Shown here in pieces: positions 1 through 64,000 of a DNA stretch of 64,000 nucleotides (position 1 is the stretch's first letter; every line of letters starts with the position of its first letter). The stretch is from Lysinibacillus sp. Its GTDB lineage: Bacteria > Bacillota > Bacilli > Bacillales_A > Planococcaceae. Made by a program: the position numbers and the translations under genes. Below the pieces are notes generated by a model. That model saw only the letters and a list, made by a program, of their open reading frames with translations, was not told the origin of the DNA and made no database searches. The DNA is taken from contig JBJEFO010000128.1 of the NCBI GenBank assembly GCA_051874135.1, forward strand, positions 807-64,806. Direction: 5' to 3'.

Positions 1-1
1 G

Positions 2-166
2 CTAGAAAATATTAAAAAGGCTATTAGTTATGTGAATGAATCGACTATGCAAATTGCTTCCTTTACAGAAGAGTATACAGCGAGCATGCATGAAATGAGT
101 GCTTCCTATACACGTATTAATCGCATTGGCGATAAATTGATGGAGTTAAGCGAAATTGATAAATAA
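2..166 (+). CDS. 3' end of a gene entering from the left edge; helical C-terminus resembling a methyl-accepting chemotaxis protein tail
   Basis: Open frame LENIKKAISYVNESTMQIASFTEEYTASMHEMSAS...EIDK* (TAA 164-166) followed by a terminator-like hairpin; the family call is tentative. Confidence 0.4.
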   Translation, partial: LENIKKAISYVNESTMQIASFTEEYTASMHEMSASYTRINRIGDKLMELSEIDK

Positions 167-176
167 TAAGTAATCG

Positions 177-204
177 CCCCTTTATGATGTATGAAGGGGT
201 TTTA
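177..204 (+). terminator. Intrinsic terminator of the left-edge gene
   Basis: cccctttat-gatgt-atgaagggg hairpin followed by tttt. Confidence 0.6.
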
Positions 205-280
205 ATTATGTAACTACTCAAAGATACTGCTAATTTTACAAACGGTTGTATATGTTAATCCAATTAAAATCCGACAATAT

Positions 281-314
281 AAAAACCTCCCAAGACAATA
301 AGCCTTGAGAGGTT
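281..314 (-). terminator. rpsI terminator
   Basis: aacctc(c)caag...cttg(a)gaggtt stem with an A-run at 281-285 (U-tract on the minus strand). Confidence 0.7.
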
Positions 315-338
315 GGAAGTTCGTATAGAAACGTAAAA

Positions 339-731
339 TTAACGTTTTGAGAACTGAGGTGCACGACGAGCGCCGCGTAAACCTGGTTTTTTACGCTCTT
401 TCATACGAGCATCACGAGTAAGTAAACCTGCAGCTTTTAATGCTGGACGGAAGTCAGGGTCAACTTGTAGTAATGCACGAGCGATACCGTGACGGATTGC
501 ACCAGCTTGACCAGTGAAACCACCACCGTTAACGTTTACGTGGATGTCATAGCTACCTAGAGTTTCAGTTGCTACTAATGGTTGTTTAATTACTTCGCGT
601 AATGTTGCGAATGGTACATAATCTTCAACATCGCGTTTGTTGATAACAATTTTGCCTTCGCCTGGTACTAAACGTACGCGAGCTACTGAGCTTTTACGGC
701 GACCTGTGCCGATATATTGAACTTGTGCCAA
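339..731 (-). CDS. rpsI: 30S ribosomal protein S9
   Basis: [12 protein letters not shown] and C-terminal RRAPQFSKR motifs; TTG start. Confidence 0.99.
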
Positions 732-756
732 AGTGATATCCTCCTATTAATTTAAA

Positions 757-1194
757 TTAACCGCGTAGCTCGTAAGCTTCTGGTTTTTGTGCTGCGTGTG
801 GGTGTTCTGCTCCAGCATAAACATTAAGTTTGCCGAACATTTTGCGACCTAAAGAGTTTTTAGGTAACATACCTTTAACCGCTAACTCGATCATTTGAGT
901 TGGGTATTTTTCTTTCATTTCGCCAGCTGTACGTTGTTTTAAACCACCAGCGAATTGAGTGTGACGATAGTAGATTTTACCTTCTAACTTGTTACCAGTT
1001 AAATGGATTTTGTCAGCGTTGATGATGATAACGTGATCACCTGTGTCAACGTTTGGTGTGAATGTTGGTTTATGTTTACCGCGTAAGATAGCAGCTACTT
1101 CAGAAGCTAAACGACCAAGTGTTTGGCCTTCTGCGTCTACTACTAACCATTTACGCTCTACTTCGTGACCTTTAGCCATGAATGTTGTACGCAT
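757..1194 (-). CDS. rplM: 50S ribosomal protein L13
   Basis: LGRLAS...GKHKPTFTP...YYRHT motifs. Confidence 0.99.
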
Positions 1195-1228
1195 GAATGT
1201 ATCCTCCTAATCGATATAAAATTACCGT

Positions 1229-1290
1229 TATTTTTCATTAGTCTGCACTATAAGTTTTCGGGGCTTATTTGTGGTGGTAATGAAAATACC
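1229..1290 (-). ncRNA. L13 leader (rplM 5' UTR structure)
   Basis: Minus strand: tattttcatta/taatgaaaaata outer stem enclosing an ataag-ccccgaaaa-cttat hairpin, between the promoter and the rplM SD. Confidence 0.7.
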
Positions 1291-1297
1291 ATACATC

Positions 1298-1326
1298 ATC
1301 TTATAACGAATCAAGTTATAAGTCAA
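1298..1326 (-). promoter_or_regulatory. sigma-A promoter of rplM-rpsI
   Basis: TTGACT-17 nt-TAAGAT on the minus strand. Confidence 0.75.
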
Positions 1327-1357
1327 GCAATTTAATTAAACACCTGGAGAAGTTGTA

Positions 1358-2104
1358 CTAGACGTTATAGAATACTTTTTCTAAGTATAAACCGTGTGCT
1401 GGCGCGGTTTTGCCAGCATTTCCGCGGTCGCCACTATCAATTACTAGCGCAATATTTTTTGGGTCTCTTTTTCCAATACCGACTTCCCATAATGTTCCCG
1501 CAATAATGCGCACCATATTGTATAAAAAGCCATTACCTTCAATCGTCATATGTAGCTCTTCACCATGCCAAGTTAGTTCTAAACTAGACACGGTACGTAC
1601 TTTATCTATGACACTCGTATTTGCCGCGCAGAAGCACGAAAAATCATGCGTACCTAAAATCGCTTGAGCTGCTACTCTCATTGCCTCTACATCTGGCTTT
1701 ACCCCATTCGTTTCAACCGTATAGAAACGACGGAACGGGCTCATGATAGCCTCACAGTTCCAAATATAACGATAGCGTTTGCCACTTACGCTGTAGCGCG
1801 CATGGAAATCACTCGCTACTTCTTCTACAGCTAACACTCGAATATCTCGAGGCAATTGCACATTTAATGCTTTCATATATTTATCACACGGGATAGCAAG
1901 CGGTGTATCAAAATGAATAACCTGACCTGTTGCATGTACACGCGCATCGGTGCGCCCGCTCGCTGTTACTTTTACTGGCTGTCCTTTATGCATCACCGAC
2001 AATACTTTCTCAAGTTCTAGCTGCACAGTACGTTCACCGGGTTGCACTTGATAACCTGCAAAGTTTGTACCATCATAGCTAATTGTCGCCTTTAACCTTC
2101 TCAT
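1358..2104 (-). CDS. truA: tRNA pseudouridine(38-40) synthase
   Basis: YDGTNFAGYQ, SGRTDARVHA catalytic motif, FLYNMVR. Confidence 0.98.
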   Translation of the reverse strand: MRRLKATISYDGTNFAGYQVQPGERTVQLELEKVLSVMHKGQPVKVTASGRTDARVHATGQVIHFDTPLAIPCDKYMKALNVQLPRDIRVLAVEEVASDFHARYSVSGKRYRYIWNCEAIMSPFRRFYTVETNGVKPDVEAMRVAAQAILGTHDFSCFCAANTSVIDKVRTVSSLELTWHGEELHMTIEGNGFLYNMVRIIAGTLWEVGIGKRDPKNIALVIDSGDRGNAGKTAPAHGLYLEKVFYNV

Positions 2105-2113
2105 ATAACACTC

Positions 2114-2911
2114 CTAGTTACGGAAATAGATAAGCAATACTACCATCACTACAAGTGATAGTAATGCAAACGTATCGCCTACATCCCATTTTAACTGACG
2201 ATACCTTGTACGCCCTTCGCCACCACGGTAGCCGCGCACTTCCATCGCCGTTGCTAAATCTTCAGCACGCTTAAACGCACTAACAAATAGCGGTACAAGC
2301 AGTGGCACAATCGCTTTTACACGATCTTTTAACGGACCTGCACTTAAATCCGAACCACGCGCCATTTGTGCCTTCATAATTTTATCGGTTTCATCCATCA
2401 ATGTTGGGATAAAACGAAGTGAAATTGACATCATTAACGCTAACTCATGTACAGGTAGCTTAACCTTCTTTAACGGATTTAATAACGTTTCAATACCATC
2501 TGTAATAGATATCGGTGATGTCGTTAATGTTAAAATTGATGTCATAAATACAAGCACTAAGAAGCGAATTGAAATGAAAATACCTTGCTTTAAGCCTTCC
2601 TCATAAACTTTCAAAAAGCCTAGTTCTAAAATGATATCGCCCTCGCGCGTAAACAAAATATGCAGCAAGAACGTAAACACCATTAAGATAATGACTGGCT
2701 TTAATCCATTAATTAAGAAATACAAGCGAATTCGGCTCATTAAAATGACAACGAGCGTAAACGCGATTAGCAAACTATATGTGATAGTATTATTCGCTAA
2801 AAAGACAATGATGATAAAAGCAAATACAAATAGTAACTTTGAACGTGAATCTAAACGGTGTACAAATGAATTCCCTGGAATATAACGACCAAAAATCATT
2901 TTCTCCATCAT
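2114..2911 (-). CDS. ecfT: ECF transporter transmembrane component T
   Basis: Hydrophobic; AQMARG and AMEVRGY motifs; ecfAAT-truA synteny. Confidence 0.96.
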   Translation of the reverse strand: MMEKMIFGRYIPGNSFVHRLDSRSKLLFVFAFIIIVFLANNTITYSLLIAFTLVVILMSRIRLYFLINGLKPVIILMVFTFLLHILFTREGDIILELGFLKVYEEGLKQGIFISIRFLVLVFMTSILTLTTSPISITDGIETLLNPLKKVKLPVHELALMMSISLRFIPTLMDETDKIMKAQMARGSDLSAGPLKDRVKAIVPLLVPLFVSAFKRAEDLATAMEVRGYRGGEGRTRYRQLKWDVGDTFALLSLVVMVVLLIYFRN

Positions 2912-3777
2912 AAGTGGTCACGCCCCTTTACAACACGGGCAATCTCATCCGCTAGCTCTTCTTCTGTTAAACAAATTTTAGAAAGCTTCGTATTCATCAT
3001 CTTCTCCACACGATTCTGGAACTTCACAATTCGAGGTAATTGTAAACGATATTTTTTTAGCGTTTCAGCATCTGCAAATAGCTCACGTGGCGCTCCTGTT
3101 AAGACACAGCGACCTTCATGCATAATCGCTATCTCATCTGCATAGCGTGCCGCATCTTCCATACTGTGTGTCACAAGTATTGTCGTTAAACCCCGTTCCT
3201 TATGCAATGTGTAAAACATGTCCATTATTTCTTTTTGTCCACGTGGATCGAGGCCGGCAGTCGGCTCATCTAATACGATGATTTCTGGCTCCATTGCCAG
3301 CACACCAGCAATCGCTACACGGCGCATTTGACCACCTGATAAATCGAAAGGTGATTTTTCAAGTACCGCTTCTGAAAGCCCTACAAGCTTAATTAATTCG
3401 CGCGCTCGACGGTCTGCTTCCTGCTCTGATACGCCGAAATTCATCGGTCCAAACATAATATCTTTTAATACTGTTTCCTCAAACAGCTGATGCTCTGGGA
3501 ATTGAAACACAATACCGACCTTTTGACGAATCGGCTTTAATTCCTTTGCTTTCTTCCCAGCCTCAATAACACGGTCACCAATATGCACTTCCCCTGTAGT
3601 TGGCTTTAATAGCCCATTAAAGTGCTGAAGAATTGTCGATTTACCTGATCCTGTGTGACCGATAATTGCTTGATATGTGCCTGAACGTATATTTAAATTC
3701 ACATCGTAAAGTGCGCGTTTCTCAAAGGGTGTACCTTTAGCGTACGCATAACTTACTTGTTGAAGTTTGATGTCCAT
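2908..3777 (-). CDS. ecfA2: ECF transporter ATPase A2
   Basis: Walker A GHTGSGKST, VFQFPEHQLF, LSGGQMRRVAIAG. Confidence 0.96.
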   Translation of the reverse strand: MDIKLQQVSYAYAKGTPFEKRALYDVNLNIRSGTYQAIIGHTGSGKSTILQHFNGLLKPTTGEVHIGDRVIEAGKKAKELKPIRQKVGIVFQFPEHQLFEETVLKDIMFGPMNFGVSEQEADRRARELIKLVGLSEAVLEKSPFDLSGGQMRRVAIAGVLAMEPEIIVLDEPTAGLDPRGQKEIMDMFYTLHKERGLTTILVTHSMEDAARYADEIAIMHEGRCVLTGAPRELFADAETLKKYRLQLPRIVKFQNRVEKMMNTKLSKICLTEEELADEIARVVKGRDHL

Positions 3778-4598
3778 AAGTCATTCACCAGCTCTTCTTC
3801 TGTCATATGTTGCCCTACAAGCTGTATACCATTCGCTTGTAATAGCTTTGTCATTTTCATTGCAAATGGCAAGTCTAGCCCGAGTTCCACTAGCTGATCA
3901 CCGAGCGCAAAAATTTCCGCCGGCGTCCCTTGTGCAAATTTCTTTCCATCATTCATAAATAATATACGGTCAGCTAACATTGCCTCTTCTAAATCGTGCG
4001 TAATCGATAAAACAGTTAGACCGATTTTTTCTCGCAATGCTTGGACTATTTGTAACACTTCTTCTCGCCCTTGAGGATCAAGCATTGATGTCGCTTCATC
4101 TAAAATTAAAATTCTAGGATGCATTGCAAGCGCACCGGCAATTGCTACACGCTGCTTTTGACCTCCTGACAAGTGATGTGGCTCATGATTTAGGAAACCG
4201 TCCATTTTCACTTGCTGTAATGACTCATGTACGCGTGCTACCATCTCTTCATACGGTACGCCATTATTCTCAAGGGAAAAGGCTACATCATCCTGTACTG
4301 TTGCCCCTACGAATTGATTATCTGGATTTTGAAACACCATACCAATTTGAGAACGCAACTCCCAAAGGTTTTCCTCAGTTAGCACATCACGCATAATACG
4401 TACTTCGCCTTCCTGTGGAAACAATAAACCGCTCAATAATTTAGCAAGTGTCGACTTTCCTGACCCATTATGCCCAACAATTGCAATCCATTCACCTTCA
4501 TTTACAGCAAATGTCACACCTTGTACGGCTTTACGTGCATCAGGAACGTCCGGTGTATATGAAAACGTTACGTTATTAAACGATAAAATCTCTTTCAT
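3753..4598 (-). CDS. ecfA1: ECF transporter ATPase A1
   Basis: GHNGSGKST, VFQNPDNQFVG, LDEATSMLDP. Confidence 0.96.
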   Translation of the reverse strand: MKEILSFNNVTFSYTPDVPDARKAVQGVTFAVNEGEWIAIVGHNGSGKSTLAKLLSGLLFPQEGEVRIMRDVLTEENLWELRSQIGMVFQNPDNQFVGATVQDDVAFSLENNGVPYEEMVARVHESLQQVKMDGFLNHEPHHLSGGQKQRVAIAGALAMHPRILILDEATSMLDPQGREEVLQIVQALREKIGLTVLSITHDLEEAMLADRILFMNDGKKFAQGTPAEIFALGDQLVELGLDLPFAMKMTKLLQANGIQLVGQHMTEEELVNDLWTSNFNK

Positions 4599-4777
4599 GT
4601 TCTACGCTCCTCATTTCTCTGCTCTACTAATAAAATTACACTGTTTTATATATGTTTACTACCTTTTTTCAGAAAACTCTATTACAAAAATTTTAACCAT
4701 ATATAAAAATAAAGCACGTTTGCCTAAAACGTACTTTATGTTTACATATGTATTAAGCTCAACTATTCTATCACAAT

Positions 4778-4812
4778 AAAAAAGCGCGCACCTCATTCAG
4801 AGAAATGCGCTT
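4778..4812 (-). terminator. Terminator closing the element downstream of rplQ
   Basis: Minus strand gcgcatttc-tctgaat-gaggtgcgc then gctttttt. Confidence 0.6.
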
Positions 4813-4876
4813 ATCACTACATTAAGGAGAACATACGGCTGCTCATTTCCGTTTGTTCAGTATGAATGAGGTGCGA

Positions 4877-4924
4877 GAGCTAGACGAGACGCCGCACATA
4901 TTGTACTCGCTCATCATAACGCTC
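4877..4924 (-). ncRNA. L17 downstream element (L17DE)-like RNA motif
   Basis: Minus strand gagcGTTATGATGAgcgag...ctcgTCTAGCTC downstream of rplQ matches my recollection of the L17DE core. Confidence 0.55.
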
Positions 4925-4963
4925 AGCTTATTTATTGTCGTATAAATCGTATAAATATTATTT

Positions 4964-5003
4964 AAAAAGGGAGTGCCGTTCAACAGGTGAACTAGGCACC
5001 CCC
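4964..5003 (-). terminator. rplQ terminator-like hairpin
   Basis: Minus strand gggggtgcc...ggcactccc followed by ttttt. Confidence 0.7.
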
Positions 5004-5019
5004 TAACCCAAGTTTAAGA

Positions 5020-5397
5020 TTAAACTAATTCAATCACAACTACAGGTGCGCCGTCTCCACGACGAGGACCTACTTTAAGGATGCGAGTGTAACCACCTTG
5101 ACGCTCTGCATAACGAGGTGCGATTTCGTCAAATAATTTTTGAAGTGCGAAAACAGTTTTTTCTTCTTCGCCTTCTCCAACTGTTACTAGCTCACGACGG
5201 ATGAATGCTGCTGCTTGACGACGAGCATGTAAATCACCGCGTTTACCTAAAGTAATCATTTTTTCTACAGCTTTACGAGTTTCTTTAGCGCGAGCTTCAG
5301 TTGTTTCGATGCGCTCGTTGATGATTAAATCAGTAGCTAAGTCACGTAATAAAGCTTTACGTTGAGAACTTGTACGACCAAGTTTTCTGTAACCCAT
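5020..5397 (-). CDS. rplQ: 50S ribosomal protein L17
   Basis: [33 protein letters not shown]. Confidence 0.99.
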
Positions 5398-5452
5398 GGA
5401 CGTTTCCCTCCTTTATAAATATCTGATCTAGCTTATATATTGTAAAATTCGC

Positions 5453-6391
5453 TTAGTCTTCTTTACGTAATCCTAAACCAAGCTCTTCTAACTTCGCTTT
5501 AACTTCTTCTAAAGACTTACGACCAAGGTTACGTACTTTCATCATGTCATCTTCTGACTTATTAGCAAGCTCTAATACCGTATTGATACCAGCGCGCTTT
5601 AAGCAGTTGTAAGAACGAACAGAAAGGTCTAGTTCTTCGATAGTCATCTCTAGAACTTTTTCTTTTTGATCTTCTTCTTTTTCAACCATGATTTCAGCAG
5701 TTTGCGCTTCGTTCGTCATGCCTACGAAAATGTTTAAATGCTCTGTTAAGATTTTCGCTCCAAGCGAAATCGCCTCTTTTGGACCGATGCTACCATCTGT
5801 CCATACATCAAGTGATAACTTATCGTAGTCAGAATTTTGTCCAACGCGAGTGTTCTCTACTTGGAAGTTGACGCGTGAAACTGGAGTGTAAATAGAGTCG
5901 ATCGGGATCACGCCGATAGGAAGATCCTCACGTTTGTTTTGATCAGCAGGAGTGTAACCACGACCTCGTTGCGCATACATACGCATACGTAGATGACCGT
6001 TTTTAGCAATTGTTGCAATATATAGATCTGGATTTAAAATTTCTACATCGCTATCATGTGTGATATCGGCAGCAGTAACTACGCCTTCACCTTTCACATC
6101 AATCTCAATGACTTTTTCTTCGTCAGAGTAGATTTTTAAAGCAAGCTTTTTCACGTTTAAGATAATTGAAGCAACATCTTCTACAACGCCTTCTACTGTA
6201 GAGAATTCGTGTAATACGCCATCAATTTGAATTGATGTTACAGCCGCCCCTGGCAGTGAAGATAGAAGGATACGACGTAGTGAATTACCCAAAGTGTTTC
6301 CATATCCGCGTTCTAGCGGTTCTACAACAAACTTGCCATACTTGGCATCATCGCTGATCGTTTCAATCTTTGGTTTTTCAATTTCGATCAT
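5453..6391 (-). CDS. rpoA: RNA polymerase subunit alpha
   Basis: [21 protein letters not shown]; alpha-[16 protein letters not shown]. Confidence 0.99.
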
Positions 6392-6531
6392 TCAATTTAC
6401 CCTCCTTCAAAACATCGAATGTATAGGTTCATACCATCATAGTGTTCGATCTAGATTGACCGTTAAAAATTGCACAAGACTTTTGCACAAGAAATGATGT
6501 ACCTAAAGGTATTCCCTTTAAGTTGCACCCA

Positions 6532-6939
<408 letters not shown>

Positions 6940-6947
6940 TTACTTAA

Positions 6948-7313
6948 TTATTTTTTCTTGTTCGCTACAGTCTTACGAGGACCTTTACGCGTACGCGCAT
7001 TGTTCTTCGTATTTTGACCACGAACTGGTAAACCACGACGGTGACGGATACCACGGAATGAAGCGATTTCCATTAAACGTTTGATGTTTAAAGAAATTTC
7101 ACGACGTAGGTCACCTTCTGTTTTGTATGAATCTAATTGTTCACGGATTAGGTTTAATTGATCTTCAGAAAGATCGCGTACACGGATATTTTCGTCAATA
7201 CCAGCTGCCGCTAATACTTTTTGAGAAGTAGTTTTACCAATACCGTAAATGTAAGTTAATGAAATTACAACGCGTTTATCGCGAGGAATATCAACACCAG
7301 CAATACGTGCCAT
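6948..7313 (-). CDS. rpsM: 30S ribosomal protein S13
   Basis: [28 protein letters not shown]. Confidence 0.99.
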
Positions 7314-7336
7314 TTAGCAGTGCACCTCCTTGTTTA

Positions 7337-7450
<114 letters not shown>

Positions 7451-7487
7451 CTAACCTAACCTCCTTAGTAGTCCGGAGTGCAAAAGA

Positions 7488-7706
7488 TTATTTAAAACGG
7501 TATGTGATACGACCGCGAGTTAAATCATAAGGAGATAACTCGATAGTAACCTTATCTCCCGGTAGGATACGGATAAAGTGCATACGAATCTTTCCAGATA
7601 CGTGTGCGAGCACAGTGTGCCCATTTTCTAATTCTACCTTAAACATCGCGTTTGGCAAAGTCTCAACAACTGTCCCTTCGACTTCAATTACATCATCTTT
7701 CGCCAT
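7488..7706 (-). CDS. infA: Translation initiation factor IF-1
   Basis: [11 protein letters not shown]...GRITYRFK. Confidence 0.99.
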
Positions 7707-7712
7707 CAATCA

Positions 7713-8137
7713 TAAACTCCCTTCTATATGCAATTTCTGATTCTCCTGAGAACCGAAGCAACTGTTTTCTTCTATGAAGAAGCAACTCGTCGTCTCAACA
7801 TATGTTTGGATTGTATGAGAGATGTTCGAAAGACGCTCGTCTGGTTTCGCTTCACACAATCCACGGAATGAACAGATCCGGTTAAGGAAGCTGTATTCCT
7901 TAATGTTAACACGATAGCCGGAATGTCTAGGATGAGAGATTTATACCCACCCATTTACACAGATGCTTCCACGAAACCCATTATACCCTTTTCCGAAGCA
8001 TCATCACACCGTAGTGCTCAAATTCGTCCATAAAGTATATACCGGGCACAATATGCTTTTGCAACTCTCAAAAAATTAGTTTTTCTGTTGCCTCCACAAA
8101 ACCTTCGCGGAAGCATTTAAACGCGCCCGGTCAGGTA
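7713..8137 (-). ncRNA. Candidate structured RNA element in the adk-infA spacer
   Basis: At least 8 helices whose non-Watson-Crick positions are mostly G-U on the minus strand; see findings. Confidence 0.45.
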
Positions 8138-8806
<669 letters not shown>

Positions 8807-8872
8807 CTATTAACAAAAACTTATCTATTTTTAGCTGGATTAAGGAAACAAAAGCGTTTCCCTAAACCTGCA

Positions 8873-10168
8873 TTATTTCATAAAGCCTTTATAATGACGT
8901 TTTACTAGTTGCGATTCCAGTTGTTTCATTGTCTCTAAAGCTACACCAACTACGATAATTAAACTAGTACCACCGATCTGCACAGAAGCAGGAAGGTTCA
9001 TAAAGTTAATAAACAGAATTGGGATAACAGAGATTACAACAAGGAACAATGCTCCTACAAATGTTAAACGGTAAAGAACTTTTGTTAAATAAGTTTGCGT
9101 ATCATTACCAGGACGAATACCTGGAATGTATGCACCTTGTTTTTTCAAGTTGTCAGCCACATTTTCCGGATTCACTTGGATGAATGCATAGAAGTATGTG
9201 AATGCAATGATCAATGCGACATAGATTATCAAACCAATAGGTTTTGTATAATCAAACGTATTTGTAATCCATGTTGTTATGTCATTTTGACCAAAGAATG
9301 TAGCAAGAGTTTGAGGGGTTACGATGAACGCTACTGCAAAGATTACCGGAATAACCCCAGCAGCATTTACTTTTAACGGTAAGTGCGTTTGTTGTCCACC
9401 TACGACTTGACCACGACCAGCAACTCGTTTTGCATATTGAATTGGGATTTTACGTAACGCTTGTTGTACGTAAATTACACCAACAATAATAGCTAATAGC
9501 ACTAAAACTAAAAGAACTAAGATTACACTGTTAATAAATAACTGGTCACCAGCACCTTCAATTTTTTGTGCATATACTTGGTTTACTGCATTTGGAATCG
9601 CAGCTACGATACCAGCGAAGATAATGATTGAAATACCATTACCTACACCATGTGCAGTAATTTGTTCAGCTAACCATAAAAGGAATGAAGTACCTGCTGT
9701 AAGTACAATAGCAATTGTTAAATACGATCCAATACTAGTATCCGTAATCAATGATCCACCATAGAACTGGTTAAACCCGAACGACATCGCGAAAGATTGA
9801 ATAAATGCTAACACAATCGTAAAGTAACGTGTGAATTGAGCGAGTTTACGTCGCCCTACTTCACCTTGCTTTGCCCACTCTGCAAACTTCGGTACAACGT
9901 CCATTTGCAATAACTGAACAATGATTGAGGCTGTGATGTACGGCATAATCCCCATCGCAAAGATAGAGAAATTAGACAGTGCACCACCGCCAAATGTATC
10001 GAGGAAGCCAACAAGATTAAACTCGTCAGTTGCCTTTAATACATTAGCGTCAACGTTTGGTACCGGGATGAAAGTCCCGATACGATAAACGATTAACATT
10101 ATAAGGGTAAAGATGATTTTATTTCGTATATCTCGAACGCGCATAAAGTTAGAGATCGTCTGAAACAT
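8873..10168 (-). CDS. secY: Preprotein translocase subunit SecY
   Basis: SIFAMGIMPYITASII, GVGNGISIIIF, IPGIRPG, GGTSLIIVVGV. Confidence 0.99.
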   Translation of the reverse strand: MFQTISNFMRVRDIRNKIIFTLIMLIVYRIGTFIPVPNVDANVLKATDEFNLVGFLDTFGGGALSNFSIFAMGIMPYITASIIVQLLQMDVVPKFAEWAKQGEVGRRKLAQFTRYFTIVLAFIQSFAMSFGFNQFYGGSLITDTSIGSYLTIAIVLTAGTSFLLWLAEQITAHGVGNGISIIIFAGIVAAIPNAVNQVYAQKIEGAGDQLFINSVILVLLVLVLLAIIVGVIYVQQALRKIPIQYAKRVAGRGQVVGGQQTHLPLKVNAAGVIPVIFAVAFIVTPQTLATFFGQNDITTWITNTFDYTKPIGLIIYVALIIAFTYFYAFIQVNPENVADNLKKQGAYIPGIRPGNDTQTYLTKVLYRLTFVGALFLVVISVIPILFINFMNLPASVQIGGTSLIIVVGVALETMKQLESQLVKRHYKGFMK

Positions 10169-10608
10169 TAAATCACCTCAGTTGTTCCGCCAGCGTTCTC
10201 GATAGCTTCTTTAGCTGAAGCTGAGAACTTGTGAGCTTTAACAGTTAACTTAACATTTAAAGTTCCATTGCCTAAAACTTTAATGCCAGCTTTCTCATTG
10301 CTCACTACACCAGTTTCTAATAATAATGCAGGTGTTACTTCTGCACCATCTTCGAAACGGTTAAGTGCATCAAGGTTAACGATAGCGTACTCTTTACGGT
10401 TGATGTTCGTAAAGCCGCGTTTCGGTAAACGACGGAATAGTGGGTTTTGACCCCCCTCAAATCCTGGGCGAACGCCGCCGCCTGAACGAGCGTTTTGACC
10501 TTTATGACCTTTACCTGCAGTTTTACCGTTACCAGAACCGATACCACGACCAACACGGTTACGTTGTTTACGAGAGCCTTCTGCTGGTTTTAACTCATGA
10601 AGTTTCAT
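10168..10608 (-). CDS. rplO: 50S ribosomal protein L15
   Basis: [30 protein letters not shown]; start moved to the ATG following the SD. Confidence 0.98.
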
Positions 10609-10643
10609 TATGGGTGGCACCTCCTTGTTCAATGTTTATGAAA

Positions 10644-10823
10644 TTAAATTTCTTTTACAGTAACTAAGTGAGCTACTTTTGTTAACATACCGCGAATAGC
10701 TGCGTTGTCAGCTTGTTCAACAGTTTGGTTAGTTTTGCGTAAGCCTAATGCTTCAACAACTTTACGTTGATTCGGTTTAGCACCGATCACAGATTTAGTA
10801 AGGGTGATTTGTAATTTAGCCAT
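10644..10823 (-). CDS. rpmD: 50S ribosomal protein L30; below the ORF-track cutoff
   Basis: Manual translation [59 protein letters not shown]. Confidence 0.99.
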
Positions 10824-10837
10824 TATAATTCCCCCCC

Positions 10838-11338
10838 TTATCCTAATAATTCTTCCACTGATTTACCGCGTAGTTTTGCAACGTCCTCTGCGCGTTTTAA
10901 TTCAGATAAACCTGCTACAGTTGCACGCACCATATTAATTGGTGTGTTTGAACCTAGAGATTTTGAAAGAATATCAGTAATACCAGCAAGTTCTAGTACA
11001 GCACGTACTGGACCACCAGCGATTACCCCTGTACCAGGAGCAGCAGGTTTGATTAAGATTGAACCTGCACCGAAGCGACCTTGCACTAAGTGTGGAGTAG
11101 TTCCACCCACGCGTGGTACTTCGATTAAGTTTTTCTTCGCGTCTTCAACAGCTTTGCGGATCGCATCTGGAACCTCTTGAGCTTTACCAGTACCGAAACC
11201 TACATGACCGTTTTTATCTCCAACAACAACTAGTGCTGTGAAGCGGAAGCGACGACCACCTTTAACAACTTTAGCAACACGGTTAATAGTAACTACGCGT
11301 TCTTCAAGTTCTAATTTGTTTGCGTCAATGCGACTCAT
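10838..11338 (-). CDS. rpsE: 30S ribosomal protein S5
   Basis: [22 protein letters not shown]. Confidence 0.99.
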
Positions 11339-11359
11339 GAAGTATGTCCCTCCTTCTTA

Positions 11360-11719
11360 TTAAAATTCTAAGCCGTTTTCACGTGCAGCTTCAGCTAAAG
11401 CTTTCACACGTCCATGATATAAGTAACCACCACGGTCAAATACCACAGCAGTAATATTTTTTTCAACAGCGCGTTTAGCGATGATTTCACCGATTTTAGC
11501 AGCTGCTTCTACGTTTGAGCCAGCACCCTCGAAATCTTTTTCTTGAGTGTTAGCAGAAACTAAAGTTACGCCAGCCACGTCATCGATTAGTTGTGCATAA
11601 ATGTTCTTGTTTGAACGGAATACGTTTAAACGAGGACGTTGTGCAGTACCAGAAATCTTAGCGCGAACACGCCCATGACGTTTCTTACGAACTTGATTTT
11701 TATCTTGTTTCGTAATCAT
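11360..11719 (-). CDS. rplR: 50S ribosomal protein L18
   Basis: [29 protein letters not shown]. Confidence 0.98.
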
Positions 11720-11752
11720 AGAGGTCACTCCTTTCTAATGCTTTATGCAGCA

Positions 11753-12292
11753 TTATTTACCTGTTTTACCTTCTTTACGACGAACGAATTCGCCTTCGTA
11801 ACGGATACCTTTACCTTTGTATGGCTCTGGTGGACGAACGTCACGAATGTTAGATGCTAATGCACCAACACGCTCTTTTGAAATACCTTTAACGATGACT
11901 TTCGTGTTTGAAGGAACTTCGATCTCTAAGCCTTCTTCTGGTGTGAACTCTACTGGATGAGAGTAACCAACGTTCAATACAAGCTTTTTACCTTGTAATT
12001 GAGCACGGTAACCTACACCGATAAGTTCTAGAGCGCGAGAGAAACCTTCAGAAACACCAGTTACCATGTTAGCTAGTAACGCACGAGTTGTACCGTGGTT
12101 AGTACGGTGTTCTTTAGATTCAGAAGGACGAACAACAGTAATGATGTTGCCTTCTTGCTCGATTTTCATATCTTGATGGAATTGACGAGTTAATTCGCCT
12201 TTAGGACCTTTAACAGTAACTGTGTTGTCTTCAGCAACAGTCACAGTTACGCCAGCAGGTACCTCGATAAGTTTTTTACCTACGCGAGACAT
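11753..12292 (-). CDS. rplF: 50S ribosomal protein L6
   Basis: [13 protein letters not shown]. Confidence 0.99.
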
Positions 12293-12323
12293 TTAGTTGC
12301 ACCTCCATTCTTTTTGTTGCTAA

Positions 12324-12722
12324 TTACCAAACGTATGCTAAGATTTCTCCGCCAACTTTTTTAGCGCGAGCTTCTTTGTCAGTTAATAAACCGTTTGAAG
12401 TAGATACTAAAGCGATACCAAGACCGTTTAATACTTTAGGTACTTCGTCAGTTTTAGCGTATACGCGTAAACCTGGTTTAGAAATACGTTTTAGACCAGT
12501 GATAACACGCTCGTTATCTTTACCGTATTTTAAGAAGATACGGATGATACCTTGCTTGTTGTCCTCCACGTACTCTACGTCACGGATGAAACCTTCACGC
12601 TTTAAAATTTCAGCGATTTCTTTTTTAAGGTTAGAAGCTGGAACCTCTAACTTCTCGTGACGAACCATGTTCGCATTACGGATGCGAGTAAGCATATCTG
12701 CAATCGGATCAGTCATTGTCAT
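12324..12722 (-). CDS. rpsH: 30S ribosomal protein S8
   Basis: [22 protein letters not shown]. Confidence 0.99.
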
Positions 12723-12752
12723 GAAAATTTACCTCCTTCCCAAATTAGGGGA

Positions 12753-12956
<204 letters not shown>

Positions 12957-12960
12957 TTAA

Positions 12961-13500
12961 TTACTTTTGGAACGGCATACCGAATTGTGTCAATAACTCG
13001 CGAGCTTCTTCATCAGAATTCGCAGTCGTTACGATCACGATGTCCATACCGCGTACTTTCGAAACTTTATCGTAATCGATTTCAGGGAAAATTAGTTGCT
13101 CTTTAACACCTAAAGTGTAGTTACCGCGACCGTCGAATGCTTTTTTAGAAACACCACGGAAGTCACGTACACGTGGAAGTGCGATAGAGATTAATTTGTC
13201 CAAGAATTCATACATACGCTCACCGCGTAATGTAACTTTAGCACCGATAGGCATACCTTCACGCAGACGGAAACCTGCGATCGATTTTTTAGCTTTTGTT
13301 ACAACTGGTTTTTGACCAGTGATGATTGTTAATTCTTCAACAGCTGCGTCTAATGCTTTTGAGTTTTGAACTGCGTCACCAACACCCATGTTGATTACAA
13401 TTTTCTCAACTTTTGGCAATTGCATAACTGATTTATATTCAAACTTGCTCATAAGAGCAGGAGAAACTTCATTTAAATATTTTTCTTTTAGGCGGCTCAT
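12961..13500 (-). CDS. rplE: 50S ribosomal protein L5
   Basis: [19 protein letters not shown]. Confidence 0.99.
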
Positions 13501-13530
13501 GTAGTTTTACCTCCTTTCGCTATTTACTTA

Positions 13531-13839
13531 TTAGTCGATTACTACACCTGATTTTTTTGCAACACGAACTTTTTTGCCGTTTTCGATTTTGTAACCTACA
13601 CGAGTCGGCTCGCCAGATTTTGGATCGATTAGCATTACGTTCGAAACGTGGATTGCAGCTTCTTGAGATACAATACCACCTTGAGGGTTAAGTTGGTTAG
13701 GTTTAACGTGTTTCTTAACGATGTTTACACCTTCAACAAGAACGCGGTCTTGTTTTGGGTAAGCAGCTAAGATAACGCCCTCTTTACCTTTATCTTTACC
13801 AGTAATTACTTTTACTTTGTCGCCCTTTTTAACATGCAT
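13531..13839 (-). CDS. rplX: 50S ribosomal protein L24
   Basis: [24 protein letters not shown] motif. Confidence 0.98.
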
Positions 13840-13876
13840 TATGTGTCGCACCTCCTTGATTGGTACTGTCATGAAA

Positions 13877-14245
13877 TTAAAGAACTTCTGGAGCTAAAGA
13901 AACGATTTTCATGAAGTTGCTATCACGTAATTCACGTGCAACAGGTCCGAAAATACGAGTTCCGCGTGGAGACTTATCTTCTTTGATGATTACGCAAGCG
14001 TTCTCGTCAAATTTGATATAAGTACCGTCTTTACGGCGTACACCAGATTTAGTGCGAACGATAACAGCCTTAACAACGTCACCTTTCTTGACAACGCCAC
14101 CTGGTGTTGCTTTCTTAACTGTACATACGACGATATCGCCGATGTTAGCAGTCTTACGACCAGAACCACCAAGTACTTTAATTGTTAATACTTCACGTGC
14201 ACCTGAGTTGTCAGCAACTTTCATACGACTTTCTTGTTGGATCAC
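13877..14245 (-). CDS. rplN: 50S ribosomal protein L14
   Basis: [20 protein letters not shown]; GTG start. Confidence 0.99.
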
Positions 14246-14298
14246 TTAGGTTACCTCCCTTCGGAATTTGGTTACTTCCGAAATATCCGAAATAGTTA

Positions 14299-14562
14299 TT
14301 AGATAATAACCGCTTTTTCTACAACTTCCACTACGCGGAAACGTTTAGTAGCTGATAGCGGGCGAGTTTCCATGATACGTACAATATCACCGATTTTCGC
14401 TGTGTTTAACTCATCATGAGCTTTGAACTTTTTAGAGTACTTTACACGCTTACCGTATAATTTGTGTTTCTTATAAGTTTCAACAAGAACAGTAACTGTT
14501 TTGTCCATTTTGTCAGAAACAACACGGCCAGTGTATACTTTGCGTTGGTTACGCTCAGTCAT
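14299..14562 (-). CDS. rpsQ: 30S ribosomal protein S17
   Basis: [22 protein letters not shown]. Confidence 0.99.
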
Positions 14563-14586
14563 GCCTGAAAACCTCCTTTATCAGTT

Positions 14587-15208
<622 letters not shown>

Positions 15209-15210
15209 AA

Positions 15211-15864
15211 TTATTTGCCTCCTTCCACAGACTTCTTAGTAGGAAGGACTTCACCACGATAGATCCATACTTTAACACCTAATTTACCATAAGTAGTGTC
15301 AGCTTCTGCATGAGCATAGTCGATGTCAGCACGAAGAGTATGAAGTGGAACAGTTCCTTCGCTATAGTGTTCAGCACGCGCGATATCAGCGCCACCTAAA
15401 CGACCAGATACTTGTGTTTTAATACCTTTTGCACCAGCGCGCATTGTGCGTTGGATTGCTTGTTTTTGAGCACGGCGGAATGATACGCGGTTCTCAAGTT
15501 GACGAGCGATATTTTCAGCTACTAAACGAGCGTCTAAATCAGCTTTCTTAATTTCAACGATGTTGATGTGTACACGCTTGCCAGTTAAATCAGATAAGTA
15601 TTTACGTAAGTTTTCAACTTCCGTACCGCCTTTACCGATTACCATACCTGGTTTCGCAGTGTGAATTGTAATGTTTACGCGATTTGCAGCGCGTTCGATT
15701 TCAACTTTAGATACAGATGCATCTTTAAGTGAAGTCTCGATATATTTACGAACTTTGATATCTTCGTGTAAAAGATCAGCGTAGTCTTTTTCAGCGTACC
15801 ACTTTGACTCCCAGTCACGAATAATACCAACGCGTAGTCCTATTGGATGTACTTTTTGACCCAC
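15211..15864 (-). CDS. rpsC: 30S ribosomal protein S3
   Basis: [20 protein letters not shown]. Confidence 0.99.
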
Positions 15865-15867
15865 GGA

Positions 15868-16212
15868 TTAACCCTCCTTCTTCTCAGATACCACTACAGT
15901 AATGTGGCTTGTGCGTTTATTAATTGCGCTTGCACGTCCTTGCGCACGTGGACGGAAACGTTTTAATGTTGGACCTTCGTCAACAAAAACTTCAGAAACA
16001 ACTAGGTTGTTAATGTCTAACTCATAGTTGTGCTCAGCGTTAGCAACTGCAGATTTTAATACTTTCTCAACGACTGGAGACGCCGCTTTTGGAGTATGAC
16101 GTAAAATTGCAACTGCTTCACCAACTTGCTTACCTCGGATTAAGTCTACAACTAGACGTACTTTACGAGGAGCGATACGAACTGTACGAGCGATAGCTTT
16201 AGCTTGTGTCAT
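15868..16212 (-). CDS. rplV: 50S ribosomal protein L22
   Basis: [19 protein letters not shown]. Confidence 0.99.
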
Positions 16213-16234
16213 TAGGATTTACCTCCTCTCAAAA

Positions 16235-16513
16235 TTAGCGTCGTGTTTTCTTGTCATCTGCACCGTGACCTTTATAAGTACGTGTCGGTGCGAACTCACC
16301 TAGTTTGTGACCTACCATATCTTCTGTCACGTATACAGGAACATGTTTACGTCCGTCGTATACAGCGATCGTTAAACCGATGAAGTTCGGGAAGATAGTA
16401 GAACGGCGAGACCAAGTTTTGATAACTTGTTTTTTCTCAGAAGCCTCTTGTGCTTCCACTTTTTTCATTAAGTGGTCATCTACAAAAGGTCCTTTCTTTA
16501 AGCTGCGACCCAT
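16235..16513 (-). CDS. rpsS: 30S ribosomal protein S19
   Basis: [21 protein letters not shown]. Confidence 0.99.
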
Positions 16514-16573
16514 TTAGGAACCTCCCTCCGTGATTCCACCACGGCTCTCGAATAGAACCGTAGTTCAATCACA

Positions 16574-17404
16574 TTATTTTTTACGTCCGCGAATAATAAA
16601 CTTAGAAGTTTTATTTTTCTTTTTACGTGTTTTATAACCAAGAGCTGGTTTGCCCCATGGTGTCATTGGAGATTTACGTCCGATTGGAGAACGTCCTTCA
16701 CCACCACCGTGTGGGTGATCGTTAGGGTTCATTACAGAACCACGTACAGTTGGGCGTTTACCTAACCAACGAGAACGACCTGCTTTACCGATGTTGATAA
16801 GTTCGTGTTGCTCGTTACCAACTTGACCGATTGTAGCACGGCAAGTAGCTAAGATTAAGCGAACTTCACCAGATTGTAGACGTACGATTACATACTTGCC
16901 TTCACGACCAAGAACTTGAGCAGAAGTACCAGCAGAACGTACTAATTGTCCACCTTTACCAGGTTTCATTTCGATGTTATGGATAGTAGTACCCATTGGA
17001 ATGTTTGCTAATGGTAATGCGTTACCTACTTTAATATCTGCCTCTGGACCTGAAAGGATTGTTTGACCTACTTCAAGACCTTTTGGAGCTAAGATATAAC
17101 GCTTTTCACCGTCAGCGTAGTTAATTAATGCGATATTCGCAGAGCGGTTTGGATCATATTCGATAGTAGCAACGCGTCCTGGAATGCCGTCTTTAAGACG
17201 TTTGAAGTCGATTACGCGGTATTGCTTCTTATGACCACCACCATGATGACGAACAGTAATTTTACCTTGGTTGTTACGACCAGCTTTGCGTTTAGTTGGC
17301 TCTAATAAAGACTTTTCAGGTTTATTAGTAGTGATTTCCGCAAAGTCAGATGACGTCATGTTACGACGACCATTTGAGGTTGGTTTGTACTTTTTAATCG
17401 CCAT
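16574..17404 (-). CDS. rplB: 50S ribosomal protein L2
   Basis: [13 protein letters not shown]. Confidence 0.99.
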
Positions 17405-17448
17405 GTGTTTTCCCTCCTTCTATATTGTTCAATTAAATCCCTGTAGGA

Positions 17449-17733
17449 TTAGATTTCGAATAATTCGATTTCTTTTGAATCAGCAGTTAATTTAACAATC
17501 GCTTTACGACGTTTGTTAGTGTAACCACCAAATTTACCAACGCGTTTGAATTTACCTTTGTAGTTCATGATGTTAACTTTCTCAACTTTAACACCAAAGA
17601 TTTCTTCTACAGCGTCTTTAACTTGAGTTTTGTTAGCGCGAGTGTCTACTTCGAAAGTATACTTTTTCTCTGCCATAATTTCAGAAGAACGCTCAGTAAT
17701 GACCGGACGTTTGATGATATCACGTGCTTCCAT
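17449..17733 (-). CDS. rplW: 50S ribosomal protein L23
   Basis: [15 protein letters not shown]. Confidence 0.99.
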
Positions 17734-18356
17734 TATCCAAGCACCTCCTCAACTTTATTTACTGCATCTTTAGTGAATACAACTTTTTCATGACCTAATA
17801 AGTCAAGAACGTTGATTCCTGTTGCAGTTAGAACAGTAACACCAGGGATGTTACGTGCAGATAATGCTACGTTTTCGTTAAGCTCAGCTGTTACGAAAAG
17901 AGCTTTTTTGTTGATTTCTAATGCTTTTAAGATAGCAGCGAAATCTTTAGTTTTTGGTGCATCTAAGTTTAATGCATCAAGCACTACGAAGTTTTGTTCT
18001 AACACTTTAGCTGATAAAGCTGATTTAAGAGCTAAGCGACGAACTTTCTTCGGTAATTTGTAAGAGTAGCTACGTGGAGTTGGACCGAATACGATACCAC
18101 CACCGCGCCATTGTGGAGAGCGGATCGAACCTTGACGAGCACGACCAGTTCCTTTTTGACGCCATGGCTTACGACCACCACCAGCAACTTCAGAACGGTT
18201 TTTTACTTTGTGATTACCTTGACGTAGTGAAGCGCGTTGAGCGATTACAGCGTCGAATAATACTGCTTCGTTTGGCTCGATTCCGAAGATCGCATCGTTT
18301 AATTCGATTTCGCCAACTGAAGCACCTGTTTGACTAAGTACAGATACCTTTGTCAT
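17733..18356 (-). CDS. rplD: 50S ribosomal protein L4
   Basis: [15 protein letters not shown]. Confidence 0.99.
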
Positions 18357-18381
18357 TCCTGTGTCCTCCTTTCTTCAGAGA

Positions 18382-19011
18382 TTATTTAGATTTTACTGCA
18401 GTTTTCACTGCAACAAGAGCTTTTTTAGAACCAGGAACATTACCTTTAACTAATAGTAAGTTGCGTTCTGCATCAACCTTAACGATTTCAAGGTTTTGAA
18501 TAGTAACAACATTACCACCCATTTGACCAGGTAATTTCTTTTGTTTGAATACGCGGTTCGGAGCAACTGGACCCATTGAACCAGGACGACGGTGGTAACG
18601 AGAACCGTGGGCCATAGGACCACGAGATTGTCCGTGGCGTTTGATAACACCTTGGAAACCTTTACCTTTAGTAACGCCTGTTACATCAACTACATCGCCT
18701 TCTGCGAAAATTTCTACTTTGACTTCTTGACCAACTTCGTACTCTTCCACGTTTGCGTTGCGGAACTCACGAATGAAGCGCTTAGGAGCAGTACCTGCTT
18801 TAGCTACATGACCTTGTTCAGGTTTGTTAGAAAGCTTAACGCGCTTATCTTCGAAACCAACTTGGATAGCTTCATAACCGTCAGTTTCAACAGTTTTCTT
18901 TTGAAGAACTACGTTTGGAGTAGCTTCGATTACTGTTACTGGGATTAAGTCGCCATTTTCAGCGAAAACTTGAGTCATGCCAATTTTTCTACCTAAGATT
19001 CCTTTAGCCAT
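18382..19011 (-). CDS. rplC: 50S ribosomal protein L3
   Basis: [23 protein letters not shown]. Confidence 0.99.
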
Positions 19012-19058
19012 TCGTCACACCTCCTATAAGTTTTAAAAAGTTATATTTGTTTTTACCA

Positions 19059-19490
<432 letters not shown>

Positions 19491-19495
19491 TCAAC

Positions 19496-19524
19496 ATTAT
19501 ATACAATAAAAAAAGAATAAGCAA
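19496..19524 (-). promoter_or_regulatory. S10 operon proximal sigma-A promoter
   Basis: TTGCTT-17 nt-TATAAT. Confidence 0.7.
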
Positions 19525-19603
19525 GTGTTTTAGCAAAATTCTTTTTCTTGAAGTCTATAATGTTTTATCTTTATATACATTCGCTCTTTTTGAGCCGTTA
19601 CCT

Positions 19604-19632
19604 AGTATATAAGAGTATTTAATTGAAAGCAA
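19604..19632 (-). promoter_or_regulatory. S10 operon distal sigma-A promoter
   Basis: TTGCTT-17 nt-TATACT; tandem promoters are known for the B. subtilis S10 operon. Confidence 0.6.
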
Positions 19633-19700
19633 CAAAAAAGGCTGCAAATTAATGTAGATAAAATATTCAGAATAATGGTTTGAGCTTTTATAATCATTTA

Positions 19701-19731
19701 AAAAAGGCTTGTCCTACTTTGAGGACAGCCT
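19701..19731 (-). terminator. Amino-acid ABC operon terminator
   Basis: aaggc(t)tgtcct-actttg-aggacagcct stem plus an A-run on the plus strand. Confidence 0.7.
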
Positions 19732-19735
19732 TCAT

Positions 19736-20482
19736 TTACTTTAATGTCTTTTGTAAAAATGCTTTCGTACGTTCATGTTGCGGATTACCGAACACTTCAT
19801 CAGGTGTTCCTGATTCAACGATTTCGCCACCGTCCATAAAGATGACCTTGTTTGCTACTTCACGCGCAAAACCCATTTCATGTGTTACAACAATCATCGT
19901 CATATGCTCTTCAGCCAAATCCTTCATTACCTTCAACACTTCACCCGTTACTTCCGGGTCCAGTGCCGATGTTGGTTCATCAAATAATAAGATATCTGGA
20001 TTCATCATTAATGCACGTGCAATAGCAACTCGTTGTTTTTGCCCACCAGAAAGACTTGCTGGATATACATCTGCCTTTTCAGCTAAACCTACTTTTAATA
20101 ATAAGTCATTCGCACGAGCTGTAATTTGTGATACAGGCTCTGTCTTTAAAAGCTTTGGTGAAATTTCTAAATTACCTCGTACAGTTAAATGAGGGAATAA
20201 GTTAAAGTGCTGAAACACCATACCCATTTTTGATGTAATTTTTTTTATATCTTGTGCTTTTGGATACACACCGTCTTTCACTAAATAGCTATCGCCGATT
20301 TTCACCGAGCCCCCGTTAATTTCCTCCAGATGCACTAAACCTCGAAGCATCGTACTTTTCCCTGAGCCTGAAGGACCAATGACAGCAATAACATCATTTT
20401 TTTCTACATTAAATGTAATATTTTTTAGAACTTCTAATGCACCGTACGATTTTTTTAAATTTGTAATTTCAATTAATGCCAT
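19736..20482 (-). CDS. Polar amino-acid ABC transporter ATP-binding protein (GlnQ/ArtP family)
   Basis: [41 protein letters not shown]. Confidence 0.95.
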
Positions 20483-20493
20483 AGTGCCCCTCC

Positions 20494-21147
20494 TTACTCA
20501 AACTTAAAGCGTCTTTCAAGAAACTTAAAGAATGCTGTTAAGATCAATGTGATTAATAAATAAATAACCCCCGCTACTAAAAACGGTACAATGGTGAAGT
20601 CACGATTAACGACCGTTTGTGCATAGTGCAACAATTCTGGTACTGCTACTGCATATAACAGCGCTGTATCCTTTACAAGTGTGACAGACTCATTGGATAT
20701 TGCCGGTAATGCCACACGGAACATTTGCGGAAGAATAATACGTGTTGTTGTTTGAAATTTATTTAGCCCTAATACTTGAGCAGCCTCGTATTGCCCTTTA
20801 TCAATCGCGAGTAAGCCCCCACGGAAGATTTCCGAAAAATAGGCTGCATAGTTTAAAATAAAGCCTATACAAGCCGCTGTGAATCGATCTAGCACTAAGT
20901 ACTCCCCGATGACCGGAATCATCGGTAAACCGAAGCAGATAAATAATAATTGTAGTAACAGCGGTGTACCACGCATGATATAAATGTAAGCTTGCGCTAA
21001 CCAAGATAGTGGTTTAAATTTACTCTTTACAGCCAATGTCAGTAAAAATCCTAAAGGAATGGACGCGGCAATTGCAATAACGAACAATAGAATCGTCATT
21101 TTCGCCCCTTCTAACATCGGCTTTAACATAGATAGTAAATAATCCAT
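20494..21147 (-). CDS. Polar amino-acid ABC transporter permease (HisM/GlnP family)
   Basis: [26 protein letters not shown] loop, LVKDTAL. Confidence 0.95.
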
Positions 21148-21160
21148 ATTAAGTCCTCCT

Positions 21161-21197
21161 AAAAAAGTAAGAGTCTCCTCGCTCGGAAACTCTTACT
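21161..21197 (-). terminator. Intercistronic terminator-like or stabilising hairpin after the binding-protein gene
   Basis: Minus strand agtaagagtttcc-gagcga-ggagactcttact then a T-run, directly before the permease SD. Confidence 0.6.
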
Positions 21198-21216
21198 CGT
21201 CATACTTTTAAAATCA

Positions 21217-22011
21217 TTAATTTAAAACTTTATTTTCTCCGAACCATTTCTCAGAGATTTCCGCAGCTTTGCCATTTTCATTTAATGTATCAAGTGCTTT
21301 TTGTAATTTTTCTAGTAATTCTTCGTTACCCTTTTTCACACCAACACCGTATTCTTCAGGTGCTAATGCTTCTTCGATAATCTTAAATGTACCGCCTTCA
21401 AGCGTGTTGTAGTAGTTCGCTACGATTTCATCGATTACGACTGCGTCTGTACGCTTAGTTTTTAAATCAGTTAAAGCTAATACGTTATCACCGTACTCAG
21501 CTAAGTCAGCGATTTTTTCGCTTACTTCATTGCTATTTAATGCATCTAAAGCTGATGATAAAGCTTGTACACCAACGTTTTTACCTTCTAAGTCTGCAAT
21601 AGCATTAATATCTGAATCTGCTAACGTCATAATAACTTGAGAGTTTGCTAAGTATGGCTTAGTAAATAATACTTTTTCTTTACGCTCATCTGTAATTGTG
21701 TAGCCATTCCAAATTAAATCGATACGACCTGAGTTTAATTCAGTTTCTTTTGTTTTCCAGTCGATTGGTTGGAATTTTACTTCCACACCCATTTCTTCTG
21801 CAGCTGCACGTGCATAGTCAATGTCAAAGCCAACGATGTCGTTGTTTTCATCGCGGAAGCCCATTGGTGCAAATTTATCATCAATACCGATAATGATTGT
21901 TTCTTTTGATTCGCCGTCTGTGTTCCCTGTATCCGTTGATTCATCAGAACCACAAGCAACTAGTACAACAGATAGCATCGCTAATAAAAATAATGGTAGA
22001 AATTTTTTCAT
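21217..22011 (-). CDS. Polar amino-acid ABC transporter substrate-binding lipoprotein (family 3)
   Basis: Lipobox LVAC, GIDDKFAPMGF, GFDID, LIWNG. Confidence 0.95.
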   Translation of the reverse strand: MKKFLPLFLLAMLSVVLVACGSDESTDTGNTDGESKETIIIGIDDKFAPMGFRDENNDIVGFDIDYARAAAEEMGVEVKFQPIDWKTKETELNSGRIDLIWNGYTITDERKEKVLFTKPYLANSQVIMTLADSDINAIADLEGKNVGVQALSSALDALNSNEVSEKIADLAEYGDNVLALTDLKTKRTDAVVIDEIVANYYNTLEGGTFKIIEEALAPEEYGVGVKKGNEELLEKLQKALDTLNENGKAAEISEKWFGENKVLN

Positions 22012-22150
22012 AGTCTATTCTCCTATTTTTATGTATTTTTAGATAACACTTTTACTTGCTAAATTACTGATGTGTAAAAATTATCACTTACTTATTATTT
22101 TGTCAATATAACATATTAGATACGGAATATTCAGATTAATTAAACGAGAC

Positions 22151-22176
22151 AAAAAAGGATGCCCATTGGACACCCC
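22151..22176 (-). terminator. Terminator of the BceAB-like operon
   Basis: Minus strand gggtgtcc-aat-gggcatcc then tttttt. Confidence 0.6.
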
Positions 22177-22185
22177 TTCTCTTTA

Positions 22186-24171
22186 CTATAATGCTTGTTT
22201 AATTACTTTTTTATAATATTGAATAGATAGTGTAGCAAAAACCGCATACATCAAGATGTATAAGCTCATCGTAATAATCATCGGTGCTAATAGCTCTGAG
22301 CCAAACAGGAACCACCCCGACTTAACAGCAAAATAGCTGTGCAATAAACCAATGACAAGCGGTACACCGAAGTTAAATAACTGCTTTAAATAAATACCTT
22401 TCAATAAATCACGCTCTGAGAAGCCAATTTTTCTTAGAATGGTATAAGAAGATTTTTCTTGATCTGCCTCGGACATTTGCTTGAAGTATAAAATGCTACC
22501 TGTTGCTAACAAAAACGCTAACCCAAGGAATGCCGTCGTGAAAATAGTTGTGCCCATCATTAAAATCTTATTAGTACGTGCTTGCTCATACGTCCGTTGA
22601 TTAAATGTTGTTTCCACAACGCTACCATCACTATCAATATAAGAATCGAACATAATTTTACTCATGCCCATTTCATCATATAGCGCTGTTGCTGTCTCAA
22701 CATACGCTTCATCTAGCTCTACTAAATATTGCTTATTTAATCCAATACTTTGTTGCATTGGAAGCTCTTTAAACACTTCATCTGCTACAACTAAAATTGG
22801 GCTACCTCCGCCACTTAATGCGCCCCCAGCAATCATCTCTTTCTTTACATCTTTAATGTTGAATTCATATGTTTGATTTTCTGTCCAAAAGCTTGCTGTT
22901 ATACCCGCTTCAATTGGAAGAAGCTCTGCGAAAACACTCACATAATTCATAATCATTGCTTCATTTTGCGCCAAATGATATTCAGGGTACATTTGCTGAA
23001 CTTCTGATAGTTTTAATACTGGTACAAAGCTTTCCTCGTTTTCAAATGGTGTATCTGTAATATCTGCCGCTACCAAATCTGCAAAATTAAACGACAGTTC
23101 TTTAATATCAAAAGCATGCATTTCGTAAGGGATTTGTTTTTCGTCTAATGCTGCCAAAAATCCTTCCCCTTTTTCATCATAAACAACTAAATCCGTCGGC
23201 GAAGTAATTCGTGCTTGTGTATCAGTTGAATAATACGCAATATAAGAAAGTGTCGTAATCGCTAACGATACAGCTGTCAAAACGGTAATTAATGTTAGTG
23301 ATTTCGCATTCCCTTTCATACGATGCATAATCGGTGTAACAGCCACTACATCATATAAATTTAAATGTCCCTTCTTCCCTAAACGGATTGTATTCATTAA
23401 AAAAGCAACTGAAAAACGGAACACTAAAAATGTGCCACCAATCGTTGTCGCTAAAATAATGACCATGTTTATTAATAAGAGTTCTACGTTATCCATCGTA
23501 AACAAGATTGAACTTTTATAGTAGCCATATATAATGAGCACAAGGCCAAATGCACCAATGATCATTTGAATCCAGCTAAAGCGCTTTACGCGTTCATCTG
23601 CTTGCTTAGCTGCATTAAATAACGATAATAATGATGTACGATGAATTAAAAACGCTGTCTGCATTAAAATAATGACTAATAAAATACCGAACACTATAGC
23701 TGTTGACTGTAACGCCTCTATGCTAAACGTCATCGACACAACGACGTCTTGATCCAACACTTTTAATAAAATCATCGCAAAAAGACGAGAGCTTACAAAG
23801 CCTACAACCATTCCAATAACGACTGCCCCAACGAATAAAATAATATTCTCTAGTGCAATTAATCGAACAATCAACCACTTTGTCATTCCAATCAGTTGAT
23901 ATAGCCCGATTTCTTTACTACGGCGCTTCATAAATAAATGGTTTGCGTACAGTACAAAGAACAAAACGATAAAATATAGTAAATACGTCGCTGCCCCGAA
24001 GCCCGCCGTTGCCGTTCCACTTTCTTCTGTTGCTTGTAGCACCGTCGGATTATGCTGTAACGTAATAAATGAAAAGTATAGTGTTACACTAAAAATTAAT
24101 GCGAAGAAATATAAATAGTAATGCTTAATGTTTTTCTTCATACTACGCAGTACGAGTTGGCTAAGCGTCAT
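22186..24171 (-). CDS. BceB-type (FtsX-like) peptide-antibiotic resistance ABC permease
   Basis: About 10 TM segments with a large extracellular loop; [29 protein letters not shown]; start set to MTLSQL. Confidence 0.92.
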
Positions 24172-24922
24172 AGCCATCACCACCTAGCACACTTTGCGTA
24201 TTTAATATTTGTTGGAAAAATTCATTACGTGACTTCTCTCCTTTATAAAGCTCCGTATAAATTTGTCCGTCCTTTAAAAACAACACACGACTACAAAAGC
24301 TTGCTGCAACCGCATCATGTGTAACCATCATAATTGTTGCTTGTTTTTCCTGATTAATATGAGATAAATTCGAAAGCAATGCCGTTGCTGATTTTGAATC
24401 AAGTGCTCCCGTCGGCTCATCTGCAAAGACCATTGACGGATTTGTAATAAGCGCGCGCGCTGCGGATGTACGTTGTTTCTGCCCACCAGAAATTTCATTT
24501 GGATATTTCGAAATGATATCATCAATCCCTAAAATCTTTACAATCTCCTTAAATCGCGCTTCCACTGCTGCTTTTGGCATTTTACTAATCGATAGCGGCA
24601 ATAATATATTTTCTTTTACTGTTAATGTATCTAACAAGTTATAGTCTTGAAATATGAACCCTAGCTCTTTGCGACGGAAATTAGCTAACGCTCGTTCCTT
24701 CATCCCTTGTAGCTTCTGCCCGTTAATTTCAACGAAGCCTTCTGATACTTTATCGATAGAGCAAAGGACATTTAAAAGTGTCGTTTTCCCTGAGCCAGAT
24801 GGTCCCATAATACCTACGAACTCACCTTTTTCTACTTCTAAATCGATGCCCTTTAATACTTCTTGTTGTAGATTACGTTTACCGTATGTTTTCTTCACTT
24901 TTCTAGCCACTAAAATATTCAT
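24161..24922 (-). CDS. BceA-type ABC ATPase
   Basis: [42 protein letters not shown]. Confidence 0.93.
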
Positions 24923-24950
24923 ACACGCTCATCCTTTCTTTGTTAGTTTT

Positions 24951-25028
24951 ATTGTATCGTGCTTCGTCAATTGTTTCGTTCGTTTTACGTGACAAAAAAA
25001 ACTCGCTACATGACAATTTCGTCACATA
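24951..25028 (-). promoter_or_regulatory. BceR-type binding site and promoter of the BceAB-like operon
   Basis: TGAC-gaaatt-GTCA inverted repeat (25011-25024), a second half-site at 24990-24994, and -10 TACAAT at 24951-24956; resembles the B. subtilis PbceA layout. Confidence 0.75.
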
Positions 25029-26011
25029 CCGAGCAATTTATGATATTCATTTTCGTTCGGGAACTGAATTGTCGCGATTGTTCCTTCCCCTAGCTGTGAC
25101 GTTAATTTCAATTCAAGCCCGAGCTTATTAGCTGCTTGATTCGCTAAATATAATCCCATTCCTGTGGACACCGTTTTTTCTCTCCCTACGGTACCCGTAT
25201 AGGATTTTTGAAAAACGCGCGGTAAGTCTTCTTGTTTAATACCTATTCCAAAATCCTGAATGTGTAACAGCTGATGTCCTCGTTCATCTTGTTCCATAGA
25301 AATGCGTATTTCTGTATTTTCCTCACTATATTTCACCGCATTCGAGAGTAGCTGTCTTATAATAAAGGCAAGCCATTTTGCATCCGATACAACGGTTCCA
25401 TCCACTTCTCCCATTTCAACAGCAAGTCCTTTTTCCAAGCACCAACTACGGAAACCTTGTATTTCTTGAGTAACAATCGGCTGTATTTTTAATTTTTCAA
25501 ACCGGTTGTCCTTTTCTATCGTGGATAATCGTGTTGCATGTAGCCGTTGATCTAGCAGTAAATGTAGACGCATCCATTCAATATCAATTTTTTCCCGCAA
25601 TGTATACGGCTCAATTTGCTCATACATCAATCTCATAGCCGTCATCGGTGATTTCATTTCGTGTACCCATGCTAATATATCATCATGTTCCTCTAAACGG
25701 GCAATGTTCACCTCGTTTAACGATTGTTGTATCTTTGATAACTCCTGTTCATACTGCTCATTCAGCTTTTCAAAATAGATTGGAGTTGAATCCACTGCCT
25801 CTCCCTTTAAAAGCTTATGTAACACATTTCCTTCTCTTTTATAACGCCAAATTAAAAAGCTGAAAAAAAGTAAAATTTGAATCAAATTAATATAAAAGAT
25901 TGAAACGCTCTCAAGCCCTTCATCAATATAAAAAATTATATTTGAAGAAATTTGTAATACAATAAAGAATAAAATCCACGAGCGATTTTGCTTTAAAAAT
26001 AAATAAATCAT
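25022..26011 (-). CDS. BceS/GraS-like intramembrane-sensing histidine kinase
   Basis: Two adjacent N-terminal TM helices, WVHEMKSPMT H-box, SNAVKYS, DFGIGI, STGMGLY. Confidence 0.93.
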   Translation of the reverse strand: MIYLFLKQNRSWILFFIVLQISSNIIFYIDEGLESVSIFYINLIQILLFFSFLIWRYKREGNVLHKLLKGEAVDSTPIYFEKLNEQYEQELSKIQQSLNEVNIARLEEHDDILAWVHEMKSPMTAMRLMYEQIEPYTLREKIDIEWMRLHLLLDQRLHATRLSTIEKDNRFEKLKIQPIVTQEIQGFRSWCLEKGLAVEMGEVDGTVVSDAKWLAFIIRQLLSNAVKYSEENTEIRISMEQDERGHQLLHIQDFGIGIKQEDLPRVFQKSYTGTVGREKTVSTGMGLYLANQAANKLGLELKLTSQLGEGTIATIQFPNENEYHKLLGM

Positions 26012-26691
26012 TTCTCCACCGCCATATAACCCAAACCTTTCTTCGTTACAATCACGTCTTTTAAACCAATCTCATCAAGACGTTGGCGTAATCGGTTTAC
26101 GTTTACCGTTAATGTATTATCGTTGACGAATCGTTCATCATCCCACAATCTTCTCATTAATTCATCTCGTGATACAATTTGACCACTTGATTTGAGCAAC
26201 ACTTTCAATATAAATAATTCATTTTTTGTTAACTCAATTTGCTTGCCATTGTAATCAACTGTCGCACGATCATAATCAATTGTTGCACCATTCCATCGAA
26301 GAATTTCGATTGGTTGTTCTTTATAATCATAAACGCGACGAAGTAATGCCTGTACTTTAGCAAGCAGTACTTCCATATGAAAAGGCTTTTGCACAAAATC
26401 ATCTGCGCCCATCTGCATAGCCATCACCATATCCATCGGGTGATCTCGTGATGATAAGAACAGAATCGGCACCTTTGAAATTGCGCGAATCTCTCTACAC
26501 CAGTGAAACCCATCAAACACTGGTAACTGAATATCAATAATGACAAGCTGCGGCTGCTCCTTCAGAAAATCATCCATTACGTGATGAAAATCGGCTGGCC
26601 CTATTACATCAATCGTCCATTGTGCGAAACGTTCCTTAATAACTTCAAAAATGGATACATCATCTTCTATCAAATAGACTTTCACATCCAT
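26008..26691 (-). CDS. BceR/GraR-like OmpR-family response regulator
   Basis: IDIQLPVFDGFHWC, GADDFVQKPF, DNTLTVNVNRLR; start set to MDVKVY. Confidence 0.93.
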   Translation of the reverse strand: MDVKVYLIEDDVSIFEVIKERFAQWTIDVIGPADFHHVMDDFLKEQPQLVIIDIQLPVFDGFHWCREIRAISKVPILFLSSRDHPMDMVMAMQMGADDFVQKPFHMEVLLAKVQALLRRVYDYKEQPIEILRWNGATIDYDRATVDYNGKQIELTKNELFILKVLLKSSGQIVSRDELMRRLWDDERFVNDNTLTVNVNRLRQRLDEIGLKDVIVTKKGLGYMAVEK

Positions 26692-26872
26692 CGCCCCTTC
26701 AACAAAATATATATCTATTTCATTATACACTTCCTATAACTTGTCCATAGCTATGAACAGCTCTGTGACACCGAACATTAATTCCAAAGTTTTCTAATTA
26801 ATTGTATAATAATTTTATACGAAACGTGATTTATATTTAATTTGTTTCATTTTCATAAAGGGGGGTCTTGTT

Positions 26873-27760
26873 TTGGATATTCGCCAAATTGAATATTTTG
26901 CAGAGGTTGCGAAGCATTTAAGCTTCACAAAAGCAGCTTCCACTTTACACGTATCGCAGCCTTCTATTAGTAAAGCGATTCAAAATTTAGAGGCAGAGCT
27001 AGGCGTCCCTTTATTCTACCGATCTTCTAAACGGCTAGAACTGACAGACGCTGGACAAGCTGTATTAGTCAATGCGAAGCAAGTATTAGAGGCATTTAAA
27101 AATATACGCTCAGAATTAACGGATTTAATGGATTTAAAGAAGGGGCAAATCCGTATCGGCATTCCACCAATTGTCGGTGCAGAGTTTTTCACAAAATTAG
27201 TTAGTCAGTATAAGGAACAACATCCTTATATAGAGATTGTTTTATCAGAAGTTGGGACAAAAAAAATTCGCCAAGGTGTAGAAGCTGGCGAATTAGATAT
27301 CGGGCTTATTTGTAATTTATGCATTGCAAATGAACAGTTAGAAGCAATTAGCATATTAAAAGATCCGTTAATGTTAATTGTCCATCAAAATCATCCGCTT
27401 GCGAATCGCCCTTTCGTAAAAATGGCCGAGTTGGAGAAAGAAACATTTGTTATTTACCGAAAAGATTTCACGTTATATGATCGCATCATTGAAGAATGCT
27501 CAAAAAATGGCTTCTTCCCTGCTATTGCCTGTGAAACATCTCAAAAGGATTTAATTATCGAGATGGTTGCAGCAAAGCTTGGTGTTGCATTACTGCCGAA
27601 AAAAATTTGTGAGAAAATAAAAGATGAACCTATTATTGCAATTCCCTTTGATGAAGAACATATCTTTTTAGAATTAGGAATGGCATGGAAAAAAAATAAG
27701 TATTTATCATATGCTGTACGGGAATTTATTGAACTTGGTCATCGTTTTATATCATCTTAA
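26873..27760 (+). CDS. LysR-family regulator (CidR/YwbI-like)
   Basis: N-terminal HTH SFTKAASTLHVSQPSISKAI, GQIRIGIPP; TTG start. Confidence 0.92.
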   Translation: MDIRQIEYFAEVAKHLSFTKAASTLHVSQPSISKAIQNLEAELGVPLFYRSSKRLELTDAGQAVLVNAKQVLEAFKNIRSELTDLMDLKKGQIRIGIPPIVGAEFFTKLVSQYKEQHPYIEIVLSEVGTKKIRQGVEAGELDIGLICNLCIANEQLEAISILKDPLMLIVHQNHPLANRPFVKMAELEKETFVIYRKDFTLYDRIIEECSKNGFFPAIACETSQKDLIIEMVAAKLGVALLPKKICEKIKDEPIIAIPFDEEHIFLELGMAWKKNKYLSYAVREFIELGHRFISS

Positions 27761-27763
27761 AAG

Positions 27764-27800
27764 AAATGCCACATCTCAAATCGACGAGATGTGGCATTTT
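27764..27800. terminator. Bidirectional terminator between the LysR gene and glcB
   Basis: Perfect 14-bp stem aaatgccacatctc/gagatgtggcattt. Confidence 0.8.
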
Positions 27801-27812
27801 ATAATAGAAGGT

Positions 27813-29996
27813 TTACGCGTTTACTGCACTACCGTATTTTGCTTTTGCCTCTAAACGTTTTTTGTGTAAGATTGGCTCTGTATAACCGTTTGGTTGATCG
27901 TAGCCTTTGAATACTAAATCACACGCCGCTTGGAATGCCACTGAGTCAGCAAAGTTTGGTGCCATTGGACGGTATTCTGCATCACCTGCATTTTGCTCAT
28001 CTACAACTTTTGCCATACGTTTCATCGTTTCTAACACTTGCTCTTCTGTACAAATGCCATGGTGTAACCAGTTTGCTACGTGCTGGCTTGAAATACGTAA
28101 CGTTGCACGGTCTTCCATTAAACCTATATTGTTAATATCCGGTACTTTTGAACAACCTACACCTTGCTCTACCCAACGTACAACGTATCCTAAAATACCT
28201 TGTGCATTGTTATCAAGCTCCTGTTGGATTTCCTCAGCACTCCAATCTGTTGTTGGTGAAACTGGTACTTGTAAAATTGCATCTGTGAAATCTTCTGAGC
28301 TAAATAAACCTTGTTGTACTTGCTTTACATTTACTTGATGATAATGTGTTGCATGCAATGTTGCCGCTGTTGGTGATGGTACCCAAGCTGTATTCGCACC
28401 TGCTTGAGGATGACCGATTTTTTGCTTTAACATTTCTGCCATTAAATCTGGCATTGCCCACATACCTTTACCGATTTGAGCACGACCTTGTAAGCCTGCA
28501 TCTAAACCTACAACTACATTTGCTTTTTCATAAGCTGTTAACCATGTCGAAGTTTTCATTTCACCTTTACGAATCATAGGACCAGCTTCCATTGATGTAT
28601 GAATTTCATCACCTGTGCGATCTAGGAATCCAGTGTTAATGAATACCACACGCTCTTGTACTTCTTTAATACACGCTTTTAAGTTTAGTGATGTACGGCG
28701 TTCTTCATCCATTACACCGATTTTTAATGTGTTACGCTCTAAACCAATTAAGTCTTCCACACGTGCAAATAATTCGTTGGCAAATGCCACTTCCGCTGAC
28801 CCATGCATTTTTGGTTTTACGATGTAAACAGAACCTTTTTGAGAGTTTTTATATTGTCCATTGCCTAACAGTTCATGCTTCGCAATTAAGCTTGTAATAA
28901 CACCATCTAGAATACCTTCTGGCACTTCATTACCGTCTTTATCTAAAATAGCGCTATTAGTCATTAAGTGCCCAACGTTACGTACAAACATTAATGAACG
29001 ACCAGGTAATGTTACTTGTTCACCATTTACACCTGTGTAAGTGCGGTCTGGATTTAATGTACGCGTTAATGTTTTATTGCCTTTTGTAAATTCTGCAGAT
29101 AAATCGCCTTTCATTAACCCTAACCAGTTTGTATAAACTAACACTTTATCCTCTGCATCAACAGCTGCTACTGAATCTTCACAGTCCATAATTGTTGTCA
29201 CAGCAGATTCTAATACAATATCCTTCACACCTGCTGCATCTGTTTTACCGATTGGATGCTCACGATCGATTAAAATCTCGATGTGCAAGTCATTGTTTTT
29301 TAATAATACTAATGTTGGCTCCTCTGCCGAACCATTATAACCTACTAACTTTGCTTCATCCTCAAGCCCTGTTACATTACCATTCGATAATGTCGCCACT
29401 AATTTGCCCGCTTCAATTGCGTATTTCACAACGTCCGCATGTTTAGCATCTTTTAATGAAGCGGCTTGATCTAATACATTTTTTGAATACGCAATTACTT
29501 TATCTCCGCGTACCGGATTATAGCCTTTGCCTTTTTCAGCGCCATCTTCTTCACTAATTGCATCTGTACCGTATAATGCATCATATAAGCTACCCCAACG
29601 TGCATTGGCAGCATTGATCGCATAACGTGCGTTATTAATTGGTACTACTAATTGTGGACCAGCTTGCAGTGCAATTGCATCATCTACATTTTCTGTTGAT
29701 ACTTTAAATGGCTCTACTTTCGGCTCAAGGTAACCGATTTCCTCTAAAAATGATTTATATGCAGCAAAATCAGCATTGCCTTTGTTTTCTTTGTGCCATG
29801 CATTGATTTGTTCTTGTAATTCATCTCGACGTGCTAATAACGCTTTGTTTTTCGGTGCTAACTCATGAATTAAAGCATCAAATCCACCCCAGAATTGCGC
29901 TTGTTCTACACCTGTATCAGGTAATACTTTTGAGTTAACGAAGTCATGTAGTACTTTAGCTACGCGTAAATTACCTACTTGAATATAATTTGACAT
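27813..29996 (-). CDS. glcB: Malate synthase G
   Basis: [63 protein letters not shown]; start at MSNYIQ. Confidence 0.97.
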
Positions 29997-30056
29997 GAAT
30001 ATAATCCCCCTATTTAATAACTGATTATTCGAAGCCATCCTCTAATCACTCGAAAG

Positions 30057-30071
30057 AATTTTCAGACAACT
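30057..30071. promoter_or_regulatory. Putative CodY box upstream of glcB
   Basis: aattttcagacaact versus consensus AATTTTCWGAAAATT (2 mismatches). Confidence 0.45.
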
Positions 30072-30162
30072 ATCCCCTTACAGTTATTATAATAGTATAA
30101 TAGGGTATAAATAAAATACATATATCGAATAATCATTATGCCATTTAGTTATATTTGAATAT

Positions 30163-30198
30163 AAAAAAACATCTCACAAGCGTCCCTGTGAGATGTTT
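30163..30198 (-). terminator. tuf terminator
   Basis: aaacatctcaca/tgtgagatgttt stem plus an A-run. Confidence 0.8.
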
Positions 30199-30218
30199 AG
30201 AATTAGCCTAAGCTAAAA

Positions 30219-31406
30219 TTATTTTTGGATAGAAGCAACTACGCCAGCGCCTACAGTACGGCCACCCTCACGGATAGAGAATTTAGTACCTTCTTCAAGA
30301 GCGATTGGAGCGATTAATTCTACAGTCATTTCGATGTTATCGCCAGGCATTACCATTTCAACGCCTTCTGGTAACATACAAATACCAGTTACGTCAGTTG
30401 TACGGAAGTAGAACTGAGGACGGTAGTTAGAGAAGAATGGAGTGTGACGTCCACCCTCTTCTTTTGATAAAACGTAAACTTCAGCTTTGAAGTTTGTGTG
30501 TGGGTTGATTGAACCTGGTTTAGCTAATACTTGACCACGTTCGATTTCATCACGAGAAACACCACGAAGTAGTGCACCGATGTTGTCACCAGCTTCAGCA
30601 TAGTCAAGAAGCTTACGGAACATTTCTACACCAGTTACAGTTGTTGATTTAGCTTCTTCAGCAAGACCTACGATCTCAACAACGTCACCAACTTTAACTT
30701 GTCCACGCTCAACACGACCTGTAGCAACAGTACCACGACCAGTGATTGAGAATACGTCCTCAACTGGCATCATGAATGGTTTGTCAGTGTCACGAGTTGG
30801 AGTTGGGATGTATTCGTCAACTGCAGCCATAAGCTCGTTGATTTTTTCTTCCCACTCAGCTTCTCCTTCAAGAGCTTTAAGAGCAGAACCTTTGATTACA
30901 GGGATATCATCGCCTGGGAAGTCGTACTCAGAAAGTAGGTCACGGATTTCCATTTCTACTAATTCAAGTAACTCTTCGTCATCAACCATATCACATTTGT
31001 TCATGAATACTACTAAGTAAGGTACACCTACTTGACGAGATAATAAGATGTGCTCACGAGTTTGTGGCATTGGGCCGTCAGCAGCAGATACTACTAAGAT
31101 ACCGCCGTCCATTTGAGCAGCACCAGTGATCATGTTTTTAACATAGTCAGCGTGTCCTGGGCAGTCAACGTGCGCATAGTGACGTTTGTCAGTTTCATAC
31201 TCTACGTGAGAAGTATTGATTGTAATACCACGCTCTTTTTCTTCTGGAGCGTTATCGATGTCAGCGTAAGATTTAGCTTCGCCACCCATTTTTTTAGATA
31301 ATACTGTTGCGATAGCAGCAGTTAAAGTTGTTTTACCATGGTCAACGTGTCCGATTGTACCAATGTTAGCATGCGTTTTCGAACGGTCAAATTTTTCCTT
31401 AGCCAT
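30219..31406 (-). CDS. tuf: Elongation factor Tu
   Basis: [25 protein letters not shown]. Confidence 0.99.
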
Positions 31407-31457
31407 TAGAGAAAGCCTCCTAAATATGTGTTTTAATTTTTTTTTATGTTATAACTG

Positions 31458-31536
31458 CTGGCTCGAACCGGGCCCAGTCGAGCCAGTCAATCATAGCTTA
31501 CAAATTAGTTATACTTTATGCAAGATGAAATTTCAA
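31458..31536 (-). promoter_or_regulatory. Internal tuf promoter(s) and 5' hairpin
   Basis: TTGAAA-17-TATAAC (31508-31536) and TTGCAT-17-TAAGCT (31495-31523); GC hairpin ctggctcga/tcgagccag at 31458-31486. Confidence 0.55.
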
Positions 31537-33618
31537 TTATTCACCTTTATTTTTTTTGATGATATCTTCTGCAATTGATTTAGGTACTTCTTCATAGTGA
31601 TCGAACACCATTGAGAATGTACCGCGACCTTGTGTTGCAGAACGTAAAGTTGTAGCATATCCGAACATTTCAGATAGTGGAACCATAGCGCGTACTACTT
31701 GAGAGTTACCGCGAGCTTCCATACCCTCTACGCGACCGCGACGAGCAGTAATGTTACCCATGATATCACCAAGGTACTCTTCTGGAATTACAACTTCTAC
31801 TTTCATCATTGGCTCTAAAATAACTGGGCTACATTTAGATGCAGCAGCTTTTAGTGCCATAGAAGCAGCGATTTTGAACGCCATTTCGTTTGAGTCAACA
31901 TCATGGTAAGAACCATCGAATAATTTCGCTTTGATGTCGATTAATGGGTAACCAGCAACTACACCGCGGTCAAGCGAGTCACGAAGACCTGCTTCAACTG
32001 CTGGAATGTATTCACGTGGAACTACACCACCAACGATAGCATTTTCAAATTCAAAACCTTTACCCTCTTCATTTGGAGAGAACTCGATCCATACGTCACC
32101 GTATTGACCACGACCACCTGATTGACGAGTAAATTTACCTTGAACTTGGGCAGAACCACGGAATGTTTCACGGTAAGATACCATTGGCGCACCAACGTTA
32201 CATTCAACTTTGAACTCACGTTTCATACGGTCAACAAGGATGTCTAAGTGTAACTCACCCATACCAGAGATGATTGTTTGACCAGTCTCTTGGTCTGTAT
32301 GAGCACGGAATGTTGGATCTTCTTCTTGAAGTTTTTGTAAAGCTTGACCCATTTTGTCTTGGTCAGCTTTTGATTTTGGTTCTACAGATAAAGAGATAAC
32401 TGGCTCTGGGAATTCCATAGACTCTAGGATAACAAGGTTTTTCTCGTCACATAGAGTGTCACCAGTAGTAGTATCTTTAAGACCTACAGCAGCAGCGATG
32501 TCACCAGCGAATACTTTAGAAATTTCTTCACGGCTGTTCGCGTGCATTTGAAGGATACGACCTACACGTTCACGTTTACCTTTTGTAGAGTTTTGTACGT
32601 ATGAACCTGAATCAAGGATACCAGAGTACACACGGAAGAACGTTAATTTACCTACGAATGGGTCAGTCATAACTTTGAATGCTAAAGCTGCGAATGGCTC
32701 GTCGTCTGATGATTTACGTTCTAATTCTTCATCACCGTCAACAGAAGTACCTTTAATTGCTGGTACATCTACTGGAGATGGTAAGTAGTCGATAACTGCA
32801 TCTAACATTTTACGAACACCTTTGTGTTTGAATGCAGTACCGCAGATTACTGGGTAGAATTGTACAGCGATAGTTGCTTTACGGATAGCCGCTTTAAGCT
32901 CTTCTTTTGTAATTTCTTCACCAGCAAAGTATTTTTCCATGATTTCTTCGTCAACTTCAGCAATCGCTTCAATTAACTTTTCACGGTATTCTTCAGCTTG
33001 TGCTTGATATTCTTCAGGAATCGCTTCGCCTTCACGTAATGCTGTACCTTCTTCGTTATCGTAGTAAGTTACAGTCATTTCGATTAAGTCGATGATTGCT
33101 TTGAACTCGTCTTCAGCACCGATTGGTAATTGGATTGGGTGTGCGTTTGCTTGTAAACGCTCGTGTAGAGTACCTACAGAGTATAAGAAGTCTGCACCCA
33201 TTTTATCCATTTTATTGATAAATACGATACGTGGTACGCCGTAAGTTGTTGCTTGACGCCATACTGTTTCAGTTTGAGGCTCAACACCAGATTGAGCATC
33301 AAGTACTGTTACCGCACCATCAAGTACACGTAATGAACGTTCTACTTCTACAGTGAAGTCTACGTGTCCTGGAGTATCGATGATGTTTACGCGGTTGCCT
33401 TTCCATTGAGCTGTTGTCGCAGCAGAAGTGATTGTAATACCACGTTCTTGCTCTTGCTCCATCCAGTCCATTTGAGAAGCACCTTCGTGAGTTTCACCAA
33501 TTTTATGAATCTTACCAGTGTAATAAAGGATACGCTCTGTTGTTGTTGTTTTACCAGCATCAATGTGAGCCATGATCCCAATATTACGTGTATTCTCTAA
33601 TGAGAATTCGCGTTTCAT
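31537..33618 (-). CDS. fusA: Elongation factor G
   Basis: [26 protein letters not shown]. Confidence 0.99.
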
Positions 33619-33695
33619 AGGAAATTTCTCCTTCCATATTGGGTTAAAACTTTTAAGTAAAATCTAAGCCCTAGCAAGCTAGAGCATAGATGGAA

Positions 33696-34166
33696 TTACC
33701 AACGGTAGTGAGCGAATGCTTTGTTCGCTTCTGCCATTTTGTGCATATCTTCACGTTTCTTAACTGAAGCACCAGTGTTGTTAGAAGCGTCTAAAATTTC
33801 GTTAGCTAAACGCTCTTCCATTGTTTTCTCACCACGTAGACGAGAATAGTTCACTAAGTAGCGAAGACCTAAAGTTGTACGGCGTTCTGGACGAACTTCA
33901 ACCGGTACTTGGTAGTTAGAACCACCAACACGGCGAGCACGTACTTCAAGAACTGGCATTACGTTGTTTAATGCCGCTTCGAATACTTCTAGAGGATCTT
34001 GACCTGAACGTTCTTTAACTAATTCGAACGCACCGTATAAAATCTTTTGAGAAGTACCTTTTTTACCGTCAATCATCATTTTATTAACTAAACGAGTTAC
34101 TAATTTTGAATTATAAATTGGATCTGGTAACACGTCACGTTTGGAAACAGGACCTTTACGAGGCAT
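33696..34166 (-). CDS. rpsG: 30S ribosomal protein S7
   Basis: [21 protein letters not shown]. Confidence 0.99.
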
Positions 34167-34216
34167 GTGTTTTCCTCCTTTCAGATGAATATCTATTTTA
34201 GAATTTTAAATTTAAA

Positions 34217-34636
34217 TTATTTTTTCTCTTTTGGACGTTTTGTACCATATAGAGAACGAGATTGCATACGGCCGTTTACACCAGCAGTGTCAAGAGCACC
34301 ACGAACGATGTGATAACGAACCCCTGGTAAGTCTTTTACACGACCGCCACGGATAAGAACAACACTGTGCTCTTGTAAGTTGTGGCCTTCACCTGGGATG
34401 TACGCAGTAACCTCGATTTGGTTAGTTAAACGTACACGAGCGTATTTACGTAACGCTGAGTTAGGTTTTTTAGGCGTCATAGTACCTACACGAGTACAAA
34501 CACCACGTTTTTGTGGAGATTTAACATCAGTTAAAGATTTTTTAAATGAGTTATATCCTTTATTTAACGCTGGTGAGTTTGATTTCGTGATTTTAGATTT
34601 ACGAGGCTTACGTACCAATTGGTTAATTGTAGGCAT
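34217..34636 (-). CDS. rpsL: 30S ribosomal protein S12
   Basis: [17 protein letters not shown]. Confidence 0.99.
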
Positions 34637-34668
34637 CGATTTTTCCTCCCTTCATTGAATCCTTTAAT

Positions 34669-34692
34669 ACCACACATCCAGGTGGTTCATTT
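34669..34692 (-). promoter_or_regulatory. Conserved hairpin element upstream of rpsL
   Basis: aaatgaaccacctggatgtgtggt, a motif I recall before rpsL in Bacillales. Confidence 0.5.
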
Positions 34693-34732
34693 TTTGGGTA
34701 AAAACAAAGTCTTTGTGCCAATAACACAAAAA

Positions 34733-34984
34733 CTACATCGCAGTAATCGCAACAACCGCAGCTCCAACTTGAATGCCGCAAGCTTCCCCAAGTTCTTTCT
34801 TTGACTCGACGAGATGAACTGGTATCCCGATTTCTTTCGCGAGAAGAATGGCCGGATCGGTTACCCAACTGTCTGCATCCAGTGCGACAAAAACTTCGGT
34901 CACTTGTCCAGCACGCATCGCTTTCACTGCTTGCTTTGTACCTATGATTGTTTTACTAGCCTGTTTTACTTTATCATAAGACAT
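34733..34984 (-). CDS. ybxF: L7Ae-family RNA-binding protein YbxF
   Basis: [27 protein letters not shown]; lies between rpoC and rpsL; start chosen by SD spacing. Confidence 0.93.
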
Positions 34985-35029
34985 TTTCATATCCTCCGAA
35001 GTACAGACAGTTAACTATCAACCTTGAAT

Positions 35030-35058
35030 ATATTATCATTACCAATTTCAACTGTCAA
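35030..35058 (-). promoter_or_regulatory. sigma-A promoter of ybxF-rpsL-rpsG-fusA-tuf
   Basis: TTGACA-17 nt-TAATAT with extended TG. Confidence 0.75.
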
Positions 35059-35072
35059 CTAATATCTTTAAA

Positions 35073-35102
35073 AATTCCGGGTAAGGGATGCTTACCCGGA
35101 AT
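35073..35102 (-). terminator. rpoC terminator
   Basis: attccgggtaag/cttacccggaat stem. Confidence 0.75.
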
Positions 35103-35109
35103 CTATTAC

Positions 35110-38100
35110 TTATTCAAATGCAGTTAACTCTTCTTCTGTTGCAGGATTGTCTTCTGCAATACGAATTTGACGGTAACGTTGCATACCAGTACCTGCAGGA
35201 ACAAGTTTACCGATAATTACATTTTCCTTCAGACCAAGAAGTTCATCACGCTTACCTTTAATTGCCGCATCCGTTAACACACGAGTTGTTTCTTGGAATG
35301 ATGCAGCAGATAAGAATGACTCTGTTTCAAGAGAAGCTTTTGTAATACCTAAAATTACAGGGCGACATGTTGCAGGCGCTTTGCCGTTTAATACGACTTC
35401 TGTATTTGCTTCAAGGAATTGGTGAATATCTAGTAATGAACCTGGTAATAAATCAGTATCTCCAGCTTCGATTACACGCACTTTACGAAGCATTTGGCGA
35501 ACCATTACCTCGATGTGCTTATCACCGATTTCTACCCCTTGCATACGGTATACTTTTTGTACTTCTTTTAACAGATATTCTTGAACTGTTGCTACGTCTT
35601 TAACTTTTAATAATTGTTTTGGATCGATAGAACCTTCTGTTAAAATTTGACCAGGTTTAATTTCATCACCTAGTTGTACTTTTAAACGAGCGTTGTAAGG
35701 CGCTTGGTATTTACGCGTTTCTACTTCACCGTGAATTGTAATTTCTTTTAAGCCTTCACGAATTTCTTCAATGTCTGATACCGTACCAGAAATTTCAGAG
35801 ATAACCGCTTGCCCTTTCGGATTACGCGCTTCGAAAATCTCTTGGATACGCGGAAGACCTTGTGTAATATCGTTTCCGGCTACCCCACCTGTATGGAATG
35901 TACGCATCGTTAACTGCGTACCTGGCTCACCGATTGATTGAGCAGCAATAATACCAACCGCTTCCCCAACCTCAACTTCGTCACCAGTAGCTAAGTTCAT
36001 ACCATAACATTTTTTACATACACCATGTTTTGTGTTACATGTGAATGCAGAGCGGATTGTTACTTGTTCGATGCCAGCTTCGTCAATTGCCTTCGCTACA
36101 TCTTGTGTAATTAATCCGTCACGCTCTAAAATAACAGCGCCTGTTTCTGGATGAACAATTGTTTTCTTCGTATAACGACCTACGATACGTTCGTCAAGCG
36201 CTTCGATTACCTCGTTGCCTTCCATTAACGCACCGATTGTTAAACCACGGTCAGTACCACAATCATCTTCACGAACGATAACGTCTTGTGCAACGTCTAC
36301 TAAACGACGAGTCAGGTAACCTGAGTCAGCTGTTTTTAACGCCGTATCGGCAAGACCTTTACGCGCACCGTGAGTTGAGATGAAGTACTCTAATACTGTT
36401 AAACCTTCACGGAATGAAGATTTGATTGGTAACTCGATGATACGACCAGCCGGGTTGGCCATCAGACCACGCATACCAGCAAGTTGCGTAAAGTTCGATG
36501 CGTTACCACGGGCACCAGAATCCGACATCATGAAGATTGGGTTTGTTTTTTGTAATGAGTCCATCAGTTTGCCTTGGATTGTATCCTTCGCTTTTGACCA
36601 GATCTCAATTACACGGTCATAACGCTCTTCCTCTGTGATTAAACCACGGCGGAATTGCTTCATTACTTTATCTACTTTACCTTGTGCTTCTTCTAGGATT
36701 TCACCTTTTTCAGGTAATACTTCGATGTCAGATACACCTACTGTAATACCAGCACGAGTAGAATATTTGAAACCTAAGTCTTTCATGCGGTCAAGCATTT
36801 TAGACGTTTCAGTAATTTTAAACATCTTAAATACTTGCGCGATAACATTTCCTAAGAATTTCTTACGGAATGGCGGTACAGCTGGAACTGAAGCAAAGTG
36901 CTTGCGTAATACAGCTTGACGTTGTGCTTCAATTTTCTCACCTTCTGATAGAGTTTTGTACTCTTCAGATGCTTCTAATTCTGCAAGTGTTTCTTCGTCA
37001 ATTGTTAAGTTAACGAAGTATTTCTCAGGTGTCTTATCTTCTAAGTTTGTATCTGTTGGTTCATTAATGTAAGGGAATGATTCAGGTAAAATTTCATTGA
37101 AGATTACCTTACCAACAGTCGTTAATAAGAACATTTTGTTTTGTTCTTCTGTAAACGTTGGGTTGTTTAAAGAAGAAGCTTGAATTGCAATACGCGTGTG
37201 TAAATGCACGTGACCGTTTTGATACGCGATTAACACTTCATCAGAACCGTAGAAGATAGAGCCTTCACCACGAGCACCTTCACGCTCAAGTGTTAAGTAA
37301 TAGTTACCTAGTACCATATCTTGAGATGGTGTTACTACTGGTTTACCATCTTTCGGGTTCAGGATATTTTGAGCCGCTAACATAAGTAAGCGTGCTTCTG
37401 CTTGTGCTTCTGCTGATAATGGAACGTGAACCGCCATTTGGTCACCATCAAAGTCAGCGTTATAAGCTGTACATACTAATGGGTGAAGACGAATTGCACG
37501 GCCCTCTACTAATGTAGGCTCGAATGCTTGGATACCAAGACGGTGAAGCGTCGGTGCACGGTTAAGTAATACCGGATGCTCACGAATAACGTCTTCTAAA
37601 ACGTCCCAAACTTCATTGTGCATACGTTCAATTTTACGTTTTGCACTCTTAATGTTATGAGCGAGACCACGTTCTACTAACTCTTTCATAACGAAAGGTT
37701 TGAATAGCTCGATTGCCATTTCTTTTGGAAGACCACATTGGTACATTTTTAAGTTTGGACCTACTACGATAACCGAACGACCAGAGTAGTCTACACGTTT
37801 ACCAAGTAAGTTTTGACGGAAACGACCTTGTTTACCTTTCAGCATGTGTGAAAGTGATTTTAAAGGACGGTTACCAGGACCAGTTACAGGACGACCACGA
37901 CGACCATTGTCGATTAGGGCATCTACTGCTTCTTGTAACATACGTTTTTCGTTTTGTACGATGATGCTTGGTGCACCAAGGTCAAGTAAACGTTTTAAAC
38001 GGTTGTTACGGTTAATTACACGACGGTATAAGTCGTTTAAATCAGAAGTTGCGAAACGACCACCATCTAATTGCACCATTGGACGAAGCTCTGGTGGAAT

Positions 38101-38799
38101 AACAGGTAGTACGTCAAGAATCATCCAAGAAGGCTTGTTGCCTGAGTTACGGAATGATTCTACAACTTCAAGGCGTTTAATCGCACGCGTACGACGTTGA
38201 CCTTGAGCTGTTTTTAACTCTTCTTTTAGCATTGTTGTTTCTTCTTCTAAATCGATTTGTTCAAGAAGCTTTTTAATTGCTTCTGCACCCATTGCAGCTT
38301 CGAATGACGCTCCGAATTTTTCACGGTATGCACGATATTCTTTTTCAGAAAGAAGTTGTTTATGCTCTAAGTTTGTACCTGCAGGATCAATTACTACATA
38401 AGATGCAAAGTAAATTACTTCCTCAAGTGCACGTGGAGACATATCTAAAATAAGCCCCATACGACTTGGAATTCCTTTAAAGTACCAAATATGAGATACA
38501 GGAGCAGCTAATTCAATGTGACCCATACGCTCACGACGAACTTTTGCACGTGTTACTTCAACACCACAACGGTCACAAACTACACCTTTGTAACGTACAC
38601 GTTTATATTTACCACAGTGACATTCCCAGTCTTTAGTTGGTCCAAAGATACGTTCGCAGAAAAGACCGTCTTTTTCTGGTTTTAATGTACGGTAGTTGAT
38701 TGTTTCAGGTTTTTTCACTTCACCATATGACCAAGAGCGAATCTTGTCCGGAGAAGCTAAACCAATTTTCATATATTCAAATTCATTAACGTCTATCAA
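35110..38799 (-). CDS. rpoC: RNA polymerase subunit beta'
   Basis: NADFDGD active site, Zn ribbon [15 protein letters not shown] trigger loop. Confidence 0.99.
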
Positions 38800-39000
38800 G
38801 GAGCCTACCTCCCTTTAGTATAAGTCCTTTACTGACTTTTCCGCAGCTCGACAATTTAACGGTTAGTAAGAAACATCTAGCCTCTATAGAACCCAAAGAT
38901 GTTCTTACTTATGTAGACAAGAGTGCTTATCATTCTTATCTACCAAAAAAAGTTTAAACCGGTATCGATTAAACTTTGTGCACAGAAAAAATTAACTAAT

Positions 39001-39034
39001 AAAAATAAAAACGGGCAGGCAGTACCTGCCCGTT
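39001..39034 (-). terminator. Terminator-like hairpin immediately after rpoB
   Basis: 10-bp stem aacgggcagg/cctgcccgtt followed on the minus strand by tttattttt. Confidence 0.65.
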
Positions 39035-39047
39035 GTTGAAAGCTTAA

Positions 39048-42000
39048 TTATTCAAATGATTCAACAGCATCTTCTTCGTTTGAGATAGCTGCAATGTTCA
39101 ATGCATCTGCAGGTTGAAGATCGTCTTCATCATCTAAATCGCGAAGCTCTACCTCTTCATCATTGATCGTTAACATTTTAACGTCCATACCTAAAGATTG
39201 AAGCTCTTTAATTAATACTTTGAATGACTCTGGTACGCCTGGTTCTGGAACACTTTCACCTTTAACGATTGCTTCGTATGTTTTCACACGACCTACAACG
39301 TCATCCGATTTTACAGTTAAAATCTCTTGTAACGTGTAAGCAGCACCGTATGCTTCAAGTGCCCATACCTCCATCTCACCGAAGCGCTGACCACCGAATT
39401 GTGCTTTACCACCAAGCGGTTGTTGCGTTACTAATGAGTAAGGACCAGTTGAACGTGCGTGAAGTTTATCATCAACCATGTGTGCTAGTTTAATCATGTA
39501 CATGATACCAACAGATACACGGTTGTCGAATGGCTCACCTGAACGTCCATCATAAAGAATTGTTTTACCATCACGGTTCATACCAGCTTCTTCCATCGTT
39601 TCCCAAACATCTTCTTCATTAGCGCCATCAAATACAGGAGTAGCCATGTGTACGCCTAAGTAGCGTGAAGCCATACCTAAGTGAAGCTCTAATACTTGTC
39701 CGATGTTCATACGAGATGGTACCCCAAGTGGGTTTAACATGATATCAACTGGTGTTCCGTCCGGCATGAATGGCATATCTTCTTCCGGTAAGATGCGAGA
39801 GATAACCCCTTTGTTACCATGACGTCCGGCCATTTTGTCCCCAACGCGAATTTTACGTTTTTGAACAATATAAACACGAACTAATTGGTTCACACCAGGT
39901 GGTAACTCATCACCGTCTTCACGGTTGAATACTTTAACATCTAGAACAATACCGCCTGCTCCGTGAGGTACTTTTAATGAAGTATCACGTACTTCACGTG
40001 CTTTCTCACCAAAGATAGCGTGTAATAAACGTTCTTCAGCTGTTAACTCTGTAACCCCTTTAGGCGTTACTTTACCTACTAAGATGTCACCATCACGTAC
40101 TTCCGCACCGATGCGAATGATACCACGTTCGTCTAAGTTACGAAGTGCATCTTCCCCAACATTTGGAATGTCACGTGTGATTTCTTCAGGTCCTAGTTTT
40201 GTATCACGCGATTCTGATTCATATTCTTCAATATGAACAGAAGTATATACATCGTCTTTTACAAGGCGCTCACTCATAATAACAGCATCCTCGTAGTTAA
40301 AGCCATCCCATGTCATGAACGCAACAAGTACGTTACGACCAAGTGCTAATTCGCCACGCTCCATTGATGGACCATCAGCTAAAATATCACGTGGTTTTAC
40401 ACGGTCACCGACTTTAACAATCGGACGTTGGTTATATGAAGTACCTTGGTTTGAACGAACGAATTTTTGTAGTTTGTATTTTGTTAAATCGCCTTTAACT
40501 TCTTTACCATCTACAACTTCAATACGACGTACGTGGATTGAACGAGCTTCTACGTGCTCCACAATACCATCATATTTCGCAACAACTGCAGCACCCGAAT
40601 CACGCGCGTCAACGTGTTCCATACCTGTACCAACGAATGGTGCTTCAGGATTTAATAACGGAACCGCTTGACGTTGCATGTTCGCACCCATTAACGCACG
40701 GTTTGAGTCGTCGTTTTCTAAGAATGGGATACATGCTGTGGCAGCAGATACTACTTGCTTTGGTGATACATCCATGTAGTCGATTACTTCACGTTTGAAT
40801 ACCGTGTTGTCACCACGGAAACGACCTACAACTTCTTCATTCGCAAATGTACCATCCGGATTTAAAATTGAGTTCGCTTGCGCTACTACATAGTTGTCTT
40901 CTTCATCAGCTGTTAAGTAGTCGATTTGATCTGTTACTTGACCAGTTTCAGGATTAACACGACGGTATGGTGTTTCAATAAATCCGAATTTATTTACTTT
41001 CGCAAATGATGAAAGCGAGTTAATTAGACCAATGTTTGGTCCCTCAGGCGTTTCAATCGGACACATACGACCATAGTGAGAGTAGTGAACGTCACGTACT
41101 TCCATACCAGCACGCTCACGTGTTAAACCACCAGGTCCTAACGCAGATAGACGACGTTTATGCGTTAATTCTGCTAATGGGTTTGTTTGGTCCATGAATT
41201 GCGATAATTGAGAGCTACCGAAGAACTCTTTAATGGATGCAATTACAGGGCGGATGTTGATTAATTGCTGTGGCACGATTGCAGCTGTGTCATTAATAGA
41301 CATACGCTCACGTACTACACGCTCCATACGAGATAAACCGATACGGAATTGGTTTTGTAATAACTCACCAACTGAACGTAGACGACGGTTACCTAAATGG
41401 TCGATATCATCCGTGTTACCAACACCATATAATAAGTTAAAGAAGTACGATACAGAAGCTAATACGTCAGCTGGTGTAATGTTTTTCACTTCTTCATCAA
41501 TATAAGCATTTGAAATAACGTTAATTTCTTTTTGTGCTTCATCATTTGGTGCGTAAATTTTGATTGATTGTACTGTAATATCATCTTCTAATACGCCACC
41601 TACTTGAGATAGTGTACGGAAGCCGATACCTTTTTCTAAATAAGGGATTAACTTATCTAAGTTACGACGATCTAATAACGTACCTTTTTCAACTAAAACT
41701 TCACCAGTCTCTGGATCAGCTAATGTTTCTGCAATCGTTTGGTTAAATAAACGATTTTTAATGTGAAGCTTTTTGTTCATTTTATAGCGACCAACGTTTG
41801 CTAAATCGTAGCGTTTCGCGTCGAAGAAACGAGAGTATAGTAAGCTCTTCGCACTTTCAACTGTTGGTGGTTCACCTGGACGTAGACGCTCATAGATTTC
41901 AAGAAGTGCTTTTTCAGTACTTTCAGTGTTATCTTTTTCAAGCGTATTACGTAAATACTCATTATCACCAATAATATCGATGATTTCTTGGTCTGAGCCA

Positions 42001-42602
42001 AAACCTAATGCACGTAATAATACAGTTACAGGAAGTTTACGTGTACGATCGATACGAACGTATACAACATCCTTTGCATCAGTTTCGTATTCAAGCCATG
42101 CACCACGGTTTGGAATGACTGTAGCGCCAAAGCCTTTTTTACCGTTTTTGTCCGTTTTATCGTGGAAATAAACACTTGGAGAACGAACTAACTGTGAAAC
42201 GATAACACGCTCAGCACCGTTAATAATAAACGTGCCTGTTTCCGTCATTAATGGGAAATCACCCATGAAAACGTCTTGCTCTTTTACTTCGTCTGTTTCT
42301 TTGTTGTGTAGACGTACTTTTACACGTAATGGTGCAGCATAAGTTACGTCACGTTCTTTACACTCATCAACATCATACTTCGGTTCGCCTAATGTATAGT
42401 CGACGAATTCAAGTGAAAGATTACCTGTAAAATCTTCGATTGGAGAAATGTCGTGGAACATCTCGCGCAATCCTTCTTCAAGGAACCACTCATAAGATGC
42501 TGTTTGGATTTCGATTAAGTTCGGAAGCTCCAGCACCTCATTAATACGCGCAAAGCTTCTACGCTGGCGGTGTTGTCCGTACTGAACTAGTTGACCTGTC
42601 AA
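39048..42602 (-). CDS. rpoB: RNA polymerase subunit beta
   Basis: [39 protein letters not shown]; TTG start (MTGQLVQYG). Confidence 0.99.
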
Positions 42603-42813
42603 CTCATTCACCCCTCAATAAAGCGATAATAGGTCTTTGCAAAATCACCCAAATAGTGTATGATTTCGAAAGACAAAAAGAAAACGAGACACTCATTTGT
42701 TCTCATTTTCGGTTAAACTTAAACTAAACTTATTTTTGAACAGTCTGCCCTAAAAACTTACTTTTTAATACAAAAGGGCATACTTCTTCAAAATAATAAT
42801 TTTGCATTTTATT

Positions 42814-42842
42814 ATGTTATCACAGTCAATTTGTCAAGTCAA
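42814..42842 (-). promoter_or_regulatory. rpoB sigma-A promoter
   Basis: TTGACT-17 nt-TAACAT with extended TG. Confidence 0.65.
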
Positions 42843-42861
42843 TCTTTTAAGTTATGGTTCA

Positions 42862-43461
42862 TTATTTTTTCGCTCGAATGATCCAATAACCTTTTTTCTT
42901 CTCTACAACATCTACTTCTGAAAACCGTTCTTCTAAATGACTTACTGTCGATGGAGCGCCTTGCTTCTTCTGAATAACAACCCAAAGCTCGCCACCTTCT
43001 ACTAACTTTTCATAGGACTCATCATAAAATCGAAAAATCGTTTCTTTTCCAGCACGAATTGGTGGGTTTGTTAAAATAGCAGCCGCTTTTACATCACCTA
43101 CCGAAGCTAGACCATTACTTTCAAAAATACGTACATTTTGAACCCCGTTAACTTGCGCATTTTTCTCAGCAAGTGCAATCGCACGCGTATTAATGTCCAT
43201 CATATGAACGAAACGCTCAGGAATCGCCTTCGCAATCGATAACCCAATCGGGCCATAACCGCAACCAACATCCAGCACATCGCCTTCTACTTCTGGCATT
43301 TCAAAAGTATCGATTAATACACGGGATCCAAAATCTACTTCGCTTTTGCTAAATACGCCGGCATCTGTTTCAAATGTAAACGTGTGCCCACGTAAAGTAA
43401 ATTTCCATTGGCGTGGTTTACTCTCAGTTTGAGGTTTATTCGAATAATAATGTTCAGACAT
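42862..43461 (-). CDS. rsmC: 16S rRNA m2G methyltransferase, RsmC/YbxB family
   Basis: GVFSKSEVDFGS, LDVGCGYG, TNPPIRAGK; lies between rplL and rpoB. Confidence 0.88.
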   Translation of the reverse strand: MSEHYYSNKPQTESKPRQWKFTLRGHTFTFETDAGVFSKSEVDFGSRVLIDTFEMPEVEGDVLDVGCGYGPIGLSIAKAIPERFVHMMDINTRAIALAEKNAQVNGVQNVRIFESNGLASVGDVKAAAILTNPPIRAGKETIFRFYDESYEKLVEGGELWVVIQKKQGAPSTVSHLEERFSEVDVVEKKKGYWIIRAKK

Positions 43462-43620
43462 AGCACAACACGCCCCTTATATAAATGATGGATGAGATAC
43501 TTTCAAGCACTCTTCCGATTTATTGATTAGAAAGATACATCTCAACCAGAATAGGACGAAATCATATCCTTATTTATGCGGATTTTCTTAAAAACTTACG
43601 CTTTCCTATCCGCTTAGAAA

Positions 43621-43653
43621 AAGAAAAGCCCGTCACATTGACGAGCTTTTCTT
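43621..43653 (-). terminator. rplL terminator
   Basis: aagaaaagcccgtca-cat-tgacgagcttttctt. Confidence 0.8.
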
Positions 43654-43670
43654 AATAAAGAGAGTTAAGA

Positions 43671-44030
43671 TTACTTAACTTCTACAGTTGCGCCAACTTC
43701 TTCAAGTTTAGCTTTGATTTCTTCAGCTTCTTCTTTAGAAGCGCCTTCTTTAAGTGCTTTAGGAGCGTTATCTACTACTTCTTTAGCTTCTTTTAAGCCA
43801 AGACCAGTGATTTCGCGTACCACTTTGATTACTTTGATTTTTTCTGCACCAGCAGATGCTAATACTACGTCAAACTCAGTTTTTTCGTCAGCTGCAGCTG
43901 CACCGCCAGCTACTACAGCTACAGGAGCTGCTGCTGTTACACCGAATTCTTCTTCGATAGCTTTTACTAAATCGTTTAATTCTAGAACTGTCATAGCTTT
44001 GATAGCTTCTAAGATTTGCTCTTTGTTCAT
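43671..44030 (-). CDS. rplL: 50S ribosomal protein L7/L12
   Basis: [33 protein letters not shown]. Confidence 0.99.
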
Positions 44031-44099
44031 TTTAATTTCCTCCTATGGAATGTTTTATAGTTTTAGGCCGTTAAGCCGATTGTTGAAGATATGGACGAA

Positions 44100-44600
44100 T
44101 TAAGCGCCTTGCTCTTCTTTTTGTTCTGCAACAGCTTTTGTTGCAAGTGCGAAGTTGCGCACTGGAGCTTGAAGTACAGATAAAAGCATTGATAATAGAC
44201 CTTCGCGTGATGGAAGTTCTGCAAGAGCTTTAACGTCAGCTTCAGATGCAACAGTACCTTCGATGATACCAGCTTTAATTTCTAACGCTTCGTTTTTCTT
44301 AGCGAACTCGTTGATAATTTTAGCTGGAGCTACTACGTCTTCGTTTGAGAACGCAACAGCGTTTGGACCAGTTAAGAACTCATTGATTGCTTCAACACCA
44401 GCGATTTCAGTAGCACGGCGAGTTAATGTGTTTTTATAAACTTTGAACTCAACACCAGCTTCACGTAATTGCTTACGTAATTCTGTTACTTGAGCTACAG
44501 TTAAACCACGGTAGTCAACCACTACTACAGAAGCAGCTGATTGGAATTTCTCAGCGATTTCTTGTACTTGAACTTTTTTTGTTTCGATTGCTTTGCTCAT
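44100..44600 (-). CDS. rplJ: 50S ribosomal protein L10
   Basis: [33 protein letters not shown]. Confidence 0.99.
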
Positions 44601-44637
44601 GATGACACCTCCTATTAGAATGAGTCATTTATACCGA

Positions 44638-44780
44638 CAAAAGAAAGCCCTTATGTCAAAGTAGACATAAGGGCAGAAAGTCATCATCTTAAAAAGAATC
44701 TGGACTCCGATGTCCTCGGTAGGATTATTAAGTGACAAGTCACTCCTACTGTCTACGGTACAAATGGATGATTCACAACA
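44638..44780 (-). ncRNA. L10 leader (autoregulatory attenuator)
   Basis: accgtagacagtagg...cctaccgagg core followed by terminator gcccttatgtc/gacataagggc-tttctttt. Confidence 0.9.
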
Positions 44781-44786
44781 GCATCC

Positions 44787-44815
44787 ATCTTACCAAGTAA
44801 GCGGATCGTTGTCAA
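44787..44815 (-). promoter_or_regulatory. rplJ sigma-A promoter
   Basis: TTGACA-17 nt-TAAGAT with extended TG. Confidence 0.8.
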
Positions 44816-44843
44816 CTAATTAAATCAAAATATTTTTCAGGAA

Positions 44844-45542
44844 TTATTTGATAACTACTGATTGAGCATCAACTTTTACAGCTGGACCCATTGTAGTAGT
44901 TACATTTACAGATTTCATGTAAGTACCTTTAGCTGCAGCTGGTTTAGCTTTTTGTACTACATCGAATACTGTTAAGAAGTTTTCAACTAACTTTTCTGTT
45001 TCGAAAGAAACTTTACCGATAGGAGCGTGGATGATACCAGCTTTGTCAGCACGGTATTCTACTTTACCAGCTTTGATTTCTTCGATAGCTTTTGTTACGT
45101 CGAAAGTAACTGTACCAGTTTTAGGGTTTGGCATTAAACCTTTAGGACCTAATACACGACCAAGTTTACCAACTTCACCCATCATGTCTGGAGTAGCTAC
45201 GATTACATCAAAGTCGAACCAGCCTTGTTGGATTTTTTGGATGTACTCTGCATCGCCTACATAGTCTGCACCAGCAGCTTCTGCTTCTTTAAGTTTTTCA
45301 CCTTTAGCGAATACTAATACGCGTTGAGTTTTACCAGTACCGTTTGGAAGTACTACTGCACCACGGATTTGTTGGTCGTTTTTACGAGTATCGATACCTA
45401 ATTTGAAAGCAACTTCTACAGTAGCGTCGAAGTTTACAGTGCTAGTTTTTTGAGCAAGAGCGATTGCTTCTGCTGCTTCGTATAATTTAGAGCGGTCTAC
45501 TAATTTAGCCGCATCTTGTAATTTTTTACCTTTTTTAGCCAT
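44844..45542 (-). CDS. rplA: 50S ribosomal protein L1
   Basis: [16 protein letters not shown]; start MAKKGKK after AAGGAGG. Confidence 0.99.
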
Positions 45543-45562
45543 TGTTAATTTCCTCCTTGATT

Positions 45563-45589
45563 GTGGTTGTAGCGGAATGAACCTCCCAC
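45563..45589 (-). promoter_or_regulatory. L1-binding site before rplA
   Basis: gtgggagg-ttcatt-ccgctacaaccac, a 23S rRNA L1-site mimic. Confidence 0.8.
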
Positions 45590-45667
45590 GAATAAAGGTT
45601 GCGCACTCTTTAAGAGCGCAGCAACCTTCCAAAAAACAAATGCATCATCAAGTCTTTGAAGATGAGA

Positions 45668-46093
45668 TTAGTCTTCGATAACAATACCCATGCTTCGTGC
45701 AGTACCTTCAACCATTAACATTGCAGCTTCTACAGATGCAGCGTTTAGGTCTGGCATTTTTTGTTCAGCGATTTCGCGAACTTTATCACGTTTAACCGTT
45801 GCAACTTTTTTACGGTTTGGTTCACCAGATCCAGATTGGATACCAGCAGCTACTTTAAGTAGAACTGCAGCTGGTGGAGTTTTCGTAATGAAAGTGAATG
45901 AACGGTCTTCGAATACTGAAATTTCAACCGGAATAATTAGACCAGCTTGATCAGCAGTACGAGCGTTGAACTCCTTACAGAATCCCATGATGTTAACACC
46001 TGCTTGACCTAATGCAGGACCAACCGGTGGAGCTGGGTTAGCTTTACCAGCAGGAATTTGAAGTTTTACAACTTTAATTACTTTTTTAGCCAC
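45668..46093 (-). CDS. rplK: 50S ribosomal protein L11
   Basis: [22 protein letters not shown]; GTG start. Confidence 0.99.
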
Positions 46094-46119
46094 GAGACAC
46101 ACCTCCTTAAGTCCGTGAT

Positions 46120-46144
46120 GTGGTCATAGGGTTGCCCCTCCCAC
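46120..46144 (-). promoter_or_regulatory. L1-binding site before rplK
   Basis: gtgggagggg-caa-ccctatgaccac. Confidence 0.7.
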
Positions 46145-46232
46145 TCAATATCTGTCTGTCGGCTTAAATCCGATAACATTAAAAATAAAATTATCCATCA
46201 CACTGAAATAAATTGACAGTCTGACCTATGAA

Positions 46233-46261
46233 ATGATATCACTTTTATTTCATTAGCGCAA
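46233..46261 (-). promoter_or_regulatory. rplK promoter
   Basis: TTGCGC-17 nt-TATCAT with extended TG. Confidence 0.55.
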
Positions 46262-46273
46262 GTATAAATAATT

Positions 46274-46813
46274 CTATATTTTTCGAATCTGAGTAAAGTC
46301 TAATTCCATCTTCGTTTCACGGCCAAACATATCAACCGTTACTTTCACTTTACCTTTTTCTATATCAATTTCTTCCACTTTACCTTGGAAGTGAGCGAAT
46401 GGTCCTTCTAACACTTCAACTACTTCTCCAACAGTTACCGCTATTTCACCAATCGCTTGTTCGTTCATACCCATTTGAGCAAGTAAACGTTCCGCTTCTT
46501 CAGGAAGTAATGGCGTAGGTTTTGCACCGCCACCTGATGAACCGATGAAGCCTGTAACACCTGGTGTATTACGTACAACATACCACGAGTCATCCGTCAT
46601 GATTAACTCTACCAACACATAACCTGGGAATACTTTACGCATTACCGTGCGTTTCTTGCCATCCTCTTTAATATCGATTTCCTCATGCTCTGGTACGATT
46701 ACACGGAAGATTTTATCCTGCATGCCCATTGTTTCAACGCGTTTTTCAAGATTTGCTTTTACACGGTTTTCATAACCTGAATAAGTATGCACTACATACC
46801 AATTTTTCTCCAT
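46274..46813 (-). CDS. nusG: Transcription elongation factor NusG
   Basis: WYVVHTYSGYE, FPGYVLVE, C-terminal KOW domain. Confidence 0.99.
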   Translation of the reverse strand: MEKNWYVVHTYSGYENRVKANLEKRVETMGMQDKIFRVIVPEHEEIDIKEDGKKRTVMRKVFPGYVLVELIMTDDSWYVVRNTPGVTGFIGSSGGGAKPTPLLPEEAERLLAQMGMNEQAIGEIAVTVGEVVEVLEGPFAHFQGKVEEIDIEKGKVKVTVDMFGRETKMELDFTQIRKI

Positions 46814-46941
46814 AAAATCTGGACTACTCGTCCGTCCCTCCCTCTATTACTCGTGATGCACTGTTTGCGACACAAATTTTCACCAAATGAAAAAACCCGT
46901 TGTTTCAAAGTATACGGGCTATTTCATCAAATATACTATTT

Positions 46942-47127
46942 TTATAGTTCTAAGAACCAACGTAATGCCTCTGAAACACCTAAATCCACTACCGTAAAGT
47001 ATAAAGCAAAGAAAATAACAGTTGCAACTACAACAACCGTATATTTTGTTAACTCTTTACTTTTAGGCCAGCTTGTTTTACGCATTTCTGATCCGACTTC
47101 ACCTAAAAAGTTTGTAATCTTGCTCAT
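46942..47127 (-). CDS. secE: Preprotein translocase subunit SecE
   Basis: EMRKTSWPKSKEL plus a single TM helix. Confidence 0.97.
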   Translation of the reverse strand: MSKITNFLGEVGSEMRKTSWPKSKELTKYTVVVVATVIFFALYFTVVDLGVSEALRWFLEL

Positions 47128-47176
47128 TTTCTAACTTAACCTCCGAACAAATCGTTTATTTAACATTCTAATCAAT

Positions 47177-47326
47177 TTATAATGTTTGCTTGTGCACGGT
47201 ATGTTCATTACAATATGAACAAAACTTTTTCAATTCTAGACGCTTTGTCTCATTTCCAGATTTCGCTGGCATTGAATAGTTTCTGGAGCCACATTTTTCA
47301 CAACTTAAAATGACTTTATTGGCCAT
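47177..47326 (-). CDS. rpmG: 50S ribosomal protein L33 (Zn type); below the ORF-track cutoff
   Basis: Manual translation [49 protein letters not shown]. Confidence 0.97.
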
Positions 47327-47360
47327 TTAATTTCACCTATTTCGGCATTTTGTCTAATCA

Positions 47361-47389
47361 AGACTAACACCTAATATGCATACTGTCAA
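47361..47389 (-). promoter_or_regulatory. rpmG-secE-nusG promoter
   Basis: TTGACA-17 nt-TAGTCT with extended TG. Confidence 0.6.
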
Positions 47390-47406
47390 CAAGCGAGACA
47401 CCGCTC

Positions 47407-48063
47407 CTAAAACAATTCACCAAACTCTAAATGACGTTCTAATTTCCGTTTAATTCTCTGTAAGGCATTATCAATAGACTTCGTTGAACGGTTTAATAAA
47501 CTCGAAATCTCGTTATAAGAACGCCCTTCCAAATATAAGACTAACACTTGTTGCTCAAGCTCACTTAATACTTCACTCATTTGTCCTTCTAATCTAGAAT
47601 ATTCTTCCCTATTAATCATTAAATGCTCTGGATTATCAGAGAGAGGACTTGTGATTACGTCCATGAGCGTACGCTCCGAATCTTCATCATAAATCGGCTT
47701 ATCAAGCGAAACATATGAATTTAGCGGAATATGTTTTTGACGAGTAGCCGTTTTAATAGCTGTAATAATTTGGCGTGTAATGCACAGTTCTGCAAACGCA
47801 CGGAATGATGCGAGCTTGTCTCCTTTAAAATCACGAATTGCTTTATAAAGCCCAATCATTCCCTCTTGAATAATATCCTCTTTATCTGCACCAATTAAAA
47901 AGTATGAACGTGCTTTCACTTTTACAAATAAGCGATATTTTGTAATCAGATAATCTAACGCATTTGTATTGCCTAAATGAACTTGCTCTACAAGTTCTTC
48001 ATCTGAAAGTTCATCAAAATGCTGTACGACTTGCAATTTTTCGCTTTTAAGCAATATTCTCAC
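47407..48063 (-). CDS. sigH: RNA polymerase sigma factor SigH
   Basis: EDIIQEGMIGLYKAIRDF, RQKHIPLNSY, KSIDNALQR; exact start uncertain. Confidence 0.96.
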   Translation of the reverse strand: MRILLKSEKLQVVQHFDELSDEELVEQVHLGNTNALDYLITKYRLFVKVKARSYFLIGADKEDIIQEGMIGLYKAIRDFKGDKLASFRAFAELCITRQIITAIKTATRQKHIPLNSYVSLDKPIYDEDSERTLMDVITSPLSDNPEHLMINREEYSRLEGQMSEVLSELEQQVLVLYLEGRSYNEISSLLNRSTKSIDNALQRIKRKLERHLEFGELF

Positions 48064-48123
48064 CCCAGTACGCCAGAATCATTAGAAACAGTATAATAGA
48101 ATTGGAAAATAACGGTCAATAAG

Positions 48124-48636
48124 TTATTTTAAACCTCTTCGCCATTTTTCCAATGTTAAAGCAATATCATCCGGAAGATTAATACGCCTAGATGGCTTTT
48201 CGCTTTGAGTTTCTTTCACTTTCCGCGAGATATTTGATTGAATAATTTCCATTTCAATTTCAAGTTCACGTGCAGACTTACGTAGTGCGCCATGACCAAA
48301 TACCACATTTTGTTCGGTCATATCAGAAGTCGCTACGTGAATTTGAATTTTTCGTCCCTTTAAATCGGTCGATAATTTTTCAATACGCTCGTCCGCCGTC
48401 TCATTTTTACGTGTAAAAATCACTTCTACATCATGCTGTATATACAATTGTTCAGTACCTGGTACAAGGTGCGCATCAAATACAACAATGACGCGCCAAC
48501 CTTTTACCGCCTTATATTCCGCCATTAGCTCCACTAGTCGGTCACGTGCATCCTCGAAATTTTCATCGCGAAGGAAACGCAATTCTTTCCATGCACCGAT
48601 CATATTGTAGCCATCTACTAGCAAAATATTTTGCAT
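48124..48636 (-). CDS. rae1: NYN-domain ribosome-associated endoribonuclease Rae1/YacP
   Basis: LLVDGYNMIGAW, VVFDA, ETADERIE, VATSD. Confidence 0.93.
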   Translation of the reverse strand: MQNILLVDGYNMIGAWKELRFLRDENFEDARDRLVELMAEYKAVKGWRVIVVFDAHLVPGTEQLYIQHDVEVIFTRKNETADERIEKLSTDLKGRKIQIHVATSDMTEQNVVFGHGALRKSARELEIEMEIIQSNISRKVKETQSEKPSRRINLPDDIALTLEKWRRGLK

Positions 48637-48641
48637 AAGCG

Positions 48642-49394
48642 TTATCCGTTCTGTTCTTGTCGTTTGCGATACACTTCATACATTAAAAGTGCCGCAGCAA
48701 CAGAAGCATTTAACGATGTAACATGTCCAACCATCGGTAAGTGATATAAGAAATCACATTTTTTCTTGAGCAACGAACTCATACCTTTACCTTCACTACC
48801 AATAATGATGGCAAGTGGAAGTGTTGCATCCATTTTGCGATAGTCAGCTGAGCCTTTCGCATCTGTTCCAGCAATCCAAACACCGCGCTCCTTCAGCTCG
48901 TCCACCGTTTGTGCTAAGTTTGTCACACGCACAACAGGCACATGCTCGATAGCACCAGTCGAAGCTTTTGCTACAACTGCTGTCAATCCTACTGCTCGAC
49001 GTTTCGGAATAATGATTCCATGTACACCGATTGCATCTGCTGTTCGCATAATGGACCCCAAATTATGCGGGTCCTCTAATTCATCTAATATTAAAAAAAA
49101 CGGGTCTTCATTTTTCTTTTGCGCCGCTGAAAATAAATCTTCAAGTTCTGCATATTTATAAGCAGCTACTGACGCAACAATCCCTTGGTGATTAGCATCT
49201 GATAACTGATCTACCTTTTTCTTCGGTACAAATTGTACAAGAACACCACGCTCACGGGCTAAATCTAGCAGTTCATTAATGCCAGATTTTTTAACTCCTT
49301 CTGCAATCCATAGTTTATTTATTTCTCGACCTGAACGAAGCGCTTCTAATACCGGATTTTTCCCTGCGATCATTTCGCTATTTTGTTCCGTCAT
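48642..49394 (-). CDS. rlmB: 23S rRNA 2'-O-methyltransferase (SPOUT)
   Basis: DPHNLGSIMRTA, GSEGKG, SLNASVA. Confidence 0.95.
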   Translation of the reverse strand: MTEQNSEMIAGKNPVLEALRSGREINKLWIAEGVKKSGINELLDLARERGVLVQFVPKKKVDQLSDANHQGIVASVAAYKYAELEDLFSAAQKKNEDPFFLILDELEDPHNLGSIMRTADAIGVHGIIIPKRRAVGLTAVVAKASTGAIEHVPVVRVTNLAQTVDELKERGVWIAGTDAKGSADYRKMDATLPLAIIIGSEGKGMSSLLKKKCDFLYHLPMVGHVTSLNASVAAALLMYEVYRKRQEQNG

Positions 49395-49397
49395 GTC

Positions 49398-49811
49398 CTA
49401 CACTCCCTTCTGCTGTTCAATTATGTCTATTGCATAATCAATAATTTCATATACGCGCTCTAGTTGTTTTATTAAAAATAAGTATCCTAGTACCGCCTCA
49501 AAACCAGAGCTATTGCGGTACGTTTGTACATCTGTATTTTTTGGTACAGTTCCCGATTTCGCGTTACGGCCGCGGCGGAAGATAGCTAGTTCTTCTTCTG
49601 TTAAGAACGCTTCGTCCATCATGCGGTGTACAACAAACGCTTGCGCCTTGGCCGACACATATTTTGTTGCTTCTTTATGAAGCGTATTCGGTTTAACACG
49701 CCCTGCTAGTAGGAGATGCTCGCGTACTTTTTGTTCAAGTACAGCATCCCCCATATAAGCAAGCGCCAATGCATTTAATTGTTTTACATCTTCTGTTCGA
49801 AGTTTCATCAT
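49398..49811 (-). CDS. mrnC: Mini-ribonuclease III
   Basis: [23 protein letters not shown]. Confidence 0.95.
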
Positions 49812-49815
49812 ACTA

Positions 49816-51216
49816 TTATCCTCGTTTCCAGCGCGTTCCTTGACGAGTATCTTCTAAAATAATATTCATACTTAACAATTGATCTCGAATTTCATCTGAA
49901 CGTGCAAAGTCACGATTTTTACGTGCTTGATTACGCTCTTCGATTAACGCTTCAATTTCTTCATCTAGCAATTCAGTTTCTTGTGCAAACACAATTCCTA
50001 ATACATCACCTAGTGTATCAAATGTATCGATAAATGCTTGTAAAACACGCTCTTCTGTATTGCTTTCGTTTAAGTACGTATTAGCAATACGTGCTAACTC
50101 AAATAGCGCGGAAATAGCATTCGCCGTATTGAAGTCATCATTCATCGCTTCTTCAAATTGGGCTTTAACATCTGCAATTTTCGCTATCCATTCTTCGCTT
50201 CCTTCACCTAACCCTGCTGTTGCAGATAGGCGATATTGAACGTTTGCATAAGCCGTACGTAAGCGTTCTAAACCTGTTGCAGCCGCTTCTACTAAATCTT
50301 GTGCAAAGTTAATTGGATGACGATAATGTACACTCAGCATGAAGAAACGTAGCACCTGTGGGTCAATTTGCTTGCGAATATCATTTACTAATACAAAGTT
50401 ACCAAGCGATTTGGACATTTTCTCATTGTCGATATTAATATAACCATTATGCATCCAGTAACGTGCAAATGTTTTTTCCGTATACGCCTCTGATTGTGCA
50501 ATTTCATTTTCATGGTGTGGGAATGTTAAGTCTTGACCACCTGCGTGAATATCAATTGTATCACCTAAATGCTCACGTGCCATTACAGAACACTCAATAT
50601 GCCAACCCGGACGCCCTTCTCCCCACGGACTTGCCCATTTAATTTCACCTGGTTTCGCTGCTTTCCATAATGCAAAGTCTAATGGGTCTTCTTTCTTTTC
50701 ACCTGCTTCAATACGAGCGCCTACTTTTAAATCATCAATTGATTGGTGACTTAATTTGCCGTAGCCGTCAAATTTACGCGTACGATAGTAGACATCACCA
50801 CCAGACTCATAAGCATATCCTTTATCGATTAACACCCCGATAAATTCGATAATGTCATCCATATGATTCGTTACGCGAGGATGCACATCCGCTTTTTTGC
50901 AACCAAGCGCTGTAATATCATCAAAGTACGCAGCGATAAAACGCTCTGTTAATTCAAATACTTCCTCACCAAGTTCATTGGCCGCTTTAATAATTTTATC
51001 GTCAACGTCTGTAAAGTTCGAAACGAATTTCACTTCATAGCCTGCATATTGTAAATAACGGCGTACAGTATCGTAAACAATGACAGGGCGTGAATTTCCG
51101 ATATGAATATAGTTGTATACAGTTGGACCACATACATACATTTTCACTTTCCCCTCTTCAAGCGGAATAAACTCTTCTTTCTGTCTCGTTAAAGAATTAA
51201 AAATTTGAATGCTCAT
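49816..51216 (-). CDS. cysS: Cysteine--tRNA ligase
   Basis: [26 protein letters not shown]; start MSIQIF (the ORF-track extension is the T-box). Confidence 0.99.
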
Positions 51217-51241
51217 TCTTTTTGCTCCTTTTCTATAAAAT

Positions 51242-51480
51242 AAAAAAACGCCCCTGTCATCAACTGATGACAGAGACGCCTCTATTCGCGCGGTTCCACC
51301 CTGACTTGAAGGTTGCCCTTCCACTTTACTGTTCGGTAACGAGAACAACTCGACTTGCTTACTTTTGTTCAGCAAAGTACTCAAAGGTGCATTTCCACAA
51401 AGTGCGCTTAGACTACTTTCAGCCGGTGATAGTCCTCTCTAATAAGCTCATTCTTTTGTGTACTTCTCCTTCTCCACGCT
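51242..51480 (-). ncRNA. Cys T-box riboswitch
   Basis: Stem I with AGTA, AGAGA and GCTGAA motifs; specifier UGC (Cys) at 51389-51391; T-box agggTGGAACCgcg; terminator ctgtcatca/tgatgacag plus a U-tract. Confidence 0.95.
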
Positions 51481-51578
51481 TTTTGGCTAACAATCGATCC
51501 CTAGCCTATTAAATTCAATAACAATGTACTATCAATTTTACATAAGATCATTCAAAAATCAACAGTTGCGCTCCGGGC

Positions 51579-53039
51579 TTATTTTGCGAACTTTTCTACT
51601 CGCGCAATTACTTTTTCTTTTCCGATTAACGCAATAGCATTTGGTAGCTCTGGACCATGTGTTTGCCCAGTTGTTACAACACGGATTGGCATGAATAGGT
51701 TTTTACCTTTCGCACCTGTTTCTTTTTGAACTGCTTTAATAGCCGCTTTAATTGAATCTGCATCAAATGTTTCAAGTGCTTCAAGCTGTGCTTTGAACGC
51801 AGCCATAACAGCTGGTACTTGCTCACCTGCTAATACTTCTTTTGCTTCATCATTGTATTCAATTTCTTCTGTAAAGAATAGGCTTGATAATTCAACGATT
51901 TCTGCACCATAGCTCATTTGTTCATGATAAAGACCGATTAAATCCGAAGCCCATGCTTGCTCTGCTTCCGTTAACGTTTCTGGTAGTAAACCAGCTTTTT
52001 GTAAATGCGGTAAAGCTAACGCTACTACTTCTTCATGAGACAGTTTTTTAATGTATTGGTTATTCATCCAAGTAAGCTTTGTTTTATCAAACATTGATGG
52101 CGATTTAGAAAGGCGCTTTTCATCAAATAATTTCACGAACTCATCATGCGAGAAGATTTCCTCTTCCCCTTCTGGCGACCAACCAAGTAAACCAAAGAAG
52201 TTAAACATCGCTTCTGGTAAGTAGCCAAGGTCTTTATATTGTGCAACGAACTGGATGATTGTTTCATCACGTTTTGATAATTTTTTGCGCTCTTCATTGA
52301 CGATTAACGTCATGTGACCATATTGTGGGTACTCCCACCCAAATGCATCAAACACCATCATTTGCTTTGGTGTGTTAGATAAATGCTCTTCACCACGGAA
52401 TACGTGTGTAATATCCATAAAGTGATCATCTAATACTACCGCGAAGTTGTAAGTTGGGATACCGTTTGCTTTCACAAGTACCCAGTCGCCAATATCTTTC
52501 GATTCGAATGAAACTTCTCCGCGTACTAAGTCATTGAACTTATATGTTACCCCTTCAGGCACACGCATACGAATTGTATAAGGTATGCCTGCCGCTTCTT
52601 TTGCTGCCACTTCTTCTGCAGTTAAGTTGCGACATTTACCATCGTAAGTCGGTGCTGCAACGCCTGCTGCTTTTTGTGCTTCACGAGATGCTTCAAGCTC
52701 TTCAGATGTACAGAAACATTTATAAGCTTGGCCAGCTTCTAACATTTTTTCAGCGTGCTCTTTGTAAATGTCTAAACGCTCCATTTGACGATATGGCGCA
52801 TATGGACCACCGATATCGATTGACTCATCTGGAATAATACCTAACCAGCGTAAGTTATCAAGTTGAGACGCTTCGCCGCCCTCTACATTACGCTCGATAT
52901 CAGTATCTTCAATACGTACGATGAATTTTCCGTTATGATGTTTTGCATATAAATAGTTGAATAGTGCTGTACGCGCTCCACCAATATGTAAGAAGCCTGT
53001 TGGAGATGGCGCATAACGAACACGAACTGGTTTCGTCAT
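51579..53039 (-). CDS. gltX: Glutamate--tRNA ligase
   Basis: [19 protein letters not shown]. Confidence 0.99.
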
Positions 53040-53120
53040 AATAATTGCCTCCTAAATTGCGTTTAAAAACGACCTGTAATTTTTAACTTTGTTCATTTTA
53101 CCACTCGAAATACGTAAATA

Positions 53121-53158
53121 AAAGTAGCGTGTGCCGAAATTCTCCATGACACACGCTA
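53121..53158 (-). terminator. ispF terminator-like hairpin
   Basis: tagcgtgtg...cacacgcta stem. Confidence 0.55.
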
Positions 53159-53163
53159 AACCA

Positions 53164-53640
53164 TTACTTTTTAATTAATAAAATCGTAGCAAGTGATGCA
53201 ATTCCTTCTTCACGACCCGTAAAGCCTAATTTCTCTGTTGTTGTCGCTTTTACATTCACTTGAGATGGGTCTGCATTTAACAGTTCTGCAATACGATTTT
53301 TCATCGGCTCAATGTAAGGTGCCATTTTCGGACGTTGTGCAATAATCGTTGCGTCTACATTACCTAAAACATAGCCGCGATCCTCAACTATTTTCCAAAT
53401 GTATGCTAGTAATTTCGCTGAATCTGCATCCTTCCACTCTGGGTCTGTGTCTGGGAAGTGACGTCCGATATCTCCTTCACCAATTGCCCCTAATGCTGCA
53501 TCTGTAATTGTATGTAACAACACATCTGCATCAGAATGACCTAAAAGCCCGCGGTCATGGGGAATCTCAATACCACCTAAAATTAATTTGCGACCTTCTG
53601 CAAATGCATGAACATCGTAGCCTTGCCCTACTCGAAACAT
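53164..53640 (-). CDS. ispF: 2-C-methyl-D-erythritol 2,4-cyclodiphosphate synthase
   Basis: [26 protein letters not shown]. Confidence 0.99.
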
Positions 53641-53651
53641 AAAATAGCCTC

Positions 53652-54338
53652 CTAGTGATTCGCACGGCGAGCTAATATCGCTTCACCAAAAATTAAATCT
53701 TCTTTTGTTGTCATTTTAACATTTTCATAACTGCTTTCAACTATATGGATTTTATGTCCTAAACGTTCGACGAGCATTGCTTCATCCGTGCCTAAAAAGC
53801 CAATCTTTTCAGCTACGTCTTCTGCCTCTGCTAATAAATCAAATCGAAATGCTTGTGGTGTTTGAATCATCCATAAAGAATCTCGATCAACGGTTTCTTT
53901 AATAATGCCGTTTTCTACAATTTTCATCGTATCCTTTGCACGTACACCTGCAATAGCAGCACCTTTTTCATCAGCTATTTTTACTAGCTCTACAATTGTC
54001 GGCACCGTAATGAACGGGCGTGCGGCATCGTGCACAAGTACAATATGAACATCCTGCATTTCCTTAATACATGAATGCACAGAATGCTGACGTTCAGCAC
54101 CACCTGTTGGTAAGCCTTTAATTTTTTTTATGCCGTATTCATGTAAAAGTGATTGAATGAATTCACGCTCTTCATCCTTTACAGCCAGCCAAATGCCTGT
54201 GCAATTTGCATCTTGTTCAAATACAAGCAACGTATGAATGAGAATTGGTTTGTCTGCTAGTTGTAAAAATAATTTGTTTTGCCCTGCACCCATGCGTTTT
54301 CCGCTACCGGCAGCTGGCAATACTACTTCATATTGCAC
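53652..54338 (-). CDS. ispD: 2-C-methyl-D-erythritol 4-phosphate cytidylyltransferase
   Basis: [26 protein letters not shown]; GTG start. Confidence 0.97.
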
Positions 54339-54354
54339 ATCTTCACTTCCTACT

Positions 54355-55425
54355 CTAATCGTCTTTTGGCTTTGCAAAAATCATACGCCCTGCAGATGTT
54401 TGCAGTACACTCGTCACCGTTACGGTAATCGCTTGCCCAATGTAGCTTCGTCCACCTTCGACAACAATCATCGTACCATCATCTAAATAAGCAACACCTT
54501 GGTTATGCTCTTTCCCATCCTTAATGACTACAACTTGCATATCCTCACCTGGGATAACAACAGGCTTCACAGCATTCGCTAGATCGTTAATGTTTAGCAC
54601 CTTCACTTGATGCAATTCACATACTTTATTTAAATTAAAATCATTCGTTAAAATTTGTGCCCCCATCTGCTTAGCTAGACGCACTAATTTCAAATCTACT
54701 TCAGCGATGTCTTCAAAATCATCATCCACAATAACTACTTTTGATTGACGCTCATCTTGCAAGCGCTTTAAAATATCTAGTCCACGTCGTCCACGTGTAC
54801 GCTTTAACGTATCTGATGAATCCGCAATATGTTGAAGTTCCGTTAAAACAAATTGTGGTACAACAAGCGTTCCTTCAATAAACCCTGTTTCCGAAATATC
54901 CGCAATACGCCCATCAATAATAACACTCGTATCTAGTAATTTCTGCGATAACTTTATATCTTGTTCCCCTATCTTCTTTTTTGAAGATCCTCCAGAACGA
55001 GTAAACAATTGTATTAATTCATCACGTTTGTTAAATCCTACTCTAAACCCTAAATATCCAAGGATAATCGATAAAATAATTGGTAATACTTCTGTAACAA
55101 CCGGTAGCTGTACATTGTTTATAGCAAAGCCTATTAACGTCGCTACACCCAATCCAATAATTAAGCCAACTGTACCAAATAGCAAATCACCAACCGGAAG
55201 CTTAAACAACACTTCTTCCATCCATGTAATAAAGCGGACACAGTAATCTGACAATACAAATGATAAAACAAATAACAAAGTTGCCCCTAACGCTACCGAA
55301 ATATAAGGGTTATTGATCCAAGGATTAGATGATAAATGAATAAGTTCGTATAATGGCGGTAAAAAAACTAGGCCTAACGCCCCCCCGATAAATAAAAATG
55401 CAACTTGAATTACCTTCTTTAACAT
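54355..55425 (-). CDS. yacL: Membrane PIN/TRAM-domain protein YacL
   Basis: N-terminal TMs, LLDTSVIIDGRI (PIN), C-terminal TRAM; start after AAGGAGGTG. Confidence 0.93.
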   Translation of the reverse strand: MLKKVIQVAFLFIGGALGLVFLPPLYELIHLSSNPWINNPYISVALGATLLFVLSFVLSDYCVRFITWMEEVLFKLPVGDLLFGTVGLIIGLGVATLIGFAINNVQLPVVTEVLPIILSIILGYLGFRVGFNKRDELIQLFTRSGGSSKKKIGEQDIKLSQKLLDTSVIIDGRIADISETGFIEGTLVVPQFVLTELQHIADSSDTLKRTRGRRGLDILKRLQDERQSKVVIVDDDFEDIAEVDLKLVRLAKQMGAQILTNDFNLNKVCELHQVKVLNINDLANAVKPVVIPGEDMQVVVIKDGKEHNQGVAYLDDGTMIVVEGGRSYIGQAITVTVTSVLQTSAGRMIFAKPKDD

Positions 55426-55593
55426 ACTTTCACCTCCTTTTTTATTATACATATTTGATCGATTTATAGCGATGTAAAACCCCTATTCTTGCACTATAAC
55501 AGTTCTGTCACCATTCTGCTATTCTGCAACAAAATACTCTCCTTAAAATGTTTTTTTGCTAAAATTCAGCTATTGAAAGTGTATGAAATATTG

Positions 55594-55622
55594 TTGAAAT
55601 CACATTAAAATCCTTTTATAAT
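55594..55622 (+). promoter_or_regulatory. sigma-A promoter of the acetate permease gene
   Basis: TTGAAA-17 nt-TATAAT. Confidence 0.7.
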
Positions 55623-55728
55623 TCAAACTTTCTAGCAAATTACTAATAGCATATAGTTACAAAGCCTTTTTTCGAGTACACTCTTCATGTTCGAGAAAAA
55701 TTACATCATAGAACAGGAGAAATACACA

Positions 55729-56376
55729 TTGAAAGAGACGAAAGAAATTAAATTGATAACAGCTGATCCTTCTGCTGTTGGTCTTTTTGGTCTAGCGATT
55801 GTTACACTTGTTGCATCTTCTCAAAAAATCGGATGGACGGAAGGATTAGGTCTTGTACTTCCATGGGCGATTTTTCTTGGTGGTATTGCACAATTTTACG
55901 CATCTATTTTAGATTCAAAACACAATAATACATTCGGTACAACAGCATTCGGTGCTTACGGTTTATTCTGGATGGCAGTAGGTCTTGGTTGGTTAGTACA
56001 AGCTGGCGTATTTGGTGAAAATTTAATGACATCAGTAGATACACGTCAATTAGGTGTTGTGTATTTAGGATATCTAGTATTTACAGTATTTATGACAATC
56101 GGTGCACTTGAAACAAATAAAGTATTATTCTTCATTTTCGTGTTAATTAATTTCTTATTTGTCGGATTAGCATTAAGTTCATTTGGCATTATGGAGCACG
56201 GCATGCATTTACTTGCCGCTTATTCTGAGCTTGCCATTGGAATTTTATCTTTATACGGTGCAGGTGCAAATGTATTAAACAAACATTTCGGCTTCACATT
56301 CTTACCAGTTGGCAAACCATTTGGCATTATTAAAAAGCCAGTTGCTAAACAAGAAGCTACATTACGCACAAACTAA
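55729..56376 (+). CDS. GPR1/FUN34/YaaH (SatP-family) acetate/carboxylate uptake transporter
   Basis: ADPSAVGLFG, GGIAQF, NTFGTTAFGAYGLFW; about 6 TMs; TTG start after AGGAGA. Confidence 0.88.
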   Translation: MKETKEIKLITADPSAVGLFGLAIVTLVASSQKIGWTEGLGLVLPWAIFLGGIAQFYASILDSKHNNTFGTTAFGAYGLFWMAVGLGWLVQAGVFGENLMTSVDTRQLGVVYLGYLVFTVFMTIGALETNKVLFFIFVLINFLFVGLALSSFGIMEHGMHLLAAYSELAIGILSLYGAGANVLNKHFGFTFLPVGKPFGIIKKPVAKQEATLRTN

Positions 56377-56393
56377 TAGTAATTGAATACGGG

Positions 56394-56430
56394 AAGGAGG
56401 CGTCTGAAAGTAATCAGCACGCCTCCTTTT
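56394..56430. terminator. Terminator between the convergent permease and radA
   Basis: aaggaggcgt...acgcctcctt followed by a T-run. Confidence 0.75.
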
Positions 56431-56433
56431 ATG

Positions 56434-57810
56434 TTATAAATCATTAAAACATGCACGTAAACTCTCCGCGATTGTCTCGACACCGATGACTTGAATGCCT
56501 GCCGGGAAATCCCAGCCCCCTAAGTTAGAAGCCGGAATAAACGCTCGCTTAAAGCCAAGTTTTGCCGCCTCCTGCACACGTTGCTCAATACGGCTCACAC
56601 GTCGCACCTCTCCTGTTAAACCAACTTCTCCAATAAAACAGTCGGTCGCACGAACTGCTTGGTCCTTAAAACTAGAAACAATAGATGTCAATACCGCTAA
56701 GTCAATGGCTGGCTCATCTAATTTTACACCGCCTGCTACCTTTATATAGGCATCTTGCGCTTGTAACAGCATCCCCATACGCTTTTCGAGCACGGCCATT
56801 AATAGCTGCACACGGTTTTGATCTACCCCTGTTGCCATTCGTTTTGGGTAATTAAAGCTTGTCGGTGTTACAAGCGATTGAATTTCTACTAAAATTGGAC
56901 GAGTTCCTTCCATTGAGGCAACAATCGTTGAGCCTGGTGCCCCTTGCGAACGCTCTTGTAGAAACATTTCAGATGGATTTAATACTTCCTTTAACCCACC
57001 ATGTAGCATTTCAAAAATCGCAATTTCATTTGTTGAGCCAAAACGATTTTTCTGACTACGTAAAATACGATGATTATGATGGCGTTCCCCTTCAAAATAT
57101 AGCACCGTATCTACCATATGTTCTAAAATACGCGGACCAGCAATTTGCCCTTCCTTTGTCACGTGTCCTACGAGGAAGATGGCGATGTTTTTCGTCTTTG
57201 CAATACGCATAAGTTCAGCTGTACATTCACGCACTTGTGACACACTACCTGGCGCACTCGTTACTTCCGGATGGTGTATCGTCTGAATCGAGTCAACTAT
57301 AACAAACTTCGGTTTTACTTCTTCAATCGTTTGATTTAAAAACTCTAAATTAGTTTCAGAATAAATATATAGTTCCGGTGATTTTACACCTAACCGCTCT
57401 GCACGAAGCTTCGTTTGACGAACCGATTCCTCACCTGAAATATAGAGCACACGATGTCCTTTATTCGAAAGCAGTGCGGATACTTGCAATAATAATGTCG
57501 ATTTACCGATCCCTGGGTCACCACCGATTAAGACAAGCGATCCTTGCACAATACCTCCGCCTAGCACTCGGTTTAACTCGCCCATTTCTGTTGTAATACG
57601 TGTTTCCTCCATCGTTTCAACATTAATTAGTGGTGTCGCCTTTTGAGTTGTTGATGTTGAATGTTGGAATGCCCCGCGTGGACCTTTTGAAATAATTTCT
57701 ACTTCCTCGACCATCGTATTCCAGTTACCACATCCCGGACAACGCCCCATCCACTTCGGTGATTCATAGCCACAATCGTTGCACATGAATTTTGTTTTCT
57801 TTTTTGCCAT
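56434..57810 (-). CDS. radA: DNA repair protein RadA/Sms
   Basis: C4 Zn finger, [14 protein letters not shown] motif, Lon-like C-terminus. Confidence 0.99.
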
Positions 57811-57977
57811 GTTGTTCCCCCAAATATTTGTTCTTATTTTAATTGTACAATATAAAAAATAATTTCGTTTACATTAAGAGTTGTTGTATGAAAAATTTTT
57901 GTATGACTTTTACAACGAGCGCAAAAATTTTTCACCTCCAATTGTTGAAGCGAAAAAATTTTTTCTCGAAAAAGGCC

Positions 57978-58086
57978 AATTAGCAGAATTGATATACGAC
58001 TTATTTATAAATAAATGTCATTTTATAGGACATTTTTCTTGAATGACACTTAATTTTAAATATGTTGTATACGAATCCTGCTAATT
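57978..58086. repeat. Long imperfect inverted repeat (45-bp arms, 19-nt spacer)
   Basis: Arms 57978-58022 and 58042-58086 pair at 37 of 45 positions without gaps. Confidence 0.85.
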
Positions 58087-58524
58087 CGATGATTTAACGA
58101 TTAAAAATTTTAGCGCTAAGTTTTTTGCTAAAAATATTCAAGTGCTTACGAATTTTTTAACATTAAAAATAGGTATAAGCATTTTTTTATTACACATAAA
58201 TCAATCGGACTAATTTTGATGCTGCTGCATTTTTTCAAATAAACGCCCTTTTTCATTCAAAAATGAACTCATTCGCAAAGATTTTAACGCTCTTGACGAA
58301 TGAATTATTTAGTATTTTTCTCTCTTTTTTATTAAATAACCTATTTGTCAAACGCTTTTTTCGAAGGAAAACGTTCGTTTTTCAGCAAAAATAAGGGTTT
58401 TTAGCGGATTTTTTTGCAAAATAGGAGAGTTTTTTTATGAATTGTTATGTTGGAAATTTAAAAAGAATATATGGCTTCAAAACTCACTACTTCTGAGTGA
58501 TGCCATAGTGTTCCTCTCAATAAG

Positions 58525-58550
58525 AAAAGCACCCACAAAACGTGAGTGCT
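58525..58550 (-). terminator. clpC terminator
   Basis: Minus strand agcactcac-gtttt-gtgggtgct followed by tttctt. Confidence 0.65.
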
Positions 58551-58566
58551 CATCGTTATATTTTCG

Positions 58567-61020
58567 TTATACTTCTGCTTGTTCCTCTACTTTTTCATCC
58601 TTACCGCGGACGATGAATTCACCATCTTTGTAATCAAACACAACGACTTGACCTGTTAATACATTGCCTTTTAATAGTTCCTCTGATAAACGGTCTTCCA
58701 CATTTTTTTGCAGCGCTCGGCGGATCGGACGTGCACCATATTGTGGATCATAGCCTTCCTGTGCAATCTTCTCGAGCGCTGATTCTGTTAGCTCTAGCTC
58801 GATATCTTGCTCTTTTAAACGCTTTGTTAACGCGTTTGCCATAAATGAAACAATTTCTTTTAATTGTTCTTTTTCTAATGAGTGGAACACAATCATTTCA
58901 TCGATACGGTTTAAGAACTCTGGGCGGAATGCTTTTTTCAGCTCTTCTAGCATTGTTGACTTCATATCTTTATATTTAGAAGTTGTATCACCTAAGCTGA
59001 AGCCTAGATTTTTCTGATATTTTAGTGCGTCCGCTCCAACATTCGATGTCATAATAACAACCGTATTACGGAAGTCTACTGTACGACCTTTCGAATCCGT
59101 TAAGCGACCATCATCTAATACTTGTAATAAAATATTGAATACGTCTGGGTGTGCTTTTTCAATTTCATCTAGTAGCACAACTGAGTATGGTTTACGACGT
59201 ACCTTTTCTGTTAATTGACCACCTTCATCGAAGCCTACATAGCCTGGAGGTGCACCAACTAAACGTGAAGTCGCATGCTTCTCCATGTACTCTGACATGT
59301 CAATACGAATCATCGCATCCTCGTCACCAAACATAACTTCTGCAAGTGCACGTGCTAATTCTGTTTTACCAACACCTGTTGGTCCAAGGAAGATGAATGA
59401 ACCAATCGGACGCTTTGGATCTTTAAGTCCAGCGCGTGCACGACGGATTGCACGTGAAATTGCTTCTACCGCTTCTTCTTGACCAACTACACGTTTGTGT
59501 AATTCTTCTTCTAGATTTAAAAGCTTGGCAGACTCTTCTTGTGCAATTTTCGATACCGGAATTCCTGTCCACATTGAAACAACCATCGCGATATCATCTA
59601 CTGTTACTTCTGCTTCTTCTTTACCTTGTTTTTCTTTCCAAGCTTTTTTCGTTTGCTCTAATTCTTCTTTAATCTTTTGCTCTGTATCACGAAGTGCCGC
59701 TGCTTTTTCAAACTCTTGGCTTTGTACAGCTGCATTTTTTTCAGAACGTACATTTTCAAGCTTGTTTTCAAGCTCTTTTAAGCTTGGTGGTATTGTGAAT
59801 GAGCGTAGTCGTACTTTCGAACCCGCCTCATCAATTAAATCAATCGCTTTATCCGGTAAGAAGCGATCTGAAATGTAACGGTCTGATAATTTTGCTGCTG
59901 CATCTACTGCCTCATCTGTAATTTTCACACGGTGATGCGCTTCATAGCGATCACGTAAGCCTTTAATAATTTGGATTGTTTCTTCAATTGTTGGCTCATC
60001 TACTTGAATCGGTTGGAAGCGGCGCTCTAATGCTGCATCTTTTTCGATATATTTACGGTACTCATCAAGCGTTGTAGCACCGATACATTGTAATTCACCG
60101 CGTGCAAGAGATGGCTTTAGAATGTTCGATGCATCAATCGCACCTTCTGCACCACCTGCACCGATTAATGTATGAAGCTCGTCGATAAATAGAATAATAT
60201 TACCCGCTTGGCGAATTTCATCCATTACCTTTTTCAAACGATCTTCAAACTCACCTCGATATTTCGTACCGGCAACAACTGTCCCCATATCTAACGTCAT
60301 CACGCGTTTATCGCGCAATGTTTCAGGTACTTCGTTGTTCACGATTTGCTGTGCTAATCCTTCTGCAATCGCTGTCTTACCAACACCTGGCTCACCAATT
60401 AATACCGGGTTATTTTTCGTACGACGTGATAATACTTCTACTACACGTGTAATTTCTTTCGAGCGACCAATAACTGGGTCAAGTGCACCTTCACGAGCAA
60501 CTGCTGTTAAATCCCGTGCTAAACTATCAAGCGTTGGTGTACTAGCTGCTTGACTTTGCGCTTGATTACCTGGCGCATTTGAATCGTTATTACCAAGTAG
60601 TAACAATACTTGTTGACGTGCTTTATTTAAACTTACCCCTGTATTTGCAAGTACTCTCGCAGCAACGCCTTCACCTTCACGAATTAACGCAAGTAAAATA
60701 TGTTCTGTTCCGATATAAGAATGGCCCAGTTTACGAGACTCATCTACTGAAAGTTCGATTACTTTTTTTGCTCGCGGTGTGTAGTGAACGATTGGGCCAA
60801 CGTTTTCTGTTCCTTTGCCTACTAGCTCCTCGATACCTGATTCAATCATTTGCGGACTAATATCGATTGCTTCTAGCGCTTTTGCTGCAATGCCGCCACC
60901 TTCACGGATTAGACCAAGTAAAATATGCTCTGTTCCGATTGACTCATGTTTCCAGCGAATCGCTTCTTCCTGCGCTAATTGTAAAACTTTTTGTGCACGT
61001 TGCGTAAATCGATTAAACAT
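58567..61020 (-). CDS. clpC: ATP-dependent Clp protease ATPase ClpC
   Basis: ClpN repeats, two Walker A motifs ([16 protein letters not shown]), UVR coiled coil, LGF ClpP-docking loop; start MFNRFT. Confidence 0.99.
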
Positions 61021-62122
61021 CATACAAATCCTCTCCTTTTCCCCTTTTAGTAGGTTCATTTCGACTATAAGTAGCCAACTTCTCTTGCAGTATTTTAGCG
61101 CGAAAAATATCACGTTCATCTGCTTGCAATGTCGTACCTGCATGTTGTTGAATAAAGCCTGGTTGGATGACTAGCATACATTCATTTAATTGATCAAGTG
61201 AAATATCGCTAATCATTTGCAAATCTACTGCTAATCGCACATTTGATAAACAAGATGACGCTTCTTCACTCGATAATATGCGTGCATACATCAATATTCC
61301 TAACGAGCGATAAAGACGATCTTCCAATGCAATCGGTGCACGAGCAAATAATTGCTTACGCGCCTGATGCTCTTTTTGAATAATTTGTTCCACTACACTT
61401 TGCAAATCATCTAAAATATCACGCTCTGATTTTCCTAGTGTAATTTGGTTGGAAATCTGATAAATGTTCCCTAGATTTTCGCTTCCCTCTCCATAAATAC
61501 CTCGTACGACCATGCCTAACCTTGCCATTGTTTGAACTAAAACATTCATTTGTTTAGTCATTGTCAGCGCTGGTAAATGCATCATAACCGAGGCCCGAAG
61601 ACCCGTACCAACGTTTGTCGGACAACTTGTCAAATACCCTAGTTGTTCATCATACGCGTACATGAGCTTTTCTTCTAAGTATTTATCGAGTTCATTTGCT
61701 TTAGCATATGTTTCATGTAGTTGTAATCCCGCTGCTAAGCATTGTATACGAATATGGTCCTCTTCATTCACCATAACACTAATTGATTCATCTTCTGTCA
61801 AAAAAACGGATGCAGATTTTTCACATTTCGCTAGGTTCGGACTAATTAAATGCTTCTCAACTAGTACTAAACGTTGTAGAGCGGACATTTCCTTCATTGG
61901 AAAATACGAAAACCTCGGTCCCTCATCGCGAATAGCAAGAAGTGTCTGCAATACAGACTCATCTATTTTTTTTGCATCTTCTTCAGAAAAGCTGGCAGGG
62001 AACCGGAATCCAGTTAAATTTCGTGCAAGACGAATACGTGTACTCATTACGATATCTGCATGTTCACCTGTTGCTTTAATCCAAGACGGTAATGTATTTT
62101 TTAAAAAATGTTCGATATTCAC
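61013..62122 (-). CDS. mcsB: Protein arginine kinase McsB
   Basis: [33 protein letters not shown]. Confidence 0.98.
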
Positions 62123-62664
62123 GGTGTATCCACACCTCCAACATGTAGCCTTTTTTCGATTGCACGTACTTCATCCCGAAGTCTTGCTGCTTCTTCAAAA
62201 TGTTCTTCTGCAATCGCTCGTTGCATTTGTTGGCGAATCAATTCAATTTGCTTTTGATAATTCAACGTTTGCTTTTCTTCCGTTTGAGTTTTGCCTACAT
62301 GCTTTACGTCTGCCTGTAAACGTTTTAAAACAGGTGGTAATTGCGTGCGGAATGTATCATAACACTTGGCACAGCCAAATTTACCGCCCTTTAAAAATTG
62401 ACGATACGTAAATCCACATGACGGGCAGGCGCCTTGTTGCTTGTTTTGATGAGCCTCTTCCTGCACCTTACTTTTCCACTTTGGTAGTCCAAACCAATCT
62501 GACATTAATTGATGAATTGATACAGGTTCCTCCTGCGTCTCGACTTGAAATGGATAAAACTTTGCTGCACATACTTCACAATAATGGTGCTCTGATTTTG
62601 CACCACTTTTCACTTGTGTTATTGTCACAGTAGCATTCCGCTGCTTACAGTGCTCACAAATCAC
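62119..62664 (-). CDS. mcsA: McsA activator
   Basis: Four CxxC motifs plus a UVR domain (EEHFEEAARLRDE). Confidence 0.97.
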   Translation of the reverse strand: MICEHCKQRNATVTITQVKSGAKSEHHYCEVCAAKFYPFQVETQEEPVSIHQLMSDWFGLPKWKSKVQEEAHQNKQQGACPSCGFTYRQFLKGGKFGCAKCYDTFRTQLPPVLKRLQADVKHVGKTQTEEKQTLNYQKQIELIRQQMQRAIAEEHFEEAARLRDEVRAIEKRLHVGGVDTP

Positions 62665-63137
62665 GTTTGGTCACCCCTCTCAAATTTCAGCGTCATTAAC
62701 ATCGCTTTTAAAATCCGAGCGCGAATTTCATCTCGCATCGGTAGCGGTAATTGTAGTGTCGAGCGGTCAATCGCTGCAAACATGAGTTTTGCTTCCCGTT
62801 TTGAAACGATCTCTTCATCAATCATTCTGTAGATAATATGCTCCGTTACCACTTGTGGTGCGCTTGCATCAATTTGTGCTAGCATCTCATCAAATAACGC
62901 TTCCTTTGAATGTGATTCAACACGTAAAATACGAATATATCCACCACCACCGCGCTTACTTTCCACTAAATAACCGCGTTCTGCTGTAAATCTTGTATTA
63001 ATGACGTAATTAATTTGTGAAGGTACACATTGAAATTTATCCGCTAATTCACTGCGCTTAATTTCAACATGCCCTTTTCCTTCTAATTCGATAATTTGTT
63101 TTAAATAACCTTCAATAATGTCTGAGATATTCCTCAT
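62661..63137 (-). CDS. ctsR: Heat-shock repressor CtsR
   Basis: MRNISDIIE, VPSQINYVINTRF, SKRGGGGYIRI. Confidence 0.98.
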   Translation of the reverse strand: MRNISDIIEGYLKQIIELEGKGHVEIKRSELADKFQCVPSQINYVINTRFTAERGYLVESKRGGGGYIRILRVESHSKEALFDEMLAQIDASAPQVVTEHIIYRMIDEEIVSKREAKLMFAAIDRSTLQLPLPMRDEIRARILKAMLMTLKFERGDQT

Positions 63138-63167
63138 TTTAGTCCTCACCCCAGTTCACACACTGAC

Positions 63168-63215
63168 TTTGACTATCTTTGACTATATTATAAAAACGTC
63201 AAAATCGTTTTGCAA
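63168..63215 (-). promoter_or_regulatory. CtsR box and sigma-A promoter of the ctsR operon
   Basis: AGTCAAA-gat-AGTCAAA (63168-63184) directly after TTGCAA-17 nt-TATAAT (63187-63215). Confidence 0.9.
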
Positions 63216-63268
63216 TTAAAAAGTCCACTCTTTTTTGAATAACAAAAACTTATACTTTCTCGACAAAT

Positions 63269-63303
63269 AAAAAAGCAAAACCTTCGTTACCAAAGATTTT
63301 GCC
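63269..63303 (-). terminator. Terminator after the DUF4870-like gene
   Basis: Minus strand gcaaaatctt...aaggttttgc followed by tttttt. Confidence 0.6.
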
Positions 63304-63317
63304 GTTTTGTGGATGAA

Positions 63318-63635
63318 TTATACCCAACGTCCAACAATTGGGTAGTTCCAATATGTGCCATTCAGTGCTTTCACAATACCAATAATCGGCACAATCACAG
63401 TCATTAAAGCAAAGACAATTAAGAATGGAATTCCAATTAAGAAAACCGATAAAAAAGCTGAAATTGTAATTAAAACAGCCATTACTAATTGGAACAGCAA
63501 CGCTTGAATAGATAAGCTTTTCACATGTTCATCCTCACTTAATATGAAAAATAATATCGGTACTAACATTGAAATATAAAATGCTGAAAAGAATGTACTG
63601 GCATGCACAATCACCTTTGCCCATTTATCTTCCAT
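63318..63635 (-). CDS. DUF4870-like small membrane protein
   Basis: About 3 TMs, QALLFQ, IIGIVKALNG..WNYP motif. Confidence 0.75.
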   Translation of the reverse strand: MEDKWAKVIVHASTFFSAFYISMLVPILFFILSEDEHVKSLSIQALLFQLVMAVLITISAFLSVFLIGIPFLIVFALMTVIVPIIGIVKALNGTYWNYPIVGRWV

Positions 63636-63744
63636 TTATCATCAACCTACCTTTTAATTTTTTCTTATAATACATATACGAACGAGTAATAAATTAGTTT
63701 CAAAAAAAGTAAAACCACCTCATCAAACTGAGATGGCTTTAAAA

Positions 63745-63960
63745 TTATTTATATGGCCCCACATCATCCGGATTATCTCCTTCTTGCGGGAATAGTAAAT
63801 ATGAAATAATTGCTGTAAAAATTGTGGCAGCTGTTAAAATTAAAAACTTATCCTTCGACGCTACCTCTGGATAACGATTGAATAACATGAACGTAGAAGC
63901 AACTGCTACAACGACTGTTAATGGAATAACGAATTTTAAACGTTTTTTATGAAATTTCAT
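63745..63960 (-). CDS. Small two-TM hypothetical membrane protein
   Basis: Basic N-terminus plus two hydrophobic segments; SD AAGGGAG; hairpin at 63711-63740 downstream. Confidence 0.7.
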   Translation of the reverse strand: MKFHKKRLKFVIPLTVVVAVASTFMLFNRYPEVASKDKFLILTAATIFTAIISYLLFPQEGDNPDDVGPYK

Positions 63961-64000
63961 CGCAAACTCCCTTTACATTTATTTATAAAAATGAAGGGAC

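Follow-up and report, generated by a model that had tools for sequence, protein, structure and literature searches.

In this study, we find that the spacer between adk and infA in a 64,000-nucleotide stretch of Lysinibacillus sp. DNA (contig JBJEFO010000128.1; hereafter the window) is, as judged from its sequence, the relic of a mapA pseudogene. We think it probable that this is an exapted pseudogene, in which the remains of the dead mapA have been kept for a cis-acting role in the spc-alpha operon, exerted mostly at the RNA level. The gene order on the minus strand is secY (8873-10168), adk (8138-8791), the spacer, infA, rpmJ, rpsM, rpsK and rpoA, which agrees with the initial annotation in placing the spacer upstream of infA-rpmJ-rpsM-rpsK-rpoA. 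On this strand infA ends at 7488, and because of the comparison across genomes the ATG at 7706 is taken as its true start; the spacer therefore runs from 7707 to 8137 and is 431 nt long. The mechanical ORF call puts the infA start at a TTG one codon upstream (window 7707-7709). Spacer positions are numbered on the mRNA strand, position p corresponding to window 8138-p. The features referred to below are the following:

7707-8137, minus strand: the adk-infA spacer of 431 nt, the whole of the mapA relic, from ORFs and co-linear tblastn hits
8037-8076, minus strand: block A, made up of a T-run, then GAGAGYTGCAAAAGCA, then GCCCGGTATA, 70-100% identical across Planococcaceae
8038-8067, minus strand: remnant of Map motif 1, the core of block A, from tblastn alignments
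7977-8046, minus strand: long hairpin, at the base of which CCCGG.UAUAU (3' end of block A) pairs with GUAUA.AUGGG (TATAAT region)
8004-8009, minus strand: weak -35-like box, GTGTGA, 18 nt from TATAAT in the window
7980-7985, minus strand: TATAAT, candidate sigma-A -10 box and 3' strand of the long-hairpin base
7955-7988, minus strand: block B, GGTATAATGGGTTTCGTGGAAGCATCTGTGTAA, nearly invariant, remnant of Map motif 2
7930-7952, minus strand: small hairpin GGGU...AUCC after block B, 88% paired, with 2 pairs changed on both sides
7877-7922, minus strand: UCCGG/CCGGA hairpin with a variable inner stem (UUAAGGAA/UUCCUUAA in the window)
7793-7868, minus strand: block C, made up of the remnant of Map motif 3 (KPDERLSNISHTIQTYVE), a 12-bp stem and the conserved AUCUCUCAU
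7863-7807, minus strand: the 12-bp stem in block C, with an inner CGAAA/UUUCG hairpin
7739-7782, minus strand: variable stretch of lineage-specific small hairpins, identity about 0.25 between genera
7714-7734, minus strand: block D, UGCAUAUAGAAGGGAG, with the infA Shine-Dalgarno (SD) sequence at 7721-7717

At the other end of the spacer, a GC-rich palindromic hairpin of the CCCGGnnCCGGG type follows the adk stop codon (window 8126-8137) in most genera; its homologues have no U-tract, and in Psychrobacillus and Chryseomicrobium they close a larger loop.

The adk-infA interval is 293-458 nt long within the Planococcaceae; outside the family its length is 810-1070 nt, and an intact map, of 246-250 aa, lies in it. 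With the intact Map of the cluster as query, tblastn gives co-linear hits in the Planococcaceae spacers to three motifs, namely motif 1 (ELQKHIVPGI, Map residues about 25-34, spacer about 71-100), motif 2 (KGYNGFRGSIC, residues 57-69, spacer about 147-182) and motif 3 (KPDERLSNISHTIQTYVE, residues about 136-155 within a hit over residues 124-163, spacer about 285-340). The three stand in their original order but in different frames, with stops between them. The alignments span Map residues about 21-174 with large gaps and contain no match past about residue 174; the region of residues 80-120 is deleted or unrecognisable. About half of map is gone from the spacer, including the catalytic middle and the C-terminal half, and the Map alignments found nothing of the catalytic metal-binding half of the pita-bread fold in it. 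There is no uninterrupted Map ORF of about 248 aa in the window spacer, which has stops in all frames. As a null for the similarity, 430 dinucleotide-shuffled spacers were compared with five Map queries and reached at most 20.4 bits; all 43 of the 43 representative spacers scored 22-57 bits. A six-frame Map search of the window's own genome also recovers the relic (E 1.2e-4). It is because of the co-linear hits, the shuffled-spacer null and this six-frame search that we assign the spacer to mapA. The initial annotation had pointed out that the corresponding interval of B. subtilis holds map, and the adk-infA region of that organism does still contain map (and ybzG); what had been missed is that the spacer itself is the remnant of map. 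The relic resembles the mapA of the Bacillus spc-alpha cluster (secY-adk-map-(ybzG)-infA) in position, strand and three co-linear motifs with up to 26 of 30 nt in common, this highest figure being that of the motif 1 remnant against the corresponding codons of an intact map (L027). It differs in having no intact frame, in having lost the catalytic part and with it about half of the gene, and in that the remaining pieces are frozen at the nucleotide level.

The sole intact type I map of the window's genome lies elsewhere (G000:C105:19776-20510; locus L150:1486-2244, minus strand). It encodes 252 aa, matches TIGR00500 at 299 bits and is 36% identical to the cluster-type Map; this paralogue presumably made the loss of the cluster copy tolerable. 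The least decayed relics are those of Paenisporosarcina L102 and L133 (tblastn 52-57 bits), which may be useful for dating the pseudogenisation. Outside the Planococcaceae, a KOW-domain (ybzG-like) gene of 108-126 aa precedes infA in two genomes, beside map in L025 and without map in L030; no trace of such a gene was found in the Planococcaceae spacers.

The relic occurs in every genus of the family that was sampled. The spacer was alignable in 23 of the 24 Planococcaceae genomes of a first sample, and in a wider Planococcaceae sample 119 of 121 genomes, representing 21 of 21 genera, yielded a relic match; the two exceptions are fragmented assemblies of 78% and 91% completeness. Among the matches listed, four genera (g3, g12, g13 and g36) have short matches only, located at the infA-proximal end and, in three of the four, also covering a piece of one block. 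An exact spacer 24-mer that contains TATAAT occurs in at least 119 species, the genera represented among the matches listed being Lysinibacillus, Solibacillus, Planococcus, Planomicrobium, Psychrobacillus, Paenisporosarcina, Viridibacillus, Caryophanon, Chryseomicrobium, Tetzosporium and Metaplanococcus. The nearest named relatives of the window are Lysinibacillus sp. 3P01SB and L. odysseyi, in which the spacer is about 90% identical. Parts of the relic have been lost in single lineages, as in L026, which is without block C, and L023, which is without the 3' half of block B.

Two observations concern the provenance of this sequence. A record labelled Micromonospora provocatoris B-183 (L053, NZ_JBDPNO010000003.1) carries the exact 24-mer together with an adk-relic-infA locus of the Lysinibacillus type and is evidently mislabelled or contaminated. 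Several studies of bovine and gut metatranscriptomes include runs with sequence near-identical to window 6900-9300, along with Planococcus-type variants of the same locus in those samples; the source organism seems to be a common Lysinibacillus-like bacterium of the animal gut or manure.

Conservation within the spacer is strongly uneven. When the identity of representatives to the window was measured where the 4-fold sites of adk and infA stand, close to saturation, at 0.40-0.55, block A (spacer 62-100) remained at 0.70-0.90, block B (spacer 150-183) at 0.94-0.97, block C (spacer 270-345) at 0.5-0.8 and the SD block D at about 0.76, and the stretches between blocks (spacer 101-149 and 346-403) were at about 0.25, which equals random. 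These identities lead us to describe the relic as constrained blocks set in unconstrained filler, not as a uniformly conserved RNA. The single conserved structured RNA of about 430 nt that had been proposed for this interval was accordingly not borne out: four invariant blocks alternate with freely drifting stretches. The invariant blocks are fixed at all three codon positions, and by the measure just given they are shown to be under purifying selection across the Planococcaceae. A search for the blocks as a repeated regulatory motif found them in single copy in the genome.

Between the blocks, pairing is retained where sequence is not. Separate folds were computed in 37 species for the part that begins at the end of block A and extends just beyond TATAAT, and the long hairpin recurs in most of them. 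Its apical part is 61-98 nt long across the Planococcaceae and of unrelated sequence between genera; in 24 unselected genomes its base shows 93% pairing. Covariation of the upper stem is seen in three clades, with C-G/U-A/U-G and G-C/A-U/G-U changes in Planococcus, C-G/U-A and U-A/C-G changes in the L. sphaericus group, and C-G/U-A, G-C/A-U and A-U/G-C changes in the window's own group. The covariation score in the three clades exceeded 300 of 300 column shuffles and six of six slid controls, these controls being without phylogeny correction. RNAalifold on representatives gave 4 and 3 pairs of this hairpin changed on both sides; relative to the whole predicted fold, two-sided changes affect 4 of 28 pairs, all four of them in the 6-pair upper stem. 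Psychrobacillus and Paenisporosarcina taken alone gave no significant covariation in the long hairpin because they are too uniform. In the UCCGG/CCGGA hairpin, family-level RNAalifold revealed exchanges of C-G with G-C and of G-C with U-A, covariation of the inner stem is found within the clade of the window, and 65-78% pairing was obtained in a MAFFT alignment of 24 genomes. The 12-bp stem of block C keeps 90% pairing across 24 unselected genomes, and one of its pairs is exchanged between U-A and C-G; it is broken in Psychrobacillus, and in Planococcus another covarying hairpin, CCGC/GCGG, is found instead. The small hairpins of 7739-7782 covary within Paenisporosarcina and are 68-73% paired in the 24-genome alignment.

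Not all of the predicted helices share this behaviour. Those named in the initial annotation are all present in the minus-strand sequence where it had placed them, and two of them are not conserved. The closing stem of the multi-branch domain at 8041-8131 loses its partner in Planococcus with no compensation, its 3' strand changing repeatedly while the 5' strand stays constant, and in Paenisporosarcina the 5' strand is missing. The gatgcttc/gaagcatc stem (7962-8002) is 53% paired in 24 unselected genomes and competes with the conserved base of the long hairpin. The expectation that homologues would covary thus held for the hairpins at 8046-7977 and 7922-7877, where the alignments show covariation to be present, and failed for the 8041-8131 stem.

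As to overall stability, the minus strand of the spacer has a minimum free energy (MFE) of -131.8 kcal/mol; 100 dinucleotide shuffles gave -110.3 +/- 6.1, and none was as good (z -3.53). The plus strand gave z -1.29. In ten other species the sense strand ranged from z -0.6 to -4.2 (mean about -2.4), and the antisense strand stood at about -0.9. The excess of structure and its strand bias are real but moderate, and they recur in diverged relatives. Because of the many G-U pairs and the strand-specific z-scores we attribute the structure to the mRNA strand, in line with the earlier suggestion of selection at the RNA level and with the better-than-shuffled folding that had been anticipated. A cmscan of window 7300-8500 against Rfam 15, on both strands and with E up to 10, found no family match, Alpha_RBS and the other ribosomal-protein leaders included; it returned four chance-level hits of 14-17 bits against cut-offs of 40-89. 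No description of this adk-infA element was found in the literature, and the proposal of an undescribed element is upheld to that extent. The terminator scan found no GC-rich stem with a U-tract within 7707-8137, again as the initial annotation had remarked. None of the three outcomes that it had named as speaking against its candidate (folding at shuffle level, no covariation, a hit in Rfam) was encountered.

It is necessary to consider how far the conservation could be explained by a promoter. TATAAT is the most conserved hexamer of the spacer region, intact in 22 of 24 unselected genomes (L015, with TGTTAT, and L019 lack it), and stands 274 nt before infA. At its position intact map genes have GGn-TAC-AAC (Gly-Tyr-Asn codons), and TATAAT therefore arose in the relic. 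It was correctly recognised at 7980-7985 on the minus strand and was wrongly assigned to a loop, since it forms part of the base of the covarying hairpin. In most clades a -35-like box, rTGCAw, precedes it by exactly 17 nt, and the 17 intervening bases vary. One could thus suppose that the blocks are DNA signals only (TATAAT, the weak -35 and a T-rich upstream element, perhaps with an operator covering +1 to +25), the rest being a decaying pseudogene with incidental hairpins. Such an explanation has in its favour the near-invariant, perfect TATAAT at a fixed distance of 17 nt from an rTG-type box across variable bases, the T-run upstream of block A, which resembles an UP element, and the case of L024, in which TATAAT is kept although its RNA pairing partner has diverged. 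It also agrees with B. subtilis, in which the infA...rplQ unit is reported to start upstream of infA (PMC4495994). We nevertheless regard it as unlikely. The -35-like box matches TTGACA at just 3 of 6 positions and was not called by the consensus scan. Its bases form the 3' strand of the covarying inner helix in Planococcus, Paenisporosarcina and Psychrobacillus, and the stretch between the boxes covaries with upstream sequence as an RNA helix in three clades and with many G-U pairs, so that selection on DNA signals would not suffice. Moreover, L019 has lost TATAAT and yet keeps the pairing by compensation, and the folding z-scores are specific to the sense strand. Another candidate promoter, TTGCAA-17-TATATA of block A, was rejected for a poor -10 that is not conserved. 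RNA data came from 12 metatranscriptome runs that contain this stretch, in the form of assembled Logan contigs. In one RNA library a contig of 1452 nt extends from rpmJ across infA and the spacer into adk and is weak evidence for transcription through the spacer. Contig breaks at 7984-7989 fall at the edge of a block common to the Planococcus sequence in the same samples and for that reason say nothing on a start site. An internal sigma-A start site for infA-rpmJ-rpsM-rpsK-rpoA-rplQ within the relic is plausible from these motifs, alongside an RNA role.

The invariance of the blocks raises a different possibility, namely a leader of the switch type in which alternative block pairings (A with B, B with the 5' half of C, the 5' half with the 3' half of C, and CUCUC of the C 3' half with the infA SD) would switch the translation of infA and of the genes coupled to it downstream under the control of a ribosomal protein or IF1. 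The four form a chain of mutually exclusive pairings, and in 24 unselected genomes the paired fraction is 92-98% for each of them, as it is for the inter-block pairings 5' part of A with 3' part of B, GGGUUUCGU/GCGAAACC and CUCUC with the SD. In the MFE fold of many species the middle domain is closed by GGGUUUCGU/GCGAAACC, which is reduced to a simple hairpin in the shortest variants. However, the partners are all invariant and hence show no covariation, and because both sides never vary the pairing frequencies prove nothing. RNAalifold of the whole spacer across the Planococcaceae returned only long-range pairs between invariant blocks, with no two-sided changes, and an extended duplex of blocks A and B was not better than shuffled blocks, 6-42% of shuffles being as stable. 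For 12 species the infA SD has a predicted accessibility of 0.47, compared with 0.42 when the upstream sequence is shuffled, so that no consistent sequestration emerges, and in the window the SD is predicted to be more open than with shuffled upstream sequence. In Planococcus the anti-SD contains a mismatch and the 12-bp stem is absent, L026 has block B without block C, and the blocks show no rRNA mimicry, local alignment of blocks A-D with the 16S and 23S rRNA of a same-genus genome being no better than that of shuffled blocks. Taken with these points, a switch seems to us improbable, somewhat more so than a promoter acting by itself. That the relic still encodes a small protein or a truncated Map-like peptide is very hard to sustain. 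Some species do have open frames of 100-126 aa across it; in Paenisporosarcina a 106-aa ORF runs through two motifs in the Map frame (L102) and a frame of 88 aa is open (L133), and frames without a stop between block B and block C are more frequent than expected. Against this, the longest sense ORF in the window spacer is 60 aa, the one Planococcus copy checked (L043) has no sense ORF of at least 40 aa, and in 10 of 22 copies from Planococcus the reading path from block B to block C is closed. From clade to clade the frames, start codons and SD sequences change, the lengths of indels inside a clade are not divisible by three, the blocks show no variation at any codon position and the catalytic half of Map is deleted; a conserved protein is unlikely. 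A conserved small ORF or leader peptide, including the invariant 8-codon ATG...TAA in block B, was tried and rejected, as there is no conserved SD, the frames disagree and no codon position varies. Finally, the least credible explanation is that the spacer is a neutral leftover, a pseudogene not yet deleted. Its length does vary between 293 and 458 nt, and large parts of it drift at or beyond the synonymous rate, but the blocks lie far above 4-fold-site conservation across 21 genera, a rate comparison that contradicts neutrality, and the hairpins covary.

Returning to the exapted pseudogene, which we favour, the following course of events may be proposed. The cluster mapA would have died in the ancestor of the Planococcaceae, with the second type I map elsewhere covering its function. 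About half of the gene would then have been deleted and the rest retained through a cis-acting role in the spc-alpha ribosomal operon. The read-through transcript from adk is predicted to fold into the long hairpin, whose base would be contributed by two invariant blocks including TATAAT, and further hairpins would follow it, the sequence between blocks drifting while the pairing is kept. In this form the relic would comprise at least two selected RNA hairpins, four invariant blocks and probably an internal promoter. As for what the RNA may do, we tentatively place first a binding platform for a protein encoded downstream, and hence autogenous control, because the combination of invariant nucleotides, variable covarying stems and a range of one family resembles the autoregulatory sites of ribosomal proteins. 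A determinant of RNase processing or stability that uncouples adk from the infA unit follows close behind in likelihood, and within this division of roles a promoter function only is given a small share, the remainder falling to some other role or to none. In its specific form, the idea that the invariant blocks bind S13, S11, L17, L36 or IF1 and so bring infA-rpsM-rpsK-rpoA-rplQ under autogenous control as a family-specific regulatory RNA is possible but still rather doubtful.

Several known systems offer points of comparison. Autoregulatory sites of ribosomal proteins include the S4 site of the E. coli alpha operon (Rfam Alpha_RBS) and the S7 site between rpsL and rpsG, and in Firmicutes there are the L10, L13, L19, L20 and L21 leaders. 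The relic is like ribosomal-protein leaders in being a structured, phylogenetically narrow RNA upstream of translation genes in which invariant nucleotides are combined with variable covarying stems. It is unlike them in having no covariance-model match, in lying before infA and not rpsM, in being much longer (300-450 nt) and in its derivation from a dead gene, and its binding protein is only putative. Regulatory RNAs born from pseudogenes are represented by enterobacterial sRNAs from decayed phage or pseudogene sequence and by eukaryotic pseudogene lncRNAs, with which the relic has in common that the remains of a protein-coding gene would have taken on a non-coding function. In contrast to the bacterial sRNAs of this origin, which are young, short and trans-acting, the relic is old, family-wide and structured and would act in cis in an essential operon. 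Few bacterial cases have been documented in which a dead gene was turned into a promoter region or a structured RNA that is conserved. With the internal promoter of B. subtilis infA the relic shares the start of an infA...rplQ unit inside the S10-spc-alpha cluster (PMC4495994). It differs in its weak -35 and in that its start is a candidate. In B. subtilis, moreover, map and ybzG are still present at this place. The kind of element, a structured leader with an internal promoter in a ribosomal operon, is known; what is new is how large it is, that it lies before infA and that its birth from a dead enzyme gene can be traced.

In Lysinibacillus, Solibacillus, Planococcus, Psychrobacillus and their relatives, annotation should label the interval a map pseudogene or a regulatory region. 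The origin of a cis element can be read here directly, as the three Map motifs are still visible and TATAAT can be traced to TAC-AAC codons. If the relic is indeed an autogenous site, it would represent a class of ribosomal-protein leader whose birth from a protein-coding gene is traceable. The regulation of infA and of the alpha operon (S13, S11, RNA polymerase alpha, L17) in Firmicutes is poorly known, and the mapA relic of the Planococcaceae provides a concrete, conserved candidate for it.
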